Assembly (NCBI GenBank): GCA_945871105.1 | Contig: CAMBUO010000001.1 | Coordinates: 59,120 to 123,119 of the forward strand | Source of the DNA: an uncultured Clostridia bacterium | GTDB taxonomy: Bacteria > Bacillota_I > Bacilli_A > RF39 > UBA660 | DNA: 64,000 bases | Reading direction: 5' to 3' | In this document: positions 1 through 64,000 of the stretch, piece after piece | Layout: every line of letters starts with the position of its first letter | Position numbering within the stretch: the stretch's first letter is position 1 | Translations under genes and position numbers: made by a program | The notes under the pieces: generated by a model | What the model was told of the DNA's origin: nothing | What the model saw: only the letters and a program-made list of their open reading frames with translations | The model's database searches: none

Positions 1-1277
1 CAAACAACTAAAATACGATAATTCTCTTGATAATCTTTAATTAAAGAATAATCACGATTTGTGTTTTTCATAACATATTCATAAGCACCTATATAATAAC
101 TAGCATCATCTTTAATACTTACAGCTGAAAATTTTCTTTCTGATGAAAAAGTAATTTTATCGATTATTTCATATTTATTTTTATCAGGATATTTTTCTTT
201 TAAAGCTTTGAAAGTTGATGATTCATCATCTAAAGTATTAACTAATTTATTAATAATTGAACCAAACTCAGATTTATTATAATTATTATTTGGAATAATA
301 TCATATACTTTCATATTACCAGTTGTAATTGTACCAGTTTTATCTAAACATATAACATTTACTCTTGATAAGGTTTCAATGCAATATAGTTGTTGAACTA
401 AAACTTTTTGTTTACTTAAACGAATAACGGAAACAGCCATAACGGAACTTGTTAATAATACTAATCCATTAGGAATCATCCCAATTAAAGCAGCTACCGT
501 ATTAATAATAGAATCACCTATACCACTACCTATTACTAAATATTGATTTAAAAATAAAGCAGCTCCTAAAGGAATGATAATAAGTGATAATATCTGAACA
601 ATCATTTTAAATGATTCCAAAATAACAGAAGTATTTTCTTTAATATATTTAGCTTCACTTGATATTTTATTAACATAATTATCATTACCAACATGAATAA
701 CCTGACAAGTTGCATTACCAGATATAATAAAACTACCTGATAACAAAGTATCTCCTTCTCTTTTTAAAATAGTATTTGATTCACCAGTAATAAACGATTC
801 ATTCACTTCAACATTACCTTGACGAATAATACAATCAGTTAAAACCTGATTACCAGTTTTTAAAATAAGGATATCATCAAGAACTATTTTATCCATTTCA
901 ATCGTTATTTCTTTAGAATCACGTCTTACTAAAGCTTTACTACTAGCAATAACTGATAATTTATCAACTGTTTTTTTAGAAATAATTTCTTGAATAGTAC
1001 TAATAACTGTATTCCAAAAGATTACTCCTACAAATAAACAGTTTTTTAAAGAGTACATTAATTGATTACTAATAATACCAGCAAAGATAACTGCACCACA
1101 AAGAAAAATATTTAAAAAGTTAAAATAAGTTAGAACATTACTTTTAATAATTTCTGAGATACTTTTAGTAACTGGTTGATTATTATAATTAACTTTTTCT
1201 TCTTTAATTCTTTGATTAACTTCATTACTAGTTAAACCACTATTTAAATCAATTTTATTTTTTAATTCTTCTTTCAT
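1..1277 (-). CDS. P-type cation-transporting ATPase, N-terminal part (gene runs off the left edge of the window)
   Basis: Minus-strand ORF starting at ATG (complement of 1275-1277) behind a GAAGG RBS. It contains the phosphorylation motif CLDKTGTITTG (DKTGT), and the N-terminus resembles the cation_ATPase_N domain. It lies in the gap left of the first ORF in the track. Confidence 0.8.
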   Translation of the reverse strand, partial: MKEELKNKIDLNSGLTSNEVNQRIKEEKVNYNNQPVTKSISEIIKSNVLTYFNFLNIFLCGAVIFAGIISNQLMYSLKNCLFVGVIFWNTVISTIQEIISKKTVDKLSVIASSKALVRRDSKEITIEMDKIVLDDILILKTGNQVLTDCIIRQGNVEVNESFITGESNTILKREGDTLLSGSFIISGNATCQVIHVGNDNYVNKISSEAKYIKENTSVILESFKMIVQILSLIIIPLGAALFLNQYLVIGSGIGDSIINTVAALIGMIPNGLVLLTSSVMAVSVIRLSKQKVLVQQLYCIETLSRVNVICLDKTGTITTGNMKVYDIIPNNNYNKSEFGSIINKLVNTLDDESSTFKALKEKYPDKNKYEIIDKITFSSERKFSAVSIKDDASYYIGAYEYVMKNTNRDYSLIKDYQENYRILVV

Positions 1278-1280
1278 ATT

Positions 1281-2675
1281 TTACCTTCTTTTTATTATTT
1301 TTTTAAATAAAGTATTTATTAAACTTTTATTTAGATAATATGTATAAATAAAAGCTATTAATAAAGAAATTATAGATAAGAATATATTCTTAGTATAGTA
1401 AATACCTGTTACTAGGAAAAGAATTAATAAACTTAAGGGTAAATATTTATCTTGATCTAAGATAATATATTTTTTTAATTTATAATTACGATAGAAAAAG
1501 ATTACAATATAACTTATTAAAGTACCTAGAATAGGTGCATATAATCCAATATATTTTATTAAACTAAAACCTATTAGTAAATTAATAATAGTTGCTACAA
1601 TAGTAGTTTTAGCTAATATCTTAGTATCTTTATAAGCTGAGAAGATACCACTAGAAAAATTAGATAAATTAGAAAAATAAACTGATATAATCATAAGTGG
1701 TATATAGTAATAAGCTTCTCGATAAGCATTTTTTACTAGAATATTAAAGATAAAAGGTAAAATAGCTATTAATAAAATTGATACACAGATTAAGAAATGT
1801 CTTAAATTAAGATAAACACTATTATAAAATTCATCTTTATCATCTTTGTTAACTACTTTAGAAGCTGATTCTTTCCAAGAAATATTGAAGTAACTATAAC
1901 AAGTATTAATAATAGTTGGAAAACGATTACCAACAGAATAAACACCATTTTTAGCACTTCCTAAAACATTAGTAATTAATAATCTATCTGTTAAAGCTAT
2001 AGCATTCCAAGAGATACTATTTGGTACTAATGGAAAAGAATACTTAATCATTTCTTTAATTTTTTTCTTGTTTAATCCTTTAAATTTAATTAATTTAGGC
2101 ATACCTATTTTAAATATTAACCAAAGAGAAACTAAACTATTAGCAATTATATATGATAAGAATAAACTAGATAATCCCATTTTTAAAACAGCTATAAATA
2201 AGATATTTAGTAATATATTAAAGAAACTTGAAAAGAAACAAAAAACAGAATAGATTTTAAATTTTCCTAGGCCTCTAGAACAAGATCCGGCTAAAGATGA
2301 TAAAATACTAGCTAAGATATAAAAGATTAAATAAATAGTAAACGGATACTTGATAATTGAACCAACAATAAGAATCAAAAGACTCCAAATAAAATAACTA
2401 ATTAAAGAAAAAACTGTAGTTATCGAAAATACTTCTCCTTTATCTTTATCAGTTTTAGCATCAATTAAAAAACGAAACATCCCCTCTTCCATTAATAACG
2501 TAACACAAGGAATTAAAAAGATAGAAATCGTATTTAATAAGTCATACTGACCATATTCACTTGTTGTTAAAAGAGTGGTATATAAAGGCAAAAGCAAAAA
2601 ACTAACTAATTGGGTTGAAAATTTACCAATTGATATAATTAAAGTATTTTTTATTAATTCTTTTTTTTGATTCAT
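1281..2675 (-). CDS. Polytopic MOP/Wzx-type polysaccharide or oligosaccharide flippase family protein
   Basis: 464 aa, about 12-14 hydrophobic helices, basic N-terminus, AGGA RBS. The overall architecture matches the Wzx/MurJ/SpoVB superfamily. Confidence 0.5.
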   Translation of the reverse strand: MNQKKELIKNTLIISIGKFSTQLVSFLLLPLYTTLLTTSEYGQYDLLNTISIFLIPCVTLLMEEGMFRFLIDAKTDKDKGEVFSITTVFSLISYFIWSLLILIVGSIIKYPFTIYLIFYILASILSSLAGSCSRGLGKFKIYSVFCFFSSFFNILLNILFIAVLKMGLSSLFLSYIIANSLVSLWLIFKIGMPKLIKFKGLNKKKIKEMIKYSFPLVPNSISWNAIALTDRLLITNVLGSAKNGVYSVGNRFPTIINTCYSYFNISWKESASKVVNKDDKDEFYNSVYLNLRHFLICVSILLIAILPFIFNILVKNAYREAYYYIPLMIISVYFSNLSNFSSGIFSAYKDTKILAKTTIVATIINLLIGFSLIKYIGLYAPILGTLISYIVIFFYRNYKLKKYIILDQDKYLPLSLLILFLVTGIYYTKNIFLSIISLLIAFIYTYYLNKSLINTLFKKIIKRR

Positions 2676-2866
2676 GATATTATCCTTTCTAAGTAATTAT
2701 AACATTATTTAGGTAATTAGTAAATGAGAAAATATTTTTTAAATCTATTAATAAAAAATAACTACTACAAATAATAATTGTAATAAGTTATTCATATTTT
2801 ATTTAATATACTCTACACTTTTCTAAAAATATTAGATAATAAATAAAATAACTTGACAATATTTTT

Positions 2867-3211
2867 TTATCGGATAATTATAGATTCAAAATATTTTTCT
2901 TGAAACTCAGTTAATGCTCTTATTTCATCATCTGAATAATCTTTACCGTCTTTAGAAACAATTAACTTATCATCATCATCATTTATTCTATGTATTATAG
3001 CTATTACTTTGCCAACACTTGAAGAAACAGGTTCAACTTCTCCAAGTAAATAAGCATCTAATTCTTCTCCATCACCACTTAATGTATTAGGAATAAATCC
3101 ATAGTTTAGCATATATATAAATCCATGTTTAGGGTGTCTAGATCCTAATTGTCTATCAATTTTTATATTTACTTCTTTTCCTAAATAATCATTAACACTT
3201 GTATTTTCCAT
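2867..3211 (-). CDS. Short inorganic-pyrophosphatase-like protein (family I PPase fold, truncated paralog)
   Basis: Contains HPKHGFIYMLNYGFIPNTLSGDGEELDAYLLG, to be compared with the canonical YPxNYGFIxxTLxxDGDPxDxLV of family I PPases. The true ppa at 59150-59659 carries DGDPVDILV. This protein has only 114 aa and lacks the first ~40 residues of a PPase. AAAGGAG RBS. Confidence 0.5.
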   Translation of the reverse strand: MENTSVNDYLGKEVNIKIDRQLGSRHPKHGFIYMLNYGFIPNTLSGDGEELDAYLLGEVEPVSSSVGKVIAIIHRINDDDDKLIVSKDGKDYSDDEIRALTEFQEKYFESIIIR

Positions 3212-3380
3212 TTTTAACTCCTTTTAATTTAATTTATTATAATGTTTATCCTTATTGTTTTGTATATTTCTTTTTATTTCTATTTTTATCTGATACATCA
3301 AAATATTTTGTGTTATCTCTTTATTTTGCTTCAAGTGTTATACAACTAATTTCTAATAAAATAAAAGATAATTTTTTGTC

Positions 3381-3409
3381 TTGAATTTATAAATATTTAT
3401 TAGTATAAT
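3381..3409 (+). promoter_or_regulatory. Sigma-A type promoter (TTGAAT-17-TATAAT) for the small peptide gene
   Basis: TTGAAT at 3381-3386, 17-nt spacer, TATAAT at 3404-3409. Confidence 0.5.
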
Positions 3410-3424
3410 GATAGTGAGGTGTAT

Positions 3425-3511
3425 ATGAAAAAGAAAACAACTAAAATAATTACTATTGGTTTATTAATAATTATGGTAGCTGCATTTATTTGTGGACTAA
3501 TTTATATGTAA
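3425..3511 (+). CDS. Small hydrophobic peptide (28 aa, MKKKTTKIITIGLLIIMVAAFICGLIYM), single predicted TM helix
   Basis: ATG at 3425 lies 4 nt after GTGAGGTG (3414-3421). The peptide has a basic N-terminus followed by a hydrophobic stretch, ends at TAA 3509-3511, and is followed directly by a hairpin terminator. The gene is not in the ORF track because it is too short. Confidence 0.4.
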   Translation: MKKKTTKIITIGLLIIMVAAFICGLIYM

Positions 3512-3513
3512 AA

Positions 3514-3540
3514 AAACTTCGTTTGAAGTTTTTTTATTTG
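3514..3540. terminator. Bidirectional intrinsic terminator shared by the small peptide gene (+) and mscL (-)
   Basis: AAACTTC-GTT-GAAGTTT hairpin flanked by A-run and T-run. The mscL stop codon at 3534-3536 abuts it. Confidence 0.6.
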
Positions 3541-3914
3541 TCTTTTAATAAATCTCTTATTTCTTCTAGTAGTTTAATATCATCTGGTTTTTTAGGTTCT
3601 TCTTTCTTTTCTTCTTTCTTCTTACTTAATTTATTGAATATTTTTACAACAATGAAAATAGTTAGAGCAACAATTAGAAAATCAACAATATTTTGGATAA
3701 ATGATCCAACCATAATACTGGCATTTCCAACAGTTACCTTAATTCCTTCAAAGTGAATTCCTCCGATAATCACACCAACAAGTGGCATGATAATATCATC
3801 AACTAAACTTGAGACAATTTTATTAAAAGCATTTCCAATGACAACAGCAATAGCTAAATCTAAAACATTTCCTTTAGCAATAAATTTTTTAAATTCTTCT
3901 AAAAATTTTTTCAT
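3534..3914 (-). CDS. mscL: Large-conductance mechanosensitive channel
   Basis: [47 protein letters not shown] is the canonical MscL N-terminus, and the protein has two TM helices. Confidence 0.9.
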
Positions 3915-3922
3915 CTTTTCTC

Positions 3923-4549
3923 CTACTTAGTTCCAAAAATACGATCACCGGCATCACCTAGACCTGGAACAATATAACCTATATCATTTAACTTTTCATC
4001 TAACTTAGCAACATAAATGCTAACATCTGGGTGATCTTCTTGAATCTTTTTAATTCCAACAGGAGCTGCAATCACACATAAAAATTTTATTTTTTTAACT
4101 CCTCGCTTCTTTAACATCGTAATAGCAGCTGAACCTGACCCGCCAGTTGCTAGCATTGGATCTAAAACAATTACAGTTTTATCTTCAATATGTTTTGGTA
4201 ATTTGCAATAATACTCAACAGGTTCTAAAGTTTCTTCATTACGATATAAGCCAATATGACCTATTTTAGCATTTGGCATTAAAGTTAAAACACCATCAAC
4301 CATACCAAGACCTGCTCTTAAAATAGGCACAAAAGCATAATCATTTTCATCAATTATATGTCCCTTTGTTTTAGTAATAGGTGTTTCTACCTCAATTTCT
4401 TTTAAAGGAGCATCTTTTAAAGCTTCTAAACAAAGAATAGTTGCAATTTCACTTATTAATTCTCGAAATTCCTTTGTACTAGTCGTTTTACTCCTTAAAA
4501 TCGATATCTTATGTTCTATCATCGGATGATTTAAAATTATTTCTTTCAT
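3923..4549 (-). CDS. upp: Uracil phosphoribosyltransferase
   Basis: UPRTase family sequence (…[10 protein letters not shown]…, [12 protein letters not shown]-binding loop). Start taken at the internal ATG ([10 protein letters not shown]) preceded by GGAGGAAC. Confidence 0.9.
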
Positions 4550-4598
4550 AGTTCCTCCAATCAAAAAAATAGTACCACAAAATGGTACTATTTGTAAA

Positions 4599-5510
4599 CT
4601 AAATTTGCATAATAAATGTCAAAAAAGATATATTTTGTAAACACTTATTACTTTTAATATCTTCATCTAAAATAGCTAAATTATATAGCATATTTAATAA
4701 TTCTTTTTGGGAATAATTATAACCTTTATTTCTAGCTAATTTAACAGGATATTCATGAACTTCTAATAAATTACTAATTTCAGAATCACTTAATCGATTT
4801 AAAACTTTAACATTATAAATTAATCTAATTTGATTGGCTAACATAATCATAATTTGAATAATCTCTGTTCCACTACTAAGAAAATGTTCATATAATTCAT
4901 AAACTTTTTTCTTATCTTTTTTAACAATAGAATCAATTAAATCAAAGATACTCGATTCAATATTTCTATTACTTACTAAATCAATATCTTCTTTCGTAAT
5001 AATCTTTTTATCTACTTTATATAATTTTAATTTTTCTAACTCTGATTCAATTATATTATAGTTTTGGCCTACTTTATTTAAAAAGTATTGAATGGTACTT
5101 TTATTCATTTTATAATTTTCTAAATTATTTTCTATAAAAGTACTATAATCTATATTTTTAATTGTAATTATTTTAAATACTTTTTTTATTTCTGTTACTA
5201 GTTTTAAACGATTATTTAATTTATTAACTACTAGTATTAAGATATTATCACTAGGGTTATTAATGTATTTTAATAATTTATCTTCTTTAAAATCTGTTTT
5301 TTCGATTAAGAATAAAGGATTATAACCAATAATAACTTTTTGTTTTAAAAACATATCATAAGTATCTAAATCTTCAATTATTTTATTAAATTCTATTTCA
5401 TTTAAATCATATTTAATTAATTCATAGTTAGTTAATTTATTTATTATTTTATCGATTTCTTTTTGAATTAAAACAGGATTTTCTCCTTCGATTAATATTA
5501 ATTTATCCAT
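4599..5510 (-). CDS. holA: DNA polymerase III delta subunit
   Basis: 303 aa with holA-like N-terminal domain organisation. It overlaps the alaS stop by 8 nt. Confidence 0.55.
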
Positions 5511-8190
5511 TTAAGATACCATTTTTAACTGTTTCAAGAGATTCATCTAATTTATTAATATCTTTTCCAGCACCTCTAGCAAATTTATTAGATCCTCCCC
5601 CATTACCTCCTGTTAATTTAGTTATATCTTTAATAATTTTACCAGCATCAATTAAAGAATTACTACGAGCTATAAAGTTGATATTTTCTTGATTTATATT
5701 AGCAAATAAGATAAACATATTCGGATATTTATTAACTAAAGTATCAGCTATATTTTTTAAAGTATCATTATCTTCATTATCAATTTTCATGATTAAAAGA
5801 TTTAAGTCTTTTTCTTTTAAAATATTCTTTTCATATTTTGATAAATCATTAATACTTAATTCACTCTTTAATTTTAAGTATTTCTTTTCTAATTCATGAA
5901 CTGAGTTAGCTACATAATTATCTTTATTTTTTAAATTTATAATATCTTGGTAAGAACTAGGTTTAATATTATCAAGAGTTAAATCAAGGGTTAAAGTTAT
6001 TCCTTCTTCTTTAGCTTTTTTTATTAATTCTTTTGCTTTCATGATATTTTTAATAATATTTTGATTATAAGGATTAGCTATGGTTAATAAATTTTCTTCT
6101 ACTTTATCTTTGGTAGCTCCAGTTATTCTAAATGTGTTACTTCCTTTATTTTCTAAAGAAATAATAGCAAATTTTTTGATATCTTTCGTATTTTTAACAT
6201 GACAGCCTCCACATAATTCTTTGGATTTACCAATTTCTACTAATCGTACTTTATCTTTGTATTTATCAGCAAATAAAGCCATTACTTCATTTGTATCAAT
6301 ATCACTTAAATTTTTAATAGTTGTTTCTCTTTGGTAACTATTTTTAATATAATCATTAACAAAGTTTTCTACTTTTACTAAAGTTTCATCAGTTATTTTT
6401 CCATGATAATTAAAATCAAATCTTAAATAAGTATCTGTTACTTTTGAACCTACTTGATAGATATCTTTAGCAATTAAGGTTTGTAGAGCAAGTTGTAAGA
6501 TATGAACAGTTGAATGATTGGCTTCTATGTTTAATCTTCTTTCTTTATCAACTATTGATTCTACTTTATCATCTAATTTAATAGTTCCATGTAATACTTT
6601 AATTTTATGAAGATGTTGACCATTTGGAGCTTTAAAAACATCTAAAACTTTCGCTTTAAAATTATCACCTTGAATGATTCCAGTATCACTTATCTCTCCA
6701 CCTGATTCAGCATAGAAACAAGTTTTATCAAGAACAACTATTCCTTCTTCATCTAAACTATCAACAAATTTATCATTTTTAATAAGAGCAATTACTTCAC
6801 CTTTTTGTTCATATACTTCATAAATAAATTCTGATTCATCTTTATAATTTAAAAGCATTTCATTTTGACTTTTAAAAGATTCTATTTGTTTTTGGTTATT
6901 CTTCGACAATTCTTTTTGTTCTTGCATACATTTTAAGAATTCTTCTTTATCTGTGGTGTAACCTTTTTCAGCAAGTATTTCTAAAGTAAGTTCAAAAGGA
7001 AAACCATAAGTATCATATAATTTAAATACATCATTTCCTTTAATTTTATTATCAAGTGATTCATCCATTAATTCTAGTAATTTCTTTTCTCCTTTATCAA
7101 GCGTTTTTAAAAATAAATCTTCTTCTTGCATGATAAGAGCTTTCACATGAGCTTGTTTATTTAATAGATAAGGATAAACATCTTTCATATTTAAAACTAC
7201 TGAATCAACTAGTTTATACATAAATTTTCCTTTTAAGCCTAGTTTTTTACCATAACGAACACTTCTTCTTAAAAGTCGTCTTAAAATATAACCACGACCA
7301 ACATTATCAAAATTAGCTCCATCAGCAAGGGCAAAAGTTAAAGAACGAACATGATCAGCAATAACTTTATAAGGCATAGAACCATCATATAAAGTTCCAC
7401 TTAATTCTTCAACCATCTTAATAGTTGGCATGAATAAGTCGGTATCAAAGTTACTATCAGCATCTTGAAAAATACAAGCCCATCTTTCAAGTCCTGCCCC
7501 AGTATCAATATTTTTACTTGGTAATTCTTGATAGTCTTTTCGATCAATACCTTCTTTAGAGTTAAATTGACTAAAAACATTATTCCAAATTTCTACATAA
7601 CGTTCATTATCTTCACCTTTTTGAAAATGTTCTAAGGCCTTGCCATCAAAGTCATATTTTTCCCCACGATCAAAGAAAATTTCCGTATCAGGACCACATG
7701 GACCTTCCCCTATTTCCCAGAAATTATCTTCAAGTTTAGTAATATGATCTTCTGGTACGCCTAAACTTACCCATTTATTATAAGTATCTTTATCTTCAGG
7801 ATAAACCGTAAAATAAAGTTTATCAATTGGAATATTAAACCATTTAGGACTTGTTAAAAGTTCAAAAGCAAATTCAATCGCTTCATTTTTAAAATAATCA
7901 CCAATGGAAAAGTTTCCCATCATTTCGAAGAAAGTATGATGACGACGGGTTACTCCAACATTTTCAATATCATTAGTACGAATACACTTTTGTATATTTG
8001 TAACTCTTCTATTATCGGGAACAACTGATCCATCAAAATATTTTTTTAAAGGTGTAACTCCAGCATTAATCCAAAGCAAAGAATCATCATCTTTCGGTAT
8101 TAATGGTGCACTTTCTACTACTTTATGACCTTTACTTTGAAAGAAGTCAAGCCACATTTTTCTAATTTCTAAACTAGTCATTTTTTTCAT
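5503..8190 (-). CDS. alaS: Alanine--tRNA ligase
   Basis: Class II aaRS motifs (FFQSKGHKVVESAPLIP…DDSLLWINAGV), C-terminal editing and C-Ala domains, about 895 aa. The first M in the track is a TTG, so the start was taken at ATG 8188-8190. Confidence 0.95.
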   Translation of the reverse strand: MKKMTSLEIRKMWLDFFQSKGHKVVESAPLIPKDDDSLLWINAGVTPLKKYFDGSVVPDNRRVTNIQKCIRTNDIENVGVTRRHHTFFEMMGNFSIGDYFKNEAIEFAFELLTSPKWFNIPIDKLYFTVYPEDKDTYNKWVSLGVPEDHITKLEDNFWEIGEGPCGPDTEIFFDRGEKYDFDGKALEHFQKGEDNERYVEIWNNVFSQFNSKEGIDRKDYQELPSKNIDTGAGLERWACIFQDADSNFDTDLFMPTIKMVEELSGTLYDGSMPYKVIADHVRSLTFALADGANFDNVGRGYILRRLLRRSVRYGKKLGLKGKFMYKLVDSVVLNMKDVYPYLLNKQAHVKALIMQEEDLFLKTLDKGEKKLLELMDESLDNKIKGNDVFKLYDTYGFPFELTLEILAEKGYTTDKEEFLKCMQEQKELSKNNQKQIESFKSQNEMLLNYKDESEFIYEVYEQKGEVIALIKNDKFVDSLDEEGIVVLDKTCFYAESGGEISDTGIIQGDNFKAKVLDVFKAPNGQHLHKIKVLHGTIKLDDKVESIVDKERRLNIEANHSTVHILQLALQTLIAKDIYQVGSKVTDTYLRFDFNYHGKITDETLVKVENFVNDYIKNSYQRETTIKNLSDIDTNEVMALFADKYKDKVRLVEIGKSKELCGGCHVKNTKDIKKFAIISLENKGSNTFRITGATKDKVEENLLTIANPYNQNIIKNIMKAKELIKKAKEEGITLTLDLTLDNIKPSSYQDIINLKNKDNYVANSVHELEKKYLKLKSELSINDLSKYEKNILKEKDLNLLIMKIDNEDNDTLKNIADTLVNKYPNMFILFANINQENINFIARSNSLIDAGKIIKDITKLTGGNGGGSNKFARGAGKDINKLDESLETVKNGILNG

Positions 8191-8737
8191 TGTTATCAAT
8201 CCTTTCTAATATGTTTTTTAATTCTTTAATATAACTATCTTTATCTTGATTATTTAAAAGAAAATAATCAGCCATCGCAATTGGTCCACCTTTAGCTAAA
8301 TTTTCAATTTCTGCTATATCTCTTTTATAAGCTTCTTCATTTGTTAAAGGGCGAATTTCTCGATTAGTTAAACGACTATAACGAAGGCTTCGATCAGCAA
8401 TAATAGCAATTAGAGTAAGTTTATCTTTTAATTCTTCTCGTAAGACAACTAACTCATCCCAAGAATACAAGCCATCTAAAACAACATTATAATCTTTACT
8501 ATATTCTTTAATTCTTGGTAATAATATTTTAGCATACGCCGCCATTCCTAATTCACTTCTTAATTTTTCCCGCATATACTTTTCATTTTCAGGGTTAATT
8601 TCCATACCATTTTCTTTTAATTTTTCCATGGTAACTCCCCCAAAATAAACCTTTTTATACCCAATACTTTCTAAATAATCACTAGCAACTGATTTACCAG
8701 ATCCACACATTCCAACAATAGCAATAATTTTATTCAT
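8174..8737 (-). CDS. P-loop NTPase, nucleotide/dephospho-CoA-kinase-like small kinase
   Basis: Walker A motif IAIVGMCGSGKS near the N-terminus, 187 aa. It overlaps the alaS start and is probably the first gene of the operon. AAAGGAGGAG RBS. Confidence 0.4.
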   Translation of the reverse strand: MNKIIAIVGMCGSGKSVASDYLESIGYKKVYFGGVTMEKLKENGMEINPENEKYMREKLRSELGMAAYAKILLPRIKEYSKDYNVVLDGLYSWDELVVLREELKDKLTLIAIIADRSLRYSRLTNREIRPLTNEEAYKRDIAEIENLAKGGPIAMADYFLLNNQDKDSYIKELKNILERIDNNEKND

Positions 8738-8741
8738 ACTC

Positions 8742-8960
8742 CTCCTTTAATAATAAAAGACCTAGGTAGGAGCGATTAACGCGTTACCATCCTACTTTGG
8801 TCTTAATTGTTATAACGGTATCCCGAAATCCTAAATAAGCAGCCTTTCATATTAAAATGTATTAAGTTCCACCACCCTTAACTCTCTAAAACATAATTAA
8901 TATTACTTCGAATATTTAATAGATTTTTTCAAAACAAGATTATTCTAACACAAATAAAAA
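8742..8960 (-). promoter_or_regulatory. Candidate T-box riboswitch leader (Ala specifier?) upstream of the kinase-alaS operon
   Basis: Minus-strand leader of about 200 nt. It contains GGAUGGUAACGCG, which matches the T-box core GGGUGGUACCGCG at 11 of 13 positions. This sits in the 5' arm of a long terminator hairpin (plus 8757-8805, AAGACC…GGTCTT outer pairs, GTAGGA/TCCTAC inner) that is followed by UUUUAUUAUU. An AGAGAG element and GCU triplets lie upstream. Confidence 0.35.
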
Positions 8961-9006
8961 GAAAAATCTATACTTTTTAAAAAAATGTCTAATTTAAGAA
9001 AAACAA

Positions 9007-9035
9007 TTGTTAAAAAAAATAATTTATATTATAAT
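9007..9035 (+). promoter_or_regulatory. Sigma-A type promoter (TTGTTA-17-TATAAT) for the plus-strand operon
   Basis: TTGTTA at 9007-9012, 17-nt spacer, TATAAT at 9030-9035. The RBS AGAAAGGAAAA precedes ATG 9059. Confidence 0.5.
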
Positions 9036-9058
9036 TTTATTATAGAAAGGAAAATAAT

Positions 9059-10132
9059 ATGAAAGAAATTAAAGTTGTCCAAATTGGATGTGGAAAAATG
9101 AGTAGATATACGATGCGTTATTTACTTGAAAAAGGTTGTAAATTAGTAGGAGCTTTTGATATTAATCAAAATATCATTAGTAAAAGTATTAATGAAGTAT
9201 TTGAAGAAGTAAATTCTAATATTTGTATTGAAAACATTAATTTATTGGAGGAAAGATTACAAGAATTAAAACCAGATATTGCTATTGTTACAACAATGAG
9301 TTTATTAAACGATGTTTATGATGTTTTAAAAACCTGTGCAAGTTGTGGTGTAAATGCTATTACTACTTGTGAAGAAGCATTTGATTCTTATAATTCTAAT
9401 CCGGTTAAAACCAAAGAAATTGATGAAATAGCTAAGCAAAACAATTGTACTATTACTGGATCTGGTTATCAAGATGTTTATTGGGGTAATTTAATTAGTA
9501 TTATTGGAGGTTCAACTTTTAAAATAACTAAGATTAAAGGAAGTTCTTCTTATAATGTTGAAGATTATGGTATAGCTTTAGCCAAAGCTCATGGTGCTGG
9601 ACTTACCCTTGATGAGTTTGATAAAGAAGTAGCTGCTAGTGATAATATTAGCAAAGAAGAAAGAGAAAATTTAATTAACAAGGGAGAATTTTTACCAAGT
9701 TATATGTGGAATACTAATGGTTGGTTAGTTTCTAAATTAGGATTACATGTTTTAAGTCAAACCCAAAAATGTGTTCCTATTACTTGTAGTCATGATATTC
9801 ATTCTGATACTTTAAAAATGGATGTTAAAGCTGGACTTGCTACTGGTATGAGTGCTGTTGTTACCACCGAAACGGAAGAAGGAATAACGATTGAAAGTGA
9901 ATGTATTGGTAAAGTCTATGCTGAAGAAGATTTTGATAAAAATGAATGGACAATCTATGGTGAACCAGATACAACTGTTGTAGTTAATAAACCACAAACG
10001 GTTGAACTTACTTGTGCAACTATTGTTAATCGTCTTCCTGATGTTATTAATGCAAGATCAGGATTTGTTCTAACTAGTGAAATGGATGAATTAAAATATC
10101 GTGTCCATGATTTACCTAGTTATTTAAAATAA
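9059..10132 (+). CDS. NAD(P)-binding oxidoreductase, DapB-like / 2,4-diaminopentanoate-dehydrogenase-like family
   Basis: N-terminal Rossmann signature KVVQIGCGKMS, 357 aa, with a C-terminal dimerisation-type domain. Confidence 0.45.
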   Translation: MKEIKVVQIGCGKMSRYTMRYLLEKGCKLVGAFDINQNIISKSINEVFEEVNSNICIENINLLEERLQELKPDIAIVTTMSLLNDVYDVLKTCASCGVNAITTCEEAFDSYNSNPVKTKEIDEIAKQNNCTITGSGYQDVYWGNLISIIGGSTFKITKIKGSSSYNVEDYGIALAKAHGAGLTLDEFDKEVAASDNISKEERENLINKGEFLPSYMWNTNGWLVSKLGLHVLSQTQKCVPITCSHDIHSDTLKMDVKAGLATGMSAVVTTETEEGITIESECIGKVYAEEDFDKNEWTIYGEPDTTVVVNKPQTVELTCATIVNRLPDVINARSGFVLTSEMDELKYRVHDLPSYLK

Positions 10133-10134
10133 GT

Positions 10135-10163
10135 GCCTAGGCACTTTTTCTGTTTAAAAGGAG
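10135..10163 (+). terminator. Possible attenuator or terminator hairpin
   Basis: GTGCCTAGGCAC palindrome followed by TTTTTCTGTTT, directly before the RBS of the next gene. Confidence 0.35.
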
Positions 10164-10167
10164 AACT

Positions 10168-10992
10168 ATGATAAACGAAGCAGTCATAATCGTTGGAGGT
10201 ATGGGAACAAGATTACTTCCTTACACGAAAACAGTTACCAAAGAAATGTTACCAATATTCGATGTACCTAGTATTTTCTTATTAGTTAAAGAAGCTTATT
10301 TAAGTGGCATTAAAAAAGTTATCTTTGTTGTTACCAAAAGAAATAAAAAATTAATTGAAAACTATTTTTCAAACGACAACTATTTAGATAATTTTCTTAA
10401 AGATGAACCAGTTAAACAAAAGTTATTACTTGAATTAAAAAAAATTATAAAAGAAATGAAATTTCAATATGTCTACGAAACTTTAAGAGGATCTTATGGA
10501 GCCGTTTATTCAGCTAGAAATTATATTAAAAATGATAATTTTCTTGTTATGTATGGAGATGATATAATTGATTCTAAAATACCTTTAACTAAACAATTAA
10601 TAGATAATTATCAAAAAACAAATAGTATGCAAATGGCTATTTACAAACCAGATTTAAACGATTTACCAAAAAGTGGTCTTATAAAATATGATAAAGATAA
10701 TAACCTTATAGGTATTACTAAATTAGAAGAATCAAATAAAGTAATTGCTATTGGAAGATTTTTATTAAATAAAAAAATATTTAAAGTTAAAAATCAATTA
10801 ACAGTTTATCAAAATAATGAATTATATTTACCCCACTCACTTTTACATTTTAAAGATACTAAATGTTATCTTATTAATGGTTATTATTTTAATATAGGAG
10901 AAAAACTAGGTTTTATTAAAGCATCTATTCATTATGCTTTAAAAAATGAAGAATATCGTGATGAAATGCTTAAATTTTTAAAAGAAATATGA
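10168..10992 (+). CDS. galU: UTP--glucose-1-phosphate uridylyltransferase-like sugar-phosphate nucleotidyltransferase
   Basis: VIIVGGMGTRLLPYTKTVTKEMLPIFDVP compares with GalU AGLGTRxLPATKxxPKEMLP. KKLIENYF and a C-terminal …NIGEKLGFIKA also resemble GalU. Confidence 0.6.
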   Translation: MINEAVIIVGGMGTRLLPYTKTVTKEMLPIFDVPSIFLLVKEAYLSGIKKVIFVVTKRNKKLIENYFSNDNYLDNFLKDEPVKQKLLLELKKIIKEMKFQYVYETLRGSYGAVYSARNYIKNDNFLVMYGDDIIDSKIPLTKQLIDNYQKTNSMQMAIYKPDLNDLPKSGLIKYDKDNNLIGITKLEESNKVIAIGRFLLNKKIFKVKNQLTVYQNNELYLPHSLLHFKDTKCYLINGYYFNIGEKLGFIKASIHYALKNEEYRDEMLKFLKEI

Positions 10993-11017
10993 TATATTTA
11001 AAAAGAAAGGAAAAAAT

Positions 11018-11404
11018 ATGGATTGTTTATTTTGTAAAATTATAAAAAAAGAAATACCAAGTGAAATTGTCTATGAAGATGAAGATATATTAGCTTTTTT
11101 AGATATTAATCCAACTACAAATGGAGATACTTTAATTATTCCAAAAACTCATTATCAAGATGTTTTTCAGGTACCTGATGATGTTTTAGTAAAAATAAAT
11201 AATATTTCCAAAAAGTTATATAAACTTTACCAAGAAAAATTACATTGTATTGGATTAACTTTATCAACTAATTTAGATTATGGGCAAGAGATAAAACATT
11301 TTCATGTTCATTTTATTCCAAGATATGAAAATGATGAAGTTAGTCATCTATCTAATAAAGAAATTTTAAAAGATTTAAAAGAAATTAAAGAATTATTAAA
11401 ATAG
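11018..11404 (+). CDS. HIT family (histidine triad) hydrolase
   Basis: Histidine triad HFHVHFIP, 128 aa. Confidence 0.85.
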   Translation: MDCLFCKIIKKEIPSEIVYEDEDILAFLDINPTTNGDTLIIPKTHYQDVFQVPDDVLVKINNISKKLYKLYQEKLHCIGLTLSTNLDYGQEIKHFHVHFIPRYENDEVSHLSNKEILKDLKEIKELLK

Positions 11405-11431
11405 GAAATACGTTTGGTATTTCCTTTTATT
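11405..11431. terminator. Bidirectional intrinsic terminator
   Basis: GGAAATAC-GTTTG-GTATTTCC hairpin followed by TTTTATTTT, lying between convergent genes. Confidence 0.6.
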
Positions 11432-11884
11432 TTAAGTAAGTTCACAATCATCAGCTTTAGTGTAATCTTCACAAGTAACAGTTGCCTTTGGACAATCTAA
11501 ATAAACATCATAAGTTAAATTAAAGTTAATATCGGTATCCGCACCTCTTTTAACCGTTACTGTGGTATTTTCTGGATCACATGTTCCTCCATTTGGATCT
11601 TTTAATTCTTCTATTACTTTAGCATTGATTAAATCATTTAAAGTAAAAGTTCTACTTCCACCTACATTTGGTAATAAATTACCATTTTTAGCAAAATCAT
11701 CAATTAAATAATCTTCAACCGTTGTTTTTAAAGTAGCTACATAATTACGATAAACTTTTTCTTTACTATTTCCAAGATAATTAGTAATAGCAAGAGTTGC
11801 TATACCGCCAATAATAGCTAGAACCACGATTACCCCTAATAACTCAACTAAAGTAAATCCTTTTCTATTTTTTTTCATATTCAC
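11432..11884 (-). CDS. Prepilin-type N-terminal cleavage/methylation domain pseudopilin (ComGC/type IV pilin-like)
   Basis: KGFTLVELLGVIVVLAIIGGIA: class III signal with G^F cleavage site and E+5. Confidence 0.75.
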   Translation of the reverse strand: MNMKKNRKGFTLVELLGVIVVLAIIGGIATLAITNYLGNSKEKVYRNYVATLKTTVEDYLIDDFAKNGNLLPNVGGSRTFTLNDLINAKVIEELKDPNGGTCDPENTTVTVKRGADTDINFNLTYDVYLDCPKATVTCEDYTKADDCELT

Positions 11885-11926
11885 CTCTATTATTAATATA
11901 ACATTTTTTTTAATATTTTAAAAGAT

Positions 11927-14518
11927 TTAAACACTTCTTTCTTTATTTAATTTCTTTAAAATAATTTTTCTTAAAGCATCAACTGGCCAAACTGATAAAG
12001 CCATAATTAAAATAATAAAGAATTCTTTAGCTGTTAAACCATAAGTTCTAAATAAATCTCCTCCAAAATAAATTAAATATATTTGGACTATTATAATAAA
12101 ACCGATTACTAATAAATAAATTTTATTTTTTAGAATATTAGCAAATATATTAATTCGATAAGTCCTTGCATTAAAAGAATTGAATATACCAATAAAAATA
12201 AACATAGCAAAATAAGCTGTCATTAAGTATTTATTATTATTACCAATGCGAAAGTAATGATGAATAATCGGAAGTTTTAAAAACAGAATACATAAAGTAC
12301 TAGAATACAGGGCTGTTAAAATTATTTCGTTATACATATAAGAATTGATAATTGGTTCATTCATTTTTTTAGGTGGCTCATTCATATATTCAAGTAAAGC
12401 TGGTTCAAAAGAGAAAGCTAAAGCTGCAAAGGTATCCATAATCATATTAAGCCATAACATTTGGACAATGGTAATTGGCGAAGTTACCCCGATAAAGGGA
12501 CCAACAATTGATAAAATAAGAGCGGTGGCATTAACACTTAATTGATAAATAATAAACTTACGAATACTTTTAAAAATAGTTCTGCCATACAAAATAGCTT
12601 TCGAAATAGATAAAATATTATTATCTAAAATAACAATATCCGAAGCTTCTTTACTAACTTCCGTTCCTGTTCCCATAGCAAAACCAACATTAGCTTTTTT
12701 TAAAGCCGGAGCATCATTTACACCATCACCTGTCATACCAACAATTAAATTCTTACTTTGAAATAATTTAACTAACCTACTCTTATCCATAGGTAAAGCC
12801 CTAGCTACTACTTTTAAATTATGTAATTTACTAATTAATTCCTCATCACTTAATTGATTTAACTCTAAACTAGTTAAAACTAAATCATTGTTATCTTGAT
12901 AAATTCCAACTTCTTTAGCAATAGAAAGAGCCGTTTCTTTAGCGTCCCCTGTTATCATCACAACTTGAATACCAGCTTCCTTAATTAAAGAAACACCTCT
13001 TATAGCTTCTTCTCTTAAATCATCTTTCAATAATATTAATCCTTGAAAAACTAAGTTATTTAAACTAGCCATTCCTTTTTTATAAGCTAGTAATAAAACT
13101 CTAACCCCATTTTTAGTAACCTCTTGAATTTTATTAATTATATTATTTTTATTTGTTAAAGGTAATTCTTCTCTACCATTAAAATACTTAGTACAAAAAG
13201 GAAGTAAAACTTCACTAGCCCCTTTAAAATAAGTTATTAACATATTATCGTTTAAAGTAACTGAACTATATTTATCTTGACTATTAAATTGTTTTTTCTT
13301 AAAAATATTTTTCTTAACTTTATTTTCTCCTACGTATTTTAAAATTGCTTGATCAGTTATATTACCTCCAACAACTTTTAAATCATCAGTAAAATTACTA
13401 TCATTATTATAATATAAAGATTCATAATACAAAGAAGATTTTTTTATTTTTTGAAGATTTAAAGAATCTAAATTACCATTTAAAACTTGAACTACTTCTA
13501 ATTTTCCTTTCGTTAAAGTACCTGTTTTATCAGTTAATAAAACATTTATATTTCCAGCTGTTTCTATTCCAACTAATTTTCTAACTAAAACATTACTTTT
13601 TAACATTCTTTTCATATTACTAGATAAAACTAAAGTAATCATCATAGGTAATCCTTCAGGAACGGCAACAACAATGATAGTAACACTTAATGTTAAAGCA
13701 TAAATTAAATAATCAGCCATTTGATGAAAATTAGTTAAAGTTTCTTTAATTAACACTAAGTCATAGTTATTTTCCATCACAATTTTCGAATATAAATAAG
13801 CAATAGTTACTAAAATTGCTCCTATATAACCTAATTTACTAATTATCTTAGCTAAATCAGTTAAACGTGATTTTAAAGGACTAATAGGTTCTTTTTCGCC
13901 TAATTCAAGAGCTAACTTTCCATATAAAGTATCAATTCCAACTTTATTAACTTCCATTTCTCCTAGCCCTGAATAAATAGTTGTTCCTCGGTATAATTGA
14001 TAATTATTTTTATTACTTCCTTTTTGATAACTTTCTTTTTTACTTTCTTTGCTCTCTCCATTTAAAATTGATTCATTAACACTTAAATTACCTTTTAAAA
14101 GGATACCATCAGCTGGTATCTTATCACCTGTTTCTAAAATGACAATATCGCCAACTACTACTTCTGAAGTATCAATTTCTTGTATTTTTCCGTCCCTTCG
14201 AACCCGACTTTTAATCTTCGAAGCTTCTTCTTGTAATTTAATAAAGGCTTTCTCCGAACCATATTCTGAGATAGTTGAAATAAAAGTTGCTAATAAAATA
14301 GCAATAAAAATACCAATTGTTTCATAAAAATCAAAATCTTTGAATAAAAAAACTGTTTTTACAGCTAAAGCAATTAATAAAATTTTAATAATCGGATCAC
14401 CTAAAGATTCTAATAATAATCCTAAAAATTTTTTTCTCTTTTGAATATTAATTTCATTAGTTCCATATTTTTTACGATTATTAATAACTTCTTCTTTATT
14501 AAGACCTTTATTTACCAT
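11927..14518 (-). CDS. P-type Ca2+/cation-translocating ATPase (P2-type)
   Basis: 863 aa with DKTGTLTKG, TGDGVNDAPALKKA and GDxxxxA motifs plus N- and C-terminal TM bundles. Confidence 0.85.
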   Translation of the reverse strand: MVNKGLNKEEVINNRKKYGTNEINIQKRKKFLGLLLESLGDPIIKILLIALAVKTVFLFKDFDFYETIGIFIAILLATFISTISEYGSEKAFIKLQEEASKIKSRVRRDGKIQEIDTSEVVVGDIVILETGDKIPADGILLKGNLSVNESILNGESKESKKESYQKGSNKNNYQLYRGTTIYSGLGEMEVNKVGIDTLYGKLALELGEKEPISPLKSRLTDLAKIISKLGYIGAILVTIAYLYSKIVMENNYDLVLIKETLTNFHQMADYLIYALTLSVTIIVVAVPEGLPMMITLVLSSNMKRMLKSNVLVRKLVGIETAGNINVLLTDKTGTLTKGKLEVVQVLNGNLDSLNLQKIKKSSLYYESLYYNNDSNFTDDLKVVGGNITDQAILKYVGENKVKKNIFKKKQFNSQDKYSSVTLNDNMLITYFKGASEVLLPFCTKYFNGREELPLTNKNNIINKIQEVTKNGVRVLLLAYKKGMASLNNLVFQGLILLKDDLREEAIRGVSLIKEAGIQVVMITGDAKETALSIAKEVGIYQDNNDLVLTSLELNQLSDEELISKLHNLKVVARALPMDKSRLVKLFQSKNLIVGMTGDGVNDAPALKKANVGFAMGTGTEVSKEASDIVILDNNILSISKAILYGRTIFKSIRKFIIYQLSVNATALILSIVGPFIGVTSPITIVQMLWLNMIMDTFAALAFSFEPALLEYMNEPPKKMNEPIINSYMYNEIILTALYSSTLCILFLKLPIIHHYFRIGNNNKYLMTAYFAMFIFIGIFNSFNARTYRINIFANILKNKIYLLVIGFIIIVQIYLIYFGGDLFRTYGLTAKEFFIILIMALSVWPVDALRKIILKKLNKERSV

Positions 14519-14571
14519 ATATCCTCCAGTAAATTTTATGATTAATAATAAAAAAAAGAAGTATTAACTTC

Positions 14572-15237
14572 TTACGAATGCATTTTATTAATAAGTGGTA
14601 ATTCTTTAGCTTTGCCATCACAGACATTTTTTATTCCCATAAAAGATAAAATAAGAGATAGAAAGAAGAATACTGTTTGACATATACTTACAAGCCAACT
14701 AACTCTCCAACTTAAAATTAAACCTAAAAACCAAAGAATACCCCCAACAATGATTTCAGCTATCAAAAGGCTTATACCTTGCTTAGCATGAAATATAACA
14801 TATTTATTCTTTTTTTCACTTAAATAAGGTATAAGAACAAGTATACCTAGATAAGATAAAATTCCTAATGCTTTTCCTTTTTTAATATCTTCTTTAGAAT
14901 ATTCATTACTAGTATCTTTTACATCCTTAAAAGCACTCTCTAATTTATCTTGAAAACCCATATTTTTATCTGGAAAATTATTATTATTGTTATTTGTAGA
15001 ATTATTATTATTTTGATAATTATTCATTTGATTACTATTAGAATAATAATTATTATTTGTTGAATTATTATTACTTTGATAATTATTCATTTGATTACTA
15101 TTAGAATAATTATTATTGTTTTTATTGTTATAATTACTATTTTGATAGTTATTATTAATCTGATTATTATCATGGTAATTATTATAATAACTATTAGATT
15201 GATTATTGTTTTGATTATTATTATTTGAATAATTCAT
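14572..15237 (-). CDS. Membrane protein with Asn/Gln-rich low-complexity N-terminal region and a C-terminal DUF4870-like 2-TM domain
   Basis: About 120 aa of N/Q/Y/S-rich sequence, including a tandemly duplicated 21-aa unit, followed by ALGILSYLGILVLIPYL…HAKQGISLLIA. A hairpin terminator lies at 14535-14560. Confidence 0.5.
   Translation of the reverse strand: MNYSNNNNQNNNQSNSYYNNYHDNNQINNNYQNSNYNNKNNNNYSNSNQMNNYQSNNNSTNNNYYSNSNQMNNYQNNNNSTNNNNNNFPDKNMGFQDKLESAFKDVKDTSNEYSKEDIKKGKALGILSYLGILVLIPYLSEKKNKYVIFHAKQGISLLIAEIIVGGILWFLGLILSWRVSWLVSICQTVFFFLSLILSFMGIKNVCDGKAKELPLINKMHS
15001..15120. repeat. Tandem in-frame 63-nt and 60-nt duplication inside the Asn-rich gene
   Basis: Two consecutive near-identical units (attattattatTttgataattattcatttgattactattagaataat…) encoding YSNSNQMNNYQ(S/N)NNNSTNNN. 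Confidence 0.7.
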
Positions 15238-15508
15238 ATTTTAGCTCCTTATCTTTACTATATTATCTTATTATATTTTTTGAATATTTTCAATACCTAA
15301 ATTAATTTTTATTATTTATCATTTGATATATTAAAAACAGTAAAAATTTTCTAGTTATAGTTTTTATTTATTTTTTTCAAATACTTACATCAATAATTTC
15401 AAATTTGATGTAATTTATTAAATTACAGAAGTATCAATTGAAAAATTATTATTGTCACTATTAATCTCTAATAAAACCTAATATTTTTTTAATAAACTAC
15501 CTATTTTT

Positions 15509-15630
15509 TAAAATAAATCTCCAGTTATCATACCCTATAAGATTTTCATAAATATATTATAGTAATTATCTTTTTTTAAATCATCAGCCCCTTGATAAGT
15601 TTTTATCAATTTATTCGTATATTAATATTG
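15509..15630 (-). pseudogene. Degraded partial copy of the 3' portion of the dacA-like carboxypeptidase gene (direct repeat of 21040-21122 plus 21541-21585)
   Basis: 15509-15585 matches 21040-21118 at about 95 percent, with a TAG in place of the AAA codon. 15583-15630 matches the internal KTG-motif region 21541-21588. The roughly 415 bp between the two segments in the intact gene is absent from this copy. Confidence 0.6.
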
Positions 15631-15847
15631 TTATAGTAAAAATGGTATCACTTATTGATGAAATGATACTATGAAAAATACAAATTATATATCATATTTT
15701 AATTTTTATTTATAAAAAGATTTAAAAATATGTTGAAACGCTGTCTTTATTGTTACTTTTAACAACTTTTTTAATTTGATTATTATAATCAATATGGAAT
15801 TATTGATAAATCATTTTGCTAATAAAATATTAATCTATACTATTTTC

Positions 15848-16642
15848 TTATCTTTCTAAATTCATTATATTTGTACTAAATAATTCACTTAACATTTTAT
15901 ATTCATTACTTTCTTCTAACTTTTCCTCATAATATTCATTATTTTTCCAGTAGCATTTTAAAACATAGCCTTTTTCAAAATTTCTACCATTGCCTTTACC
16001 GGAAATTATTTTATATTTGTTGTCGACAATTTCAATCGCCGAACAATTAGATAACATAAGACCTAACATTTTATTTTCTTTTAGTTGACTTTTAGTAGAC
16101 TCATATCTGCCCTCTTCATCACAATGTGGCGTAACGAAAACATCAAACCAATTTAAACATTCTACAGATTCAAATCGCATTTCTTTTTTATCTGAATTAC
16201 AAGAATTAAACCAACAAACCGCACCTGCTGAAATACCACATATCACTTTTCCACTATGCCATGCTTCTCTTAATATAATATCAAATCCCGATTTTTTCCA
16301 AAGTTTAATCATAGCATCAGTATCACCGCCACCTTCATAGATAATATCTGCCCAATCTACTGCTTCTTTTACAAGTTTCTTATTATATAAATCACTAGCT
16401 TTTAAATATTTACAGTTACATCCATATTTGTCTCTATATATTTTCTCCATAGTCTCATAATAACTATCTTGTATTTCATCTGAAAAACACATTGCATGAG
16501 CAAGAAATAAATAATTAGGAGTCTTTTTATTAGTCAATCTAATAATTTCTTTATCCATCATTTCTGTCTCATACATAGTTTGACTTCCGTCATCAAGAAA
16601 TCTTCCGTTTTCTCCACCGCCAATTGCTACTATTTTTTTCAT
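15848..16642 (-). CDS. Peptidase S51 family (dipeptidase E / cyanophycinase-like) protein
   Basis: IVAIGGGENG…EGGGDTDAMIKLW…ICGISAGAV fits the S51 architecture. Its own promoter TTGTAA-17-TATAAT lies in 16643-16760 on the minus strand. Confidence 0.6.
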   Translation of the reverse strand: MKKIVAIGGGENGRFLDDGSQTMYETEMMDKEIIRLTNKKTPNYLFLAHAMCFSDEIQDSYYETMEKIYRDKYGCNCKYLKASDLYNKKLVKEAVDWADIIYEGGGDTDAMIKLWKKSGFDIILREAWHSGKVICGISAGAVCWFNSCNSDKKEMRFESVECLNWFDVFVTPHCDEEGRYESTKSQLKENKMLGLMLSNCSAIEIVDNKYKIISGKGNGRNFEKGYVLKCYWKNNEYYEEKLEESNEYKMLSELFSTNIMNLER

Positions 16643-16856
16643 TATATAAACTTTTTACCTCTTTCTTATATTATTGATATAAAAGATAATTATAGTTTTT
16701 CAATAACTTTATTACAACTTAAGTTTTTGACATTTCGTTCTTGGAAATGCACTAACATCCCTTATATTACTCATTCCTGTAGTATACATTATCAATCTTT
16801 CAAATCCTATACTAACACATAACTTTCTCAATCAACATACACTTGCAAAATAAATA

Positions 16857-18833
16857 TTAATAATTAGTAATCAAAACCTCAATAGTCTTTGTAATATTTC
16901 CTTTTTGCTTATGATAATTAGAATTATTATAATCACATGTTATATAATGTATAGTATAATTATGTTCTTTAATCCATGTTTGCAGTATTTCATGTGTTGC
17001 TCCTTTATGTTCTATAACATTCGATAAAGCAAATTTAATACCTTTAGAATCTAGGATAGTTAAATAGTTAAGCAAATCTATTTCATCTTGTTTGGTCCAA
17101 CCACCATTTTCATTATAACTAGCTGTTCCTAAAAAATATGGTGGATCACAATATACTAATGTATTTTCATTCGTTTCTATCGCAAACTCTCTAAAATCAG
17201 AATTAATAAATTCTATATTTTTAGTTTTTAATTTAGTAATAAAATTTTTTAAATTTTTTCTAAGTGAATTGTTTAAGTCTCTTTTACCAACAGGCATATT
17301 AAATTCACCATTACTATTAAATCTTATTTGATTATTAAATCCGTATATAACTAATGTTAAAAATAAAAAGTCTTTTTCTATTGAATCATTTTTCATATTA
17401 TTATAATCATTTCTGAGTTCTACATATTTATTTTTGTTATAAGATCCTAATCCTTTATCACTAGTACAATTATACATTTCGTATCCATTTAATAACGAAT
17501 TGCTTAATTCATATTTATCTATAATCTTTTCTAGTTTATCTATAATGTAACCATCTTCGTACTTTTTAAATAGATTCATAACTCTAATTATTTCTTTTTG
17601 TTTATCTACACAAACAATTTTTTTAGCATTTACATTTACACCAACGTTTGAGCCACCAGAAAATAAATCTACAAATAAATCCAACTCTTTAGGGAAAATA
17701 GGAATTATTTGATTAAGTATTTTATACTTTCCTCCTGTATAATTTAATGGTGATTTTACTATATCATTAGAAACTTTTTCATTAATAGTTTTTGCTTTCA
17801 ATACTTTTCCAACCTTGCATACAAAAAGTCTTTCCTTATGGTTATCAATATGTGTTTTTCCAGTATTAAATTCTTTGAAATCAGTCTCATAAACTTTTAC
17901 TTTACCTTTTTTGCTCAAAGTATTCATAATATCTTCATCAGATATTTTAGCTTGTGATCTGCCTGCACCTTTTTTACCCATATTATTATAAGAAACTATA
18001 ATATATTTGGCATCAATATTTTCAATTAAGTCTTTAAATGCAAGAGGTGCTGAAACTGAACAATATTTGCTCTTAATTCCATTTCGCTCCATTTTTTTTG
18101 CAACACCATGAACTTCACTTTTTTCCCACATTGCTACATTTTCTAATAAGTGATATGCATCAGAATATTGCCTAGAATTATATGGTGGATCAATGTAAAC
18201 AACATCAGCTTTTAAATTTCTTACCAATTCATTTGAATCTTCATTAAAAATTTTATTATTTTTATTATTGGTGTTTGATTTTAAATCAAGCATACATAAT
18301 TCCAACTTTTTATTTAAATCTCCATTTTTCCTATATGCATCATAATGACCAACTGTATTTGCAATTTTATCCATAGCATATAAAAGTGAAGTTACCAAAA
18401 CTGCTCTTTCTCTAATATTTAAATTATTGTTTGTATAATTTTCTTCAATATTTTCTCTAATAAATCCTATTTTTTTACAGTTTTCTTCACTAAAATAAGT
18501 ATTTGAAAAATTTAATGAAAAATAATTATCTCCTAAATCAGTTAGTGAATTATATTTATTAATGTATTCTTTTATTTTATTTTTGTCTATCTTTTCATTT
18601 CCAAACCATGCTAAATAAGAAATATAATTTGATTTTAGCAAATCATTTACATACACCTTTGTTTTTTGGTCATTAAATGAATCTCCAACTATACCTGTTC
18701 CGCCGAATAAATCTAAAAAAGAAGAATATTCTATTTTTTCTTTTTTTATTGTTTCTTTTATAAAATCTATCATTCTAAATTTACTACCAATATATCTTCT
18801 ATTATTAATTGAAATTGTTTTCATTTTTATCAT
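16857..18833 (-). CDS. Tandem double N6-adenine DNA methyltransferase (two Dam/D12-class domains), Type IIS modification enzyme
   Basis: Two complete MTase modules, each with an FxGxG-type SAM motif (LFGGTGIVG, LFSGGSNVG) and a DPPY motif (VVYIDPPYNSRQY, LVYCDPPYFLGTASY). This architecture matches M.FokI, M.MlyI and M.BstNBI. Confidence 0.8.
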   Translation of the reverse strand: MIKMKTISINNRRYIGSKFRMIDFIKETIKKEKIEYSSFLDLFGGTGIVGDSFNDQKTKVYVNDLLKSNYISYLAWFGNEKIDKNKIKEYINKYNSLTDLGDNYFSLNFSNTYFSEENCKKIGFIRENIEENYTNNNLNIRERAVLVTSLLYAMDKIANTVGHYDAYRKNGDLNKKLELCMLDLKSNTNNKNNKIFNEDSNELVRNLKADVVYIDPPYNSRQYSDAYHLLENVAMWEKSEVHGVAKKMERNGIKSKYCSVSAPLAFKDLIENIDAKYIIVSYNNMGKKGAGRSQAKISDEDIMNTLSKKGKVKVYETDFKEFNTGKTHIDNHKERLFVCKVGKVLKAKTINEKVSNDIVKSPLNYTGGKYKILNQIIPIFPKELDLFVDLFSGGSNVGVNVNAKKIVCVDKQKEIIRVMNLFKKYEDGYIIDKLEKIIDKYELSNSLLNGYEMYNCTSDKGLGSYNKNKYVELRNDYNNMKNDSIEKDFLFLTLVIYGFNNQIRFNSNGEFNMPVGKRDLNNSLRKNLKNFITKLKTKNIEFINSDFREFAIETNENTLVYCDPPYFLGTASYNENGGWTKQDEIDLLNYLTILDSKGIKFALSNVIEHKGATHEILQTWIKEHNYTIHYITCDYNNSNYHKQKGNITKTIEVLITNY

Positions 18834-18878
18834 CCATTTCCATTTTAGGCATCACACACCATATATAAATTATACCAT

Positions 18879-18903
18879 AAAAATAGATAATTGTAACAAT
18901 TAT
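18879..18903. repeat. Perfect 12+1+12 palindrome between the endonuclease stop and the methyltransferase start
   Basis: ATAGATAATTGT-A-ACAATTATCTAT. On the minus strand it is followed by TTTTATGGTATAAT, which reads as a T-run plus an extended -10. Confidence 0.6.
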
Positions 18904-20874
18904 CTATATTTTTTCTAAAATTTCTTTTTCAAACCATACTGGATCTGGTTCCGATGACTTATAGGCCTTATCAAACCAAGAATATATATAATCATACTTT
19001 ACATTATTAATAAGCAACTTCTTTAAAATATCTATGTTAATAGGTATGATTTTAAGTCCGTTTATAAATTCACCGTTTCCTTTTGGATAACAATATGTTT
19101 TTCTATTTCTAAAGTCCATTATAATTCTTTCTTCTAATATTGGAGCTACAAATAAGGCATAGTCATTTTCATTATTTGTTAGTTTTATATTTTCTCCTAA
19201 ATGTCTTGAAACAGGTTCCATTTCCATAGATCTTTGACTTGTTGATTCTGAAAGAGTTGCCTCTATTAACAAATCATGTTTAGGATAACTATCTTCCTCA
19301 TATTTATATACAATATCAGCCATACCACCACCAGCATGAGTCTTTGGAAGTAAATCAGCATCTAAACTCAAATTCATATAGTCTAATATATTTCCTTTTT
19401 TATTACTAATTCTATACCAAGCAATTCCTAATACATATTCAAAAATAGTTGGAACTGTGGCATTATCAGTAACATAATCATTTACTATCTCATCATTTCT
19501 ATCTTTAATATTATCTAATAGCATTAAAATTTTATCATTAGGAAACTTCTCATCAATTAATTTGTTAAATGCTTTTAATTTTTCATTTTCAACATAACTA
19601 TTAATTGTATTTATTGTTAAATTCGTTCCTAAACTACTATTAATATTTTTAATAACATCTTCAATGTTTAAAGAATAGTTAGGAGAAATTTTTTCAAGGG
19701 ATACGTTGTTATAAAATATTTCTTTATAATTATCTTCATCTAATAATTTCTCATCAAGTAAGTCATCTACAATTCCCTCAAAATAATATTTTGGTAACAT
19801 ATCAAGTTCAATTTTATTACCTTCAAACTTAATAATATCTGTTAAAGAAAAATATCTTTTATTTAAATCAAAATATTCTTTTAGATTTACTTTCCACTTA
19901 AACAAATGTAAATTAGTAAAAAACTTTTGCTTGAAATCTATAATATTTTTTACTGTCGAAATATCAAGATTTCTAAATTTCTTATCAAATTCTTCATCTA
20001 AACTATTAACTCTATAACCGAAAAATAAGTATTCAACCCAAAGTGGCCTTGTATTTCCAGATATATCTTGACAATAATTATATAATTCTTTATATTTTTC
20101 TAATCTTTCCTCGAAAGTATTATACCTTAAATGAAAAACCAAATCTACTAAAGCATGATATACATTATTGTAATTTCTATCATAAGCTCTACTTTTTCTA
20201 TTAATTCCGATTTTTTCAAAAGTTTCTTCAGTAATAGGATAATCTTGCCTAAAAATATTCCATGCTTCTAAGTAATTTTTCATTTCAAATATTTTCATTT
20301 TAATTATTTCATTGATATCTAATCCCATTCTATTTGCTTTAATATTTTCCACCATTTTTTTAACATCATACTTATTTTTGCATAATGGCAATAAATATGT
20401 AAATTCTTCATAAGAAAGATAATCTAATTTTTCAATCATATATACTAGTGCAATAAATGGTCTTATTTTTATATCACCATCAACTATTTGAAGTTTCAAC
20501 ATTTGTAACAAATAGTAATAACTATCTTCTGACACAAAGAAAATATTATCTTTTGTCATTTGTTTATATAATAAATTTTCTATATTATTTCCAACAGCAG
20601 TTAATCTTCTGTCATCTGTTATAACACCAATATTAACTAATCCTGAGGTTTTTTCTCTTGCATCTTTATCTGGTCTTAAGGCATCACCATATATAAAGTC
20701 ATTTTCTTTTAAGTAATTATAATATTTTTTTTGAGTATTAGAATTCCATTGTGAATTAGGATTTAGTTTCCAAAATTCTTTTAATAATTGTAACTGTCTT
20801 TCAATCTTATAATTCAATTGACTTGTTCTAAAACTGGTAGTACCAATAGACCAACTATAACTTTTAAAAGCCAT
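18904..20874 (-). CDS. Type IIS restriction endonuclease / nicking endonuclease of the AlwI (PleI/MlyI/N.BstNBI) family
   Basis: The C-terminal half (…LLPKTHAGGGMADIVYKYEEDSYPKHDLLIEATLSESTSQRSMEMEPVSRHLG…YALFVAPILEE…IIPINIDILKKLL) resembles the catalytic region of N.BstNBI/AlwI-family enzymes as recalled from memory. The protein is 656 aa and sits next to a double-domain methyltransferase. Confidence 0.6.
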   Translation of the reverse strand: MAFKSYSWSIGTTSFRTSQLNYKIERQLQLLKEFWKLNPNSQWNSNTQKKYYNYLKENDFIYGDALRPDKDAREKTSGLVNIGVITDDRRLTAVGNNIENLLYKQMTKDNIFFVSEDSYYYLLQMLKLQIVDGDIKIRPFIALVYMIEKLDYLSYEEFTYLLPLCKNKYDVKKMVENIKANRMGLDINEIIKMKIFEMKNYLEAWNIFRQDYPITEETFEKIGINRKSRAYDRNYNNVYHALVDLVFHLRYNTFEERLEKYKELYNYCQDISGNTRPLWVEYLFFGYRVNSLDEEFDKKFRNLDISTVKNIIDFKQKFFTNLHLFKWKVNLKEYFDLNKRYFSLTDIIKFEGNKIELDMLPKYYFEGIVDDLLDEKLLDEDNYKEIFYNNVSLEKISPNYSLNIEDVIKNINSSLGTNLTINTINSYVENEKLKAFNKLIDEKFPNDKILMLLDNIKDRNDEIVNDYVTDNATVPTIFEYVLGIAWYRISNKKGNILDYMNLSLDADLLPKTHAGGGMADIVYKYEEDSYPKHDLLIEATLSESTSQRSMEMEPVSRHLGENIKLTNNENDYALFVAPILEERIIMDFRNRKTYCYPKGNGEFINGLKIIPINIDILKKLLINNVKYDYIYSWFDKAYKSSEPDPVWFEKEILEKI

Positions 20875-21045
20875 AATCTATCTACTCCCTTTATATCTAT
20901 TTTAACATAAAACTTAGCATTTTTTAAATTTAAAACTGATTTTCTTTGATTTTTTTATTTTTTTTAAATTGTCTTCTTACATCACAGATGATATTTAAAA
21001 TTAAACTACTATATTTGCTAAGAAAAGTCAATAATATCTATTTTT

Positions 21046-22215
21046 TTAAAATAAATCGCCGGTTATCATACCCTTTAAGATTTTCATAAATATATTAAAG
21101 TAATTATCTTTTTTTAAATCCTCGGAAACGGTTATTTTTACTTCTTCAATCATATTACCAAGATCATCTTTCACAATAAGTTTACCAATTACATCTCCTT
21201 TATAAATAGGTAGCTTTAAAGTATTTAAAACAACATTTGATTTATATTCTTTCTTTTTTTCACTTTGTTTTTTTAAAACTGTTACATCTTGATTAGCTAT
21301 AATTTTAACTTTTTCTAAATTGGCTTTATCTAAAGAAATTGTTCCTAGTTCTTCACCTTTTTGTTTAATAGTTGTAACTTCATATAAATTAAAACCATAG
21401 TCTAATAATTCTGCTGTTTCTTTATTACGAACTTTTCCTTCTTTTTCGCCTAAAACAATAGCTAATAGTCGCATATTGTTGCGTTTAGCCGTTACGGCCA
21501 TACAATATCCAGCATTATCAGTCATTCCCGTTTTTAAGCCATCAGCCCCTTGATAAGTTTTAATTAATTTATTTGTATTTACAAGCCAGAATTGCCTATC
21601 GGTTCCTTTTCTTAAATAATCTTCATAGATACTAGTATAATTAAATATTTCTTCATGACTAATTAACTCTTTGGCAATTATTGCCATATCGTAAGCTGTT
21701 GAATAATGATTTTCTTCATCTAAACCGGTTGGATTAACAAAATTGGTATTTTTTAAACCTAATTCTTTTGCTTTTTCATTCATCATTTTAACAAAATCAG
21801 CTTCCGTTCCGCCAATTCTTTCAGCCATAGCTACTATTCCATCATTAGCACTAGCCATCATAATACCCTTAATTAAATCTAAAACCGTTATTTCTTCTCC
21901 TTCTTCTAGCCAAATCTGTGATCCTCCCATATTACTAGCATTTTTACTTGCTTTAATTTTTTCATCTAATCGAATATTACCATCTTCTAAAGCTTCCATT
22001 ACTAAAATCATTCCCATCATCTTGGTCATGGAAGCAACACTTACTTTTTCATGAATATTTTTTTCATAAATAATCGTTCCTGTTGAAACTTCCATTAATA
22101 AACCACTTTTAGCATTAGGAAGTAAAGTATCAGCTTTAACTACTTTTGTATTTAAAAATATTAAACTTAAACAAAGAAAAGTTATTATTCCTTTTTTTAA
22201 TAATTTCATATTCAC
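21046..22215 (-). CDS. dacA: Serine-type D-alanyl-D-alanine carboxypeptidase (PBP5/DacA-like)
   Basis: SxxK (VASMTKMM), SxN (ASANDG) and KTG (LKTGMTD) motifs, plus an N-terminal signal peptide. Confidence 0.85.
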   Translation of the reverse strand: MNMKLLKKGIITFLCLSLIFLNTKVVKADTLLPNAKSGLLMEVSTGTIIYEKNIHEKVSVASMTKMMGMILVMEALEDGNIRLDEKIKASKNASNMGGSQIWLEEGEEITVLDLIKGIMMASANDGIVAMAERIGGTEADFVKMMNEKAKELGLKNTNFVNPTGLDEENHYSTAYDMAIIAKELISHEEIFNYTSIYEDYLRKGTDRQFWLVNTNKLIKTYQGADGLKTGMTDNAGYCMAVTAKRNNMRLLAIVLGEKEGKVRNKETAELLDYGFNLYEVTTIKQKGEELGTISLDKANLEKVKIIANQDVTVLKKQSEKKKEYKSNVVLNTLKLPIYKGDVIGKLIVKDDLGNMIEEVKITVSEDLKKDNYFNIFMKILKGMITGDLF

Positions 22216-22255
22216 CCCTATTTAAATTTATGAATAAAAAATAGAACTATACGTT

Positions 22256-23407
22256 CTATTTCAAGAATATTCCAAGATAAATAAGGAAAACTAAGAAAAT
22301 AAGTGATAAAATAACTCCATTGATGTTTTCTACTTTTTTATGTTTATATTTTAAACCAACGGCCATGCTAATTAAAACACCACCTATTAATCCTCCAATA
22401 TGAGCAAAATAATCAATTCCTGGAACAATTAAACCAATAACTAAATTTAATAAAATAACTGGTAATATTCTTTGTTTCCAAGTACTTCCAATATAAACAC
22501 GATAGTAATAGCCAAAATAAAGTAATGCTCCCATTAATCCAAAAATAGCTCCACTAGCACCAATTGAAGCATTATTGGATAAAGTAATACTTAATAAACT
22601 ACCAGTAATAGCACTAAATAAATAAATAATTAAATACTTACTTTTACCATAAAAACTTTCTATTTGACTACCAATTATATATAAAGCATAACAATTACTT
22701 AATAAATGAAATAAACCACCATGTAAAAGAGTTCCTGTTAATAAACGATAATACTCATGATATTTTCTAATAAATGGTCCATAAACAGCAAACATGTTAA
22801 TAAAATTATCTTGATTATTAGTAAACAAACCAAGTAAATAAATTAAAACAAGTAAACCAATTATAACATAAGTAACAATTATTTTCTTAGGTGCAAAAAT
22901 ATCATCATTCTTGATGGCTTCTTCTCTATTTTTTTCATTAATTTCATTAGTAATTTTTAAAAATAAACTAAATCCTTCTTCTTTAAACTCTAAATTATTT
23001 TTTAAATCACTAAAATTAGTTTGAATAACTTGATTATTTAATAAATCATCAGTTTCTTTTATATTAATATATTTATACGTTTTATCATCTTGATTAGTTT
23101 TTTGAAAATCAACATTTTCACCTAAATCAGTAAAAATATTTAAAACTTGCATTTTTAAAGAAAAAGTTTTTTTCTTTATTTTACTAACTAATCTTTTAGT
23201 TTTAAACTTATCAAATTCCATTTGTTCATTATTATGAATATAATTATTAACTATACGTACTATTTTTATATCTTCTGATAAGTTTTCTAACCAAATTTCA
23301 TTTTTAGCTCCCTGTACTATTACAGGATTATAATTTTTTATTTTTATAAAATAATACAATAATTTCATTGTAATTAAATCTCTATCATTAATTATTTCTG
23401 CATTCAT
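22256..23407 (-). CDS. Rhomboid family intramembrane serine protease with N-terminal cytoplasmic domain
   Basis: C-terminal six-TM core with GASGAIFGLMGA (GxSG) and AHIGGLIGG (catalytic His). Hairpin terminator at 22222-22250. Confidence 0.7.
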   Translation of the reverse strand: MNAEIINDRDLITMKLLYYFIKIKNYNPVIVQGAKNEIWLENLSEDIKIVRIVNNYIHNNEQMEFDKFKTKRLVSKIKKKTFSLKMQVLNIFTDLGENVDFQKTNQDDKTYKYINIKETDDLLNNQVIQTNFSDLKNNLEFKEEGFSLFLKITNEINEKNREEAIKNDDIFAPKKIIVTYVIIGLLVLIYLLGLFTNNQDNFINMFAVYGPFIRKYHEYYRLLTGTLLHGGLFHLLSNCYALYIIGSQIESFYGKSKYLIIYLFSAITGSLLSITLSNNASIGASGAIFGLMGALLYFGYYYRVYIGSTWKQRILPVILLNLVIGLIVPGIDYFAHIGGLIGGVLISMAVGLKYKHKKVENINGVILSLIFLVFLIYLGIFLK

Positions 23408-23485
23408 CTTAAACTCCTTAAATAGAATTATATACTATTTTTAAGAATAAATAAAGTCTTAAGAAAAAAAACTAGTAAAAACTAG

Positions 23486-23734
23486 TTAAAAACTTTCTAT
23501 ATTGATATCAATATATTTATGATCATGTAAACTACTACTAGCTTTTAGAATCGTTCTAATAGCATTAGCGGTACGACCACCTTTACCAATTAATCTTGGT
23601 AAATCTGTTTCACTTACTAAAACTTCAATTGTTATTTTATTTTCATCATCAGATGGAAATTCTTTAACTGTTACCATGTCTTCATCAACAACTAAAGATT
23701 TAACAAGTCTTTCGGTTAAAGCAACATAATTCAT
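23486..23734 (-). CDS. KH-domain RNA-binding protein (YlqC/UPF0109 family)
   Basis: LIGKGGRTANAIRTIL GXXG loop, 82 aa, immediately downstream of rpsP as in other Firmicutes. Confidence 0.7.
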   Translation of the reverse strand: MNYVALTERLVKSLVVDEDMVTVKEFPSDDENKITIEVLVSETDLPRLIGKGGRTANAIRTILKASSSLHDHKYIDINIESF

Positions 23735-23736
23735 TA

Positions 23737-24009
23737 TTAATTGCCTTTCTTAGATTCATGAAATTTTTTCATAACACCAGCTTCACTTAATAAGTTGCGA
23801 ACTGTATCACTTGGAATTGCTCCATTAGCTAACCATTTTAAAGCAACTTCTTCATTAACTTTAACTGTTTTTGGTTCTGTTAAAGGATTATAAGTACCAA
23901 TTAATTCAATATATTCTCCATCTCTTTTCGTATGAGAATCAATTGCAACAATACGATAAACTGGTTTTTTCTTACTACCCATTCTTTTTAATCTTAATTT
24001 AACTGCCAT
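23737..24009 (-). CDS. rpsP: 30S ribosomal protein S16
   Basis: [43 protein letters not shown]. Confidence 0.95.
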
Positions 24010-24038
24010 AATAACACTTCCTTTCTTTTTTCTCTCTA

Positions 24039-24067
24039 ATTATAATATATATTGATATAGTTGTCAA
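24039..24067 (-). promoter_or_regulatory. Consensus sigma-A promoter (TTGACA-17-TATAAT) for rpsP
   Basis: On the minus strand the -35 TTGACA is the complement of 24062-24067, the spacer is 17 nt, and the -10 TATAAT is the complement of 24039-24044. It overlaps the inverted repeat GTTGTCAAC…GTTGACAG. Confidence 0.6.
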
Positions 24068-24090
24068 CCTTTTTTTGTTGACAGATTAAT

Positions 24091-24672
24091 TTATTCAACA
24101 ATATCATTATTATTATCAAATTCTACATTTAAATATTTACGACTAGCTAAGTAATCACACATATGAACAAAGTTTTCATATTTTGTTTTAGGTTTAGGTA
24201 ATACTTCATTACCATTATAATCCGTATTCCAAGGACCCATATGGCTTTCAATAACTTTACCAACAAATTTTAATTCATCAGCACTTAGTTTTAATTTATC
24301 TTTATTATCAATTATATAGTTTTTAATTAAAGTAGGATGATCAACTTGGGTATAACGATTATGAGTAAGTCCACTCTTTAAACCATCATGCAAGATTAAA
24401 GCCATTAACATTAAATCTTTTTCATCATCAGTATATTTATCGCCAATAGAAGGATCACTTAATAAATCTTTAGCAATTAAAACCGCAACTTTGACATGCC
24501 TAACCAACCCACCATCACCTAAAGTAAATTTAGGATGATACTTACCTGTTGATGATGCTGGTATTTGAAAGAAATAATCCGGAAGTAACCCAATCATTGT
24601 TTCACAACTATCTTTAATATTTTTATTTTTAATATAACTTAATTCTTTTTTAAAATAATCTTTTTTTTCCAT
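24091..24672 (-). CDS. HD-domain phosphohydrolase
   Basis: HPKFTLGDGGLVRHVKVAV…ALILHDGLKSG: H..HD metal-binding signature, 193 aa, in the lepA-hemW operon. Confidence 0.7.
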   Translation of the reverse strand: MEKKDYFKKELSYIKNKNIKDSCETMIGLLPDYFFQIPASSTGKYHPKFTLGDGGLVRHVKVAVLIAKDLLSDPSIGDKYTDDEKDLMLMALILHDGLKSGLTHNRYTQVDHPTLIKNYIIDNKDKLKLSADELKFVGKVIESHMGPWNTDYNGNEVLPKPKTKYENFVHMCDYLASRKYLNVEFDNNNDIVE

Positions 24673-24673
24673 A

Positions 24674-25762
24674 CTACTCTCCTACAAAATTAATTAATAT
24701 ACTATTTTCAATATATATTTTATCATAACTTATAAATAAATTACTACCATCATCTATAATTAATCCTTCTTTTATTAAATCTTTAATATTATATAAATCA
24801 AGAATATTAACTTGATATTTATTAAAAAATTCTTTTTTATTAATACCATCTATTTTCCGAAAACCAAGAATTAAAGCATAAGATAAAATATCTTGTTTAG
24901 ATAAAGTTTCTTCATTTTCAACATAATTTCCACTTAAATACTTTCTTAAACTAATTACATTTTGATATCGAATATTATCTAAATAACCACTAGCACCTAA
25001 TCCAAAACCATAATAAGTATCATTATGCCAATAAACTAAATTATGCTTAGATTCATAACCAGGTTTAGAAAAATTACTAATTTCATAATGTCTAAAACCA
25101 TTATTAGTTAATTTTTTAATAATTAATTGATACATACTATTATCAAGATCTTCATCTATTTCTTGTTCACCTTTAATTTTTAAATAAGTATTATCTTCAA
25201 TCATTAAAGAATAAGTAGAAATATGATTTATATCTAAACTTAAAATATTATCTAAATCTTTTTCTAAATCAGCAAGTGTTTCTTCTTTTAAACCATAGAT
25301 TAAATCAACATTAATATTCTTAATATATTTTTTAATTAAGAAAATCTTTTCTTTAACTAAATTAAAATCATGATTTCTTTTTAAATAAGCTAAATTCTTT
25401 GGTAAAGAAGATTCAACTCCCATACTAATACGATTAACTCCCATTCCTTTTAAAAGTTTAATTTTTTCTAAATCAATTGATTCAGGATTAACTTCAAAAG
25501 TAAATTCGATTTTTTCTGAAAAATTAAATAATTTAATTATTTTTGATAACTTTTTTAATTGTTCTAAACTAAGAACACTAGGAGTACCTCCTCCAATATA
25601 TAAAGTTTTAATTATTTCTCCTTGATATTTACTTTTGATTTCTTTTTCTAAAGTTATTAAATAATCATCAATATTTTTCGAATTACTTAATAACTTTGTA
25701 AAAGCACAATAAGAACAGATAGAATTACAAAAAGGAATATGAATATAAACGGAACTAGTCAT
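24674..25762 (-). CDS. hemW: Radical SAM heme chaperone HemW (HemN-like)
   Basis: [14 protein letters not shown] CxxxCxxC motif near the N-terminus, 362 aa, downstream of lepA. Confidence 0.85.
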
Positions 25763-27560
25763 TTATTTCCTCATTAGATAAAACCGTTAAAAACGCTTCT
25801 TGAGGTATTTCAACATTTCCTATTTGTTTCATTCGTTTTTTACCTTCTTTTTGTTTTTCTAATAATTTTTTCTTTCTTGAGACGTCTCCTCCATAACATT
25901 TAGCTAAAACATCTTTTCGCATAGCTTTGATATCAGCTCTTGCTATTACTTTAGATCCAATGGCTGCTTGAATAGGAACAACAAACATTTGTCTTGGAAT
26001 AATAGTTTTTAAATTATTAACTACTACTTTACCTTTATTATAAGCAAAGTCTTTATGAACAATAGTTGATAAAGCATCAACTGAAATACCATTAACTAAA
26101 ATATCCATTTTTACTAAATTACTAGGTTTATAACCAATTAATTCATAATCAAAAGAAGCATAACCTTTCGAAATACTTTTTAATTTATCAAAGAAATCAT
26201 AAACTATTTCCGATAAAGGTAATTCATAATGTAAAATAGCCCTTTCTGGGGTTAAATATTCTAATTTTTTATAATTACCTCTTTTGTTTTGACAAAGTTC
26301 CATTAGAGGACCAATATATTCACTAGGGGTAAAAATATTTGTTAAAATGTATGGTTCAGAAATTGTTTTAATTTTGGTAACATCAGGTAATTTTTGAGGT
26401 GAATCTATTTTAACAACTGATCCATCTGTTAATAATACTTCATAAATAACCGATGGGCTAGTAGCAATTAGATTTAAATTAAATTCTCTTTCTAAGCGTT
26501 CTTCAACTACATCCATATGAAGTAACCCTAGAAAACCACAACGAAAGCCAAATCCTAAAGCTTCACTAGTTTCCGGTTCGAAAGTTAAACTAGCATCATT
26601 TAATTTTAATTTTTCTAAAGCATCACGTAAATCATTATATTTATTTGTTTCAGTAGGATATAAACCAGTAAAGACAACTTGTTGCATTGGTTTATAACCA
26701 GGTAAAGCAAGAGAACAAGGATTGTTAACTAAAGTAATCGTATCTCCAACATGAATATCACTTATATTTTTAATAGAAGCAGCCATATAACCTACTTCTC
26801 CAACTTTTAGACTAGAAACTTTTTTTAAAGTAGGTGTATAAACAAATAACTCCGTTACTTCATATAAAGAACCCGTTTGCATAAATTCAATTTTATCACC
26901 AACTTTAAGTTCCCCATCAAAAACTCTTGTTAATACTAAAACACCTCGATAAGAATCATATAGACTATCAAAAATTAAAGATTTTAAAGGTTTACTAAAA
27001 TCACCTTTAGGTGGATTAATTCTTTCAATAATAGCTTCGACTAATTCTTTAACCCCTTCGCCTGTTTTAGCACTAGTAAGTAAAATTTCATTTTCAGAAA
27101 AACCAAAAGTATCAATTAATTCTTGAGTTGTTTTTTTTACATCTGCACTTGGTAAATCTATTTTATTAATAACTGGAATAATTGTTAAATCATTATCAAG
27201 AGCTAGATACATATTAGCAATTGTCTGAGCTTCAACTCCTTGGGTTGCATCAACAATTAAAATTGCTCCATCACTAGCTGCAAGTGATCTAGATACTTCA
27301 TAAGAAAAATCGACATGTCCTGGAGTATCAATTAAATTAAGCATGTATTCTTCACCTTTATAATTATAACTTAAACGAACGGTATTAAGTTTAATCGTGA
27401 TGCCTCTTTCTCTTTCTATATCCATATTATCTAACATTTGTTCTTTTATTTCTCTTTTACTAACAGCATTAGTAACTTCAAGTATTCTATCAGCCAAAGT
27501 TGATTTACCATGATCAATATGAGCAATAATAGAAAAATTACGAATATTTTCTTGTTTCAT
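25755..27560 (-). CDS. lepA: Elongation factor 4
   Basis: [19 protein letters not shown]1 motif and the unique LepA C-terminal domain, 601 aa. Confidence 0.95.
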
Positions 27561-27647
27561 AAATAATCCACTTCCTGTTTAATATTTTATCAAATTACCA
27601 ATCTAATGTCCATAGAAAAACTTCTTGCAAAACAAGAAGTTAATATT

Positions 27648-29195
27648 TTAATAACTATCACATACTTCTCCACCAGTTCCATAAATAGTTACACCATTTG
27701 CTGTATAAGGACTACTATCTGATAACCAAGGATAATATTTAGTACTATCAGTACTAGATGCAGGAATATTTTTAATATCAGAGCAACTTCTATTAATAGT
27801 TATACTACTTAAATTAGGATTACTATATGAATCATTATAAAATGCAGCTTGATTAATATATTGAATACCACTTCCTATTGTTACACTTGTTAATTGATTA
27901 TCAGAAAAAGCCCAAGCTCCTATTGTTGTTACACTATCTGGTATTGTTACACTTGTTAATTGATTATATATAAAAGCATGAGATCCTATTGTTGTTACAC
28001 TATTTGGTATTGTTACACTTGTTAATTGATTATTTTCAAAAGCTGAAGATTCTATTGTTGTTACACTATTTGGTATTACTACACTTTTTAAATCCTTGTT
28101 TGAAAATGAACCAGTAGGACCATCCGCCCTCATACCTTCTAAATCATATTTTTTATTATAATAATTTAGATTATTAAAATGTGAATTAGATTGTTTATTG
28201 TTTAATTGTTGAATAATACTAGTTTTATTATTTCCAATTACAGTAACTGGGTATCCTTGAATAGTAGAAGGAATAATAACATCACTTCCACATGTTTCGT
28301 CATAGTCAAGTATAGCAACTTCATTACCATCATTTATTGTTCCAACCGTAAAGCAAGATTCGTTAGTAGATATAGTTTTTTCATTAAAATCTCCGGTTAC
28401 ATTTACTTTGATTGAAGCATATACATCATTCCATTCTTCCATGGTATAATCTTGGTTAACATTACCAATAATTGTATCATTAGATATCCACATATAAAGT
28501 CTATAAGTATGAGTTACTTCAGTTGTGGTATTTTTATTAATGGTATCTACCCAGATTCTATGATTATTTAAATTACTATAAGATTTATTATCAACTACAG
28601 TTGTTTCTACTCCATCTTTTGTTTCAACTAATCTAAATTTTAATAAATCATCTCTTATCCTGGTTGTTCTTGTTGGATGATTATCTCCATATGATAATAC
28701 TATTTCATACCAAATATCTTTGTTGGTTGTAGTATTTTTTCCACCTACTGTAAATTCAAAATAAGGCATAGATGAATTTAAAACCAATATATTGTTTTCA
28801 ATAAATTTATTAATTAAGTTAAACTGATCTAAGGAGCCTTCATCATATGCTTGTTGTAATACAACACCATCTTTACAAATAGTTTCTGCATTAGTACTTG
28901 GCATACCAGTGGATAATACTAACAAATCTACACATTTAGATAGTTCGTTAGAACCACCCTCTGTATATTCTTGGGTACTCATAACGGAATTCACAATATA
29001 AGGATTATTTGGCATAGCATTTTCTAATGATATTTGATTAGTTTCATTATAATGCATATAAATATCTCCTACTACTAGTTTAGAATTAGTACTAGTTTTA
29101 TTAAAGTTAAATACAGCAAATGTTACTCCTAAACTTAAAACTAATATCCCTACTATTATAGTTGATAAAAATATAATTTTGTTTTTTTGATTCAT
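27648..29195 (-). CDS. Secreted or surface protein with BspA-type leucine-rich repeats and a SipW/TasA-like N-terminal signal
   Basis: Three or more 22-aa repeats ([22 protein letters not shown]) at the C-terminus. Signal anchor …[10 protein letters not shown]. Hairpin terminator at 27612-27636. Confidence 0.65.
27884..28095. repeat. Tandem ~66-nt coding repeats (LRR modules)
   Basis: Repeated tattgttacacttgttaattgattat… units. Confidence 0.7.
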
Positions 29196-29264
29196 ATTTG
29201 TTCCTCCTTCTATTAATCAAAAAAACACGATTAAAATACAGTTTATTAACTGATTAACCATGTT

Positions 29265-29372
29265 TTAACCTCGTAAAAGCTTATTTGATAAGGTTTTAGC
29301 AGATATTACTACCCCCCCCCATGTCAAATATATGTCAAGTAAATCTAAATTATTTTTCTTAATTTCTAACAT
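29265..29372 (-). CDS. Small upstream ORF (35 aa) containing a G9 homopolymer, ahead of the LRR surface-protein gene
   Basis: AAAGGAG, 8 nt, ATG. Peptide MLEIKKNNLDLLDIYLTWGGVVISAKTLSNKLLRG. The 9-nt C tract (plus strand) at 29312-29320 encodes WGGV. Confidence 0.25.
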   Translation of the reverse strand: MLEIKKNNLDLLDIYLTWGGVVISAKTLSNKLLRG

Positions 29373-29458
29373 ACTTTTCACTCCTTTTACTTTTCTTACA
29401 ATAAAATAATATCATATAGTTTTTATTTTTTCAAGAAAAAAAGAAACTTTTTCAGTTT

Positions 29459-32465
<3,007 letters not shown>

Positions 32466-32482
<17 letters not shown>

Positions 32483-33374
32483 TTGGATATTCCCCTCTTT
32501 CTATTAATTTTTGTATTTCTGAAACAACATGTTCTTTATCTTCTTTATAAGTTACGCCTAACCATTTATCAATTGATTCTAAAATATAAACTTTTTTATC
32601 TTCTTGAATTTCTTTAAAAACAACATCAGGAATTAAATATTCACATTTTAGTAAATTATCTTGGTTTTCTTTAAAGAAATCAACCAAACCTTTTTCTAAG
32701 GTATCAAACATTAAAGGAGTAAAGCCAAAGAAATTCATAGATACTAAATCATTTCCTTGAACTTCAAAAGATTCTCTGCCATCAAGTGGTGAAGCTATTA
32801 TTTTATTATCTTTTTTCTCAATACCTGATTCAATTATGTTCGTTAAGTAATTATTTTTACTTTCACAAACACCACGTTTAACACTTCCATTTTCCGTCAT
32901 CGTATTTTTAACTCTAAAAGCTACCATGGCAAAACAATTTGGATCATTTGAATTATCAAAGAAATCTTTTATTTTTAAATAAGCATCTCTTCCGTAGAAA
33001 TCATCGGAATTAATCATAACAAAATTGGAATTTACTTTATCTTTGGCTGATAAAATAGCATGAGCTGTTCCCCAAGGTTTAGTTCTTTCACTTGGAATAT
33101 TTACAAACTCTGGTACATCATCAATTTTTTGAAAAGCATATTCTACTTGAATTTTTCCTTCAATTCGTTTACCAACTGTTTCACGGAATAAATCATACAT
33201 TTCTTCTTTGATAATGAAAACAACTTTGGTAAATCCTGCTTGAATAGCATCATAAATAGAATAATCAATAATAAACTCTCCATTTGGACCAACTGGTTCT
33301 ACTTGTTTAAGTCCTCCAAATCTTGATCCCATTCCGGCTGCTAATATTACTAATGTTAAATCTTTTTTCATCAT
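32466..33374 (-). CDS. Sugar-phosphate nucleotidyltransferase family protein
   Basis: LVILAAGMGSRFGGLKQ NTP-transferase motif, 302 aa. Confidence 0.5.
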
Positions 33375-33375
33375 A

Positions 33376-35526
33376 TCACACCTTTCTTAAACTCTTATGA
33401 CTATAGATTAATGTTTTAATACCATAAGGTAATTTAAAAGCAATTTTTAATAAAGTACGACTTTTATCTTTCTTGTTTTCAATTATTTCAACAACACTTC
33501 CCATACCAAAGTTTTCATGATAAACAATATCTCCTACTTTATAATCAAGATCAATATCCTTATAGTTATCTGAAACATTAACCTTCTCGTTAATATTATT
33601 ATAATCTATTTTTTCTTTTTTTGCATCTAAATTTACAAATTTTTCTTGATTAGTTTTTAATAAATCTTGATCGATTTCTTGAATAAAACGACTAACTCCA
33701 TTTACTTGTTCTTGACCATACATTAATCTAATTCTCGCATTGGATAAATATAATTTCTTTTTACATCTAGTAATTGCTACATAGCAAAGTCTTCTCTCTT
33801 CCTCAATTTCACTCTCTGAGAATAAACAATTTTGATGAGGAAATAACCCTTCTTCTAAACCAACCACAAAAACATAATCAAATTCTAATCCTTTAACAGC
33901 ATGAATAGTCATTAAACTAACAGCATTATTTTCTTCTTTTATCTCCGTATTATCACTAATTAAACTGACATTAAGTAAAAAATCTTCTAAAGAAATAACC
34001 CCTGCTTCATCTTCAAAAGCTTTAGCAACAGATTTAAATTCTTCTAAGTTTTCTAATCGAACATCAGCTTCTAAACTATGCTCATTAATTAAATCCTGTC
34101 GCATTCCTGTTTTATCTAAAACTAAATCAATAAATTCTACTAAAGGCATTGTATCTTTCTTTTGTTTTAATTCTTCAATCATATTTTTAAATACTAACTC
34201 TTTACCAGAATCAATAGCATCATATAAACTAGTATTAAAAAGAAGTGATCTGTCATATAAATTACTAATTGTTTTTAAACCAATTCCTCTTTTTGGAACA
34301 TTGATAATTCTTTCTAAACTAACATTATCATTACTATTATAAATAAGTCTTAAATAAGCTAATAAATTTTTAATTTCCATTCGACTGTAGAAATTCAATC
34401 CTCCTATTATTTTATAAGGAATATTAGCTTTTAATAAACCATCTTCAAAGACTCTTGATTGGGCATTAGTTCGATATAAAATAACAATATCATTTAAAGA
34501 AATTTGATTATCAATTAATTTCTTAATCTCAGAAACAACAAATCTTACTTCATCCATCCCACTCGTTGCCCTATAATAAGTTATTTTTTCTCCTAATCCC
34601 AAATTAGAATATAAATTCTTTTCTTTACGATTAATATTATTTTTAATAACCGAATTAGCTGCATTTAAAATAGTTTGACAACTACGATAATTCTCTTCTA
34701 AACGAATAACTTTCGTATTATGATAATCTTTTTCAAAGTTTAAAATATTTTGATAATTAGCTCCTCTAAATCCATAAATAGCTTGATCAGCATCTCCTAC
34801 ACAACAAATATTTTTATATTTACTAGCTAATAACTTTGTTAATTTATATTGAGCTTCATTAGTATCTTGATATTCATCAATTAAAATATATTTATATCTT
34901 TCTTGATACAAATTTAAAATATCTTTTTTTAAAGTAAATAATTTAATTGGTAAAACTAATAAATCATCAAAATCTAAAGAATTATTTTTTAATAAATCAT
35001 CTTCATATTTTTTATATACTTCTAAAACTATTTTATCAAAATCCGTTAAAGCATATTTAGCATAATTATTACTATCTACTAAATCATTTTTTAATTTACT
35101 AATTTGATTTCTAATAGCTCTTGGGTTATATTTATCCGGATCAAGATTCTTTTCTTTTAAAATCTTTTTAATAATAGTTAAGGAATCCTCACTATCAAAA
35201 ACAACAAAGTTTTTATCATATCCTAAATATTCATAGTTTTCTTTTATTATTTTTAAACCAAAACTATGAAAAGTTGATATTTGCATATATTTAGAGGAAA
35301 AACCTAATAGTTTACTAACTCGATCTTTCATCTCTTTTGCTGCTTTATTAGTAAAAGTAATAGCTAATATATTATCAGGTGAAATACCCTCCTCAATTAA
35401 ATAGGCAATTCTTGTTGTTAATACTTTTGTTTTCCCAGATCCTGCTCCTGCTAATACTAATAAAGGACCATTTATATATTTAACTGCTTCTATTTGTTCT
35501 TTATTTAATTTTTCTAATATGTCCAT
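33376..35526 (-). CDS. pcrA: ATP-dependent DNA helicase PcrA (UvrD family)
   Basis: GPLLVLAGAGSGKT Walker A, DEYQDTN, and the classic pcrA-ligA neighbourhood. Confidence 0.9.
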   Translation of the reverse strand: MDILEKLNKEQIEAVKYINGPLLVLAGAGSGKTKVLTTRIAYLIEEGISPDNILAITFTNKAAKEMKDRVSKLLGFSSKYMQISTFHSFGLKIIKENYEYLGYDKNFVVFDSEDSLTIIKKILKEKNLDPDKYNPRAIRNQISKLKNDLVDSNNYAKYALTDFDKIVLEVYKKYEDDLLKNNSLDFDDLLVLPIKLFTLKKDILNLYQERYKYILIDEYQDTNEAQYKLTKLLASKYKNICCVGDADQAIYGFRGANYQNILNFEKDYHNTKVIRLEENYRSCQTILNAANSVIKNNINRKEKNLYSNLGLGEKITYYRATSGMDEVRFVVSEIKKLIDNQISLNDIVILYRTNAQSRVFEDGLLKANIPYKIIGGLNFYSRMEIKNLLAYLRLIYNSNDNVSLERIINVPKRGIGLKTISNLYDRSLLFNTSLYDAIDSGKELVFKNMIEELKQKKDTMPLVEFIDLVLDKTGMRQDLINEHSLEADVRLENLEEFKSVAKAFEDEAGVISLEDFLLNVSLISDNTEIKEENNAVSLMTIHAVKGLEFDYVFVVGLEEGLFPHQNCLFSESEIEEERRLCYVAITRCKKKLYLSNARIRLMYGQEQVNGVSRFIQEIDQDLLKTNQEKFVNLDAKKEKIDYNNINEKVNVSDNYKDIDLDYKVGDIVYHENFGMGSVVEIIENKKDKSRTLLKIAFKLPYGIKTLIYSHKSLRKV

Positions 35527-35559
35527 AAATACCTCTATTTGATTATACTATAAATAAAA

Positions 35560-35590
35560 AGAAAAAGGAACAATTTGTTCCTTTAATTAC
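35560..35590. terminator. Bidirectional hairpin terminator
   Basis: AAAGGAACA-ATT-TGTTCCTTT with flanking T/A runs. Confidence 0.55.
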
Positions 35591-35601
35591 ATATATTAAT
35601 T

Positions 35602-36540
35602 TTATTTTTTATTATTTAATTTATTATAAATCGGTAATAAAACTTTTTCATATCTATAAACTAATAAGTTATAATAAACCAATCTTTGTTCTTTCGAAAA
35701 TACTTGAATATTATTATATTCATATGGAATTGTATCAAAAAAATCTTTAATTTTCTTTAAATCAATTTTCGGTACTATTCTTAAAATAGCTTGATTTAAT
35801 TCTTCATTTTGCATACTTTCTATATATTTTAAAGGATTAATTTTTTTATCATTTAATGAAAAAACTGAAATACTACTATCATATGCTAATTGTTTAAATT
35901 TATTTTCATTATCTAAAAAAGATTGTAATTTAGAATTATCAGATTTATTACAAAATGCAGCACCATTATCATAAACAGGAGCTAGTCTTAGAACAGAATT
36001 TTCTTTATTTAGTACTAATCCCCAATTTCTTTCATTTCGATCATTATTACCGATTAAAGCATCAACAACAAACATATCATAAAATCTTTTTCTTAAATCT
36101 TCTATTTTTCTAAAATAAATATTTGTTGACATTAAAATAAATAATTCTTGTAAATCTTCACTTTGTGAATAATTTGTTGAAATTTTCTCTAATTCATTTT
36201 CAGTTTCCAGACTGTATTCATTTTTTATTTCATTATAACTTAGGATTATTTCACTTGAATCTAGAAAATCTTTGCAAGCTACTACTAATTTATTATCTTT
36301 AATGCCTAACTTAGTTTCATGAACATCAATACCAATTATTTTATAAATATTAGAACCTAAATATTCGGATAGAGGGGTTGTTGTATACGATAGATTTTTA
36401 ACATCCATACTTTTAGTTGTTTTTGGATATTTTAAAAACCATCTTTCATTATCAAACAAAACACCACTTTTACTACCGCCGTGACCACCATATGCAATAC
36501 CACTACTTTTTAAATTATTAAAATTTTCTATCTTAATCAT
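35602..36540 (-). CDS. HipA-like serine/threonine kinase lacking the HipA N-terminal subdomain (HipT-like)
   Basis: IAYGGHGGSKSGVLFDNERWFLKYP compares with HipA SVAGAQEKTALLRIGNDWCIPKG. DALIGNNDRNERNWGLV compares with the HipA catalytic loop LIGATDGHAKNFSV. RLAPVYDNGAAF compares with LTPFYDIISAF. 312 aa. Confidence 0.6.
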   Translation of the reverse strand: MIKIENFNNLKSSGIAYGGHGGSKSGVLFDNERWFLKYPKTTKSMDVKNLSYTTTPLSEYLGSNIYKIIGIDVHETKLGIKDNKLVVACKDFLDSSEIILSYNEIKNEYSLETENELEKISTNYSQSEDLQELFILMSTNIYFRKIEDLRKRFYDMFVVDALIGNNDRNERNWGLVLNKENSVLRLAPVYDNGAAFCNKSDNSKLQSFLDNENKFKQLAYDSSISVFSLNDKKINPLKYIESMQNEELNQAILRIVPKIDLKKIKDFFDTIPYEYNNIQVFSKEQRLVYYNLLVYRYEKVLLPIYNKLNNKK

Positions 36541-36787
36541 ATAAACCTCCGTATTTAAATAAAATCATTTTATAATCATAACTAGTTATATAACCTCTAG
36601 AATATAAAGTTTTAGAAGTTATTTCTAATTCATCAAATACTAAATCGTAGTTAAACCAATCACCAGTTTTATCATATTCTTCTAATTTTTTTATTAAGTC
36701 AACTAAAGTCTTTGGTAATTTTTGATAATTATATTTTATATTATGATCATATAATGGTACATCAGATTTAAAGGGATCTTTTTCCAT
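36533..36787 (-). CDS. Small acidic protein (84 aa) translationally coupled to the HipA-like kinase, candidate cognate antitoxin or HipS-like partner
   Basis: ATG at 36785-36787 with AGGAG 8 nt upstream and a TGcTATAAT extended -10 further upstream. Its stop overlaps the kinase start (ATGATTAA, 8-nt overlap). No HTH recognisable. Confidence 0.4.
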   Translation of the reverse strand: MEKDPFKSDVPLYDHNIKYNYQKLPKTLVDLIKKLEEYDKTGDWFNYDLVFDELEITSKTLYSRGYITSYDYKMILFKYGGLYD

Positions 36788-36880
36788 ATAACACACTCCT
36801 ATAATGATTATAGCATATTTTTAAATAAATCATTATTTTATTACGAAAAAATTAGTTAAAATTTTAACTTTTAACTAATC

Positions 36881-38914
36881 TTATTCTTGAGTTTCTATTT
36901 GGTAACCACATTCATTACAAACAATACTATCTTGTTTTTTAACTAACATACCACCACATTTTGGACATTTATTACCAGTTGGTTCATACCAATAAGCCGT
37001 TTTACAATCTGGATAATGATTACATCCATAGAAAACTTTTCCTTTTTTACTATGTCTTTCAACTATTTGACCATTGCAATTTGGACAATTAATAATTACT
37101 TTTTGCTCTTTTATTTCCTTTTTTACATACTTACAATTTGGATAATCACTACAAGCTGTAAATGAGCCAAACTTACCTTTACGAATTACTAAAGGACTTC
37201 CACATTCGGGACAAATTTCTCCTGTTTCTTCTGTTTTTTCCTTAGGCATCGTTTCAAAAGCTTTCTTTAAAGTTTCATCAAATACTTGATAAAAATCATT
37301 TAAAACATCGAGATTATTTATTTTACCCTCTGCTATTTCGTCTAAATCTTTTTCCATATTAGCTGTATATTTAACATTGATAATATTACTAAAACTTTCT
37401 TGTAATTTATCAGTTACTTGAATACCAATATCCGTTGGTTTAAACTTTTTATCTTCAATTGTTACATAGCCACGATCTTTAATATTAGCCATAATAGTTG
37501 CGTAAGTTGAAGGTCTACCAATTCCAAGTTCTTCCATTTCATGAATTAATTTAGCTTCTGTGTATCTAGCTTTTGGTTTTGTTTGATGTTCTTCGTATTT
37601 TAAATCATCAGATTTTATTAAAGTATGAAGTTTACTTGTTAAATCCGGTAAAACAGTATCTTTTGTATCTTCAAACTCACTATAAACTTTTAAATAACCA
37701 TCAAAAGTAATAACGGAACCCGTTGCTTTAAACTTATAATCATTATTATCAAGAACAATCGTTGTTTGTAAAGTTTTAGCATCACTCATTAAAGATGATA
37801 ATGTTCTTTTATAAATTAAATTATATAATTTAAATTCATCATTGGTTAAATATTTTTTTATACTATTAGGTTCTCTTAAAATACTTGTTGGACGAATAGC
37901 TTCATGAGCATCTTGAACATTATCAGTTTTCTTACTTTTTTTAACGTAACCAACGTATTTTTGACCAAAATTATCTTTAATATAATTAAATGTTGGTCTT
38001 GTAAATTCATCACTTAAACGAATAGAATCTGTTCTCATATAAGTAATTAAACCAACTGTTTCGCATCCTATATCAATACCTTCATACATCTTTTGCGCTA
38101 ACATCATCGTCTTTTTAGCACTAAAACCTAATTTAGTTGATGCTTCTTGTTGCATAGTTGAAGTTGTAAAAGGAAACTTACTAGTTTTATTTTTACTTTT
38201 GGAATCAATACTTTCTAAATAAAAATCAGGATTTAATTTACTTAAAATATTATTAACTTCCTCTAAACTTTTAATTTCCAAGTCATCAGTTTTATATTTA
38301 AAAATATCAGCTGAAAAATCAGGAAATATGGCTGTTATAGAATAATATTTTTCAGGAATAAAAGCTTCGATTTCTCTTTCTCTATCAACAATTAATTTTA
38401 AAGCCACACTTTGAACACGTCCGGCACTAGTTCCATTTGTCTTTGATTGCATTAATCTACTTAAACGAAAACCAATAATTCGATCTAAAAATCTTCTTGT
38501 TTCTTGACTTTTTACTAAATTATAATCAATTTTACGAGGATTTTTAATTCCTTCTAAAACTTTATCTTTCGTGATTTCATAAAATAAAACTCGATCATAT
38601 TTATTGTCTTTAATACCTAAAGTATCATATAAATGCCAAGAAATGGCTTCCCCTTCGCGGTCGGGGTCGGTTGCTAAATAAACTTTATCAGCTTCTTTAA
38701 CTAACTTTTTTAATTCTTTAATTACTTTATTTTTTCCTTTAATAGGAACGTAATTTGGTTTAAAACCATTTTCAATATCTATACCAAGACCATATTTACC
38801 AGTTGTTGCTAAATCTCTTATATGACCAATACTAGAAACAACTTTATAATTTGATCCTAAATATTTTTCAATTGTTTTACTTTTAGCTGGGGATTCAACT
38901 ATTACTAGATCCAT
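36881..38914 (-). CDS. topA: DNA topoisomerase I
   Basis: N-terminal TOPRIM (MDLVIVESPAKSKTIEKYLG), active-site Tyr region, and three C-terminal C4 zinc ribbons. Confidence 0.95.
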   Translation of the reverse strand: MDLVIVESPAKSKTIEKYLGSNYKVVSSIGHIRDLATTGKYGLGIDIENGFKPNYVPIKGKNKVIKELKKLVKEADKVYLATDPDREGEAISWHLYDTLGIKDNKYDRVLFYEITKDKVLEGIKNPRKIDYNLVKSQETRRFLDRIIGFRLSRLMQSKTNGTSAGRVQSVALKLIVDREREIEAFIPEKYYSITAIFPDFSADIFKYKTDDLEIKSLEEVNNILSKLNPDFYLESIDSKSKNKTSKFPFTTSTMQQEASTKLGFSAKKTMMLAQKMYEGIDIGCETVGLITYMRTDSIRLSDEFTRPTFNYIKDNFGQKYVGYVKKSKKTDNVQDAHEAIRPTSILREPNSIKKYLTNDEFKLYNLIYKRTLSSLMSDAKTLQTTIVLDNNDYKFKATGSVITFDGYLKVYSEFEDTKDTVLPDLTSKLHTLIKSDDLKYEEHQTKPKARYTEAKLIHEMEELGIGRPSTYATIMANIKDRGYVTIEDKKFKPTDIGIQVTDKLQESFSNIINVKYTANMEKDLDEIAEGKINNLDVLNDFYQVFDETLKKAFETMPKEKTEETGEICPECGSPLVIRKGKFGSFTACSDYPNCKYVKKEIKEQKVIINCPNCNGQIVERHSKKGKVFYGCNHYPDCKTAYWYEPTGNKCPKCGGMLVKKQDSIVCNECGYQIETQE

Positions 38915-38978
38915 TTTTCACCTCATTAATAATTTATACTAAGATTTTTTTTATTTGTCAACCACTATTTTCATTTTT

Positions 38979-39209
38979 TTAAACTTTGTAATCAATTAAG
39001 ATAACATCTTCTCCTATACGAATAATATTTTTAAACTCTATTTCAACTCTTTGACTACCTTTAAAAGAAAAAACACCTTTAAATGGTTCAACCACAAAAG
39101 ATAAAATATTACCTGTTTTAGGATCAATAATGCAATCCATAATATTTCCAATTTTCTTGCCATCATTCATGTTAACAACATCTTTGTTTTGAAATTCAGA
39201 TAAATTCAT
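38979..39209 (-). CDS. YlmC/YmxH family PRC-barrel protein
   Basis: 76 aa, with the NMNDGKKIGNIMDCIIDPKTGNI pattern typical of YlmC/YmxH. Confidence 0.55.
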   Translation of the reverse strand: MNLSEFQNKDVVNMNDGKKIGNIMDCIIDPKTGNILSFVVEPFKGVFSFKGSQRVEIEFKNIIRIGEDVILIDYKV

Positions 39210-39240
39210 CTTATCACCATTTAAAGATATGCTTTTAAGT

Positions 39241-40467
39241 TTAATTTATTTCATAGTATTCACTTATATTTAAAGTAATATTATTACTATTCTTTTTATA
39301 TAAAGTAAATAAAGTATCCCCAATATTTACTACATCACCTACTTGTTTATTTAAAATAATACCTACTCCATAATCAATTGTATCTTCTTTATTAATGCGA
39401 CCAGCTCCAAGAGAACAAGATAGTTTACCAATATTTAAAGCTTTAATATTAGTAATAACTCCTGCTTTTTCACTTTTAATTTCTTGTTTAAATTCACTTA
39501 CTTTTAATTTTTCTATCTTTCCACCTTGATATTTAACAAATTGATAAAATTTTTCTAAAGCCATGCCACTTTCAAGACTATTAATAACTTTTGTTTTAGC
39601 TTCTTCTAAACTAATATTTAAAGATACTTTTACCATTTCACTAGCTAATTGAATAGAAAGATCAGTTAATCTTGATTTTTTACCCTTTAATACCTCAATT
39701 GCTTCCATAACTTCTATAGCATTACCTATATTTGATCCAAGAGGAATATTCATATCCGTTACTTCGCATATTGTTTCACGATTATAAAAATTTCCTATTC
39801 TTTCCATAATATCTTTTAATTTTAAAGCATCTTCATTATTTTTAATTAAAGCCCCTTCACCACATTTAATATCAATTAAAATTTTATCAGCTCCCCCAGC
39901 TATTTTTTTAGACATAATACTCGTGGCAATTAAAGGAATAGATTCGGTTGTTCCAGTTACATCACGAAGAGCATAAATAACTTTATCTAAAGGACACAAA
40001 TTACTAGTCTGACTAGTTACAGCAAACGAAACATCTTTTAATTCTTGAATAAATTCTTCTTCCGTTAAATTAACCTTAAAACCTGGGATACTTTCTAATT
40101 TATCAATAGTACCACCGGTATAGCCCAATCCTCTTCCACTCATCTTTGGAACAATAACACCTAAACTAGCAACAATAGGTCCAATGATTAAAGTAATTTT
40201 ATCCCCAATACCACCAGTAGAATGTTTATCTACTTTGATTCCCTCTAAAGAACTTAAATCAAGACAATCTCCTGATTTAATAAAAATATCAACTAAATCA
40301 AATATTTCTTGATCAGTCATTCCATTAATACAAATAGCCATCAATAAAGCTGACATTTGATAATCTTTAATATTGTTTTTTAAATAACCAGAAAAAGCAT
40401 AATCTAGTTCTTCTTTACTTAATTCTTCATTTAATCTCTTTTTAGTAATAATATCTATTATATTCAT
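39241..40467 (-). CDS. pdp: Pyrimidine-nucleoside (thymidine) phosphorylase
   Basis: IIDIITKKRLNEELSKEEL…SALLMAICINGMTDQE…DKHSTGGIGDKITL is family 3 glycosyltransferase. Start taken at the internal MNIIDI with a GGAGAG RBS. Confidence 0.85.
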   Translation of the reverse strand: MNIIDIITKKRLNEELSKEELDYAFSGYLKNNIKDYQMSALLMAICINGMTDQEIFDLVDIFIKSGDCLDLSSLEGIKVDKHSTGGIGDKITLIIGPIVASLGVIVPKMSGRGLGYTGGTIDKLESIPGFKVNLTEEEFIQELKDVSFAVTSQTSNLCPLDKVIYALRDVTGTTESIPLIATSIMSKKIAGGADKILIDIKCGEGALIKNNEDALKLKDIMERIGNFYNRETICEVTDMNIPLGSNIGNAIEVMEAIEVLKGKKSRLTDLSIQLASEMVKVSLNISLEEAKTKVINSLESGMALEKFYQFVKYQGGKIEKLKVSEFKQEIKSEKAGVITNIKALNIGKLSCSLGAGRINKEDTIDYGVGIILNKQVGDVVNIGDTLFTLYKKNSNNITLNISEYYEIN

Positions 40468-40519
40468 AATCTCTCCTATACGTAATATTATACAAAAGAA
40501 AAGAAAAATATTCAATCAA

Positions 40520-41569
40520 CTATATTTTTCTTTTACACTTATTTAAAACTTTATCTATCTTAACAACTAATAATTTATATTCATTAACTATATCTTTATC
40601 TAAACTTATATTTCTATATCTTTGATTATAAATACTTCCAAGAATATCTAAATCACTTTTATCTAATTCTTTAAGTATAATGTCCATTTCTTGAACAGAA
40701 AATTTCATAAAATATTCTCTAATCGTTTGAAAAGAAATAGTTTCGCTACTAGATACATCTTCATATTGTAAATTATAAGTATCGTTATTAAGATAACAAC
40801 ATAATAATTTAGCTACATCTGAATGTCTTATTTTTTGAAGTATACTTAATTCTATTTGTTTAACACGACCACGACTAATTTTCATAATTTTAGAAACTTC
40901 TTCAAACGATTTAGGTTTACCACCAAAACCATATCTTAAATAAATTATTTCAAATTCACGATTATTTAAATAATTTTTTAAAATCTTTAAAACTTCCCCT
41001 TTTTTCATTTTTTTAAATACTTCTTCAAAAATATCAACATTCTTATCTTCAATTAAATCTCCTAATTCTATAGAATCATCGAAAACCATTGTATTTAAAC
41101 TAATAGGTATATTATTATACATCTCTATTTCTTTTAATTTTTCAACAGAAATACCTAAAATATTAGCAATTTCTGAATCTTCTACTGAATGATTTAAATT
41201 ATTTGTCATTTTACTTCTTAAATAATTAATCTTTCTATTTAAACGATAAATATCTATTGGTATATGAACACTTTTTGATTGCCTTTCAACAAAACTATGA
41301 ATAAATTGTTTAATCCAAAAAAAAGCATAAGTTGAAAAAGCAGTATCCCTTTGATAATCAAAAAGATCAACTGCTTTAATAAGACCAATTTTTCCCTCTT
41401 CGATTAAATCTTCCAAATCAATACCATAATTACGATAACTATTAGCAATTTTATATACCAAACCAAAATTTTTAATAATTAATTTATCTCTAGCATTCAT
41501 ATTACCATTATGATATTCCATAAACAATTTATTCATTTCATCTCTTGTTAATATTTCTTTTTCTTCCAT
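40520..41569 (-). CDS. Sigma-70 family RNA polymerase sigma factor with an ~95-aa C-terminal extension
   Basis: Region 2 (DLIEEGKIGLIKAVDLFDYQRDTAFSTYAFFWIKQFI) and region 4 HTH (SFEEVSKIMKISRGRVKQIELSILQKIR), followed by about 95 non-homologous residues. Confidence 0.7.
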   Translation of the reverse strand: MEEKEILTRDEMNKLFMEYHNGNMNARDKLIIKNFGLVYKIANSYRNYGIDLEDLIEEGKIGLIKAVDLFDYQRDTAFSTYAFFWIKQFIHSFVERQSKSVHIPIDIYRLNRKINYLRSKMTNNLNHSVEDSEIANILGISVEKLKEIEMYNNIPISLNTMVFDDSIELGDLIEDKNVDIFEEVFKKMKKGEVLKILKNYLNNREFEIIYLRYGFGGKPKSFEEVSKIMKISRGRVKQIELSILQKIRHSDVAKLLCCYLNNDTYNLQYEDVSSSETISFQTIREYFMKFSVQEMDIILKELDKSDLDILGSIYNQRYRNISLDKDIVNEYKLLVVKIDKVLNKCKRKI

Positions 41570-41688
41570 AATAATCCCTTTTTCGGCTATATTATAGCAA
41601 AAAAGATTAAGAATTTCAATTATATTTTATTTTTCGTCTGCAACATGTGAATAATTGGTTAACTAACATTTTCACTAATTACTCACAA

Positions 41689-42501
41689 TTAACTTAAAAT
41701 ATTTAATACTTTTTCAAATATTTCTTTTATATTTAATTTTGTAAAATTAATAATAAGTAAAGCAAGTACAATAAAAGGTCCATAGGGAATAACATGTTCT
41801 TTGTTTTTGACTAAAACTATTAAGGAAACAGGTAAAGCTATTATACTTGATAAAAATAAAACAATAATACCTAACATAGGATCTAAAGTTAAACCAACTA
41901 CAAACATAAGTTTAATATCCGCTCCTCCTAAACTTTCTTTTTTAAATAAGAAGTTTCCTAAAAGCATAACTAAATACATTAAACCAAAACAAAGTAATCC
42001 ATAACCTAATTGAATTAGGCCATTTTTTAATCCTTGATCTAATACTTTCATAATAAAAATTACAATACTAGATACAACAATAAATCGATCGGGAATAATT
42101 AAATAATTAATATCTGAAACTATTACTAACATGAATAAACTAATTAAAGTTAAAGATATAACTAATTCATATGATATTTTAAAAGAATGATAACTTACAG
42201 CAAATAAAATACCTGTTCCAAGTTCTAAAATTGGATATAAAATAGATAATTTGGTTTTACAATTATTACATTTTCCTCTTTGCAAGAAATAAGAGAAAAT
42301 GGGTATTAATTCATACCATTTTAAAATATGGTTGCATTTTTCACAATGACTTCTGGAGTTAAAAGTATTTTCATTTCTAGGTATTCTTATTCCTAAAACT
42401 CCATAGTAAGATCCTAAACAAGCTCCTATTAGGAAAAAGAATATATAATAATAAATTTCCATATTACTGAATAACCTTATACATTTCAAACATTGGAACA
42501 A
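41689..42501 (-). CDS. Prepilin peptidase (A24 family, PilD/ComC-like)
   Basis: N-terminal Cys-rich zinc motif (CEKCNH…CNNC), eight TM helices, conserved Asp-containing loops. Confidence 0.75.
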   Translation of the reverse strand: MFQCLKCIRLFSNMEIYYYIFFFLIGACLGSYYGVLGIRIPRNENTFNSRSHCEKCNHILKWYELIPIFSYFLQRGKCNNCKTKLSILYPILELGTGILFAVSYHSFKISYELVISLTLISLFMLVIVSDINYLIIPDRFIVVSSIVIFIMKVLDQGLKNGLIQLGYGLLCFGLMYLVMLLGNFLFKKESLGGADIKLMFVVGLTLDPMLGIIVLFLSSIIALPVSLIVLVKNKEHVIPYGPFIVLALLIINFTKLNIKEIFEKVLNILS

Positions 42502-43855
42502 TTATCGAAATAATGATAATACCAACTGTAAAAGTTAAGAATACTATTAAAATTGGTTCTAACAATGTTTTTACTTGATTAATAGAATTTCTGTATAAAT
42601 TTTGATAATAATCAGCAACTTTTTCCATCATTGTTCCTAATTGACCAGTTGATTCTCCAGTTACAATCATTTCATAAGCAACAACTGGAATATGAGGATT
42701 ATCTTTAAAAGCTTCTGATATCTTACCACCTTTATTTAAATTTTTAACCGTTTTCTCAATTATTTTTTTATAAATTTCATTGTCACTTACTTTAATTAAA
42801 ACATCCATACTATCGGTTATAAAAACACCATGATTTAAAAGAGAAGCAAAAGTCTTAGAAAACATAGATACTTCACTATACATAATAATATTTTTAACAA
42901 CTGGTATTTTTAAATAAATTGATTGCATTAAATAACGAAATGACTTTACATTTTTAAACCAATATAAATATAGTAATAAAATCATGATAATAATTATTAT
43001 TATTTGTAATAAATATTCTTGTAAAAAGTTACTAAAAGATATTGTCATTAAAGTTATTTTAGGTAAATTATCACTCCAACTTGAAAACATTTCAACGTAT
43101 TGGGGAACAATATAACGAAGAACAAAGACGATAACAGCAACAGCCATAATTAAAACAATGGTTGGATATGTCATAGCACTTTTTAGTTCTTTTTTAGTTT
43201 TATCAATCGATGTATAATAATCGGCCATATCATCTAAAATAGCTGGTAAATCTCCAGTTAACTCAGCAGATCTTACCATATTAGTTAATAACTTAGGAAA
43301 TACCTTTGGTTGATGTTCAAAAGCAGTTGATAAACTTTCTCCAGATAATAAATCATAAACAATCAAATCATATATTTTTTTTATATTAGGTTTAGTTGAT
43401 TGTTTAGCAAGAATTCGAAAAGCATCAACTAAAGACATTCCAGCTTTTAAATAAGTTGATATTTGCGTTAAAGCAAACGATAATTCTCCTATTTTAATAG
43501 GGGCAAAAATACTTAGATTTAAATCTAAACTACTTTTTTTAACAGGTTGAATAGAAATAACATTATTACCTTCATTAACTAAATAGTTTTTAGCTTGTTC
43601 AATATTGTAAGCATCAAAAGAACCAGTTTTTATTTTCCCATTTTTATCTTTAGTTTTATATTTAAAAGTAATTTTTTCTTGTCCCTTATTAGCAGCAGCT
43701 TTATCTAATCTATTAGTCATTAATTTTAAATTTTCATCAACAATATCTTCTTCAAAGAATAAATCTTTTACTTTATCTTTTTTTCGAAATATACTAAGTA
43801 TTAAAGCAGCTAATCCTTTATAAGCATATGTAAAAATATTATCTTTTGTTATCAT
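42464..43855 (-). CDS. Type II secretion / type IV pilus platform protein (GspF/PilC/ComGB family)
   Basis: Two T2SSF-like repeats and three TM segments, 463 aa. It overlaps the prepilin peptidase gene. Confidence 0.65.
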   Translation of the reverse strand: MITKDNIFTYAYKGLAALILSIFRKKDKVKDLFFEEDIVDENLKLMTNRLDKAAANKGQEKITFKYKTKDKNGKIKTGSFDAYNIEQAKNYLVNEGNNVISIQPVKKSSLDLNLSIFAPIKIGELSFALTQISTYLKAGMSLVDAFRILAKQSTKPNIKKIYDLIVYDLLSGESLSTAFEHQPKVFPKLLTNMVRSAELTGDLPAILDDMADYYTSIDKTKKELKSAMTYPTIVLIMAVAVIVFVLRYIVPQYVEMFSSWSDNLPKITLMTISFSNFLQEYLLQIIIIIIMILLLYLYWFKNVKSFRYLMQSIYLKIPVVKNIIMYSEVSMFSKTFASLLNHGVFITDSMDVLIKVSDNEIYKKIIEKTVKNLNKGGKISEAFKDNPHIPVVAYEMIVTGESTGQLGTMMEKVADYYQNLYRNSINQVKTLLEPILIVFLTFTVGIIIISIIVPMFEMYKVIQ

Positions 43856-43905
43856 AAAATCCCTCTATTCTTTTTTATCTTACCATATTAATTATTTTTT
43901 TACAA

Positions 43906-45870
43906 TTAACTATTAATAGTTTTTTTATTTTTTAAGATTTTAAAATAATTTGTTTTTAATACCTGATCATTTTTCTTAATTAATTCATTTATTTTTATAG
44001 CCATATTATTGATATAATCATCAGTCGCTTGTAATCCTTTTACTACATTTCCACTTGCATCGACATATCTTTTTCCATCATACCAAGTGTAATCATTAAA
44101 GAATACGTAACCTGAATAACTATCATCTAATGCATCTTCACCAACATAATAACTTGGATGATCATAAAGATTAAATAAGTTTAATAAAGTTGGTAAAATA
44201 TTTAACTGACTAGTAGCTTTAGTAATAGTAGTTGGTTTTATATCACTTGACCAAATAAAGAAATCAGTTTGATTAATTAAATTAGTTTCTGTATCTTTAT
44301 AACTACTTAAAATACTTTTATCACTTACTGTATAAACGTAATGATCAGCAAAGAAAACAACAACAGTATTATCGTATAATCCTTTTTCTTTTAAATTATC
44401 CATAAGTAATCCAACCATTTGATCAGTTTCTCCAGCTTGAATCTTTAAACAATCTAATTCACTTGGATTATAATCAGGATTATTTTTTTCTTCTTCAGTT
44501 AATAACATACTACAAACTCCACTTGTTTTAGAAAAAGGTAAATGAGCTGAATAAGTTATGATATAAGAAACAAAATTTTGATTTAAAGGATTTTCCATAT
44601 TAAATATTTTACTATTAAATTCTTCATTTAATAAAAGTTCCGTATCTAAATAATATTCTTTATTTTCGTAAATTCCTAAATCTTTTAAACCGTTATAAGA
44701 ATTATAACCAAAATTTTTATAATTTATACCTCTTGAGTAATATTCACTAGAATTCATATGAAAAGCATTGACGGTATAACCAACACTTTTAAATAAATTA
44801 GGTAAGGAATAATCAAAATTATTTTTACTAAAAGTATAAGCATTTTGATTATAACTATAAGGTGTTGCATAACCAGTATTTACCATAAACTCTGAATTAA
44901 AGGTAGAACCTCCTCCATTAACAAAAGAAAAGTGATTACTAAAATTAATACTTTGTCTTTTTAAATTACTAAGTATAGGCATAACTTCATCATTTACTAA
45001 AAAGTTATCAATACTTTCTAATTGAACAAGTATTAAATTTTTTCCTTCAAATAAACCTGTATATTCATTTAAATGGGTATTTTCATCAGTAAAAATAGTT
45101 TCTAAGTAAGTAAGAGAATCATCATTACTATTATCTTCTTTTTTAAAATAAGTTACATAAATATTTCGAAAATTATATTCAAATAGTCCAGTTAATTCCA
45201 TACTTTTATTATTATCATTAAAGGTATTATAAACATTTCTTTTGTTATTCCAAGCATTCCATTCTAACTTTGTTGTTGATGATCCTAAAGTATAGGGAAT
45301 AATGGTATGGATAATTATAAATATTAGAGAGGATATTGCCAAATATTTATAATTATTTTTCTTATTTTTTATAAAATTACGATAAGTTAAAATCATTAAA
45401 GCAAAGCTAATAATAATAACCATATACATCCAAGGAGTAATATTTTTTAAAGTATCTAAAAAATAAGAACTTCCTTCACTAGCAGCACTTAAAACCGAAA
45501 AATCAAAAAATATTTTAAAAATACTATAATAAATATTATGGACTAAAAACATGATAAAATGAAAACCATAAAATAATCCATATATTAGTTTTCCATAAAT
45601 ATTCTTAGTATTTTTAATAACAAAAATTAGAAAAAATATCCATAAAAAAGAAAATAAATTAGGTATTAAAGAAAATGGTTTAACAAATCCAATAGAACTA
45701 GTTGCAATTCTTGTTGATATATCTAATATATATAAAGATAGAAACATATATACATACATTCTATTATTTTTTAAATGATTAATAATTTTTTTTAAATTTT
45801 TTTGATAAGGAATCTTTTTAATTTTATTAAATAATGATTTAATTTTTTCTTTCATTAATCTTAACTCCAT
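43906..45870 (-). CDS. ltaS: Lipoteichoic acid synthase family protein (LtaS-type sulfatase)
   Basis: Five N-terminal TM helices followed by an extracellular sulfatase/alkaline-phosphatase-superfamily domain, 654 aa. Confidence 0.7.
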   Translation of the reverse strand: MELRLMKEKIKSLFNKIKKIPYQKNLKKIINHLKNNRMYVYMFLSLYILDISTRIATSSIGFVKPFSLIPNLFSFLWIFFLIFVIKNTKNIYGKLIYGLFYGFHFIMFLVHNIYYSIFKIFFDFSVLSAASEGSSYFLDTLKNITPWMYMVIIISFALMILTYRNFIKNKKNNYKYLAISSLIFIIIHTIIPYTLGSSTTKLEWNAWNNKRNVYNTFNDNNKSMELTGLFEYNFRNIYVTYFKKEDNSNDDSLTYLETIFTDENTHLNEYTGLFEGKNLILVQLESIDNFLVNDEVMPILSNLKRQSINFSNHFSFVNGGGSTFNSEFMVNTGYATPYSYNQNAYTFSKNNFDYSLPNLFKSVGYTVNAFHMNSSEYYSRGINYKNFGYNSYNGLKDLGIYENKEYYLDTELLLNEEFNSKIFNMENPLNQNFVSYIITYSAHLPFSKTSGVCSMLLTEEEKNNPDYNPSELDCLKIQAGETDQMVGLLMDNLKEKGLYDNTVVVFFADHYVYTVSDKSILSSYKDTETNLINQTDFFIWSSDIKPTTITKATSQLNILPTLLNLFNLYDHPSYYVGEDALDDSYSGYVFFNDYTWYDGKRYVDASGNVVKGLQATDDYINNMAIKINELIKKNDQVLKTNYFKILKNKKTINS

Positions 45871-45896
45871 TCATGATAATTATACCACATAATAAT

Positions 45897-45925
45897 ATCT
45901 TATTTTGAAAAAAAAAGCAAGATTT
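45897..45925 (-). terminator. Intrinsic terminator of typA
   Basis: AGATTTACA-TTAATT-TGTAAATCT followed by T9 on the minus strand. Confidence 0.6.
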
Positions 45926-45930
45926 ACAAA

Positions 45931-47744
45931 TTAATGTAAATCTCGGTTATTAGCTTTTTTACGAAGTTCGGCTTTTAGAATTTTTTTACGTAATCTAAAT
46001 CCTACTGGAGTTACTTCAACTAATTCATCGTTATTAATATAGTCAAGAGCAATTTCTAAAGACATTACTCTTGGTCTTTTTAAAACAACAGTATGATCTG
46101 ATCCGCTGGCTCTGGTGTTAGTTAAGTTTTTACCTTTAACAACATTAACAGCTATATCATTATCGTGATTATGTTCCCCTACTATCATTCCTTCGTATAC
46201 TTCATCCCCTGGTTCAATAAACATTGTTCCTCGATCTTCAAGTTGTCCTAAGGCATAAGCTGTCGCTTTTCCATTTTCCATCGATACTAGAACACCTTGT
46301 TTTCTCTCTCCTACTTGATTATGAACAACTGGTTTATACTCTTTAAAAGTATGATTCATAATACCATATCCTTTAGTAATTGTCATGAATTCTGTCATGA
46401 AACCTATTAAACCACGAGAAGGAATAGTATAAGTTAATCTCGTTGAATCTCCCATATTTTGCATATTTTCTAAATTACCAAAACGAAGACCTAATGATTC
46501 AATGACACCACCAACATAGTCATTACTAACATCAATTTGTAAATCTTCAAATGGTTCACATTTTTCGCCATCAATTTCTTTAATGATAACTTGAGGTTTA
46601 GATACTTGAAGTTCAAAACCTTCACGACGCATATTTTCAATTAAAATAGATAAATGTAATTCACCTCGACCTTTGACTAAAAAGCTTTCTTGATCGTATT
46701 GAGTAACACGTAAACTAACATCTTTTTCAGTTTCCTTTTTTAATCTTTCTTCAATTTTACGAACGGTTAAAAGTTTTCCTTCCCGACCAGCAAAAGGACT
46801 GGTATTAACCCCAAAAGTCATCTCTAAAGTTGGCTCATCAACACGAAGTGGTGGTAAAGCTTCTTCTAAACCAGGATTGCAAATAGTTTCACCAACATTA
46901 ATATCAGGAAGTCCAGCAATAGCAACAATATCACCAGCCAAAGCTGTTTCAATCTCGACTCTTTTCAAACCATTATAACCAAACATTTTTTGAATACGGA
47001 ATTGTTTTTTCGTTCCATCAAGGCGAAGACAACTAACGTTTTCTCCTACTTTCATTTTACCTCTTTTAATAACTCCTATACCAATACGTCCAACAAAGTC
47101 ATTATAATCAAGTAATGCAGGTTGGAATTGTAAAGAAGCATCAATATCACCACTTGGTTCTTTAATCGTTTCTAAAATAGTTTTTAAAAGTGGTTCCATC
47201 GTTTCTTTTTGCGTACTAATATCAGGATCTAAACTACAAGTTCCCATAACAGCACTTGTATAAACAACTGGAAAATCTAATTGATCAATATCAGCTCCAA
47301 GTTCAATAAATAAATCCATAACTTCATCAACAACTTGCTTTGGTCTAGCTGATGGTTTATCAATTTTATTAACAACAACAATCGGTGTAACTTTAGCTTC
47401 AAGAGCTTTCTTTAAAACAAATCTTGTTTGAGGCATTGTTCCTTCATATGCATCAACTACAAGTAAAACTCCATCAACCATATTCATAATACGTTCTACT
47501 TCTCCAGCAAAATCAGCATGTCCTGGAGTATCTAAAATATTAATACGAACTCCATTATAATTAATTGAAGTTGTCTTTGCTAAAATAGTAATTCCTCTTT
47601 CTTTCTCTAAAGCATTAGAATCCATTGATTCAACTTCTTCATTATCACGAAATGTTCCAGCATATTGTAACATTTTATCAACTAAAGTCGTTTTACCATG
47701 GTCAACATGGGCAATAATTGCTATATTTCGTATATTTTTCATAA
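45931..47744 (-). CDS. typA: Translational GTPase TypA/BipA
   Basis: [25 protein letters not shown]. Start taken at the internal [10 protein letters not shown]. Confidence 0.9.
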
Positions 47745-47815
47745 CTTCCACTTCCCTTTTTTTATAAACCTTAGTATTATAGCATAAAAAAAGTATCTTT
47801 GACAATACTTTTTAT

Positions 47816-48541
47816 TTAATTTAAAAACGTTTTTTGTAGTAAATCCGGATAATTTCCCATTAAAGAAATCTTATCTTTAATATAATTAGCCAATTTATCT
47901 TTCTTAGAACCAAATAATAAATCATAAACTAAAGACATTTCATAATCATTACCTATATAAATAACTACTTCTTTCTTTAAATCTAATTCTTGTTTAATTA
48001 AAGGAAAATTTAACATTTCAACCGTAAAAACATAATAATTAACATCAATATAATTTAAATCATAACCAACAATAGCAAAACCAAATTGACAATCTATTTC
48101 TTTAGTTCTAACAATATCCAATAAATCTCGACTAACACTATGAAGATATAAATTTAATTTACTATTTTTTAAAATATCAGCTAAATTATTAGCATATTTT
48201 TCATATTCTAACATCAAAACTTTATTTTGTTCCTCAGTTAATTGTAATTGCCTAAAAGGAACTAAATTTAAATAAACTTTTTTTGAATAATTAATACTTT
48301 CTAAATAATTAATAACTGTTTCTAATTTAATAACTTCTAAATTTTGTAAATTCTCATAATTACTATTATAAATATTTTGTAATAAAGATTCTTGATTATT
48401 AATTAAATTAAAAGTTATTAAAACATTATCTTTCGTTTTAAAAATATTTAAAGCTATACCATCAATATAATCTAAATAAATAATTTTATTAAAGAAATCA
48501 TTAACAGAGTATTTAATACTTTTTTGAATAATTAATTCCAT
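47816..48541 (-). CDS. Hypothetical protein (weak GP-PDE-like pattern, lacks catalytic His motifs)
   Basis: 241 aa with no confident motif. Confidence 0.3.
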   Translation of the reverse strand: MELIIQKSIKYSVNDFFNKIIYLDYIDGIALNIFKTKDNVLITFNLINNQESLLQNIYNSNYENLQNLEVIKLETVINYLESINYSKKVYLNLVPFRQLQLTEEQNKVLMLEYEKYANNLADILKNSKLNLYLHSVSRDLLDIVRTKEIDCQFGFAIVGYDLNYIDVNYYVFTVEMLNFPLIKQELDLKKEVVIYIGNDYEMSLVYDLLFGSKKDKLANYIKDKISLMGNYPDLLQKTFLN

Positions 48542-48576
48542 AAATCACCATTAGATTATATGTTAATTAATCTTAA

Positions 48577-48816
48577 TTATTTATGCTTTTTAATTCTTTG
48601 ATATTCCATTAACCTATACATATCAAGCATCATATTATTAGTTTTTACATATAAAGATCCTAGTAAAGTTCTAGATTCTAATAAATCATCAACTTGTCTT
48701 AATGAACTATGTAAATTACCATATAATAAGTTATCATCTGGATTAAGTTTATATTTGTTATAAGTAGCTTGAATTTCTAATAATAATTTTTTATAGTTAA
48801 GAAGATCAAACTTCAT
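48577..48816 (-). CDS. Hypothetical small protein
   Basis: 79 aa ORF overlapping the U32 peptidase start by 11 nt. Coding status uncertain. Confidence 0.25.
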   Translation of the reverse strand: MKFDLLNYKKLLLEIQATYNKYKLNPDDNLLYGNLHSSLRQVDDLLESRTLLGSLYVKTNNMMLDMYRLMEYQRIKKHK

Positions 48817-50935
48817 CTTCTTCCTCCCTTAAGCAATTGATTCCTAATTTAAAATATTTACGAGGATTATCTAAACTAGTAACTTTATAATCATAAATAT
48901 ATGTTAAATTATTTTTTACTTTGATTAAATATTTATTGTGAAAACGATCAATTAAATACTTAGGATTATTATAATAATTATGAAAATTAAACTTAGTTAC
49001 CATTAATTCCCATCTTGATTTAATAATTAATTCTAAGTTAGGTCTTTTATGATAACGATTTAAGTAACTATTTACTAAATCTTCAATATCTTTATCATTT
49101 AATTCTAAAGATAAAGTTACTCTTTTAACTCCTCTTGAGTGTAAAAAAGCTACAGTATAAGAATTAGTAACATTAAAAGAATAATCAGTAATAATATTAG
49201 ATAAACTATTTAAAGCTCCGAGTTCTCCAACTAAATATTCTTTCTTAGGATCATATTTATTATAATTATCTATAACCTTTGGTAATTTTAATATTTTACG
49301 AGAATCAGTTTCACTATAAAAATACTTATATTTATCACTTTTTATATTACCTAAATAACTATAACTGTTTTCTTCATTAAAATCTGGTACATTAATTATA
49401 TATTCTTTTTTTAAATAATCTTTTTTAAAATTTAATATTCTTAATTCATTTAATTTATTTAAAATATCTCTTCTTAAATGATTAATTTCACTTATAGGTA
49501 TAAATAAGTTATTATCTTTTTCGATTATAATATTATCTATTTGATAAATAGTATCGCCTACTTTAGCTAATTTTTCTTGAATTTCTAATTTTGTTGTTTC
49601 TTTATTTAAAGATATTAAAGGAATATTGCCCTCTATAGTAATAGTATTTTGATAATCAGTAACACTTAAAGTAATATTTTTATCTTTTAAAGCGACAAAC
49701 TTAAAAGTAACAGGTATTTTTCTTAACTTTTGATTAATTTTATTTTTTATTTCCGTTTCTATTTTATAAGATAAAGTTCTGTATACTTTACTATTAAGAG
49801 GAATATTTTTATTTACTTTAAAAGTTATTACTTGATTTTTTAAACCAGTATAGACTTGTTTATTATTAATAGTAAATTCATTTAAAGTTAGTCCGTATTC
49901 AAAATCTTTATTAATTATTCTTAAACCATCATGAATAGATACATCATCAGTTAAAGTAACCTCAATATAATTGTTTTTAGATTTGGTAACTTTGCCTATT
50001 AATACTCCTTGATGATTAGAGAAATCTGGATTAATAACTTCTTTATTATCTTCATTTAAAATATAACCTTTAGTTGTTGGTCTTGAAAAGATATTTTGTA
50101 AATTATATAAATCTTCTTGATTAACCATTATCTTTTTCGTTTTTAAATAATTATCTCTAGTTTCTCTATATAGTTTAGTTGTTGTATAAACATAGCTTGG
50201 ACTTTTCATTCTTCCTTCTATTTTAAAACTATTAACACCTAAGTCAATTAACTTATCAAGATAATTAATAGTCATTAAATCTTTCATACTAAGAGGATAA
50301 TTACCTGAATTTATCATTTCTTGTTTATTATTTTCTAATTTATAAGGTAATCTACAACAACCTGTACAAGTACCTCGGTTACCACTTCTTGGTCCAATAC
50401 TTCTTGCAAATAAACACATACCTGAATAGGATACACATAAAGCTCCATGTACAAAGATTTCAATTTCTAAACCGGTTTTTTCTTTTATTTCTTTGATAAC
50501 TTCAAGTGGGGTTTCTCTGGCTAGCACCACTCTTTTTATTCCCATCGATTTAGCAACCATTGCTCCATCTAAATTATGAATATGCATCTGGGTTGATCCA
50601 TGAATTTCCAAATTAGGATAAATTTTATGAACTAAATCAATCATTCCCAAATCTTGCATAATAAGAGCATCAACATTATTTTTATGCAAAAAGTCAACAT
50701 AATTTAAAAACTTAGTAACTTCTCTTTCGAAAATTAAAATATTACAAGTAACATAAACTTTAACTCCGTATAAATGAGCATAATTAATTACATAAACTAA
50801 TTCTTCATCAGTAAAATTATTGGCAAAACCTCTGGCACCAAACATCTTTCCGGCTAAATAAACAGCATCGCATCCCGCTTCAATAGCCGCATAAAAAGAT
50901 TCGATTGAACCACATGGTGATAATATCTCTGGCAT
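48806..50935 (-). CDS. Peptidase U32 family protein (long form with C-terminal extension)
   Basis: MPEILSPCGSIESFYAAIEAGCDAVYLAGKMFGARGFANNF is the canonical U32 N-terminus. 709 aa. Confidence 0.85.
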   Translation of the reverse strand: MPEILSPCGSIESFYAAIEAGCDAVYLAGKMFGARGFANNFTDEELVYVINYAHLYGVKVYVTCNILIFEREVTKFLNYVDFLHKNNVDALIMQDLGMIDLVHKIYPNLEIHGSTQMHIHNLDGAMVAKSMGIKRVVLARETPLEVIKEIKEKTGLEIEIFVHGALCVSYSGMCLFARSIGPRSGNRGTCTGCCRLPYKLENNKQEMINSGNYPLSMKDLMTINYLDKLIDLGVNSFKIEGRMKSPSYVYTTTKLYRETRDNYLKTKKIMVNQEDLYNLQNIFSRPTTKGYILNEDNKEVINPDFSNHQGVLIGKVTKSKNNYIEVTLTDDVSIHDGLRIINKDFEYGLTLNEFTINNKQVYTGLKNQVITFKVNKNIPLNSKVYRTLSYKIETEIKNKINQKLRKIPVTFKFVALKDKNITLSVTDYQNTITIEGNIPLISLNKETTKLEIQEKLAKVGDTIYQIDNIIIEKDNNLFIPISEINHLRRDILNKLNELRILNFKKDYLKKEYIINVPDFNEENSYSYLGNIKSDKYKYFYSETDSRKILKLPKVIDNYNKYDPKKEYLVGELGALNSLSNIITDYSFNVTNSYTVAFLHSRGVKRVTLSLELNDKDIEDLVNSYLNRYHKRPNLELIIKSRWELMVTKFNFHNYYNNPKYLIDRFHNKYLIKVKNNLTYIYDYKVTSLDNPRKYFKLGINCLREEEDEV

Positions 50936-51002
50936 AATCTCAACTCCTTAAAACGATATAATTATACCATCTTATCTTTATATTTCCAACTTAAAAATAA
51001 AA

Positions 51003-51482
51003 CTATTTATCTTTAAACTTAACATTTTTTAAAATAATTCTTAATAAGCAATAATAACTAATATTTAAAATTAAACTATGTTCAAATTTATAAAAGAAAT
51101 CATAAATAGTTACCATATTCTCTTTACTTAAATAGGCTAACCCAAATAAAATAAAATCATATATAAAGATAAAAACAATAATTAAAATAATATTAACTAA
51201 TATATTTAACCGAAAATACTTATCAATTTTCTTGATAATTTTAGCAAATAATAAAAATATTAAACTATTAAATAAAAATAAATAAGAATATAATAAATCA
51301 TAAATAAAACCAATAATAAAAACTATTTTTAAATACTTTTTAGTTTCTAGTTTAGAATATAAATAAACGATTAATACAATTAATAACATGGGATAAAAAT
51401 AATTTAAGTTATTAAAACCAAGATTTAGAAAATAAGATAATAAATAATCAATTAAAAAAGTAATTAAAATTAATAAAAACAT
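51003..51482 (-). CDS. mreD: Rod shape-determining protein MreD
   Basis: 159 aa polytopic membrane protein immediately downstream of mreC. Confidence 0.5.
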   Translation of the reverse strand: MFLLILITFLIDYLLSYFLNLGFNNLNYFYPMLLIVLIVYLYSKLETKKYLKIVFIIGFIYDLLYSYLFLFNSLIFLLFAKIIKKIDKYFRLNILVNIILIIVFIFIYDFILFGLAYLSKENMVTIYDFFYKFEHSLILNISYYCLLRIILKNVKFKDK

Positions 51483-51483
51483 A

Positions 51484-52218
51484 TTATTTCCTTTTTAAAA
51501 CTTTAACAAATTTTAAATCATTAAAATTACTACTTGGTTTTATATAAATAACTTTCGATACATTATATTTATCTTCAATAATTTCTTCAACACTTCCAAT
51601 TAAAATACCGCTTGGAAATATTCCACCCATTCCACTTGTATAAACTAAACTATTTTTTTCTATCTCATTTATTTTATTAATAGATGTTACTTCTAAACAT
51701 TCTTTTTCTTTGTTATAACCACTTAAAATACCATAGATAGTATCATCGTTATTTTTTATCATAACGGATATTTTATGATTAATATCACTGGTTGTTATTA
51801 ATTTAACTTCACTTGTTTTTAAACTAACTTTTGTAATTCTTCCTACTAAACCATCACTAGAAATAACAGCCATATCTTCAACTATTCCATCTTTACTACC
51901 TGAATTAATGGTTAAAGTGTTAAACCAATACATTTTATTTCTCGTTATTACTAAACTAGTAATACTATCAAACTCAGTTAAAGTACTACTTAAATTATTT
52001 ATTTTTTTTAATTCTTCAAATTCTTTAGCTTGTTCTATAACAATACCTTCATATACTTGATTACTAAGTTCTACCTCAGTTTTAATAGCTTCAACGGGTA
52101 AAAAAACTAAATCTTTTAATAAATAAAAGGGATAAAATAAATTAATATTTGTTTTTAAACTAATAAAAGCTATTAAATATATAATAATGATAATAACAAA
52201 CGTTTTAATTTTTAGCAT
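51484..52218 (-). CDS. mreC: Rod shape-determining protein MreC
   Basis: N-terminal TM and coiled coil, …SDGLVGRITKV…TSGMGGIFPSGILIGSV. Confidence 0.8.
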   Translation of the reverse strand: MLKIKTFVIIIIIYLIAFISLKTNINLFYPFYLLKDLVFLPVEAIKTEVELSNQVYEGIVIEQAKEFEELKKINNLSSTLTEFDSITSLVITRNKMYWFNTLTINSGSKDGIVEDMAVISSDGLVGRITKVSLKTSEVKLITTSDINHKISVMIKNNDDTIYGILSGYNKEKECLEVTSINKINEIEKNSLVYTSGMGGIFPSGILIGSVEEIIEDKYNVSKVIYIKPSSNFNDLKFVKVLKRK

Positions 52219-52220
52219 AA

Positions 52221-52901
52221 TTACTCCATTAAATTATTTTCAAAGAAACTAAAATAGTTATTTTCACTGATAATGATGTGATCAACTAATTGAATTCCTT
52301 GAATATTTCCTATTTTAATTAAAGATTTTGTAATTTCTATATCAGCTTTACTAGGCAAAACATCACCACTTGGATGATTATGTAAGCAAATAATTGAAGA
52401 AGCACTGCAAAGATAAGCATTTTTAAAAACTTCTCTTGGATGAATTAAACTTTTATCAATTGTTCCCATAAATAATAATTTCCTTTCAATTAAATTTTTC
52501 TTCGTATCTAAATATAAACAATAAAAACATTCTTGTTTTAATCCTAAAAATAAAGATTTAGAATATTCATATATTAACTTAGGATTATTATATTTTTCTT
52601 TTTTAATTAAATTATTTTCTAAATAAATTCTTTTACCAAGTTCTAAAATAGCTAATAATTCTATTTTTTTCACTAAACCAAGCCCTTTAATATTATCAAA
52701 AGTATAAATATTTATATCTTTTAAATTATTAATACTTTTTATTCTTTTTAATATTTCTAAAGCTAATTCTTTAGCTGATACTCCTTTTGTACCATTTTTT
52801 AAAATAATAGCTAATAATTCTTCATTACTTAAACTAGAACTTCCAAGTTTTAATAATCTTTCTCTTGGTCTTTCTTCAACTGGTATTTCTTTAATTAACA
52901 T
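52221..52901 (-). CDS. radC: RadC-like JAB domain protein
   Basis: HNHPSGDVLPSKADIEITK JAMM motif, 226 aa. Confidence 0.85.
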   Translation of the reverse strand: MLIKEIPVEERPRERLLKLGSSSLSNEELLAIILKNGTKGVSAKELALEILKRIKSINNLKDINIYTFDNIKGLGLVKKIELLAILELGKRIYLENNLIKKEKYNNPKLIYEYSKSLFLGLKQECFYCLYLDTKKNLIERKLLFMGTIDKSLIHPREVFKNAYLCSASSIICLHNHPSGDVLPSKADIEITKSLIKIGNIQGIQLVDHIIISENNYFSFFENNLME

Positions 52902-52931
52902 ATATTCACCTCGAATATAATATAATCAATT

Positions 52932-53372
52932 TTATAAAGATAAATCTTGTTCTTGAAATATTTCTTTAAAAACTTCTTTAATATCTTGATAATTATCTAA
53001 ATCTTTTAAAGTATTATCATACTCTTTAATTTTATTTAAAGTTTCACTATTTTTAACATAATCAGATCTAATATAAGTATATATTCCCATATTTTTATAC
53101 ATTTCTTGGGTTTTTAAAGCTATATCATAATTAGAAGTAATTCCTAAGTAAACATAGTATTTATCATCATTTTCCACGATTTTATAATTATCTAAACTAG
53201 AACTATTTTTTAAAGCTGCTTCATTTGAGGTGTAAACTCCGTACTGAATATAATAAATATTACCTGTTTCATTTAAATATTCTTTACCTTTATAATTTTT
53301 AAAAATAATTTGCCCGAATATTAAACCAATTAAACTACCAATTAAAATAACAATAATAATACTTTTTTTCAT
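52932..53372 (-). CDS. SPOR-domain protein (secreted or membrane-anchored)
   Basis: Signal anchor plus YYIQYGVYTSNEAALKNSSSL…YYVYLGITSNYDIALKTQEMYKNMGIYTYIR, a SPOR-like beta-alpha-beta-beta pattern. Confidence 0.45.
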   Translation of the reverse strand: MKKSIIIVILIGSLIGLIFGQIIFKNYKGKEYLNETGNIYYIQYGVYTSNEAALKNSSSLDNYKIVENDDKYYVYLGITSNYDIALKTQEMYKNMGIYTYIRSDYVKNSETLNKIKEYDNTLKDLDNYQDIKEVFKEIFQEQDLSL

Positions 53373-53483
53373 ATTCCTCCTTCATTATTATTGTATAACT
53401 TTAAATTGTTTTATTTTGTCGAATAATAAAAAAAAGTAATTTAAAATAAAATCTAAATTACTTTTAAGTGTTATATTTTCTAA

Positions 53484-54116
53484 TTAAGCACATATAAAAT
53501 CAATAATAACTGTCGTAGTTCTTACTTCTCCTCCAACTAAATAATTTATTTTATAAGTTATCTGATCATTGTATCTAGTTCCTGCAAAAGATCCATATAT
53601 AACTAAAGTGAATTGCATATTTAAAGTAGCTGTATCAGTTGATCCTAAAGTAGTTTTATCAATTGATCCTGAGACATTACTTAATAAATTTCCATTAGAA
53701 GTATAACTACTTACAACTTCGCCATTGGTCCAGGTTTCATTACTAGAATTTTTAATCGTAAAGTTTAAATTAAAACTTTCGGTCGTTGGATTAAAAGATT
53801 GACCAAATCTATAAGTTTTGGTTATTTGCATTCTATAAGTACTAGTTGCAACATCAAATGATTCTTCTACATTTTGAAATCTACTTTGAGCACTAGAAGA
53901 AATATTATTCCCGGTTAAATAATCGGATTGGAAAGTTGTTGAAAATTGGGTACCTTCTGTGGTTTCAACCGGTTCCGTTGGTAAAACGCCTTCCGGCCAA
54001 ACATAGCCATCAATACTAGCAACTCCAGTTATTTGTAAATTAGAAGATAAATAAGCATAAGAAATACCTAGACTAATAATAAAAATTAAGTAAGCAAGAC
54101 TAACTAAAGAAAACAT
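53484..54116 (-). CDS. Secreted Ser/Thr-rich protein with SipW-cognate-type signal peptide (third putative fibre or accessory subunit)
   Basis: …ISLGISYAYLSSNLQITG N-terminus. Start taken at the internal ATG. Distal gene of the operon. Confidence 0.4.
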   Translation of the reverse strand: MFSLVSLAYLIFIISLGISYAYLSSNLQITGVASIDGYVWPEGVLPTEPVETTEGTQFSTTFQSDYLTGNNISSSAQSRFQNVEESFDVATSTYRMQITKTYRFGQSFNPTTESFNLNFTIKNSSNETWTNGEVVSSYTSNGNLLSNVSGSIDKTTLGSTDTATLNMQFTLVIYGSFAGTRYNDQITYKINYLVGGEVRTTTVIIDFICA

Positions 54117-54117
54117 T

Positions 54118-54606
54118 TTAAACTTTTTGGTTGGCTTTAATGTAGGCATCAAAATTCACATCCTTTAAGGCAGAAGTACTATTCTCATTCCAAGTAACAG
54201 TAATAGTTCCAGTTTTAGTAGTTCCAGCTAGTAAATCTCCACTAATATCACTACAAACAAAGGTAACATCCGAATCACTTTCCGAAGTTACCACTAAATT
54301 ATCTAAAGTTGCATCAATTGTTCCATTATTAGTAATAACATAAGTTATAGTATCACTTTCTCCTGGTAAAGCTAATTTAACCGAAAATGCTAAACTAATT
54401 CCATCATCTGAAATATTAACACTTTCTAATTCCGTCATATTCGTAATAGTAGCACTTTGAAATCGAATATCAAAGGTACCCGTTAAATTAACTATTCCAG
54501 TAACATATAAAGTTGAACTAAAATAAGCATAAGCTGTTCCTATAATAAGTAAAAAAGTAATAATCCAAATAACCATCATTATTCTTTTATAAATATTCTT
54601 TTTCAT
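54118..54606 (-). CDS. TasA/camelysin (peptidase M73) family secreted protein
   Basis: IIGTAYAYFSSTLYVTGIVNLTGTFDIRF matches the SipW-cognate signal and mature N-terminus of TasA/CalY (GGTFAYFSD…AGTLDL). It is paralogous to 56803-57336. Confidence 0.6.
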   Translation of the reverse strand: MKKNIYKRIMMVIWIITFLLIIGTAYAYFSSTLYVTGIVNLTGTFDIRFQSATITNMTELESVNISDDGISLAFSVKLALPGESDTITYVITNNGTIDATLDNLVVTSESDSDVTFVCSDISGDLLAGTTKTGTITVTWNENSTSALKDVNFDAYIKANQKV

Positions 54607-55622
54607 CGAGATTTCTCCAATTTAATTTCATATTTATAAAGATATTTATCTAAAATAACATAAAACAAAGCACTTTTTTTATTATCATAATATAAAATAG
54701 TTGTTAAATTATTATTAGCTAAAGTTAATAATTCTTTAAATTCTTTAATAATAATAACTTTATAATTTTTCTCAATTATTTTATCATGAATATTAACTAT
54801 ATAATCATCGTAGACTTTTATAATTTTTTTAATCTCTTTTTCTTCTTTACTTAGTTTAGATTTAAAAATTAAACGCATTAGAAGAATACCGAAAATAATT
54901 AATATACTTATTCCTAAACCTAAACCTATTAAATAAAAATAATTAATTTTTAAATCATCACTATAAAAATTTTTTAAAGTTTGATCATTATTAGTAATTT
55001 GAATACTATAAACTTCTTGTAATAAAGTAACATTTACATCTTGTAAATAAGTATCAATCATATTATTATTTTGATCATAAAGATCTACTTGTAAATAAAC
55101 TTTTAAATTACCAATTAAAGGAATTTTTAAATCTTGTTGTAAATCTTTTAAAATATTATTATATTCTTGAATATTTATCTTAGCTTTTTTATTTAATTGA
55201 ATTAAAGCTTGATAATCATTTGTTTCTTCCTCTAGTAAAACAAATTTTTTATTATAAATTTCATCACTTGCATTAGTTGATCTTTTATAATCACCAGTTA
55301 CATTAGCAACAATAGAATATTTTAATTTAATAGGTTTATTAGTACCTGTATAAACATAATAAAAATCAAATAGAATATCATCAGTATATTTCATAATATA
55401 ACTACTACTAGATCCAAATTCTTCTTTCGTAATAAAATCATTTTCTAACATATTAACTTGATAAGTTACTTTACTTATTTCTGAATAAGAACTTTCGTAT
55501 GCATTATATTTTCTATTTTCTAAATTAACATGTTTGAATATTAAAACAAAAGCAAAATATAGGAAAAACATATCAACAATAAATAAAAATAAAGATATTA
55601 TTTTTTTACTATTTGATTTCAT
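54603..55622 (-). CDS. Bitopic membrane protein of unknown function embedded in the sipW/tasA operon
   Basis: N-terminal TM, an extracytoplasmic domain of about 200 aa, a second TM and a charged C-terminal tail. It is translationally coupled on both sides. Confidence 0.35.
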   Translation of the reverse strand: MKSNSKKIISLFLFIVDMFFLYFAFVLIFKHVNLENRKYNAYESSYSEISKVTYQVNMLENDFITKEEFGSSSSYIMKYTDDILFDFYYVYTGTNKPIKLKYSIVANVTGDYKRSTNASDEIYNKKFVLLEEETNDYQALIQLNKKAKINIQEYNNILKDLQQDLKIPLIGNLKVYLQVDLYDQNNNMIDTYLQDVNVTLLQEVYSIQITNNDQTLKNFYSDDLKINYFYLIGLGLGISILIIFGILLMRLIFKSKLSKEEKEIKKIIKVYDDYIVNIHDKIIEKNYKVIIIKEFKELLTLANNNLTTILYYDNKKSALFYVILDKYLYKYEIKLEKSR

Positions 55623-55633
55623 TTTCTCAACTC

Positions 55634-56761
55634 CTAAAATTTTTCTGATAACCAGACTGTTGGATATCCTAAGTATTTAATGGTAAAAAGAGACTTTCCT
55701 ATAACCATATTTTCACTTATTTCTAATAAATCAACATCATTATTATTATCTCCTTTAGTAGTATAATAATGAATATTATTTTCTTCACGAACATTAACAA
55801 CGCGATGGACAAAAATAGTATTATTTAGTCCATAAAATTGAATAATATCGCCTACTTGATAAATTTGTTTTTTCTTATCAATTATTTCTAAATCACCTCT
55901 TGCAAAAGTTGGATTCATACTATTACTTGCAATTGCAACAGGATATATTCTAAATATTCCACAGGCAAAAAGAATAAAAAATGTCATAACACCAAGACCT
56001 AGATAATCAAAAATTGGTCTCGTTACTTTAATTTTTTTAACTTCTTTTTTAGCTAGTAAATCCATACTTTCAGTCAAAAAATAAGCTGTAAGTGGAACAC
56101 CAGTTTTAAGTAAAACTGGAATAATCCATTGAGGATTAGGTAAAACTTTCGATACTAATTGATAAATAGCAGGAAGTAACATGTAAATAATTCCTGGTAA
56201 TAAATTTCCTTTTATATATGTATATGATAAATATAATCCTATAACAAAATTAGGTACTATTTGAATATAAAACATTTCTAAAAAAGAACTAAATGTTTTA
56301 AATGCAGAAATTGCTATATTAGACATAGCAAGAGATAAGATAATACTTAAAATAATAGTATAAGAGAATCTTTTTTCTTTGTCTAGATAATTAATTAATC
56401 GATAACGAATAAATTCGATTGCTATAATATTAGGTAAATAATATAATATGTTAAAAAAAATGTGTGATCCTTGCATAACTAAAGGATTATAAGCAAATCC
56501 AAAGATAATTCCTGATAAAATATATAAAATTAAATAAAGAATACTTGCCATAATCGTTACTTGATTCACATATTTTTTCATTCTTTTAATTTGTATTTTT
56601 TTCTCTGTAAATAGATAAATTAAAACAGCTAAGGTCATAAAAAGAAATGGTTTTAAGCAAAAATAGAAACTTTCTCCTATTAAAAAGCCCAAAATATTAG
56701 TAACAATTAATACAAAAAAAAGGCCTAAGAATAAAGTTATGACTTTTTTATTTTTATTCAT
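55634..56761 (-). CDS. sipW: SipW-type (ER/archaeal-type) signal peptidase I fused to an N-terminal ~230-aa polytopic membrane domain
   Basis: The C-terminal about 140 aa carry SNSMNPTF (the S26B catalytic Ser box, compare SGSMEP), GD…, FVHRVV (catalytic His) and TKGDNN. The N-terminal half has six or seven predicted TM helices. Confidence 0.65.
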   Translation of the reverse strand: MNKNKKVITLFLGLFFVLIVTNILGFLIGESFYFCLKPFLFMTLAVLIYLFTEKKIQIKRMKKYVNQVTIMASILYLILYILSGIIFGFAYNPLVMQGSHIFFNILYYLPNIIAIEFIRYRLINYLDKEKRFSYTIILSIILSLAMSNIAISAFKTFSSFLEMFYIQIVPNFVIGLYLSYTYIKGNLLPGIIYMLLPAIYQLVSKVLPNPQWIIPVLLKTGVPLTAYFLTESMDLLAKKEVKKIKVTRPIFDYLGLGVMTFFILFACGIFRIYPVAIASNSMNPTFARGDLEIIDKKKQIYQVGDIIQFYGLNNTIFVHRVVNVREENNIHYYTTKGDNNNDVDLLEISENMVIGKSLFTIKYLGYPTVWLSEKF

Positions 56762-56765
56762 ATAT

Positions 56766-56799
56766 GGTAATTACGAGGAAAAAAATCCTCGTAATTACC
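56766..56799 (-). promoter_or_regulatory. Intercistronic stem-loop (13-bp perfect inverted repeat) between the tasA-like gene and the sipW fusion
   Basis: GGTAATTACGAGG-aaaaaaat-CCTCGTAATTACC, unusually GC-rich for this genome. No T-run follows on the transcribed strand. Confidence 0.5.
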
Positions 56800-56802
56800 T
56801 TT

Positions 56803-57336
56803 CTATTGTGCTTGATTAGCATTAATTGTTACAGTAAAATATCTAGTTTTATTTACAGGTGCACTATTTGTATCATTCCATTTAACCGTTATACTTCCAG
56901 TTGCTGTTTCATCTTTATTTAATGTTGTTGGACTAACAGGACCGGCATTAATTGTAAAATCAGTATCTGAACATTCTACAACTGTAGCTTTACCAGAATC
57001 AGAATAACAAGTAACACTTGGTGTTGATAAAGTAGCACCAATTGTTCCTAAATTGCTAATAGTGTAACTAATAACACTTTGACTTCCTGGTTCTTGTAAA
57101 TCAGTTGAAACATCAAAGCTTAAAACACCTTCGCTAGCAATCGTTGGAACAGTTGTCGTTGCTTTTGTATCAGTTTTACTAGCAGCCGTGAATTTAACAT
57201 TAAAATCACCAGATAAAGTTGCTGTTCCATTAATCGTTAAAATAGAACTAAAAGCAGCAAAGCTTACTCCAACCGCTAATATTCCGATAATTGCACCCAT
57301 CATTATACTCTTTCCATTTGCACTTTTCATTTTCAT
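56803..57336 (-). CDS. TasA/camelysin (peptidase M73) family secreted protein, first gene of the operon
   Basis: …AVGVSFAAFSSILTINGTATLSGDFNVKF. It is collinear with 54118-54606 throughout. Strong RBS AAGGAGGAT. Confidence 0.6.
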   Translation of the reverse strand: MKMKSANGKSIMMGAIIGILAVGVSFAAFSSILTINGTATLSGDFNVKFTAASKTDTKATTTVPTIASEGVLSFDVSTDLQEPGSQSVISYTISNLGTIGATLSTPSVTCYSDSGKATVVECSDTDFTINAGPVSPTTLNKDETATGSITVKWNDTNSAPVNKTRYFTVTINANQAQ

Positions 57337-57587
57337 ATCCTCCTTATCTATTTACAATAAGAAATTATACAGTTTATTGAGCTTAAAGTCAATAAAATTC
57401 ATAATATTATTTTATATATGTAAACTATATCCCTCCTTTAAGTTTATTATATAGCTTTTAGTATGTTGTATTTTGTCGATTTATTAAAGAAAATAATAAT
57501 TCCTTAAATTTTATATTAAATTGTTTTCTATTTATAATAAAAAGTAATTCTAGAAATTGCATCTAAAATTACTTATAATTTTATTTT

Positions 57588-59060
57588 TTATTTTTCTTCA
57601 GGACGCATTAAAGGGAATAAGATATTATCTTTAATGTTATCAACACCGGTTAATACTTGAAGGACACGATCAATTCCCATACCCCAACCAGAAATTGGTG
57701 GCATACCATATTCCATAGCATTTATATAATCATAATCCATCATCATAGCTTCTGTATCGCCATTGGCTTTAAGTTCAGCTTGATGTAATAATCTTGCTTC
57801 TTGATCCATTGGATCAACAAGTTCTGAGTAAGCATTGATAATTTCTGCTCCATTGATAACTAATTGGAATCTATCGGTTAAAGTTTTATCTTCATCATTA
57901 GCTCTAGCAAGTGGTGATAACTCAATTGGATGTTCTATTAAGAAAGTTGGTTCAATTAAAGAAGGTCTAGCAACTTTTTTGTATAAAGCATCAACTAAAT
58001 TACCAAAGCCAAGCGTTTCAATGTCATCTTCCGTTTCAAAACTAATTTTTTTATTTTTAATTTCAGCTAATAAACTTTCTTTGGTGTTAAATTTTTTAAT
58101 ATCAATATCAGCATATTTTAAAATTAAATCTCTAAATGAAACTGTTTCCCATTTCTTCGATAAATCAATTACTTGATCATTAATAGTTACTTGTAAAGTA
58201 CCAAATACTTTTTGAATAACCGTTTTTAACATATTTTCAAGTAAAATCATATTATCTTTATAATTATAATAAGCAGCATAACATTCTAACATCGTAAAAT
58301 CTTGTAAATGAGTTGCATCAATTCCTTCATTTCTAAAGCATCTTGCAAATTCAAAAACTTTAGTAAATCCTCCAACAACTGCTCTTTTTAAATAAGTTTC
58401 TGGAGCTATTCTTAAATATACATCAATATCTAAGGCATTGTGATGAGCCGTAAAAGGTCTAGCACTAGCACCACTAGCTTTATTGGATAAAACCGGTGTT
58501 TCTATTTCAATATAACCATCATCTTCTAAAAATCTTCTTATTTCTTTGATAAATTCATATTTTAATAAAAATCTCTTTCTGGTACTTTCATTCATGATTA
58601 AATCAAGATAACGATTACGATAACAAATCTCAGGATCAGTTACACCATGAAATTTCTCAGGAAGTGGTTTTAAAGCTTTACCTAAAAAAGTAAAATCATC
58701 AGCTCTTAAAGTTTTTTCACCTGTTTGGGTTGTAAATATTTCCCCAACAACACCAATGAAGTCTCCTAAATCAATCATCGTTTTAAAGAATTTATATTTT
58801 TCTTCACCAACTAAATCTATTTTAATAGATACTTGTAAATCACCTTCAATATCTCTTAACTTTAAAAAACTAAGTTTTCCCATCTTACGCATGAAAACAA
58901 TTCGTCCAGCTACTCTTACATCTTTAATTCCATCTTCTAAGGTACTAGCTTCTTTTAAAGTATAATTAGTTTCATATCTTTCAGGATAAGGATTACAAAA
59001 TTCTTTTATTTCTTCTACCTTATTTCTTCTTACTAATTCTTGTTCTGTAAATTCTCTCAT
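57588..59060 (-). CDS. lysS: Lysine--tRNA ligase (class II)
   Basis: OB-fold anticodon-binding N-terminus and class II motifs (…FRNEGIDATHLQDFTMLE…, GMGIDRV). TTGACA-17-TATGAT promoter and GGAGG RBS lie upstream. Start taken at MREFTEQ. Confidence 0.95.
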   Translation of the reverse strand: MREFTEQELVRRNKVEEIKEFCNPYPERYETNYTLKEASTLEDGIKDVRVAGRIVFMRKMGKLSFLKLRDIEGDLQVSIKIDLVGEEKYKFFKTMIDLGDFIGVVGEIFTTQTGEKTLRADDFTFLGKALKPLPEKFHGVTDPEICYRNRYLDLIMNESTRKRFLLKYEFIKEIRRFLEDDGYIEIETPVLSNKASGASARPFTAHHNALDIDVYLRIAPETYLKRAVVGGFTKVFEFARCFRNEGIDATHLQDFTMLECYAAYYNYKDNMILLENMLKTVIQKVFGTLQVTINDQVIDLSKKWETVSFRDLILKYADIDIKKFNTKESLLAEIKNKKISFETEDDIETLGFGNLVDALYKKVARPSLIEPTFLIEHPIELSPLARANDEDKTLTDRFQLVINGAEIINAYSELVDPMDQEARLLHQAELKANGDTEAMMMDYDYINAMEYGMPPISGWGMGIDRVLQVLTGVDNIKDNILFPLMRPEEK

Positions 59061-59149
59061 ACATACCTCCACTTGATTTAAATCATAGCATTATTTAAAA
59101 ATAATGTCAATTTATATTCCCAAAATTTAATTATTTTGTTATTATTATA

Positions 59150-59659
59150 ATGGGTGATAAAAAAATGAATAATATCGTTGATAGTGTTATCGAAATTCCT
59201 CTTGGAACAAAAAACAAATATGAAATTGATAAAGAAAAAGGAAAAATTCGTTTATCAAGAGTTCAATATTCATCGATGACTTATCCTAGTGAATATGGCT
59301 TTATTGATGATACTCTTGCTACTGATGGTGATCCTGTTGATATTTTAGTTATTACTAGCGAAGCAAGTTTTCCTGGTTGTATTATTGAAGCTAAAGTATT
59401 AGGTTATTTAGATACCATTGATAATGGTTATGGTGATCCTAAAATAATAGCCGTTAATAATGTTGATCCAAGATGTAATTTCTATAATTCTTTAGAAGAA
59501 TTACCACCACATTCTTTATTAGAAATTAAAAACTTTTTTGAAAACTATAAGTTATTACAGCATATTGAAGTTAAAGTTTTTGATTATCATGGAATCGAAG
59601 ATGCTATGCAAATAATTGAAGATGGTAAACGACGTTTTAAAGAAAAAAATGGTAAATAA
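59150..59659 (+). CDS. ppa: Inorganic pyrophosphatase (family I)
   Basis: YPSEYGFIDDTLATDGDPVDILVI and the other PPase motifs. Probable true start is ATG 59165. Confidence 0.9.
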   Translation: MGDKKMNNIVDSVIEIPLGTKNKYEIDKEKGKIRLSRVQYSSMTYPSEYGFIDDTLATDGDPVDILVITSEASFPGCIIEAKVLGYLDTIDNGYGDPKIIAVNNVDPRCNFYNSLEELPPHSLLEIKNFFENYKLLQHIEVKVFDYHGIEDAMQIIEDGKRRFKEKNGK

Positions 59660-59690
59660 CTTGAAACTACTGAAATAGTAGTTTTTTCTT
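59655..59690. terminator. Bidirectional intrinsic terminator
   Basis: AAACTACT-GAAAT-AGTAGTTT followed by TTTTTC. Confidence 0.6.
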
Positions 59691-59769
59691 TACATTATAA
59701 TAAATAAAAAAACTAAGATTTTTAAATTTTAAAATATTCTTAGTTTTTTTTAGTAACATCAATAACTTT

Positions 59770-60246
59770 CTATAATTCTATTTTTAAATGTTCTTTAAAT
59801 AATTTAACAAATTCTTCTTTAATAAGTTCTTTATTAAAAACTCTTTCTTGGTTTAAAACTTTAATGGTTTTAGTATAATATTTATTATTGTCTTTATCAT
59901 ATAAACTAAGATAAACCGTTTGGTTATCTCCAGTTAAGTTAGCCGGATCATAACGATTAATTTTTCCGGTTACCCCTACTCCATAGTTAGAATTAGTAAA
60001 ATTAGTTATTTGTTTACTCATTTCTTTTGCTGTTTCAATACTATAAACAGTATATTTTTCGATAATATCTTTATTAACTCCCATTTTAATTTTAAATTCA
60101 TTACTATAAGTAACAGCTCCAAATTTAAAAACTAAACTAGATCCATCGATATTGGTAATACTACTAGCTAAATAACCACCCGTTGCTGATTCCATCGTAC
60201 TAATAGTTAAATTATTCTTTGTTAAATAATCAATTATTTCCTTCAT
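59770..60246 (-). CDS. CinA C-terminal domain protein (nicotinamide-nucleotide amidohydrolase PncC-like)
   Basis: LTISTMESATGGYLASSITNIDGSS is the hallmark of CinA_C. Confidence 0.8.
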   Translation of the reverse strand: MKEIIDYLTKNNLTISTMESATGGYLASSITNIDGSSLVFKFGAVTYSNEFKIKMGVNKDIIEKYTVYSIETAKEMSKQITNFTNSNYGVGVTGKINRYDPANLTGDNQTVYLSLYDKDNNKYYTKTIKVLNQERVFNKELIKEEFVKLFKEHLKIEL

Positions 60247-60665
60247 TAATCCTTCTTTCCTAAACTTTTTACTTTAACTTTATCATCTTTGATATTCATT
60301 ATATTTTGATAATTAATCATTTGAAATATTTGAAACAAACGTAAAGTTCTAACTTTCTTATTCATTATTTCTTCTTTAGTTAAATACTCTTTTGGTAATG
60401 GTTCAAGAACTTCAAACATATCAGGAATCAAACTATCTTTTTGAATATTTTCTCTTATTGATAAATCTTCTCCTGTTAAACATTCTGTATATATTTCTAT
60501 TTGAATATTTGAATTATTTTCTAAAGAAAACTTTTCTAATAAATAATAGAAATTAGGATTAAAATACTCTGTATATTCTCCATTTATATTAATTTTATAA
60601 TCTTCCTTTATCTTAGCAATATATAAATCGTTTATATTAAATGTATTATCTGTAACTTTACTCAT
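60246..60665 (-). CDS. Hypothetical protein
   Basis: 139 aa with a 1-nt overlap with the downstream CinA_C gene. Confidence 0.3.
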   Translation of the reverse strand: MSKVTDNTFNINDLYIAKIKEDYKININGEYTEYFNPNFYYLLEKFSLENNSNIQIEIYTECLTGEDLSIRENIQKDSLIPDMFEVLEPLPKEYLTKEEIMNKKVRTLRLFQIFQMINYQNIMNIKDDKVKVKSLGKKD

Positions 60666-60745
60666 AACTATCCTCTTTCAATAAATAATTATAACGAAAA
60701 TTAGAAAAGAAATCTACTATCTTTGTAAAATAAATGTATAGTTAA

Positions 60746-61243
60746 TTATTCTCGATTAACCTTTTTTATAAATAAATAATATATTAATAATCCATCTATA
60801 AAAAGATCATATATTCTTAATCGATCGAATAAGATTATACTTGATAATATGGAAACAGTAATTATACCAATTCTTATTATGATAGGAAATATGCCTTTTT
60901 CTTTAGAAATCCAGGTAAAATAAGCCAATATAGGAGAACAAAAGGCAAAAATACTCCAACCAATAATCATAGTTTTACTATAAACTCCTTTCGTAATTAT
61001 AGCCATTAGATAATAAGTTATTAACATACTTATACAAAAGAGAAAAATATTTAGCATAGCTTTCTTTTTTGTTTTGCTATAAATAGAGATTAAAACACCA
61101 AAAAGAATCCATATAGCCATCTGGGAAAAAATATTACCTAAGTTTTGAGTAAAAATATCCAATAATCGACTAACAATACCTAATATTAGGCCAATTATAA
61201 ATATCGTGATAGGATTTAAAATTTTATCTTTCAGAATAATCAC
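60746..61243 (-). CDS. Hypothetical 4-TM membrane protein
   Basis: Hydrophobicity pattern only. Confidence 0.3.
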   Translation of the reverse strand: MIILKDKILNPITIFIIGLILGIVSRLLDIFTQNLGNIFSQMAIWILFGVLISIYSKTKKKAMLNIFLFCISMLITYYLMAIITKGVYSKTMIIGWSIFAFCSPILAYFTWISKEKGIFPIIIRIGIITVSILSSIILFDRLRIYDLFIDGLLIYYLFIKKVNRE

Positions 61244-61282
61244 TCCTTTTTTAAGAAAATAAAGTAAGAATATCTTACTTTA

Positions 61283-61771
61283 TTAAGAAAAACTAACTGT
61301 TTTAGCCCATTTTAAGAAAATATCTTCATATTTATCTTTATTGCTATCTTCACAAGCAAAATTTAATAACCAGAAACTATCATCAGCTTTGTAAACAACA
61401 GCTGTATAAAAGAAATTTTTACCACTAACAGAAGTAGTATAAGTAAAATAGGTTAAGCCATCTTTTTCTTTTAATTCTTCATTTTTTTGATTATTAGCAA
61501 GAACAGCTTGACCATAATCTTTAAGTGTTGAATTTTTACCTAAATTAATTGCTTCTAAAGTGGTAAAATCTTCTTTTAAAGCAGTTACAATAGTTTCTTG
61601 ACTTTCAAAGTAAACAGTTACAGAAGCTAAACTTTTTTCATAAAAACCATCTGGCATAGTAATTGACATTCCATGACTAGTATAGGTTTTATCACTTGTA
61701 TCAGTTAAGCAACCTGTTCCCAGTAAACATAAAGCTACTACTAAAAAAATAGTTAAAATACTTTTTTTCAT
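61283..61771 (-). CDS. Lipoprotein of unknown function
   Basis: Signal peptide with lipobox LGTGC. Confidence 0.4.
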   Translation of the reverse strand: MKKSILTIFLVVALCLLGTGCLTDTSDKTYTSHGMSITMPDGFYEKSLASVTVYFESQETIVTALKEDFTTLEAINLGKNSTLKDYGQAVLANNQKNEELKEKDGLTYFTYTTSVSGKNFFYTAVVYKADDSFWLLNFACEDSNKDKYEDIFLKWAKTVSFS

Positions 61772-61834
61772 TTTTATCTCCTCCTAATATAAGGATATCA
61801 TATTTTAAAAAAATGTAAAGAAGATAGAAAAAAT

Positions 61835-62338
61835 TTAACTATCTTCTCTATCTTCTTCCAAAGCTTCTTTTTTAGTTTTATGAATTGTTTTTGGTTTATG
61901 TTTAATAGGGGCATATATTGAATATAATTTTAAAGGCCTATTACCAACATTTATAATATTATGATAAGTATTACTTGGTACTATAACAGCATATCCTTCT
62001 TTAACTCGTCTTTGATAAGTTAAATTATTTCTATTTTTTCCCATTTGAACAATAGCATCACCTGATACTACTTTTAAAAACTGATCGTTATTAGGATGGA
62101 TTTCTAAACCTATTGTTCCTTTAATAGGAATACTCATTAAAGTTACTTGTAAGTATCTTCCTGTCCAAATCGTCGTTCGAAAATTATTATTAAATCTTGT
62201 ATATTCATCTATATTAAAAACAAAAGGTTGAAAATCATTATTACTCATTAAATTATTATAATTAAAGCGATTATCAAAAACTATATTGTCTTGATAAAGA
62301 AAATTATCATAATTTCTATCTGAATATTGATTGTACAT
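61835..62338 (-). CDS. Cupin-domain protein with N/Y-rich N-terminal region
   Basis: …GTIGLEIHPNNDQFLKVVSGDAIVQMG…VIVPSNTYHNIINVG is a two-motif cupin. Confidence 0.5.
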   Translation of the reverse strand: MYNQYSDRNYDNFLYQDNIVFDNRFNYNNLMSNNDFQPFVFNIDEYTRFNNNFRTTIWTGRYLQVTLMSIPIKGTIGLEIHPNNDQFLKVVSGDAIVQMGKNRNNLTYQRRVKEGYAVIVPSNTYHNIINVGNRPLKLYSIYAPIKHKPKTIHKTKKEALEEDREDS

Positions 62339-62387
62339 AAAAACTTCCTTTCAGTTTAATATATGATAGGAAGTTTTATTTGTTCTA

Positions 62388-63188
62388 TTATTCACTAGTA
62401 GTAATAGAAGTTAACCCAATTCCACCTTCAATTAAAAGATAATTATTACCTGTTCCAACAACACTTTTATCTTTTAAAGATTCATTATTTAGTTTAATTG
62501 AACCCACACCTTTATCAATCGTTAATTCATAATCATTTATAGATCCTATTAAATTAAGTTCTAATTTTCCAATATCAGTTTCAATGTTACTATTACCTAT
62601 AATTTTAGCATTTAAAATAGTATCACCTAAACCAGTATCTAAATTTAAATTACTTAAATTTCCATTATTTAAAAGAAATTTTCCGGATCCACAATCAATC
62701 TTTGTTTTATCTGTAACTAATAGATTATTAATTTTTGTCGTTCCACTACCTAAATCAAGATTTAATCTTTTTGTTTCTAATTTATCTATTTTAATTGAAC
62801 CAGAACTAATATCAATTTCGACAATATCCAAAAGAAAATTATCAGGAACCGTGATGATTACTTTATTATTATCTTTTGATAAAAGTGAATGTTTCTTTTC
62901 TTGAATTACAATGTTATTATCGTTTTGATAAGTAGTAACATATTTATTAGTAGTTGAAACTAATAATTTATCCCCTAATTTAATTTCTAAATTAGCTGTT
63001 TTTAAATCAATATCTAAAGATGACATCAAAGAATCATATTGAATCTGATTTTCTATCTGATTACTTTGAAATAAATCAAAAACAGTAATACATAAAGCAT
63101 AAATACCCCCTAGCATACTAATAATGACAATAGCTGCTAGAATAAAAGCAAAAGTTTTAATAATACGATTATTTTTATTTTTTGGCAT
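62388..63188 (-). CDS. DUF4097/LiaG-like putative adhesin-fold membrane-anchored protein
   Basis: N-terminal TM followed by repeated beta-strand modules (…IDISSGSIKIDKLETKRLNLDLGSGTTKIN…IDCGSGKFLL…). Confidence 0.45.
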   Translation of the reverse strand: MPKNKNNRIIKTFAFILAAIVIISMLGGIYALCITVFDLFQSNQIENQIQYDSLMSSLDIDLKTANLEIKLGDKLLVSTTNKYVTTYQNDNNIVIQEKKHSLLSKDNNKVIITVPDNFLLDIVEIDISSGSIKIDKLETKRLNLDLGSGTTKINNLLVTDKTKIDCGSGKFLLNNGNLSNLNLDTGLGDTILNAKIIGNSNIETDIGKLELNLIGSINDYELTIDKGVGSIKLNNESLKDKSVVGTGNNYLLIEGGIGLTSITTSE

Positions 63189-63242
63189 ATAATCAACTCC
63201 TATTTATAGTTTATACCAAATTTTAAAATAGGTAAATATTTT

Positions 63243-64000
63243 TTATTTATTTATACTTTCAAATTGAGAATTATATAAGTTAGCATAAAAACCTTTTTTC
63301 TTTAATAATTCTTCATGTGTTCCTTGTTCAACGATATTTCCTTCATTTAAAACTAATATTAAATCGGCATTTTTAATAGTTGATAAACGATGAGCTATAA
63401 TAAAACTTGTTCTTCCTTCGGTTAATTTATCCATCGCTTTACTTACTAATTCTTCAGTTCTTGTATCAACACTACTAGTAGCTTCATCTAAGATTAAGAA
63501 AGGTGCGTCTTTTAACATACCACGAGCAATGGTTAATAATTGTTTTTCACCAGCTGATAAAGATTCATTATCCGATAAAACGGTGTCATAGCCATGACTT
63601 AAACTTTTAATAACATGATCAAGTCCTACTAATTTAGAAACTTCTTTAATTCGTTCAAAGGAAACATTTTCTTGATTATAAACAATATTTTCTTTAACAG
63701 TTCCTTCAAATATCCAAGTATCTTGTAAGACCATAATAAATAAATCATGAATATTTTCTCTAGTTAAATCTTTTAAATTAACACCATCAATTAAAATATC
63801 TCCTGAATTAATATCATAAAATTTCATTAATAAATTAACTAAAGTTGTTTTTCCTGCACCAGTTGGACCAACAATAGCAATTTTTGATCCAGGACTGGCT
63901 TTCATAGAAAAGTCTTTAATAATAATCTTATTAGAATCATAACCAAATTTAACATGTTTAAATTCAATTTCACCATTGACTTTACTTTTATCTAAGTGTT
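63243..64000 (-). CDS. ABC exporter ATP-binding domain (gene continues beyond the right edge)
   Basis: Walker A GPTGAGKTT, signature LSAGEKQLLTIARGML, Walker B LILDEATS, H-loop IIAHRL. Reading upstream of the annotated M gives …IEFKHVKFGYDSNKIIIKDFS…, which is in frame and typical of the start of an NBD. Confidence 0.85.
   Translation of the reverse strand, partial: HLDKSKVNGEIEFKHVKFGYDSNKIIIKDFSMKASPGSKIAIVGPTGAGKTTLVNLLMKFYDINSGDILIDGVNLKDLTRENIHDLFIMVLQDTWIFEGTVKENIVYNQENVSFERIKEVSKLVGLDHVIKSLSHGYDTVLSDNESLSAGEKQLLTIARGMLKDAPFLILDEATSSVDTRTEELVSKAMDKLTEGRTSFIIAHRLSTIKNADLILVLNEGNIVEQGTHEELLKKKGFYANLYNSQFESINK

Follow-up and report, generated by a model that had tools for sequence, protein, structure and literature searches.

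The restriction-modification (R-M) island beside dacA in the 64-kb stretch of DNA analysed here (the window) very probably represents the remains of elements of a large serine recombinase (LSR), of which the recombinase is gone and the displaced end of the target gene is decaying. We are likewise fairly confident that the whole region from dacA to an Asn-rich open reading frame (ORF) would be best described as a layered graveyard of elements that such a recombinase inserts inside dacA, at codons 212/213. The short copy of the gene at the far side of the array begins exactly at the predicted crossover, where the conserved right end of such an element, the attR P arm, remains attached to it. An earlier note on this DNA had proposed a single, integrase-free insertion beside dacA; its decayed copy, its foreign R-M genes and its missing integrase are retained here, and the single event beside the gene is not. 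Recombinase activity and att sites are predictions from sequence throughout, and the comparison contigs are mostly metagenomic, from assemblies that can break or mis-join at repeats.

The decayed copy of the dacA end and the site attached to it

The target gene of the elements is dac (21046..22209; all features are given on the minus strand), which encodes an intact D-alanyl-D-alanine carboxypeptidase of 387 aa from its ATG (Pfam Peptidase_S11 1.7e-76 and PBP5_C), a product of the same length being recorded on other contigs too. At the nucleotide level it is 97.9% identical to the dac of the sister lineage L138. The direct repeats from the 3' end of this gene are real, with alignments far above chance in the self-comparison of the window (family D3). 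Piece 2 of the copy (15504..15585), identified by alignment and translation, holds the last ~26 codons and the stop and matches 21042-21123 without gaps at 77 of 82 positions (94%); allowing one 1-nt gap extends this to 15491-15585 against 21030-21123 (96 columns, 90.6%, E 3e-33). The duplication thus reaches ~16 nt past the dac stop codon (21030..21045), a stretch found again behind the copy at 15491-15503. Piece 1 (15573..15609) covers the KTG region, codons 213 to ~225, within a 48-nt match of 15573-15620 to 21531-21578 (43/48, 90%, E 3e-14), a position that replaces the 21541-21588 reported before; beyond the crossover, 33 of its 37 positions are identical to intact dac.

The two pieces stand at offsets of 5958 and 5538 to the intact gene, so that 420 nt (not ~415, although the gap itself was correctly noticed) are missing in frame at the junction of the two. 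At its ends this deletion has a pair of imperfect 13-nt direct repeats, GATGGCTTAAAAA and GAGGATTTAAAAA. On the minus (coding) strand the copy carries an in-frame TAG, as described earlier, at a position where the intact gene has AAG (Lys) rather than AAA. The deletion and the in-frame stop identify the short copy as a duplicate of the 3' part of dacA that has decayed, and the earlier note was right on this point. At the outer side, the array is flanked by the Asn-rich low-complexity ORF (14572..15237), which lies outside it, has 63-nt periodic repeats, is conserved with L138 and had no match in a Pfam search.

The inner end of the decayed copy lies at codon 212/213, where it is fused to a conserved sequence of ~65 nt. 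Across 30 unrelated contigs or junctions, the window's included, the same sequence is joined to the same dac codon, and it is read here as the predicted attR arm of elements inserted inside dac by an LSR. The right end of the element occupies 15610..15675, conserved in the 30 junctions, all at dac codon 213. It comprises a predicted P arm, TATAACAATATTAATATACGAATAAA (15610-15635), which is the inverted-repeat partner of the attL P' arm of L127, and a conserved inverted repeat, AGTATCA-N13-TGATACC (15644-15670), seen in the junction alignment. At this codon, 29 other junctions line up with the window's predicted attR (15599-15635). In a metagenome pattern scan, the hairpin and P arm were fused to dac codon 213 in 19 of 30 matches, in diverse dac genes, a result that the alignment of the 30 junctions supports.

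Within intact dac, the predicted attB core, AATACAAATAAATTAATTAAAAC, spans codons N-T-N-K-L-I-K (21557..21579), with a predicted crossover at ~21567/21568, that is, codon 212/213 (NTNK|LIK). The gene is broken at this position in relatives, on the attL side in L061, L050 and L127 and on the attR side in L060, L053 and L128. Rebuilt from the attL of L127 and the attR of L128, the predicted attP measures 50 bp, and its ends, CTATAGCAATATT ... AATAATGCTATAG, are inverted. An integrase-free insertion next to dacA is hence rejected, given that the boundary of the copy is the predicted LSR crossover inside the gene, with the attR arm attached. The corresponding attL is absent, dac being continuous across 21557-21579; a search of the window for the P' arm gave two low-stringency matches, one a chance match and the other the attR P arm on the other strand, and neither is real.

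Complete elements in relatives and the layers of the array

In L061, L050 and L127, a split dac is followed 230-300 nt downstream by an LSR with Pfam Resolvase, Recombinase and Zn_ribbon_recom domains, and the matching attR ends are found in L060, L053 and L128. At 99.98% identity over 8741 nt, L127 and L128 represent a single element of 11.4 kb, which runs from the dac 5' part through attL, recombinase, HTH, sigma-like gene, AlwI-type endonuclease, double methyltransferase, a KAP NTPase as defence gene and attR to the dac 3' part. Complete relatives with the same ends and cargo as the window thus exist, L126 also qualifying as one. The best identity of the LSR to any integrase of the phage collection is at most 41%, and the recombinase has weak NCBIfam matches to CcrB and CcrC.

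The R-M module of the window (16851..20957) aligns with positions 3257-7365 of L126 at 89.6% nucleotide identity over 4114 columns, and it is 88.4% identical to that of L127 and 84.7% to that of L123. It contains a full-length AlwI-family Type IIS endonuclease of 656 aa (18904..20874; Pfam RE_AlwI 7e-68 over residues 81-620; PADLOC REase_II), whose homologues have 655-658 aa and 60-99% identity, and, adjoining and co-oriented with it, a fused double N6-adenine DNA methyltransferase of 658 aa (16857..18833; Pfam MethyltransfD12 in two stretches, 1.6e-60; PADLOC MTase_II 8e-200). The second half of the latter passes the NCBIfam Dam-family model (171 bits against a cut-off of 115). Two fused methyltransferase domains, of a type with which both strands of an asymmetric site can be methylated, are what a Type IIS system would be expected to have, and counts of candidate sites in the window (GGATC 58 observed against 32 expected; GAGTC 6 against 10) are uninformative on the recognition site. 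The same R-M genes adjoin attR and the dac 3' part in L128, L129, L130, L132 and L134. The endonuclease and double methyltransferase are therefore a cargo module of complete elements of the predicted dac-splitting LSR family; they are absent from L138 and are foreign to the locus.

The earlier calls of an S51 peptidase, a double methyltransferase and a Type IIS endonuclease are all borne out by Pfam, and so is the absence of an integrase or transposase between the two dac copies. Pfam gave no recombinase match among the ten ORFs compared between 11927 and 24672, and the 64-kb window has no significant match to the recombinases or backbone proteins of the elements. Its absence would reflect the loss of that side of the element rather than an event in which no recombinase took part, complete relatives carrying both a recombinase and the same R-M module. 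With attL, LSR and backbone genes gone and dacA continuous, the element is no longer excisable.

It is evident that the sequence between the two copies is not one insertion, as had been supposed. The peptidase S51 gene (15848..16642; Pfam Peptidase_S51 8.5e-33) is directly preceded by a 3' remnant of asnS, with ~33 codons from the end of this asparaginyl-tRNA synthetase gene (16715..16810), which tblastn matches to the AsnRS of L139 (72% over 32 aa, E 3e-10). The remnant recurs in the same-species contigs L087-L096 (AsnRS C-terminus, 88% over 33 aa, E 2e-15), and L139 has asnS immediately before S51, at another locus. S51 homologues form a smooth series across the clade, with the L139 copy in a different context. 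Since the asnS remnant precedes it, S51 is a translocated chromosomal passenger, separate from the R-M module, and it stands at the same place in L138, which keeps S51 and the att remnants without R-M genes. The array consequently has at least two layers, an older one common to L138 (asnS remnant, S51, attR and dac remnant) and the R-M module upstream of it.

The joints on either side of the module have no match outside this species. One, of 72 nt (20958..21029), lies between the stub downstream of dac and the module, at the point where homology to L126 begins (20957), and lacks the terminator that belongs to the sigma-like gene of the element; the other, of 46 nt (16811..16856), lies between the methyltransferase stop and the asnS remnant, homology to L126 stopping at 16851 and homology to the asnS of L139 beginning at 16810. 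As the module of the window is without an attR of its own, a further deletion or allelic replacement must be assumed.

How dacA might have become whole again

In the simplest relatives, L012 and L014, a P-type ATPase gene directly follows dac and there is no remnant, which is the simple ancestral layout; relatives in which dacA stands directly before the Asn-rich ORF, as the earlier note envisaged, were not seen. Layouts like that of the window recur in L015, L123 and L138. The dac copies of L015 are 95.5% identical over 533 nt and enclose a CptIN type III toxin as cargo; those of L123 are 99% identical over 581 nt, with the host UvrD and RecX genes upstream. Two contigs depart from the simple scheme, namely L109, with an intact dac unrelated to the fragment and a mixed contig composition, and L107, where attR is followed by the remnant and then by a full dac.

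We propose that an element once split dacA at this locus, and that a locally derived copy of the last ~540 nt of the gene, with a few tens of nt downstream, would then have landed directly after the 5' part, and that the element lost its recombinase side. Together, these two changes would let dacA read intact again. Farther downstream, cargo and attR would have been left behind with the original 3' part of the gene, which, once displaced, would have decayed through a 420-nt slippage deletion and the TAG. The return of dacA to an intact state is a reconstruction, because the finished arrangement is present in all of the at least 22 contigs of the species and none of them has an intermediate in which dac is split by an LSR element carrying this R-M system. 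Cargo, attR and dac 3' part could have been duplicated in tandem, after which a normal excision would have joined attL to the nearer attR; an aberrant excision could have captured the dac 3' part, with subsequent Campbell-type homologous re-insertion; or a homology-anchored illegitimate repair could have used the DNA of an element-free sibling. All three routes yield the same product, and sequence alone cannot tell them apart.

An element that brings its own replacement 3' end would make the intact gene a chimera and dispense with a repair step. At icd of E. coli, integration of e14 or phage 21, through a tyrosine integrase, leaves a displaced pseudo 3' end (icdC) beside the element, which itself supplies a 165 bp replacement end; as in the window, the target gene is functional and an orphan copy of its 3' end is found beyond the inserted DNA. 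Such an origin would suit a layout that occurs in four lineages, each with only a short downstream stretch duplicated, and the strong divergence of the L015 copies over their last ~48 nt, as if from different sources. A small excess of divergence towards the 3' end would fit as well: between the window and L138, the 5' part of dac differs by 2.4% and the 3' part by 4.0%. Nevertheless, we consider it unlikely here, since the complete elements (L127/L128, L061/L060 and L050), with an ordinary P' arm and a split dac, have no dac piece at all, and the recombinase is found in no repaired locus. Moreover, the dac of L123 is only ~44% identical to that of the window, although these hosts have the cargo in common and the two copies of L123 are nearly the same; the new 3' part is thus of local origin and was not carried with the cargo. 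Finally, the junction of a P arm with a B'-like arm corresponds to an attR-type site, and serine integrases are not known to recombine such a site with attB.

Still less probable is a single integrase-independent event that inserted the whole block of S51, methyltransferase and endonuclease just downstream of dacA and duplicated the end of the gene, the 'insertion with long target duplication' of R-M systems (Nobusato 2000; Furuta, Abe and Kobayashi 2010, PMC2853133). The window has much in common with that class: a Type IIS pair, as in all of the original H. pylori examples according to Furuta et al. (their ref. 37), lies between long direct repeats made from the target (at least 82 nt, where >30 bp is asked for), with starts 5538 nt apart (insert <20 kb) and no mobility gene between them. 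However, the class also demands that no other mobile element take part and that the repeat not stem from site-specific recombination, whereas the inner repeat boundary here is the predicted LSR crossover with a surviving att arm, which makes the duplication traceable to an element. The block is also composite, with S51 accompanied by its asnS remnant and present with attR and the dac remnant in L138 without R-M genes, and the same R-M system resides in complete recombinase elements.

The least credible reading of all is that an old tandem dac paralogue has been reduced to the short copy, with the genes between gathered by unrelated events. Although a second, tandem or nearby dac exists in more distant Firmicutes (L039, L040, L045, L046, L048, L057 and L063), such paralogues share 33-38% identity with the query protein, against 90-94% between the copy and its neighbouring dac; the copy starts exactly at codon 213 beside the attR arm, and a second copy is absent from the closest simple relatives. 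Target-site duplication by a transposon, where a short repeat of fixed length would be expected, was ruled out, the duplication having originally been of ~540 nt or more, with no transposase and no terminal inverted repeats.

Relation to known integrating elements

LSR elements and prophages that intervene in genes include SPbeta in spsM (SprA), skin in sigK (SpoIVCA), A118 in comK and gin in gerE (PMC5499854, PMC3556126, PMC5595907). The dac elements resemble these in a recombinase of ~475-490 aa with Resolvase, Recombinase and Zn-ribbon domains, in a predicted ~50-bp attP with inverted ends and in the entry and splitting of a conserved coding sequence, and small non-phage versions, such as gin, are known among them. 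They differ in the target, the NTNK|LIK codons of dac just upstream of the KTG motif, which no paper found in a literature search describes as such, and in a cargo of defence genes; the element of the window differs further in that it is non-excisable, with attL and recombinase gone.

The SCC elements of staphylococci insert at the 3' end of rlmH (orfX), and pseudo-SCC elements without ccr as well as composite arrays occur. Like them, the array described here involves predicted serine recombinases, a single chromosomal site usable after insertion and stacked cassettes, some without a recombinase and with target-derived repeats between them. The SCC core consists of the last few codons, so that the att site keeps the gene whole; in contrast, 540 nt lie between the dac crossover and the stop; insertion genuinely splits the gene, which needs a long duplicated 3' part to be whole. 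The R-M system left behind seems intact and presumably continues to restrict foreign DNA. Together with the gene, the repair would have regenerated an attB open to new insertion, and the reuse of this site would account for the stacking of elements at dacA.

The dac locus and its decayed second end

All genes of the region lie on the minus strand, where rpsP, a KH-domain gene and a rhomboid gene are transcribed ahead of the D-alanyl-D-alanine carboxypeptidase gene dac (dacA; 21046-22209), followed by an AlwI-family restriction endonuclease (REase; 18904-20874), a double D12 methyltransferase (MTase; 16857-18833), a peptidase S51 gene (15848-16642), an Asn-rich ORF (14572-15237) and, last in order, a P-type ATPase gene (11927-14518). 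The earlier note had read this layout as an integrase-less restriction-modification (R-M) island inserted next to dacA and bracketed by repeats of the dacA end. The repeats themselves are confirmed by local BLAST: 15504-15585 matches 21042-21123 at 77 of 82 positions (E-value 3e-33) and runs on about 16 nt beyond the dac stop codon, and 15573-15620 matches 21531-21578 at 43 of 48 (3e-14). Since the two pieces are offset by 5538 and 5958 nt, 420 nt are gone from the copy, a loss bounded by two imperfect 13-nt repeats. The copy has the orientation of the intact gene and reads TAG where that gene has AAG, in keeping with the earlier view of it as a decayed duplicate of the dac 3' end.

Exact-protein look-ups with the GTG-start form of dac and with the Asn-rich ORF gave no record, and the ATG-start form of dac led to two short contigs arranged as in the window. 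An empty site was sought within the species; every contig with an identical S51 gene carries the full island, and the R-M-less state was seen only in the sister lineage represented by contig L138. The Asn-rich ORF encodes 221 aa with degenerate 63-nt and shorter periodic repeats and has no Pfam match, the precomputed annotation of other contigs giving a weak MamF_MmsF match; most related species are without it in the interval between dac and the ATPase gene.

A serine-recombinase element that splits dac

The host, a gut bacterium of the Bacilli, is uncultured and AT-rich, and the dac products of its nearest species are 80-83% identical in amino acids. The dac loci were compared in one genome per species, onto which the window proteins were mapped. 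In the simplest relatives (contigs L012 and L014) the ATPase gene directly follows dac and there is no second dac piece. Four others (L015, L051, L053 and L060) hold a 5'-truncated dac piece beginning at residue 212-213, the same residue at which the window copy begins. In L061 and L050 the dac frame is interrupted just past ...WLVNTNK, and about 230-250 nt past the break lies a protein of 480-486 aa with Resolvase, Recombinase and Zn_ribbon_recom domains, that is, a large serine recombinase. Contig L060, from the same genome bin as L061, constitutes the other half: element genes, dac from NTNKLIK on, and the ATPase gene.

The element-side sequences at junctions of the L060/L061 type are mutually inverted (GTTATTGTAAAA ... 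TTTTACAATAAC), which is what the attP of a serine integrase would be expected to show. Directly upstream of the dac copy, at 15610-15675 on the minus strand, the window carries sequence common to L015 and L051, consisting of the inverted repeat GGTATCA-N13-TGATACC followed by ACTATAGCAATATTCACATACAAATAAA. A pattern made from this right arm matched 30 metagenome contigs, 19 of them with the complete motif joined to codon 213 of dac genes that are quite different in sequence; about 65 nt of the element end could be aligned across 30 junctions, loci found later included. The left junction of contig L127 reads AATACAAATAAA followed, across the junction, by GTCGTATATAAATAATGCTATAG, its outer part being the inverted partner of the right arm. 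Taken with the right-arm junctions, this left junction therefore places the crossover near 21567/21568 in the intact gene and near 15609/15610 at the copy. The attP rebuilt from both is a predicted 50-bp site, CTATAGCAATATTCATATACTAATAAAGTCGTATATAAATAATGCTATAG, with symmetric ends, and the candidate attB comprises some 50 bp of dac around AATACAAATAAA|TTAATT. Judged from these junctions, the window carries the right end (predicted attR, 15599-15635) of an element that splits dac by means of a large serine recombinase. The boundary of the copy is thus a predicted recombination site with an attR arm attached, and the site lies inside dac, at the codon 213 junctions; neither the target-end duplication proposed in the earlier note nor an insertion next to dacA is borne out.

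The recombinase of these elements is at most 41% identical to the integrases of sequenced phages, the hairpin motif matched viral contigs five times, always by chance and with no extended similarity, and the literature searched yielded no paper on dac as a serine-recombinase target.

Within the conserved element end (15644-15700 in the window), the alignment of 30 junctions also reveals a promoter-like sequence with an extended -10, TTG-N17-TGGTATCAT, which overlaps the inverted repeat and points outward across attR; if the element were circular, transcription from it would cross attP and head for the recombinase gene. The window version has TG mutated to TA. A promoter and terminator scan of 15200-15900 gave no excess over shuffled sequences, so that the idea of an outward promoter draws only on conservation in the alignment.

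Origin and layering of the cargo

The R-M module (16851-20957) is 89.6% identical in nucleotides, across 4.1 kb, to contig L126, where a frameshifted recombinase, a sigma-like gene, the REase, the MTase and an OLD-family nuclease are followed by attR and the dac 3' part. Further elements were found by a search for REase homologues and subsequent look-ups of gene context. Contig L127 runs from host genes through the dac 5' part (218 aa), attL and a recombinase (475 aa; 6853-8280) to HTH_36 and Sigma70_r2 genes, an REase (87% amino-acid identity), an MTase and a KAP NTPase; L128 carries this element on through the KAP gene, attR and the dac 3' part (172 aa), beyond which lie host genes. The two overlap with 99.98% identity across 8.7 kb and together represent one element of 11.4 kb. 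On L129, L130, L132 and L134 the R-M genes likewise adjoin attR and a dac 3' part, with differing third genes. By gene order and identity, the R-M genes of the window are cargo of dac-splitting recombinase elements. Their foreign origin, which had been proposed from the start, stands, given the match to L126 and the absence of R-M from L138. In plasmid and phage collections only distant R-M relatives were found, at about 65% nucleotide identity, and counts of restriction sites in the window, a test for site avoidance, gave no informative signal.

Two further R-M loci deserve mention. At 6620-8404 of contig L133, the P arm past the R-M and OLD genes leads into a DUF4143 ATPase and an HTH gene, not dac, and the arrangement looks like two stacked element remnants with the intervening dac piece lost. 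Contig L136 (7621-9904) carries a more distant copy (74% REase identity) at the end of a phage-like region; with its neighbouring genes for RVT_1 reverse transcriptase, metallophosphatase and Abi_2 it forms another defence cluster.

The island is layered and did not arrive as one insertion, as had been supposed. L138, whose S51 protein is 96% identical in amino acids to that of the window and whose flanks are 96-98% identical in nucleotides, is without R-M. Its order is dac with a short stub after it, an ORF of 127 aa, an attR (hairpin plus P arm) joined to 63 nt of dac, S51, part of a second attR, the Asn-rich ORF and the ATPase gene. As it shares S51, attR and the dac remnant with the window, these form an older layer common to both lineages; the R-M block of the window sits where L138 has its 127-aa ORF and first attR. 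On this scheme a three-layer ancestor is predicted, in the order dac, 127-aa ORF, first attR, dac 3' part, R-M, asnS (asparaginyl-tRNA synthetase gene) remnant, S51, second attR and dac 3' part. When the window dac was compared with that of L138 for signs of chimerism, divergence was 2.4% in the 5' part and only slightly higher, 4.0%, in the 3' part.

The S51 homologues form a smooth series, like those of an ordinary chromosomal gene. Directly upstream of S51, window positions 16715-16810 correspond to the final ~33 codons of a gene for asparaginyl-tRNA synthetase (asnS), and at a different locus, on contig L139, S51 has a full asnS, one of a tandem pair, as its upstream neighbour; S51 is therefore a chromosomal segment that has been translocated. 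The window itself yielded no full asnS. L138 had hinted at a third remnant of dac ahead of S51, which was rejected, the sequence being the asnS 3' end: in L138 the dac remnant meets that of asnS at the 10-nt microhomology ACTGGAATGA, and sharing ACTGGAATGA reflects only this deletion joint rather than a dac remnant. The joints of 72 nt and 46 nt flanking the R-M module had no match among the fetched sequences, and the 46-nt joint, tried in a viral-contig scan as a putative attR arm of an asnS-targeting element, matched nothing there.

Proposed restoration of dac and implications

The window contains neither a recombinase gene nor the HTH and sigma-like genes of the element backbone, the P' arm is likewise missing, and dac is continuous through the attB core; the lack of an integrase that the earlier note had remarked upon is thus real, and by comparison with the complete elements attL and the recombinase have been lost. 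The same layout of intact dac, cargo, attR and a second dac 3' part, with no recombinase, recurs in L015, L123 and L138. In L015 the two dac copies are 95.5% identical across 533 nt (3319-3851 and 5290-5822) and the 1.4-kb cargo contains, within 4139-5214, a type III toxin of the CptIN family that passes the NCBIfam cut-off (1e-44); in L123, with host UvrD and RecX genes upstream, they are 99% identical across 581 nt (6131-6711 and 12250-12830), share at least 36 nt beyond the stop codon, and enclose R-M genes of the window type and an OLD nuclease. Since the dac of L123 is only about 44% identical to that of the window and its own copies are near-identical, the extra 3' part was made locally and did not arrive with the cargo. 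This, and the ordinary P' arm seen in complete elements, argues against a replacement end borne by the element, and hence against an event of the icd/e14 type. In both L015 and L123 the mismatches between copies are concentrated in the first ~120 nt past the crossover, the next 375-460 nt being identical, and the last ~48 nt are strongly diverged in L015; the pattern suggests gene conversion between copies or a mosaic origin. In the window, the orphan end has since decayed.

Related arrangements also occur on three other contigs. L109 (13185 nt) has an intact dac (4852-6003), a Schlafen/AlbA_2 gene and, further on, a fragment of the MTase found in the window (aa 424-658, 94%), a KAP NTPase and attR, which leads into a piece of dac unrelated in nucleotides to its intact dac; GC drops from about 40% to about 22% along the contig, which may be a chimeric assembly or reflect transfer between hosts. 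L106 and L107 show the reverse of the window order: an attR arm (motif at 560), a heavily deleted dac remnant and a complete dac (767-1945).

That dac became whole again is our inference, and any of three routes would yield the observed product. The cargo, attR, dac 3' part and stub could be duplicated in tandem, attL then recombining with the nearer attR in an ordinary excision; aberrant excision could carry off the dac 3' part, as in specialised transduction, with subsequent Campbell-type homologous insertion into an intact dac; or repair from the DNA of an element-free sibling could proceed through one homologous and one illegitimate joint. It is also conceivable, though we consider it unlikely, that intact dac, stranded cargo, attR and orphan dac end are a regular outcome and not an accident. 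Upon excision, cells losing an addictive cargo (R-M or a type III toxin-antitoxin) would die, and the survivors would be rare rearrangements that restore dacA yet keep the cargo. Each such event would regenerate attB, making the locus a self-renewing landing pad that would accumulate an array of defence genes with no resident recombinase. The proposal derives from the presence of addictive modules in the stranded cargo of three of the four lineages (R-M in two, a putative type III toxin-antitoxin in one), that of L138 being the 127-aa ORF with no function assigned. If true, it would also account mechanistically for at least part of the long-known, hitherto unexplained "R-M insertions with long target duplication".

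The complete dac elements are gene-intervening and moved by large serine recombinases, like SPbeta, skin, A118 and gin, and differ from these in their new target and defence cargo; the stacked, recombinase-less remnants resemble the ccr-less SCC arrays at rlmH. The window falls within the operational definition of an R-M insertion with long target duplication (Furuta et al., 2010; PMC2853133). According to that paper, the class came to light in H. pylori, and every example in the original study was a Type IIS system. The duplication in the window has a traceable site-specific origin. The main value of the finding lies in the defined, predicted att sites and in this link: a pattern catalogued since 2000 without a mechanism gains one concrete way in which long target-derived repeats may come to flank a Type IIS R-M system. 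An island with no apparent integrase, and with unusually long repeats at its flanks, is explained by a known enzyme class, with exact sites, and island annotation should bear in mind that an integrase missing now does not mean an integrase never involved. Codon 212/213 of dac is a previously undescribed target, offering a candidate attB and attP for a divergent branch of the large serine recombinases, enzymes sought as tools for genome integration.

The P-type ATPase gene beside dac, intact in the window (11927-14518), is split at codon 288 by an insert of about 4 kb in four related species (L007, L009 at 3907-7984, L013 and L019); this insert encodes its own large serine recombinase of 488 aa, about 27% identical to the dac-element enzyme. 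In these uncultured gut Bacilli, conserved genes, namely dac and, in sister species, the neighbouring ATPase gene, are commonly split by small, defence-carrying recombinase elements.

What the first reader, a model, noticed from the sequence alone, without database searches (positions are those of the whole stretch)
16857..20874. Type IIS (AlwI/PleI/MlyI/N.BstNBI-family) restriction system with a fused double Dam-like methyltransferase
The 658-aa methyltransferase has two complete D12-class modules, each with its own DPPY motif. This is the solution used for asymmetric sites, one module per strand, as in M.FokI and M.MlyI. The adjacent 656-aa protein shares the THAxG…EPVxRH block and the C-terminal layout of AlwI-family endonucleases, as recalled from memory. 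The likely recognition site is GAGTC or GGATC. Some members of this family are natural nicking enzymes, so this one could be a cutter or a nickase. The gene order is R upstream of M, each with its own signals.
Basis: partly seen in the sequence, partly recalled or inferred. Interest (0 to 1): 0.6.

Follow-up and report, generated by a model that had tools for sequence, protein, structure and literature searches.

The report
SfaNI-like type IIS restriction-modification system

Summary
Both ORFs exist exactly as described. The 656-aa protein is a full-length RE_AlwI endonuclease (Pfam E 7e-68). Its catalytic residues are conserved, and its high-confidence model (pLDDT 93.7) matches only N.BspD6I among solved structures. 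The 658-aa protein (probably 655 aa, starting at Met4) is a fusion of two complete D12 adenine methyltransferase modules. R lies upstream of M, and each gene has its own promoter.

The predicted site is probably wrong. The endonuclease is only a remote cousin of the GAGTC enzyme N.BspD6I. Neither GAGTC nor GGATC is avoided once codon usage is controlled for. The methyltransferase is 50% identical over both modules to the S. aureus SAP055A enzyme, and the DNA-reading hairpins are essentially invariant. The 3' end of the SAP055A gene matches, at 25 of 27 nt, the cloning primer of the S. xylosus fused methyltransferase, which was shown experimentally to methylate GATGC/GCATC (SfaNI type). A GATGC also sits in an invariant block in the M leader in all eight lineages examined.

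There is no small-subunit gene, so a double-strand cutter is more likely than a nickase. This is a new member of a common, known kind. The one mildly novel feature is the conserved copy of the system's own site in the M leader.

The parts
18904..20874 (-). R gene: 656-aa AlwI-family (PF09491) Type IIS restriction endonuclease
   Evidence: The ORF is listed. Pfam gives RE_AlwI at E 7e-68 over the full profile. The family profile matches N.BspD6I at E 8.5e-28. The AF2 model has pLDDT 93.7, and Foldseek finds only N.BspD6I and its small subunit. dN/dS against L002 is about 0.09.
19201..19440 (-). Catalytic core of R: codons E479 to H558, including the invariant residues E479, P510, G516, D520, E538, E551, R557 and H558
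   Evidence: These columns are invariant across 51 diverse homologs. They align motif for motif with N.BspD6I: TVFEW (E418), HAAGNQPDM (D456), GEVTT and ESEPVTRH. PDB entries 6qnz and 5lhc are the E418A and D456A mutants of that enzyme.
16857..18833 (-). M gene: fused double D12 N6-adenine DNA methyltransferase. The ORF is 658 aa; the probable start is Met4 at 18824, giving 655 aa.
   Evidence: Gene callers give 655 aa in 17 or more contigs. dN/dS against L002 is about 0.05.
17799..18833 (-). M module 1 (residues about 1-345): a divergent D12 / 'DNA adenine methylase' module with FxGxG at 43-47, the hairpin TSLLYAMDKIANTVGHYDAYRK (148-169) and DPPY at 215-218. By homology it is predicted to methylate the GATGC strand.
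   Evidence: Pfam covers residues 14-271. There is no PDB relative by sequence. A stand-alone PADLOC model, PDLC03373, matches residues 5-341. The hairpin is nearly invariant across MTases only 47-52% identical. The strand assignment comes from the S. xylosus C-terminal truncation result (PMC10030836).
16860..17771 (-). M module 2 (residues about 355-658): a T4-Dam-like D12 module with FxGxG at 391-394, the hairpin GFNNQIRFNSNGEFNMPVGKR (498-518) and DPPY at 563-566. By homology it is predicted to methylate the GCATC strand.
   Evidence: phmmer against T4 Dam (1yfj) gives E 1.4e-32 over the whole chain. TIGR00571 matches residues 360-656. The hairpin core is invariant. In S. xylosus, loss of the C-terminal 173 aa abolishes GCATC methylation but not GATGC methylation.
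20885..20928 (-). R expression signals: a promoter-like site with an extended -10 (TTTAAA, 18-nt spacer, TGtTAAAAT) and the ribosome-binding site AAGGGAG (20885-20891)
   Evidence: Four of the five related loci (L003-L006) have comparable TGnTA(T/A)AAT sites, and all five have GGAG-type ribosome-binding sites upstream of R.
18879..18906 (-). Terminator-like hairpin plus T-run, starting at the R stop codon (TAGATAATTG-tta-CAATTATCTA-TTTTT) and overlapping the -35 of the M promoter
   Evidence: RNA folding gives -8.2 kcal/mol with z -4.1. The equivalent hairpins in four other lineages have different arm sequences and fold at -9.3 to -10.7 kcal/mol with z -3.2 to -4.5. The consensus terminator scan did not flag it because the stem is AT-rich.
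18869..18897 (-). M promoter: GTTACA, 17-nt spacer, TATAAT preceded by TG (extended -10)
   Evidence: It matches 10 of 12 consensus positions and has the TG. TGnTATAAT is invariant in all eight lineages compared.
18836..18853 (-). Conserved M-leader block GATGCCTAAAATGGAAAT, which begins with GATGC (18849-18853), the predicted recognition site of the system
   Evidence: The core of the block (GATGCC, AAAA, GGAAA) is invariant in all eight lineages, whose REases are only 60-90% identical, and it lies 13-16 nt after the -10. 'GATGCCTAAA(A)TG' also lies immediately upstream of the M start in the E. faecium and L. plantarum plasmid systems. Such a site occurs by chance in 4-7% of 80-nt windows of this genome.

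Best explanation
This is a complete, functional Type IIS restriction-modification cassette of the SfaNI-like group.

The methyltransferase is a single polypeptide with two alpha-class (D12) N6-adenine modules. The N-terminal module methylates the adenine in GATGC. The C-terminal, T4-Dam-like module methylates the adenine in the complementary GCATC. Together they protect both strands of the asymmetric site.

The endonuclease has the N.BspD6I/FokI-like layout: N-terminal DNA-recognition domains and one C-terminal PD-(D/E)XK-type catalytic domain (E479, D520, E538, E551, R557, H558). It binds unmethylated GCATC and cuts a few bases to one side. Because each chain has only one active site, it probably needs two molecules to cut both strands.

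R is transcribed from its own extended -10 promoter and ends in a weak hairpin terminator. M has its own strong extended -10 promoter. A conserved copy of the system's own site lies in the M leader and may allow M to sense or limit its own expression.

Shown by tool results: the family memberships, the conserved catalytic residues, the two complete MTase modules, the gene order and signals, purifying selection on both genes, and the presence of the cassette in many unrelated genomic contexts.

Inferred: the GCATC specificity, which module methylates which strand, double-strand cleavage by dimerisation, and any role of the leader site.
For: Family and fold:
- Searches give the Pfam, NCBIfam and PADLOC assignments.
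- Searches show the invariant catalytic residues aligned to N.BspD6I E418/D456 and the motifs that follow.
- Searches give the model (pLDDT 93.7) and show that Foldseek finds only N.BspD6I (E 2.6e-14) and its small subunit.

Specificity:
1. PMC10030836. In S. xylosus TMW 2.1324, an AlwI-family REase gene (2121 nt) lies next to one fused two-domain alpha-class MTase gene (2127 nt). That MTase alone, expressed in E. coli, methylates GATGC and GCATC at about 100%. A truncation of the C-terminal 173 aa leaves only GATGC methylated.
2.. The reverse cloning primer for that gene matches the last 27 nt of the S. aureus SAP055A MTase gene at 25 of 27 positions (...HEVLITNY*). The window MTase ends ...IEVLITNY* and is 50% identical to the SAP055A MTase over residues 7-658.
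3.. The DNA-reading hairpins of both modules are invariant or nearly so across the window, Priestia, S. aureus, E. faecium and L. plantarum enzymes, whose overall identity is only 44-52%.
4. PMC12898733 Table 1. AlwI-family REases of 677-679 aa are always paired with a 'DNA adenine methylase + Dam' MTase, either fused or split. PMC4807054 names the M. mycoides member the 'GCATC-recognizing MmyCIII' enzyme. PMC9465063 reports GA(m6)TGC in M. agalactiae strains that carry an MTase 96% identical to M. bovis MBOVPG45_0722.
5.. GATGC is invariant in the M leader of eight lineages and recurs upstream of M in two plasmid systems.
6.. A Priestia plasmid has a single fused MTase flanked by one REase of the window type (43% identical) and one of the staphylococcal type (42% identical to SAP055A). 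This implies that both REase subfamilies depend on the same methylation.

Function and spread:
- dN/dS is 0.09 for R and 0.05 for M.
- The protein is identical in 17 or more contigs.
- The same R-gap-M layout occurs in unrelated neighbourhoods, including next to a Hachiman system.
Against: - No sequence of an experimentally characterised GCATC enzyme of this architecture could be compared over its full length. The bridge to S. xylosus rests on a 27-nt primer, on matching gene sizes and on the same gene neighbourhood.
- 50% identity between methyltransferases does not guarantee the same specificity.
- The staphylococcal, enterococcal and lactobacillal REases are only about 26% identical to the window REase. 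The REase subfamily in this window therefore has no directly characterised member that I could identify.
- GCATC/GATGC is not avoided in the window (60 observed, 58 expected) or in other hosts (62 observed, 68 expected). That neither helps nor hurts the assignment.
- The only GCATC AlwI-family REase whose sequence I obtained (R.Cal02329) is just a remote relative and uses beta-class MTases.
- The S. aureus and Priestia systems lack the GATGC leader element.
Confidence: 0.72

Rival explanations
1. One reading: the system recognises GGATC (AlwI-like) or GAGTC (MlyI/PleI/N.BstNBI-like).
For: - The REase belongs to the Pfam family named after AlwI.
- The C-terminal MTase module is most similar to the GATC enzyme T4 Dam. 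It keeps residues that I recall from memory as T4 Dam's DNA contacts (K11, R116, P126, R130), which would fit a GATC-containing site such as GGATC.
- The raw GAGTC count is low: 6 observed against about 33 expected at orders 0-1.
Against: - With protein sequence and codon usage held fixed, GAGTC is 6 against 11.2 expected (z -1.5) in the window and 19 against 18.3 in other hosts. GGATC is 58 against 50.
- phmmer does not find N.BspD6I (GAGTC) even at E<=10.
- Experiments link the fused alpha-class MTase plus AlwI-family REase architecture to GCATC.
- The hairpin differs from T4 Dam at S112N, M114Q and other positions, yet is identical to the GCATC-linked staphylococcal enzyme.
- The conserved leader site is GATGC. 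Neither GGATC nor GAGTC occurs in that leader in any of the eight lineages.
Confidence: 0.1
2. The system has a related but different specificity. For example, it might read a longer or degenerate site that contains or resembles GCATC, or another GAT/ATC-containing asymmetric site such as GGATG/CATCC, CCATC or GATG/CATC. On this reading the window-type REase subfamily is a distinct, uncharacterised specificity group.
For: - The window-type REase subfamily is only about 26% identical to the subfamily linked to GCATC in staphylococci.
- The AlwI family and D12 MTases have diversified repeatedly. MhoVII reads GATG/CATC, and the L. paracasei methylomes list many 5-bp asymmetric motifs.
- One lineage (L029) differs in the module-2 hairpin.
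Against: - A REase must read the site that its partner MTase protects, and the MTase hairpins are invariant with the GCATC-linked enzymes.
- On the Priestia plasmid both REase subfamilies flank a single MTase.
- GATGCC is invariant in the leader.
Confidence: 0.13
3. The endonuclease is a natural strand-specific nickase, or the large subunit of a heterodimer, like N.BstNBI/N.BspD6I, rather than a double-strand cutter.
For: Its only solved structural relative is the nickase N.BspD6I. It has one catalytic site per chain.
Against: - BspD6I-type double-strand cleavage needs a roughly 186-aa small subunit encoded by the adjacent ORF (PMC3017599). No such ORF exists between the flanking housekeeping genes here or in the homologous cassettes.
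- Family members without a small subunit (MlyI, AlwI) cut both strands as homodimers.
- A lone nickase would be a poor restriction barrier, yet the gene is under strong purifying selection and always paired with an MTase.
Confidence: 0.05
4. The AlwI-family protein is not a restriction enzyme. Instead it is a non-specific, surface-exposed nuclease used for nucleotide scavenging, as claimed for the M. meleagridis homolog Mm19.
For: PMC4807054 reports non-specific nuclease activity and surface exposure for a 646-aa AlwI-family protein encoded next to an MTase gene.
Against: - The N-terminus of the window protein (MAFKSYSWSIGTTSFRTSQ...) has no hydrophobic signal or anchor.
- It is invariably paired with a two-strand MTase.
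- It retains the full N-terminal DNA-recognition region that aligns with N.BspD6I.
Confidence: 0.02

Closest known systems
S. xylosus TMW 2.1324 Type II system (JGY90_00145/00150), of the SfaNI prototype (GCATC); also the S. aureus plasmid SAP055A / pPH1-2 systems
   Same: - An AlwI-family REase lies next to one fused MTase made of two alpha-class Dam-family domains.
- The SAP055A MTase is 50% identical to the window MTase over both modules.
- The DNA-reading hairpins are identical, and both proteins end in EVLITNY.
   Different: - The gene order there is M then R; here it is R then M.
- Those MTases carry an extra N-terminal extension of about 65 aa that is absent here.
- Their REases (701-706 aa) belong to a different subfamily, only about 26% identical to the window REase.
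MmyCIII (M. mycoides capri GM12) and its M. bovis PG45, M. agalactiae, M. meleagridis (Mm19) and S. uberis homologs
   Same: - The REases belong to the AlwI family and are 646-679 aa long.
- They pair with a 'DNA adenine methylase' plus a 'Dam' MTase, which are fused in M. meleagridis (642 aa) and S. uberis (709 aa).
- The site is annotated or measured as GCATC/GATGC.
   Different: - The MTases are split into two genes in M. bovis, M. agalactiae and M. mycoides.
- In M. meleagridis the two genes are convergent.
- No sequence was available to measure identity to the window proteins.
N.BspD6I / N.BstNBI (GAGTC), PDB 2EWF
   Same: - It belongs to the same Pfam family.
- It has the same overall multi-domain fold.
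- It has the same catalytic constellation (E418, D456 and the following motifs align with E479, D520 and their neighbours).
   Different: - Identity is only about 17%, and it is undetectable by single-sequence search.
- It works with a separate small catalytic subunit, which is absent here.
- It reads a different site.
AlwI (GGATC 4/5) and MlyI/PleI (GAGTC)
   Same: They belong to the same family. Each chain has one catalytic site, and they cleave as homodimers (PMC3017599). The same mechanism is inferred here.
   Different: The recognition site is probably different. I had no sequences to compare, so this part of the comparison rests on the literature and on the MTase evidence.
M.FokI-type fused double methyltransferases
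   Same: The principle is the same: two adenine-methyltransferase modules in one chain, one for each strand of an asymmetric site.
   Different: The partner endonuclease is of the AlwI family, not the FokI family, and the site differs. This comparison with M.FokI rests on general knowledge and was not tested here.
MhoVII of M. hominis (GATG/CATC)
   Same: It has a fused two-module adenine MTase with a Type IIS-like REase, and it occurs in Mollicutes and relatives.
   Different: Its M1 is a beta-class YhdJ-type module rather than D12, and its REase clusters outside the AlwI family.
R.Cal02329 of Caldicellulosiruptor (SfaNI-like, GCATC)
   Same: It is an AlwI-family REase shown to be linked to GATGC/GCATC methylation.
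   Different: It is only remotely related to the window REase (BLASTP E 0.26; profile E 2e-17). It lacks the HAxGG...EPVSRH motifs and uses two separate beta-class MTases.

Membership tests
RE_AlwI (PF09491) Type IIS endonuclease family | A significant match to the family profile over its full length | tested here: met
   230 bits against the gathering score of 23.1, E 7e-68, profile positions 2-441 of 441.
RE_AlwI (PF09491) Type IIS endonuclease family | A conserved PD-(D/E)XK-type catalytic constellation, as in N.BspD6I (E418, D456 and the following acidic/RH motif) | tested here: met
   E479, D520, E538, E551, R557 and H558 are invariant in 51 homologs and align with the N.BspD6I motifs. 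PDB holds the E418A and D456A mutants of that enzyme.
RE_AlwI (PF09491) Type IIS endonuclease family | A fold like the solved family member | tested here: met
   Foldseek gives N.BspD6I at E 2.6e-14 with probability 1.0. The whole-chain TM-score is only 0.41-0.45, probably because the domains are oriented differently. The small subunit 2p14 gives TMt 0.71.
RE_AlwI (PF09491) Type IIS endonuclease family | Recognition of an asymmetric site with cleavage outside it | not testable with these tools
   This is inferred from family membership and from the two-module MTase.
D12-class (alpha) N6-adenine DNA methyltransferase, fused double form | Two complete modules, each with a SAM-binding FxGxG motif, a target-recognition region and DPPY, in that order | tested here: met
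   Pfam and TIGR00571 each give two stretches. FxGxG lies at 43-47 and 391-394, and DPPY at 215-218 and 563-566. PADLOC models of stand-alone enzymes match residues 5-341 and 351-658 separately.
SfaNI-like (GCATC/GATGC) R-M systems with an AlwI-family REase and an alpha-class double MTase | Architecture: an AlwI-family REase of about 650-700 aa adjacent to a fused (or split) 'adenine methylase + Dam' MTase | tested here: met
   Searches give the window architecture. The comparators come from PMC10030836, PMC12898733 Table 1 and PMC4807054.
SfaNI-like (GCATC/GATGC) R-M systems with an AlwI-family REase and an alpha-class double MTase | MTase orthologous to an experimentally characterised GATGC/GCATC methyltransferase | tested here: inconclusive
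   The link is indirect. The MTase is 50% identical, with invariant hairpins, to the SAP055A MTase. The 3' end of that gene matches the S. xylosus cloning primer at 25 of 27 nt.
SfaNI-like (GCATC/GATGC) R-M systems with an AlwI-family REase and an alpha-class double MTase | m6A at GATGC and GCATC, and cleavage at GCATC | not testable with these tools
   This needs a methylome or biochemistry. The only supporting hint is the invariant GATGC in the M leader.
GAGTC group (MlyI/PleI/N.BstNBI/N.BspD6I) | Close sequence similarity to a GAGTC enzyme | tested here: not met
   phmmer against the PDB finds no N.BspD6I hit even at E<=10. Identity in the structural alignment is 16-18%.
GAGTC or GGATC groups | Avoidance of the site in the host genome | tested here: inconclusive
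   Under the codon-shuffle null, GAGTC is 6 against 11.2 expected and 19 against 18.3, and GGATC is 58 against 50 and 37 against 49. No candidate site stands out, GCATC included.
Heterodimeric nicking-type enzymes (BspD6I/BstNBI class III) | An adjacent gene for a small catalytic subunit of about 186 aa | tested here: not met
   There is no ORF of 60 aa or more on the coding strand other than R and M between the flanking peptidase genes. None is called next to the homologous cassettes either.

The most novel reading that the evidence does not exclude
The conserved block in the M leader (GATGCCnAAAAnGGAAA), 13-16 nt downstream of an invariant extended -10 promoter, may be a cis-regulatory copy of the system's own recognition site. 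On this reading the fused methyltransferase represses or tunes its own gene by binding or methylating that site. This would give a control circuit without a C-protein for an R-then-M cassette, one that has persisted in lineages that lost the N-terminal extension found on the plasmid-borne enzymes. The 12-codon out-of-frame mini-ORF that starts at the ATG inside the block and overlaps the M start in the window could add translational coupling.
Probability: 0.3. Interest if true: 0.4.

Novelty: new member of a known kind. Interest (0 to 1): 0.2.

Why it matters
Practically, this is a restriction barrier in an uncultured, very low-GC gut-type Bacilli lineage. If the site is GCATC, DNA for transformation could be pre-methylated with the cloned MTase, or designed without GCATC sites. 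The case also shows that Pfam family membership does not predict the specificity of AlwI-family enzymes; the partner methyltransferase is the better guide. The window-type REase subfamily (at least 182 clusters at 50% identity with E<=1e-30) appears to have no biochemically characterised member, so it could supply a new Type IIS reagent with a different cleavage offset. The conserved copy of the system's own site in the M leader is a small, testable lead on how R-M cassettes without a C-protein are regulated.

Tried and rejected
1. **Site avoidance.** Markov expectations suggested that GAGTC is depleted. A null that shuffles synonymous codons removed the signal, and no candidate site stood out in the window or in five heterologous host loci. 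I rejected this line as uninformative.
2. **Single-sequence PDB search with R.** It found nothing. Only the family profile found N.BspD6I.
3. **Names and accessions in the large protein collection.** There were none among 120 top hits or in 20 cluster look-ups. The link to M. bovis, M. mycoides and S. xylosus proteins could not be made this way.
4. **The genome-contig scan.** It returned only six loci, all from uncultured MAGs.
5. **The characterised GCATC enzyme R.Cal02329**, extracted from a paper supplement. It is too distant to be informative and has beta-class MTases.
6. **Supplements of the Mm19 and MhoVII papers.** They hold no sequence text.
7. **The S. xylosus forward primer.** It has no match in the fetched loci.
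8. **Looking for an empty site in the same species.** Every contig that carries the flanking Peptidase_S51 gene and reaches far enough upstream also carries the cassette. The look-up with the GTG-start DacA protein failed.
9. **Consensus folding of the hairpin.** It failed because MAFFT misaligned the short arms. Folding the sequences individually worked.
10. **Flanking direct repeats or tRNA genes as insertion marks.** None were found.
12. **The primary papers of Higgins 2001 and Xu 2001.** They are not held.

Full report
**Observation.** R is at 18904..20874 (656 aa) and M is at 16857..18833 (658 aa), with 70 nt between them and R upstream. The quoted motifs are present: THAGGG...EPVSRH in R, and two DPPY motifs in M, each with its own FxGxG. 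Pfam gives RE_AlwI over the entire profile (E 7e-68) and two MethyltransfD12 stretches (E 1.6e-60). NCBIfam 'dam' matches twice. PADLOC matches a full-length double MTase model (E 8e-200), plus separate stand-alone models for each half. Gene callers in 17 or more metagenome contigs, and the alignment with homologs, start M at Met4 (18824), which gives 655 aa.

**The endonuclease.** The family is large. More than 3,799 proteins match in the 90%-clustered collection, and 694 clusters match at 50% clustering, most of them 650-680 aa. In an alignment of 51 diverse members, E479, P510, G516, D520, E538, E551, R557 and H558 are invariant. A single-sequence search of the PDB finds nothing, even at E<=10. 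The family profile, however, finds the nickase N.BspD6I (identical to N.BstNBI; site GAGTC) at E 8.5e-28 and its small subunit at 9e-8. The catalytic motifs line up: TIFEY with TVFEW, HAGGGMADI with HAAGNQPDM, LIEATL with LGEVTT, and EMEPVSRH with ESEPVTRH. PDB entries 6qnz and 5lhc are the E418A and D456A mutants of that enzyme. The AlphaFold model is very confident (pLDDT 93.7, pTM 0.89). Foldseek against the PDB returns only N.BspD6I (E about 3e-14, 16-18% identity) and the small subunit. So R is a genuine AlwI-family enzyme with one PD-(D/E)XK-type site per chain, but only a distant cousin of the GAGTC enzymes.

**The methyltransferase.** The C-terminal module aligns with the whole of T4 Dam (E 1.4e-32). 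The hairpin that reads GATC in T4 Dam, [21 protein letters not shown], aligns with GFNNQIRFNSNGEFNMPVGKR here. My recollection of which T4 Dam residues contact DNA comes from Horton et al. 2005 and was not checked here. The N-terminal module is a divergent D12 type with no PDB relative by sequence.

**Which site: what failed.** Plain Markov expectations suggested GAGTC depletion (6 observed against about 33 expected at orders 0-1) and none for GGATC. I then held protein sequences and codon usage fixed by shuffling synonymous codons. GAGTC became 6 against 11.2 expected (z -1.5) in the window and 19 against 18.3 in five other host loci. GGATC, GCATC and the other candidates were also unremarkable. 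Site avoidance therefore says nothing. The protein collection gave no names or accessions.

**Which site: literature.** PMC9799307 shows that an AlwI-family REase predicted by REBASE to read GASTC belongs to a system whose close homolog actually methylates GATGC/GCATC. Family membership therefore does not predict the site. That enzyme is too distant from this one to transfer the specificity.

The architecture seen here, however, is tied to GCATC in several taxa:
- PMC12898733 states that in Mollicutes and streptococci AlwI-family REases (677-679 aa) are always associated with a 'DNA adenine methylase + Dam' MTase. The MTase is fused in M. meleagridis (642 aa) and S. uberis (709 aa) and split in M. 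bovis, M. agalactiae and M. mycoides.
- PMC4807054 lists the M. mycoides member as the 'GCATC-recognizing MmyCIII endonuclease'.
- PMC9465063 finds GA(m6)TGC only in M. agalactiae strains that carry an MTase 96% identical to M. bovis MBOVPG45_0722, which is assigned to the SfaNI prototype.
- PMC10030836 is the most direct. In S. xylosus TMW 2.1324, an AlwI-family REase gene (2121 nt) lies next to a single MTase gene (2127 nt) with two alpha-class Dam-family domains. That gene alone in E. coli methylates GATGC and GCATC at about 100% and protects against SfaNI. An IS insertion that removes the C-terminal 173 aa leaves only GATGC methylated.

**Which site: sequence bridge.** The cloning primers in that paper give real sequence. 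The reverse primer encodes ...HEVLITNY-stop. It matches the last 27 nt of the fused MTase gene of S. aureus plasmid SAP055A at 25 of 27 positions. That MTase gene is 2133 nt and lies next to a 2106-nt AlwI-family REase gene.

The SAP055A MTase is 50% identical to the window MTase over residues 7-658. The E. faecium (47%), Priestia megaterium (52%) and L. plantarum (split; 52% and 44%) plasmid enzymes are similar. Despite this divergence, the hairpins of both modules are invariant or nearly so. Module 1 reads TSL.YAMD..ANTVGH.DAYRK and module 2 reads GFNNQIRFN..G..N.PVGKR. The window protein also ends ...IEVLITNY.

The accompanying REases fall into two subfamilies that are about 26% identical to each other. 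One contains the window REase and Priestia REase 2 (43% identical). The other contains the S. aureus, E. faecium and L. plantarum REases and Priestia REase 1. On the Priestia plasmid, one REase of each type flanks a single fused MTase, and the only intervening ORF has no Pfam match. The simplest reading is that both REase types depend on the same methylation.

**An independent hint.** The R-M gap is conserved across eight lineages whose REases are only 60-90% identical. It contains:
- a hairpin with different but complementary arms plus a T-run, starting at the R stop codon (-8 to -11 kcal/mol, z -3.2 to -4.5);
- an invariant TGnTATAAT extended -10;
- 13-16 nt further on, the conserved block GATGCCnAAAAnGGAAA, which starts with GATGC.

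GATGCCTAAA(A)TG also lies directly before the M start codon in the E. faecium and L. plantarum plasmid systems. By chance, only 4-7% of 80-nt windows in this genome hold such a site. I had formed the GCATC hypothesis before I looked at this region.

Taken together, I put GCATC/GATGC at about 0.7-0.75. By homology with the S. xylosus truncation result, the N-terminal module methylates GATGC and the C-terminal Dam-like module methylates GCATC.

**Expression and context.** R has its own extended -10 (TGTTAAAAT) and the ribosome-binding site AAGGGAG. M has the promoter GTTACA-17-TGgTATAAT.

The cassette sits between a Peptidase_S11 (DacA-like) gene and a Peptidase_S51 gene, among housekeeping genes. 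It is in the same place in every contig of this species that was retrieved. Its GC content matches the surroundings. It has no flanking repeats and no tRNA gene nearby.

Homologous cassettes with the same R-gap-M layout lie in unrelated neighbourhoods in other uncultured Bacilli or Mollicutes-like MAGs. One lies beside a Hachiman system and a serine recombinase. Both genes are under strong purifying selection: dN/dS is about 0.09 for R and 0.05 for M against L002.

**Cutter or nickase.** According to PMC3017599, MlyI and AlwI have one site per chain and cut as homodimers, while BstNBI/BspD6I needs a small subunit encoded by the adjacent ORF. No such ORF exists here or in the homologous cassettes. 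A double-strand cutter that dimerises is the default expectation. This is an inference and was not tested.

**Comparison and novelty.** This is a new member of a common known kind. [quoted passage not shown] It differs from the best-documented relatives in three ways: the gene order is R then M, the MTase lacks the roughly 65-aa N-terminal extension, and the REase belongs to a subfamily for which I found no characterised member. The conserved copy of the system's own site in the M leader may be worth a small experiment.

**Limits.**
- No full-length sequence of a characterised GCATC enzyme of this architecture was available.
- The bridge uses a 27-nt primer, matching sizes, matching neighbourhoods and invariant hairpins.
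- The T4 Dam contact residues and the precedents for MTase autoregulation are recalled from memory.
- Specificity, cleavage offset and oligomeric state all need experiments.

Noticed in passing
window 18836-18906 (minus strand); also L002-L006, L027, L029, L031 intergenic R-M regions: The 70-90-nt R-M gap is strongly conserved across eight lineages. It holds a covarying hairpin plus T-run at the R stop codon, an invariant TGnTATAAT, and the conserved block GATGCCnAAAAnGGAAA, which contains the predicted recognition site. In the window, the ATG inside the block opens a 12-codon out-of-frame mini-ORF that overlaps the M start.
   Followed up: partly
L025 (Priestia megaterium plasmid pPmC-129-1, NZ_CP069398.1) 339-8445: One fused double MTase is flanked by two divergent AlwI-family REases. 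One is 43% identical to the window REase, and the other is 42% identical to the S. aureus SAP055A REase. A 327-aa ORF with no Pfam match lies between the first REase and the MTase. So two different endonucleases apparently share one methyltransferase.
   Followed up: partly
L023, L024, L026 (E. faecium, S. aureus and L. plantarum plasmids), N-termini of the MTases: The plasmid-borne homologous MTases carry an extra N-terminal extension of about 65 aa (for example MKTTKQILKDFNISRQTLMNWINTKAITTP...). It looks like a helix-turn-helix, although Pfam gave no hit. It is absent from the window-type MTases. Those plasmid systems have the gene order M then R and are flanked by IS elements and recombinase genes.
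   Followed up: partly
L031/L032 1-3912 and 8800-10013: A homologous R-M cassette (REase 69% identical) sits directly downstream of a Hachiman-like pair (HamA plus a DEAD/ResIII helicase) and a metallophosphatase gene, and upstream of a serine recombinase gene. This looks like a mobile defence island.
   Followed up: no
window, whole 64 kb: Under a codon-preserving null, the 4-bp palindromes ACGT (observed/expected 0.40, z -6.1) and GTAC (0.61, z -5.5) are clearly under-represented, while GATC (0.93) is not. This could reflect other restriction systems, past or present, or partly CpG depletion in the case of ACGT.
   Followed up: partly
window 14572-15237 (minus strand): This 221-aa protein has an N-terminal half that is an extreme Asn/Gln/Tyr-rich low-complexity tract (NNNQNNNQSNSYYNNY...) and a C-terminal half that is a membrane domain (a weak MamF_MmsF match in gene calls). 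It is conserved in all contigs of this species.
   Followed up: no
window 1-64000: Almost all genes are on the minus strand. GC skew is negative throughout except at 9-11 kb, where the two plus-strand genes lie. No tRNA genes were found. GC content is 24.6%. Long ORFs are intact with TGA read as a stop, so this is not a code-4 Mycoplasma, even though related MAGs are labelled 'Mycoplasma sp.'.
   Followed up: no
literature: PMC9799307 versus REBASE prediction: The REBASE-predicted site GASTC for the Caldicellulosiruptor AlwI-family enzyme CsaDORF2754P is contradicted by the methylome of a 97.5%-identical homolog, which shows GATGC/GCATC. This is a warning against transferring specificity by family name.
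   Followed up: yes

Follow-up and report, generated by a model that had tools for sequence, protein, structure and literature searches.

Kinases of the HipA type serve as a model for persistence and toxin-antitoxin biology; a relative, CtkA of Helicobacter pylori (JHP0940; PDB 3AKJ/3AKK/3AKL), has to our knowledge been studied only as a virulence factor of that organism. In the canonical HipBA module of E. coli K-12, a partner-first bicistron encodes an HTH antitoxin and a kinase in which N-subdomain-1 accompanies the HipA_C catalytic core, and the HipBST systems of E. coli O127 and Legionella comprise three genes, for HipB, for HipS, which corresponds to the HipA N-subdomain, and for HipT, a short HipA-like kinase without N-subdomain-1. 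The short Hip kinases of clade XI (HipG/HipM/HipI/HipJ) consist of the core kinase only (~280-320 aa) and are encoded bicistronically with Stl-like, resolvase-like, HipS-HIRAN or HipS partners (Gerdes et al. 2021, PMC8262856); the text of this HipA survey lists ten gene-organisation types and makes no mention of CtkA or Helicobacter. The PADLOC candidate system PDC-M03 combines a HipA-like kinase with a HIRAN protein (PMC13245101). H. pylori CtkA has been described as a translocated, host-acting effector and not as a toxin; the ctkA slot in its ICE is variable and alternatively holds fic, and the C-terminal tail common to CtkA, Fic and PZ39 is missing from, or divergent in, the homologues of other gut bacteria (PMC5536186). 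In the CtkA literature that we searched there was no mention of a partner gene, a search on the CtkA family or its homologues returned nothing, and one on HipA-like kinases in phage defence or HipA toxin-antitoxin systems in Mollicutes returned nothing relevant.

The window, by which we mean the whole stretch of 64,000 nt that was analysed, comes from an AT-rich gut bacterium. On its minus strand, flanked by topA and pcrA, lies a pair of genes for a protein of 84 aa (the partner) and a kinase of 312 aa, with the following features:

36807..36815, minus strand: extended -10 promoter element TGCTATAAT, 5' of the partner gene, read from the sequence
36796..36800, minus strand: Shine-Dalgarno of the partner, AGGAG, 8 nt 5' of the ATG, read from the sequence
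36533..36787, minus strand: partner ORF, 84 aa, from the ATG at 36787 to the stop codon ending at 36533
36546..36550, minus strand: Shine-Dalgarno of the kinase, GGAGG, 5 nt 5' of the kinase ATG and within the partner ORF, read from the sequence
36533..36540, minus strand: start/stop overlap of 8 nt, ATGATTAA, holding the kinase start codon and the partner stop codon
35602..36540, minus strand: kinase ORF, 312 aa, CtkA family (HipA_C superfamily)
35555..35584, minus strand: terminator-like hairpin AAAGGAACAAATTGTTCCTTT (35584..35564) followed by a T-run, 3' of the kinase

The longest partner ORF would begin at GTG 36796; we favour ATG 36787 because homologues open with MEKDPFK. A consensus promoter scan found sites in the AT-rich DNA here that were no better than those in shuffled sequence, and the -10 element was read by eye; the same element also occupies the equivalent position in three homologous loci (L014, L036 and L045). 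The terminator-like hairpin (1 site found in the scan versus 0.1 expected) is kept in L014, an allele from another sample without the kinase (see below), and the 8-nt overlap recurs identically in most homologous loci, which points to translational coupling of partner and kinase. Thus, with its own promoter, two ribosome-binding sites, overlap and terminator, the pair is predicted to be a self-contained two-gene operon. No HTH gene lies within or beside it, no third gene is found between topA and pcrA, and an Rfam scan of the whole window gave no match. An initial annotation of this DNA had given the same ORF coordinates, lengths and 8-nt overlap and had proposed a promoter and Shine-Dalgarno proper to the small ORF, its translational coupling to the kinase and the lack of HipB, all of which hold on the minus strand as set out above. 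The pair thus resembles canonical HipBA in its HipA_C catalytic core and partner-first order, but it differs from HipBA in having no HTH antitoxin and a kinase devoid of N-subdomain-1, and the similarity is confined to the catalytic core.

Pfam HipA_C (PF07804) matched residues 31-219 of the kinase (E 4.1e-10; 40.1 bits versus a gathering cutoff of 30.5), and HipA N-subdomain-1 is absent, with the Gly-rich loop already at residue 17, so that the initial placement in the HipA superfamily passed the profile check. Its narrower description as HipT-like did not survive, as phmmer aligned residues 16-274 with CtkA (3AKJ) at E 1.4e-36, CtkA was the sole match of the kinase profile in the PDB (E 1.1e-47), and an AF2 model (pLDDT 80, low in the Gly-rich loop as expected of a flexible loop) matched CtkA 3akk in Foldseek with TM 0.84/0.88 and E 5.9e-20, whereas the HipT chain 7ab3_C reached E 0.36 by sequence and HipT(Lp) a TM of 0.5-0.6 by fold. 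HipT and HipA are the next structural neighbours after CtkA, at TM 0.6 or less. We found 1950 homologues of the kinase, those 60% identical being named 'CtkA family protein' by NCBI, and PADLOC matched it to PDC-M03A models, the kinase component of that candidate defence system (best E 1.8e-29). NCBIfam returned only noise for both proteins (including YjjJ at E 0.056), PHROGs gave kinase families of unknown function for the kinase and noise for the partner, and a phage collection searched with the kinase yielded two weak matches only. The sequence elements expected of an active kinase are encoded as follows:

36463..36492, minus strand: codons of the Gly-rich (ATP-binding) loop, Y17-GGHGGSKSG-26, from alignment with CtkA and homologues
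36025..36042, minus strand: codons of the catalytic loop, D167-R-N-E-R-N172, with D167 and N172 invariant in the family alignment
35962..35970, minus strand: codons of the Mg-binding motif, D191-N-G193, invariant in the family alignment and D-C-G in CtkA

K37, D167, N172 and D191 are all present, and GGHGGSKSG (18-26) and the ATP lysine K37 are likewise invariant in the family alignment. The catalytic loop reads DRNERN, versus DRHNGN in CtkA; the His-to-Asn change had been pointed out before; it is no local defect, since the homologues from Bacilli and Clostridia that were compared share the Asn. By sequence and model, the protein is a CtkA-family Ser/Thr(/Tyr) kinase with a HipA-like fold and predicted activity. 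It shares with CtkA the family, the fold, the length class, the Gly-rich loop, the Lys, a DRxxxN catalytic loop and the D-x-G motif, and both genes are accessory and variably present. The two are, however, only about 25-35% identical and differ at the catalytic-loop His; going by the account of other gut-bacterial homologues in PMC5536186, the window's kinase also lacks the H. pylori-specific C-terminal tail, and its gene is chromosomal, between topA and pcrA, whereas H. pylori ctkA lies on an ICE with a type IV secretion system. The ICE and secretion-system association and the tail shared with Fic and PZ39 are H. pylori-specific and not family-wide features, and neither is found here.

The partner has a pI of 5.06 with 15 acidic versus 12 basic residues, so that its earlier description as acidic stands, if only in a mild sense. 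Its AF2 model (pLDDT 92.4) comprises an extended N-terminal segment followed by three helices. The protein had no match in Pfam, NCBIfam, PADLOC or the PDB, its model found no PDB fold below E = 2, and its profile matched no HipS chain, in agreement with the earlier impression that it does not resemble HipS. The HIRAN and PDC-M03B models matched neither the partner nor 33 members of its family, no similarity to HIRAN, HipS, Stl or resolvase proteins was detected, and neither profile searches nor the AF2 model revealed an HTH or other DNA-binding domain. Profile searches with the kinase gave no HTH match either. The pair is therefore like the clade XI systems and PDC-M03 in its core-only kinase and bicistronic layout, but its partner fits no type described for them, and of PDC-M03 only the component A kinase is present, without the HIRAN protein of component B. 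The partner family includes 286 representative clusters, its frame and sequence are kept in more than 40 distinct loci, and dN/dS is about 0.33 (against a 78%-identical relative); given also the 1950 kinase homologues, the locus lies far beyond chance. As the GGAGG of the kinase falls in the codons for the conserved C-terminal YGG of the partner, we considered whether the C-terminus KYGGLYD is kept merely for this ribosome-binding site and rejected this as a full explanation, all 84 aa being conserved and the fold confident. Judged by this sequence conservation, the partner is a real and hitherto unannotated protein family, and the association with the kinase, adjacent or fused, spans Bacilli, Clostridia, Negativicutes, Bacteroidota, Spirochaetota and Campylobacterota. 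What the initial annotation took for a novel partner is thus new to annotation but belongs to a conserved family that widely accompanies CtkA-type kinases.

These comparisons bear on whether the pair could be a HipBST-type system minus HipB, with the kinase as HipT and the small ORF as a divergent HipS. Such a reading would account for a short HipA-like kinase without N-subdomain-1 next to a small partner gene and for the rank of HipT as the best structural neighbour after CtkA, but the HipT similarity is marginal next to that of CtkA, the kinase profile matches CtkA alone in the PDB, and the partner, modelled as all-helical, has no HipS match by sequence or fold. The kinase falls outside the HipT clade, the three-helix partner is unrelated to HipS, and there are two genes versus three, with no HipB gene. 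Membership in HipBST is refuted and the reading hardly credible.

To describe how regularly partner and kinase occur together, we counted 72 species-representative loci. In 46 of them the partner precedes the kinase (which is intact in 40), in three it follows the kinase (intact in two), and in two (L069, L071) it forms the N-terminal part of a fusion with the kinase; gene-order reversals are thus seen here as in clade XI and PDC-M03. In seven loci an intact partner stands beside a disrupted kinase, and in 21 the kinase is intact but the available flank contains no partner. These partner-less kinases are interspersed among paired ones in the kinase tree, and 19 of the 21 (exceptions L061 and L074) keep all catalytic residues. 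Pairwise identities of partner and kinase are correlated (r = 0.96; Mantel, 0/2000 permutations), with 44 unique pairs in at least 36 different flank contexts: the two proteins co-diverge and are inherited as a unit. In one relative (L088), a protein that joins a Cro/C1 HTH (HTH_26) to the partner domain is encoded immediately 5' of a kinase gene whose product has 40% identity to the window's kinase, by analogy a classic antitoxin architecture. A further partner-kinase fusion (P0382) has 445 aa. Such fusions suggest a split-kinase logic similar to that of HipBST, in which HipS corresponds to the HipA N-subdomain.

The same fusions (L069, L071, P0382) also fit an ordinary accessory kinase system, as opposed to an addiction or defence module: the kinase would serve non-toxic signalling, and the partner would be its detached subunit for regulation or targeting, whether as activator, substrate adaptor or split N-terminal domain, and would be required for activity or specificity, not for inhibition. 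The fusions parallel HipA, whose own N-subdomain belongs to the enzyme (PMC8262856). Partner loss with the kinase intact has arisen several times and the window's pair sits amid housekeeping genes, as might be expected of such a subunit. However, the HTH-fused variant is antitoxin-like, and antitoxin-toxin pairs usually have this partner-first order with start/stop overlap. It would also be unusual for a housekeeping regulator to be as mobile and patchy as this cassette, to occur in several copies and on plasmids, and to be pseudogenised so often. We regard this explanation as rather unlikely.

The unit moves among contexts and plasmids, and strains differ by its gain, loss and pseudogenisation. 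In L014, the topA-pcrA locus from another sample, about 40 nt take the place of the kinase ORF and the partner is frameshifted, bearing out the variable presence between strains that had been raised for this pair at the outset. We rejected L014 as an empty site: with the frameshifted partner gene still there, it is a decayed remnant. A protein search recovered four frameshift variants of the partner of the L014 type; as many of the loci were taken from metagenome-assembled genomes, part of the frameshifts may reflect misassembly. L045 has a clear partner pseudogene, in which the promoter and 3' end are kept but the interior has suffered a deletion and a stop codon comes early, next to an intact kinase 83% identical to paired kinases, and the GGAGG of the kinase persists as a relic in loci with a deleted partner. 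A Veillonella locus (L083) holds two modules, and plasmid-borne copies neighbour Fic/VbhA and Fst toxin-antitoxin genes: a Campylobacter fetus plasmid carries a partner-kinase-Fic operon whose kinase shares 54% identity with H. pylori CtkA, and on a Megamonas plasmid the kinase adjoins VbhA/Fic genes.

This proximity to Fic, the ICE slot and C-terminal tail that CtkA shares with Fic (the tail also with PZ39; PMC5536186), and the rank of CtkA as the closest solved relative of the kinase might indicate an exported or contact-delivered effector that acts on other cells, as has been proposed for H. pylori CtkA and the tfs3 type IV secretion system, with the partner as immunity protein or secretion chaperone. 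Against this, the pair has no secretion-system genes around it, either in the window or in those Bacilli loci that were inspected, the tail is absent or divergent in other gut-bacterial homologues (PMC5536186), and the kinase N-terminus MIKIENFNNLKSSG has no obvious signal peptide as judged by eye. We consider an effector improbable.

We favour, at a probability of about 0.5, a type II toxin-antitoxin-like or abortive-infection-like module, a candidate for a new gene organisation in the HipA superfamily, in which the partner probably controls CtkA-type kinases in toxin-antitoxin style. The partner would bind the kinase directly and hold it inactive as a functional counterpart of HipS or HipB, with partner-first translational coupling providing the inhibitor in excess; titration or degradation of the partner, for example upon phage infection or element loss, would free the kinase to phosphorylate an essential cellular target and arrest growth. 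We prefer the toxin-antitoxin reading because of the intact catalytic residues, the conserved synteny, the fusions and inheritance as a unit, the strain variability, the disruption of the kinase with the partner intact (7 loci), the two-module Veillonella locus, plasmid carriage next to toxin-antitoxin genes and the match of the kinase to a candidate defence system in PADLOC. The pair also has the compact, coupled bicistron with a small partner first and the patchy, mobile distribution that are generic to type II systems. What weakens this reading, as its main caveat, is that intact kinases occur without an adjacent partner (21 of the 72 loci), although a toxin is generally expected not to persist without its antitoxin; L045 in particular counts against a lethal toxin, since the toxin should not outlive its antitoxin, barring a copy in trans or a silenced kinase. 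The partner also departs from the type II pattern in having no HTH, so that autoregulation is not accounted for, although the relative L088 has an HTH fused to the partner domain, and the published account of H. pylori CtkA is that of a translocated effector acting on the host, not of a toxin (PMC5536186).

It is possible, and we put this forward tentatively, that the entire CtkA family, the H. pylori 'pro-inflammatory virulence kinase' included, consists at root of widespread toxin-antitoxin or defence-type kinases with a dedicated, hitherto unrecognised three-helix neutraliser family that plays the role of HipS, whether free-standing, in reversed order, kinase-fused or HTH-fused, with a fold that bears no relation to that of HipS. 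The HipA superfamily would thereby acquire an eleventh gene organisation, one that controls a split kinase by a convergent solution. If the partner normally travels with CtkA-type kinases, the HipA superfamily gains a new partner family and a new module type, one abundant in small-genome gut Bacilli with few other accessory genes. It would also offer a concrete idea of how CtkA-type kinases are restrained, and it would be worth asking whether the host effects of CtkA are secondary to an intrabacterial role.

The match of the 312-aa kinase to Pfam HipA_C predicted in the initial annotation was confirmed (above threshold, E 4.1e-10), and among solved structures H. pylori CtkA is by far the closest to it (E 1.4e-36 by phmmer, residues 16-274) and was also the sole PDB match of a profile built from 14 homologues (E 1.1e-47). 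The AF2 model of the kinase (pLDDT 80) superposed on CtkA at E 6e-20 and TM 0.84-0.88, whereas Legionella HipT and the HipA structures that came next reached only E ~1e-6 and TM 0.4-0.6, and we therefore no longer describe the kinase as HipT-like. Homologues at 60% identity are already named 'CtkA family protein [Bacilli bacterium]' by NCBI, and this known, named family gains a new member in the kinase. The kinase retains its motifs intact (Gly-rich loop 17-YGGHGGSKSG-26, K37, D167-R-N-E-R-N172 and D191-N-G); the Asn first read in place of the catalytic-loop His is indeed present and common to the Bacilli and Clostridia homologues compared, with His at this position in CtkA and in the Veillonella and Alistipes homologues. 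A further match (E 1.8e-29) is to the kinase of PADLOC candidate system PDC-M03, which pairs a HipA-like kinase with a HIRAN protein (PMC13245101); no HIRAN protein is present at the window locus.

The 84-aa partner encoded upstream of the kinase and 34 members of its family had no match in Pfam, NCBIfam, PADLOC or PDB sequences. Its AF2 model, built with 31 homologues, is confident (pLDDT 92.4, pTM 0.82); it begins with an extended, conserved N-terminal stretch (residues 1-25), after which come three helices (26-41, 44-63 and 69-80). Foldseek against the PDB returned only generic three-helix matches. HipS is an alpha/beta protein homologous to HipA N-subdomain-1. Because the model is three-helical and no Foldseek match was better than E = 2, the partner is neither HipS nor a HipB-type HTH, as had been supposed from the sequence; its description as acidic holds as well, albeit mildly (pI 5.06). 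The two ORFs overlap by 8 nt (ATGATTAA) and are laid out as follows, in a window of 24.6% G+C that uses the standard genetic code (long ORFs with table 11).

Features of the partner-kinase locus
36881..38914, minus strand: topA, flanking gene
36878..36846, minus strand: AT-only inverted repeat TTAGTTAAAA...TTTTAACTAA then T6, directly after the topA stop (sequence reading)
36815..36807: extended -10 TGCTATAAT, 5' of the partner gene (direct sequence reading)
36800..36796: AGGAG, 8 nt ahead of the partner ATG (direct sequence reading)
36787 (ATG) to 36533 (stop), minus strand: partner ORF, 84 aa
36550..36546: GGAGG, 5 nt ahead of the kinase ATG, within the final partner codons (direct sequence reading)
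36540..35602, minus strand: kinase ORF, 312 aa
35584..35555: G+C-containing hairpin and T-run, 3' of the kinase (terminator scan, 1 found versus 0.1 expected)
33376..35526, minus strand: pcrA, flanking gene

The inverted repeat at 36846-36878 is probably the topA terminator, to which the terminator scan is blind since the repeat has no G-C pairs and the scan needs at least 3. From these signals, the partner-kinase pair forms a separate transcription unit.

While a word-index search with the partner found 10 relatives only, ORFs of 84-86 aa lie upstream of homologous kinases in other contigs with an identical 8-nt overlap, and an exhaustive partner profile search of 1.84 billion representatives retrieved 286 clusters (E <= 1e-3), nearly all of them 70-90 aa long. 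The partner alignment keeps the frame and conserves D14, L24, P25, D43, Y47, K78, Y79 and G80, with dN/dS ~0.33 against a 78%-identical relative; the small ORF is real, conserved as coding in homologous loci and linked to the kinase. Scanning species-representative genomes gave 72 loci, which were classed by scripted ORF extraction together with a partner HMM: the kinase is intact with the partner upstream in 40, downstream in 2 and absent from the flank examined in 21, the partner is joined in frame to the N-terminus of the kinase in 2, and an intact partner ORF accompanies a kinase ORF disrupted by frameshifts or stops in 7 (L028, L042, L057, L063, L064, L067 and L087), breaks that may reflect either genuine pseudogenisation or faulty assembly of metagenomes. 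Pairwise identities of partner and kinase are correlated (r = 0.96; Mantel, 0/2000 permutations), and at least 36 distinct flanking contexts are represented among the 44 unique pairs; on these comparisons the pair itself is a conserved and mobile unit.

The anticipated variable presence between strains was borne out at the topA-pcrA locus of another sample (L014:3890-4360, compared with window 35560-36900), where ~40 nt replace the kinase ORF, a 1-nt deletion shortens the partner product to 48 aa and a mutation has turned the kinase Shine-Dalgarno sequence from GGAGG into GGATG. At least 4 distinct frameshifted partner variants appeared in the protein search (P0007-P0010), and the 78%-identical pair is located elsewhere, between an HD-domain gene and rpsP. 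Decay of the opposite kind is seen at L045:1060-1296 (compared with L036:2600-3030), where a partner pseudogene with an early stop and an internal deletion follows the conserved TGCTATAAT promoter and the 310-aa kinase is intact and 83% identical to paired kinases. No locus in the species-representative scan exceeded 61% kinase identity to the window, so either the window's species is missing from that collection or its representative has the kinase-less allele.

Uncultured gut Bacilli (human, rabbit, goat) are where the pair is found most often, but it also occurs in Lachnospiraceae, Megamonas and Veillonella, where L083 carries two modules ~3 kb apart (2637-3843 and 5929-6742), and in fused form on a contig assigned to Bacteroidaceae. 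Additional homologues were seen at L084 (a second partner, 326-631) and L021 (a second, divergent kinase, 3-875). A Treponema bryantii plasmid has overlapping genes for the kinase and a 91-aa partner (HMM E 1e-11), and on the Campylobacter fetus plasmid pCfviMP1 (L093, 2281-4268) a 68-aa partner (E 3.5e-12), the kinase and a Fic protein form one operon; this kinase shares 54% identity with H. pylori CtkA, so that the partner is present even beside the closest relative of CtkA that was available. On a Megamonas funiformis plasmid (L092, 975-3817), VbhA-Fic and another VbhA-like gene are joined by an unrelated 136-aa gene that overlaps the kinase, and then by an Fst type I toxin. These Fic-adjoining CtkA-type kinases echo the tfs3 ICE of H. 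pylori, whose variable slot holds ctkA or alternatively fic (PMC5536186).

Single-ORF fusions of partner domain then kinase were found in P0382 (445 aa) and at L069:186-1427 and L071:1163-2404; P0361 resembles one of these that has lost its kinase core. P0329 (142 aa) joins a Cro/C1 HTH (HTH_26) to the partner domain and lies immediately 5' of a CtkA-family kinase 40% identical to that of the window (L088:916-2316), an antitoxin-like architecture absent from the window partner. The role of the partner domain may not be confined to kinase effectors: in P0294 (285 aa, L089:3001-4564) it is C-terminal and adjoins a 224-aa multi-pass membrane protein, with no kinase. The L089 gene lies downstream of an LlaJI-type restriction gene and is followed by the membrane-protein gene.

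We propose that the pair is a type II toxin-antitoxin-like or abortive-infection-like module whose partner would bind the kinase and restrain it. Several features favour this reading: the partner comes first with translational coupling, gene order is reversed in some lineages, the partner is fused to kinase or HTH, the two genes co-diverge, the module is mobile between contexts and carried on plasmids and an ICE amid other toxin-antitoxin genes, several copies occur in one locus and kinase pseudogenes are frequent. Partner-less intact kinases are the strongest counter-evidence: they keep every catalytic residue except in L061 and L074 (one substitution each) and are scattered among paired kinases in the tree, several of their loci retain only the last partner codons, the site of the kinase ribosome-binding site, and L045 has its partner pseudogene behind an intact promoter. 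These genomes may carry a further copy of the partner that acts in trans, or else the kinase is not toxic under all conditions. On the latter view the partner may act as a subunit that regulates or targets the kinase, which is the leading alternative to a toxin-antitoxin-like role. A secreted effector with its immunity protein would be consistent with the plasmid and ICE relatives, but does not fit the chromosomal topA-pcrA locus of the window.

A published HipA phylogeny recognises ten kinase families, each defined by its gene organisation; CtkA and Helicobacter do not appear in it, nor does any partner of the window type (PMC8262856). Our literature search found no link between CtkA and a partner gene or toxin-antitoxin biology, the sole co-mention of CtkA and HipA being a nematode Maverick cargo paper; the pair is thus a kinase module of the HipA superfamily whose partner belongs to a new, unannotated family. 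The partner-kinase association is well supported as a comparative-genomic pattern, from which a toxin-antitoxin-like function is proposed.

Follow-up and report, generated by a model that had tools for sequence, protein, structure and literature searches.

A probable AbpX-type fibre operon whose signal peptidase is fused to an eight-helix membrane domain

The window (the whole stretch of DNA analysed here, 64,000 nucleotides from an uncultured Clostridia bacterium) contains a minus-strand, co-directional set of five genes (57336-53484) that encodes three TasA-superfamily proteins, a 375-aa signal peptidase and a DUF5305 protein. We consider it probable that this locus is an AbpX-type (TasA-superfamily) extracellular fibre module with a dedicated, built-in peptidase holoenzyme. 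The gene content, the catalytic residues and the subunit profiles support the core of the preliminary description of this DNA, namely a sipW/tasA-type secreted-fibre operon. The fused-peptidase architecture is already known from a preprint, in which one sentence credits the AbpX-linked SPase I with ten TM helices and an accessory protein of the DUF5305 family (bioRxiv 10.64898/2026.01.04.697558, January 2026), and it is widespread in bacteria and archaea. Our scans quantify that one sentence (about 1700 clusters at 50% identity, with near-obligatory fusion and DUF5305 synteny) and define five near-invariant residues in a domain without a Pfam/NCBIfam family or a solved fold, which makes it a tractable target. 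Fibres of the TasA superfamily are increasingly recognised as a foundation of biofilm matrices across domains, while the processing of their subunits and their hand-over for polymerisation are poorly understood; the peptidase offers a way to learn what a signal peptidase gains from a membrane domain. The locus also places an AbpX-type module with a polytopic peptidase in a low-GC chromosome, its closest relatives being gut/rumen MAGs.

The preliminary description listed five co-directional, mostly overlapping genes. The genes are indeed found at the coordinates given for them (Table 1), but they overlap at only two of the four junctions (by 4 nt and 35 nt) and are separated by 41 nt and 11 nt at the remaining two. 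Gene calls on two other, independent assemblies report the same five genes with lengths of 175, 375, 339, 162 and 221 aa. The start of the first gene is likely to be at 57330, with a putative Shine-Dalgarno sequence AGGAGG 8 nt upstream, and that of the third secreted protein likewise more plausibly at 54149. The candidate promoter, 28 nt upstream of the first gene, is the best sigma-70-like match within the 5-kb region. The stem-loop between the genes for subunit 1 and the peptidase (dG -23.1 kcal/mol, z -8.0) was equalled by none of 200 shuffles, and of 71 related loci, 37 have a structure at least as strong as -12 kcal/mol in this spacer; it is probably an intra-operon attenuator or an mRNA-stabilising hairpin, which may set the subunit:peptidase ratio. 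Neither the operon nor its immediate neighbourhood showed a sortase gene or a gene for an LPXTG or SLH anchor, and c-di-GMP genes were likewise not seen next to it. The host DNA is Bacillota-like with ~24% GC, and its best genome match is an Erysipelotrichaceae MAG (61% identity).

Table 1. Coordinates of the predicted features of the fibre locus in the window
Feature	Position	Strand	Remarks
Candidate operon promoter, TTGACT-17-TATAAT	57364..57392	-	sigma-70-like consensus match alone, 11/12
ORF 1, AbpX/TasA-like fibre subunit 1 (candidate major subunit)	56803..57336	-	177 aa, probably 175 aa from ATG 57330; family HMM E 1.4e-49
Perfect 14-bp stem-loop	56766..56799	-	in 41-nt spacer, subunit-1 stop codon to peptidase ATG
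ORF 2, signal peptidase	55634..56761	-	375 aa
Polytopic N-domain of peptidase, residues 1-248	56018..56761	-	eight TM helices, predicted cytoplasmic N-terminus
Anchor TM helix (249-266) and Sec11/archaeal-type SPase I catalytic domain (about 270-375)	55634..56017	-	TIGR02228, SEC11A/C alignment
ORF 3, DUF5305 protein	54603..55622	-	339 aa; PF17231, E 4.5e-13
ORF 4, AbpX/TasA-like subunit 2 (candidate minor subunit)	54118..54606	-	162 aa; family HMM E 9.5e-50
ORF 5, third, more divergent TasA-like secreted protein (candidate minor or tip subunit)	53484..54152	-	222 aa or 221 aa; family HMM E 1.5e-6

The C-terminal part of the peptidase (residues 274-373) matches TIGR02228 with 80.5 bits (cutoff 51.85), human SEC11A/C match the peptidase profile (E about 1e-22) with S/H/D in register, and the top Foldseek match of the catalytic domain is 7p2q_A (E 9e-5). 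The earlier name "SipW" is thus retained only in the sense of an archaeal/ER-type SPase I, as the SipW equivalog model NF046067 gives 60.1 bits, below its cutoff of 190. Sec11-type peptidases use a Ser/His pair, not Ser/Lys, together with two essential Asp residues (yeast Sec11). The motifs quoted previously for the peptidase (SNSMNPTF, FVHRVV, TKGDNN) are all present, and the profile alignment proposed as a check of the Ser/His dyad brings S/H/D/D into line with SEC11A/C; we accordingly assign S281 and H319 as the predicted catalytic pair, with D338 and D344 as the predicted essential Asp residues, all four being present in 241/241 full-length relatives. A K/R-rich loop comes before the anchor helix, and the helices upstream of it, even in number, fit the positive-inside rule; in the topology model it runs N-in directly before the catalytic Ser, so that the catalytic domain is predicted to lie outside the cell. 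The C-terminus forms a 9-residue helix (366-374), without a full-length C-terminal TM helix.

The N-terminal domain had been described as about 230 residues with six or seven TM helices. It is polytopic as claimed, but comprises eight helices in residues 1-248 (2-28, 30-51, 62-87, 99-125, 128-146, 157-184, 187-203 and 213-239), followed by the anchor helix. AF2 models of the peptidase are confident (pLDDT 86.6 and 90.1; N-domain pLDDT 90, pTM 0.87), and the predicted cytoplasmic loops contain 5, 3 and 5 K/R residues, with 0-1 per outer loop. In the 241 relatives, bacterial and archaeal, conservation is 97% or higher at each of G84, N104, E116, R119 and P208. The conserved outer-face loops GFxxNP (84-93) and PxxPN (205-209) share their side of the membrane with the catalytic domain, and the buried E116/R119 pair (E-x-x-R, TM4) sits towards the cytoplasmic leaflet. 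DCA on the 241 sequences was dominated by gap artefacts.

The hmmscan analysis of 24 N-domain members (E up to 10) identified no consistent family in Pfam or NCBIfam, and Foldseek reported no fold match among solved structures (best E 0.39, TM 0.30 or less); no His, Cys, Ser or Asp of the N-domain reaches the 85% conservation threshold. The three identities suggested earlier (CPBP/Abi, rhomboid and exosortase) consequently receive no support within the sensitivity of hmmscan and Foldseek. For CPBP/Abi, PF02517 was matched by none of the 24 N-domains (E up to 10), there is no His at 85% conservation and no Foldseek match to a solved CPBP structure, and of the motifs EExxxR, FxxxH and HxxxN/D the N-domain has a single E-x-x-R alone. 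For rhomboids, which are marked by a Ser/His dyad in TM4/TM6 and a GlpG-like fold, there is no match to PF01694, no Ser/His at 85% conservation and no Foldseek match to rhomboid structures. For exosortase/archaeosortase, with its Cys/Arg/His triad, the 24 members match neither TIGR04178 nor PF09721, and no Cys/His is conserved at 85%; we know of no solved exosortase structure.

The fusion of the peptidase to the polytopic domain, a central claim of the preliminary description, is kept in relatives (259 homologues, 80 loci). The full-length peptidase homologues are almost all 370-415 aa long, with 24-62% identity. The N-domain profile yielded 1714 matches, each a cluster representative (50% identity clusters), and 125 of the best 150 have the fused length (about 360-400 aa). 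The order pilin(s), long SPase, DUF5305 was found in nearly all of the 80 genomes fetched, among them Clostridia, Bacilli, 'Tenericutes', Saccharibacteria (CPR) and two archaea; the proposed search for the same fusion elsewhere hence finds it in both domains. There is next to no chance that the fusion is an artefact, i.e. a mis-assembly or the loss of a stop codon between a gene for a polytopic protein and sipW. A few short N-domain matches exist (200-320 aa), most of those inspected stopping abruptly inside the domain like contig-end fragments, and three others (P0176, P0199, P0252) ending in the cytoplasmic linker, which by sequence alone might be either fragments or genuinely short; at one locus (L048) the peptidase gene is split into ORFs of 142 aa and 187 aa. 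We nonetheless count none of these as support for an artefact. The identical locus with the same 375-aa ORF recurs in independent assemblies, which argues against it, as do the 259 full-length homologues and the fused form shared by 80 genomes, which represent several phyla and include two archaea. On the strength of these sequence comparisons we regard the fusion as genuine and the artefact as refuted.

The DUF5305 protein corresponds to the "bitopic membrane protein" of the preliminary description; it has two predicted TM segments (about 5-34 and 224-258) and can now be named as a member of the DUF5305 family (PF17231). In nearly all 80 loci the long SPase is followed downstream by an ORF that the DUF5305 profile recognises, and at an archaeal locus (L057) the N-domain, the S26 domain and DUF5305 are joined in one chain. 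DUF5305 has been proposed as a signal-peptidase accessory subunit of the AbpX-linked SPase I (bioRxiv 10.64898/2026.01.04.697558). Comparison of the DUF5305 profile with solved structures revealed no sequence relative, SPC22/23 included.

The three secreted proteins (Ser+Thr 27-31%) carry signal ends of the kind announced previously (AYAYFSS / FAAFSS), one per protein: VSFAAFSS, AYAYFSS and SYAYLSS. A regular expression derived from these three ([GSA][YFIL][AS][AYLMSG][FWLY][STAN], first 60 residues) matches exactly the three secreted proteins among all window ORFs of at least 90 aa. Subunit 1 is predicted to be cleaved at VSFA↓AFSS to give a 150-aa mature protein (pI 4.4) and matches the SipW-type signal model TIGR04088 weakly; subunit 2 is predicted to be cleaved at AYA↓YFSS to give a 135-aa mature protein (pI 4.05), with a weak camelysin N-terminal match and AbpX at E 2.6 in a single-sequence search. 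For the third protein (S+T 27%) the predicted cleavage is SYA↓YLSS; many loci have an equivalent gene after DUF5305, with a product of about 200-220 aa or of 590-845 aa. A mixed subunit profile identified AbpX (PDB 9sj2_C) with E 4.2e-12, and a bacteria-only profile matched AbpX 9sj2 better (E 9.4e-6) than TasA 8aur (E 0.64). These profile matches place the fibre proteins in the AbpX clade of the TasA superfamily and not in TasA/camelysin proper, which refines the label "TasA/camelysin-like". In AbpX the donor strand is amphipathic and N-terminal, mature position 2 is aromatic, and the acidic residue at mature position 4 serves Ca2+-mediated strand complementation (bioRxiv 10.64898/2026.01.04.697558). 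With the register of mature position 2 set by the subunit alignment to AbpX W2, the aromatic residue is found in subunits 1 and 2 (A-F-S-S, Y-F-S-S), and the third protein has L. The acidic residue at position 4 is absent, with Ser in all three window proteins; this position is variable across bacterial relatives. The mature proteins have pI 4.05-4.40 and 8.7-12.6% D+E (AbpX reference: pI about 4, about 15% Asp+Glu).

We propose that the three pre-subunits would be exported by Sec, each with a basic n-region, a hydrophobic core and the conserved end G/S-Y/F-A↓x-F/L-S-S-x-L-x-I/V-x-G, and would be cut after the near-invariant Ala by the locus's own Sec11-like Ser/His peptidase. The new N-terminus could act as an amphipathic donor strand that enters the jelly-roll of the next subunit, so that the fibre polymerises. 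The peptidase would be a built-in holoenzyme, with the eight-helix domain before the anchor helix and DUF5305 encoded alongside. The N-domain would be dispensable for the cleavage chemistry, because canonical SipW processes TasA without such a domain. Tentatively, the N-domain and DUF5305 may create a docking site within the membrane at which these signal peptides are selected and their cleavage site is offered to Ser281, comparable in function to what non-catalytic subunits do in the eukaryotic signal peptidase complex. Somewhat doubtful is the broader proposal that the N-domain, the Sec11-like domain and DUF5305 constitute a prokaryotic, substrate-dedicated holoenzyme, shared by Bacteria, CPR and Archaea, whose unclassified fold selects signal peptides or couples cleavage to polymerisation; if true, the eukaryotic SPC accessory subunits would have in it a mechanistic counterpart and perhaps even an evolutionary relative.

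The N-domain might instead be a platform for fibre assembly or anchoring, which couples cleavage to polymerisation by holding the latest-cleaved or base subunit at the membrane and passing its donor strand to the fibre. The immediate adjacency of the cleavage site to the donor strand would fit such a role, and so would the specific occurrence of the N-domain with these fibre loci, the apparent lack of a sortase, LPXTG or SLH anchor gene in the operon, and the presence of S. pyogenes SipA (4n31), needed for pilus polymerisation, among the structural neighbours of the catalytic domain. We consider it unlikely, as recombinant AbpX polymerises in vitro without accessory proteins (bioRxiv 10.64898/2026.01.04.697558), and the N-domain has few conserved residues, part of them buried in the inner leaflet, which do not obviously make up a surface for binding subunits. 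Quite improbable is an enzymatic or transport activity of the N-domain itself, for instance as a second intramembrane protease clearing the signal peptide, or as a lipid/glycan transferase or flippase modifying the Ser/Thr-rich subunits. Five residues with at least 97% conservation and a buried E-x-x-R in TM4 are typical of active or binding sites, and the Ser+Thr content of the subunits would suit a modification; against this, no His, Cys, Ser or Asp in the N-domain attains the 85% conservation that would point to a protease site, and neither hmmscan nor Foldseek pointed to a consistent family or a similar solved fold.

The system closest to this putative fibre module with its fused peptidase is represented by the AbpX loci of Pyrodictium abyssi, Zestosphaera tikiterensis and bacterial homologues (PMC12518558, Nat Commun 2025; PDB 9sj2, 9rhp), which share with the window TasA-superfamily subunits with an N-terminal donor strand, a TIGR02228-type SPase I, a DUF5305 gene and minor/tip subunits; the Zestosphaera locus was recovered in our set (L080) with the same gene order. 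The window differs in having Ser where AbpX has an acidic residue (mature position 4), a D+E content of 9-13% versus about 15%, a peptidase without the full-length C-terminal TM helix, and the absence of adjoining anchor, sortase and c-di-GMP genes. The tapA-sipW-tasA operon of Bacillus subtilis likewise has an ER/archaeal-type Ser/His peptidase beside fibre subunits, donor-strand-exchange subunits and a 'SipW-dependent' signal peptide ending A↓x-F-x. However, its SipW (about 190 aa) has only an anchor helix and a C-terminal helix, with no eight-helix domain; the DUF5305 partner is absent there, as is a TapA homologue in the window. In the haloarchaeal Tat-fimbriae, an S26 peptidase and a DUF5305 protein (TafD and TafG) also adjoin TasA-superfamily pilins, and TafD is genetically required for Tafi pilin processing and fibre formation (PMC11821415, PMC12337348); TafD has four TM helices and an extra domain C-terminal to the catalytic domain, lacks the N-terminal eight-helix domain, and acts on substrates that take the Tat pathway. 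The eukaryotic signal peptidase complex (SEC11A/C, SPC22/23, SPC25, SPC12; PDB 7p2p, 7p2q) has a homologous catalytic domain and resembles the window in its single-anchor catalytic subunit amid extra TM helices and a TM-plus-beta-sandwich accessory protein. Neither the N-domain nor the DUF5305 profile gave a sequence or Foldseek match to chains of 7p2p/7p2q other than SEC11, and the analogy is architectural only, because the DUF5305 profile has no match to SPC22/23. In the window, unlike in the eukaryotic complex, the extra helices are fused in cis and the peptidase appears to be dedicated to few substrates instead of being general.

The long peptidase of the fibre operon (375 aa) comprises an N-terminal membrane domain (residues 1-248, hereafter the N-domain) and a C-terminal third (about 270-375), which is an archaeal/ER-type signal peptidase I. 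It scores 80.5 bits against TIGR02228 (cutoff 51.85) and falls below the SipW equivalog cutoff (60 bits vs 190). The family profile aligned to human SEC11A and SEC11C with an E-value of about 1e-22, while a Foldseek search with the model of the full peptidase reported matches to the catalytic domain only, with SEC11C (7p2q_A) as the sole significant match to a solved structure. Because the SxSM, HRV and GDNN motifs are in register with SEC11A/C and S281, H319, D338 and D344 are each 100% conserved across 241 full-length relatives, the Ser/His dyad (S281 and H319), whose absence would have spoken against the preliminary description, is intact.

Models of the N-domain were of high confidence, whether it was predicted as part of the whole peptidase (pLDDT 86.6, pTM 0.74) or alone (pLDDT 90.1, pTM 0.87). 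Instead of the six or seven transmembrane helices originally counted before the catalytic domain, the model contains eight predicted ones (2-28, 30-51, 62-87, 99-125, 128-146, 157-184, 187-203, 213-239), followed by the usual peptidase anchor helix, predicted at 249-266; two of the outer loops contain short predicted β-strands (89-91, 206-208). Lys and Arg are concentrated in loops 51-62, 125-131 and 239-249 (5, 3 and 5, respectively, vs 0-1 in the other loops), a distribution that indicates an N-terminus inside the cell and a catalytic domain outside it. No internal duplication (TM1-4 vs TM5-8) was detectable (hhalign probability 2.5%).

The union of the two domains, which separate genes in relatives would have called into question, is genuine. 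A word-indexed protein search with the peptidase retrieved 259 homologues, nearly all of 370-415 aa (query coverage 82-100%, identity 24-62%). A profile of the N-domain only, searched against 1.84 billion cluster representatives, gave 1714 matches with E-values of 1e-3 or lower, 465 of them at 1e-30 or lower, and 125 of the 150 best matches have the fused length (359-402 aa). Most of the short matches inspected stop abruptly within the domain, as contig-end fragments do; three stop in the cytoplasmic linker and are not classifiable. An assembly artefact is excluded by the fused homologues, the syntenic loci, the N-domain profile matches and the identical locus in other assemblies. In one profile match (P0223, 812 aa), some 500 residues come after the N-domain and the beginning of the peptidase domain, and their motifs, judged by eye, suggest a metallophosphatase or 5'-nucleotidase; this is a fusion to another partner or else a chimeric gene model. 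Three related loci (L011, L045, L070) encode, a few kb away from the long peptidase, a second Sec11/SipW-like peptidase of canonical length (185-199 aa), thus the long form is not simply a replacement of the short form.

A genome scan with an 11-sequence alignment revealed at least 542 related stretches, of which 80 loci were fetched and assigned to taxa by record title: about 40 from Clostridia, about 18 from Bacilli and Erysipelotrichaceae, 8 from 'Tenericutes'/Mycoplasmatota, 2 from Saccharibacteria and two from Archaea (a Desulfurococcales MAG and Zestosphaera tikiterensis NZ3). Nine more of the 80, all with the full module, come from MAGs labelled Muribaculaceae or Paludibacteraceae (Bacteroidota; L022, L033, L037, L040, L041, L051, L066, L067, L074), which could reflect mis-binning, mislabelling or horizontal transfer; the remaining bacterial carriers are all Bacillota-like, Mycoplasmatota or Saccharibacteria. 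According to iterated HMMs seeded by the five window proteins, nearly all loci share one gene order: TasA-like gene(s), the long peptidase, DUF5305 and often further TasA-like genes (160-850 aa). The N-domain, the S26 catalytic domain and DUF5305 (PF17231, residues 572-775) are united in one 779-aa protein (L057:5671-8010) of the Desulfurococcales MAG. The three domains are tightly coupled in evolution.

In the window, an ORF listing recovered all five co-directional genes of the preliminary description. They had been called mostly overlapping, which holds for two of the four junctions (4 and 35 nt), whereas the other two are gaps of 41 and 11 nt.

Features of the fibre operon in the window
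Feature	Position	Strand	Remarks
Best promoter-like site of the region	57392-57364	minus	TTGACT-17-TATAAT
Subunit 1 ORF	57336-56803	minus	177 aa, ORF listing
Perfect 14-bp stem-loop	56766-56799	minus	fills the spacer from the subunit-1 stop codon to the peptidase ATG
Peptidase ORF	56761-55634	minus	375 aa, ORF listing
DUF5305 ORF	55622-54603	minus	339 aa, ORF listing
Subunit 2 ORF	54606-54118	minus	162 aa, ORF listing
Third TasA-like ORF	54152-53484	minus	222 aa, ORF listing

Independent gene calls in two other public assemblies with an identical peptidase give the same order (175, 375, 339, 162 and 221 aa), with pyrophosphatase and LysRS genes at one end of the operon and RadC at the other. 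In the window LysRS likewise lies upstream, and downstream follow a small weak-SPOR protein, RadC, MreC, MreD and a U32 peptidase; the surroundings are those of housekeeping genes in the chromosome of a walled bacterium with a GC content of about 24%. The small protein (146 aa, 52932-53372, minus strand), located between the fibre operon and radC-mreC-mreD, has a transmembrane segment at its N-terminus and matches the SPOR domain weakly, below the cutoff (E 0.0012, 19.6 bits vs 21), and it lies outside the conserved module of other genomes. Nearly all ORFs of at least 180 aa in the window (1-64000) are encoded by the minus strand, and every 2-kb bin has a negative GC skew, which fits a long gene stretch co-oriented with replication. 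HMMs built from relatives detected no additional gene for a subunit, the peptidase or DUF5305 anywhere in the 64 kb, and Rfam and tRNA scans of the same 64 kb revealed no Rfam family at gathering score and no tRNA gene.

The stem-loop between subunit 1 and the peptidase (dG -23.1 kcal/mol, z -8) has a counterpart of -12 kcal/mol or stronger at the same place in 37 of 71 related loci. Such structures are compatible with different expression levels of the major subunit and of the processing genes. No U-tail follows the window hairpin on the sense strand, and the peptidase gene has no obvious Shine-Dalgarno sequence.

Single-sequence searches with the secreted subunits were weak, AbpX appearing in the PDB only at E 2.6. 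A 36-member subunit profile identified the cryo-EM structure of AbpX from Pyrodictium abyssi (9sj2_C) with an E-value of 4.2e-12, vs only 0.004 for TasA (8aur). AbpX remained the top match (9.4e-6 vs 0.64 for TasA) of a reduced profile that left out the archaeal and four other rows (Saccharibacteria, Nanosyncoccus, Mycoplasmatota, two Clostridia). At the level of sequence profiles, the window subunits are thereby shown to fall into the AbpX clade. The mature residue W2 of AbpX aligned onto the conserved aromatic of the subunit family, therefore cleavage is predicted after the near-invariant Ala (VSFA|AFSS, AYA|YFSS, SYA|YLSS; cleavage positions across the family taken from alignment A5), and the donor strand would thus be directly exposed. 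Among all window ORFs of at least 90 aa, a pattern derived from these signal ends recovers the three secreted proteins and no other (chance expectation not computed). With pI values of 4.05-4.40 the mature subunits are acidic, and they have a high content of Ser and Thr. With Ser at mature position 4, instead of Asp or Glu, and with 9-13% D+E, AbpX-style calcium-mediated strand complementation is uncertain in them.

AbpX was named, and its adjacent dedicated SPase I noted, in the cannulae paper (Nat Commun 2025, PMC12518558). A preprint (bioRxiv 10.64898/2026.01.04.697558) gives the AbpX-linked SPase I ten transmembrane helices; for DUF5305 it suggests a role as accessory subunit of the peptidase, with which it is fused in some cases, and it takes the Zestosphaera locus as the example. 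Candidate cultivable carriers are Clostridium amylolyticum and Natronincola peptidivorans, which the preprint names, and Mycoplasmatota strain zrk6 (CP074575.1, locus L053). In the Tafi papers (PMC11821415, PMC12337348), genetics showed that pilin processing requires the cognate peptidase TafD, and TafG (DUF5305) was proposed to assist TafD. The AbpX and Tafi papers devote at most one sentence to the extra helices of the peptidase and assign no function to them. The polytopic-peptidase architecture is already on record and the window locus is a further example; the preliminary finding was real and its interpretation right in outline. The remaining interest lies in a membrane domain that is strongly conserved and unclassified. 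CPBP (PF02517), rhomboid (PF01694) and exosortase (PF09721), the relationships initially suggested for the N-terminal part, were rejected and matched 0 of 24 diverse N-domains at E up to 10, and these share no other Pfam family in the same scan; NCBIfam gave no N-domain match, and Foldseek of the N-domain model vs the PDB reported nothing better than E 0.39 (TM 0.30).

The make-up of the module, the integrity of the active site and the topology are established, and the role of the N-domain can be discussed against them. An independent enzymatic or transport activity appears improbable; among the His, Cys, Ser and Asp residues of the N-domain, none reaches the 85% conservation threshold. The most conserved residues are G84, N104, E116, R119 and P208 (97-99% each), followed by P170, Y180, Y193 and P205 (87-92%). 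In the model, E116 and R119 are placed in TM4 towards the inner leaflet, while G84, F89, N92-P93, N104 and P205-N209 would lie at the outer face, beside the position required of the catalytic domain. The window peptidase has Lys at residue 205 (about 56147-56149), a position of the conserved outer-loop motif P-x-x-P-N that is Pro in 92% of relatives; the four relatives of 56-62% identity in alignment A1 are non-Pro there too. Mean-field DCA (241 sequences, Neff 181), applied to look for contacts of the N-domain with the anchor or the catalytic domain, yielded gap/indel artefacts as top pairs and was discarded. An assembly or anchoring platform is somewhat less improbable than an independent activity, albeit still unlikely. 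We tentatively favor an intramembrane site formed by the N-domain and DUF5305, at which the fibre signal peptide would be docked and presented within the membrane, a role that may be analogous to that of the non-catalytic SPC subunits.
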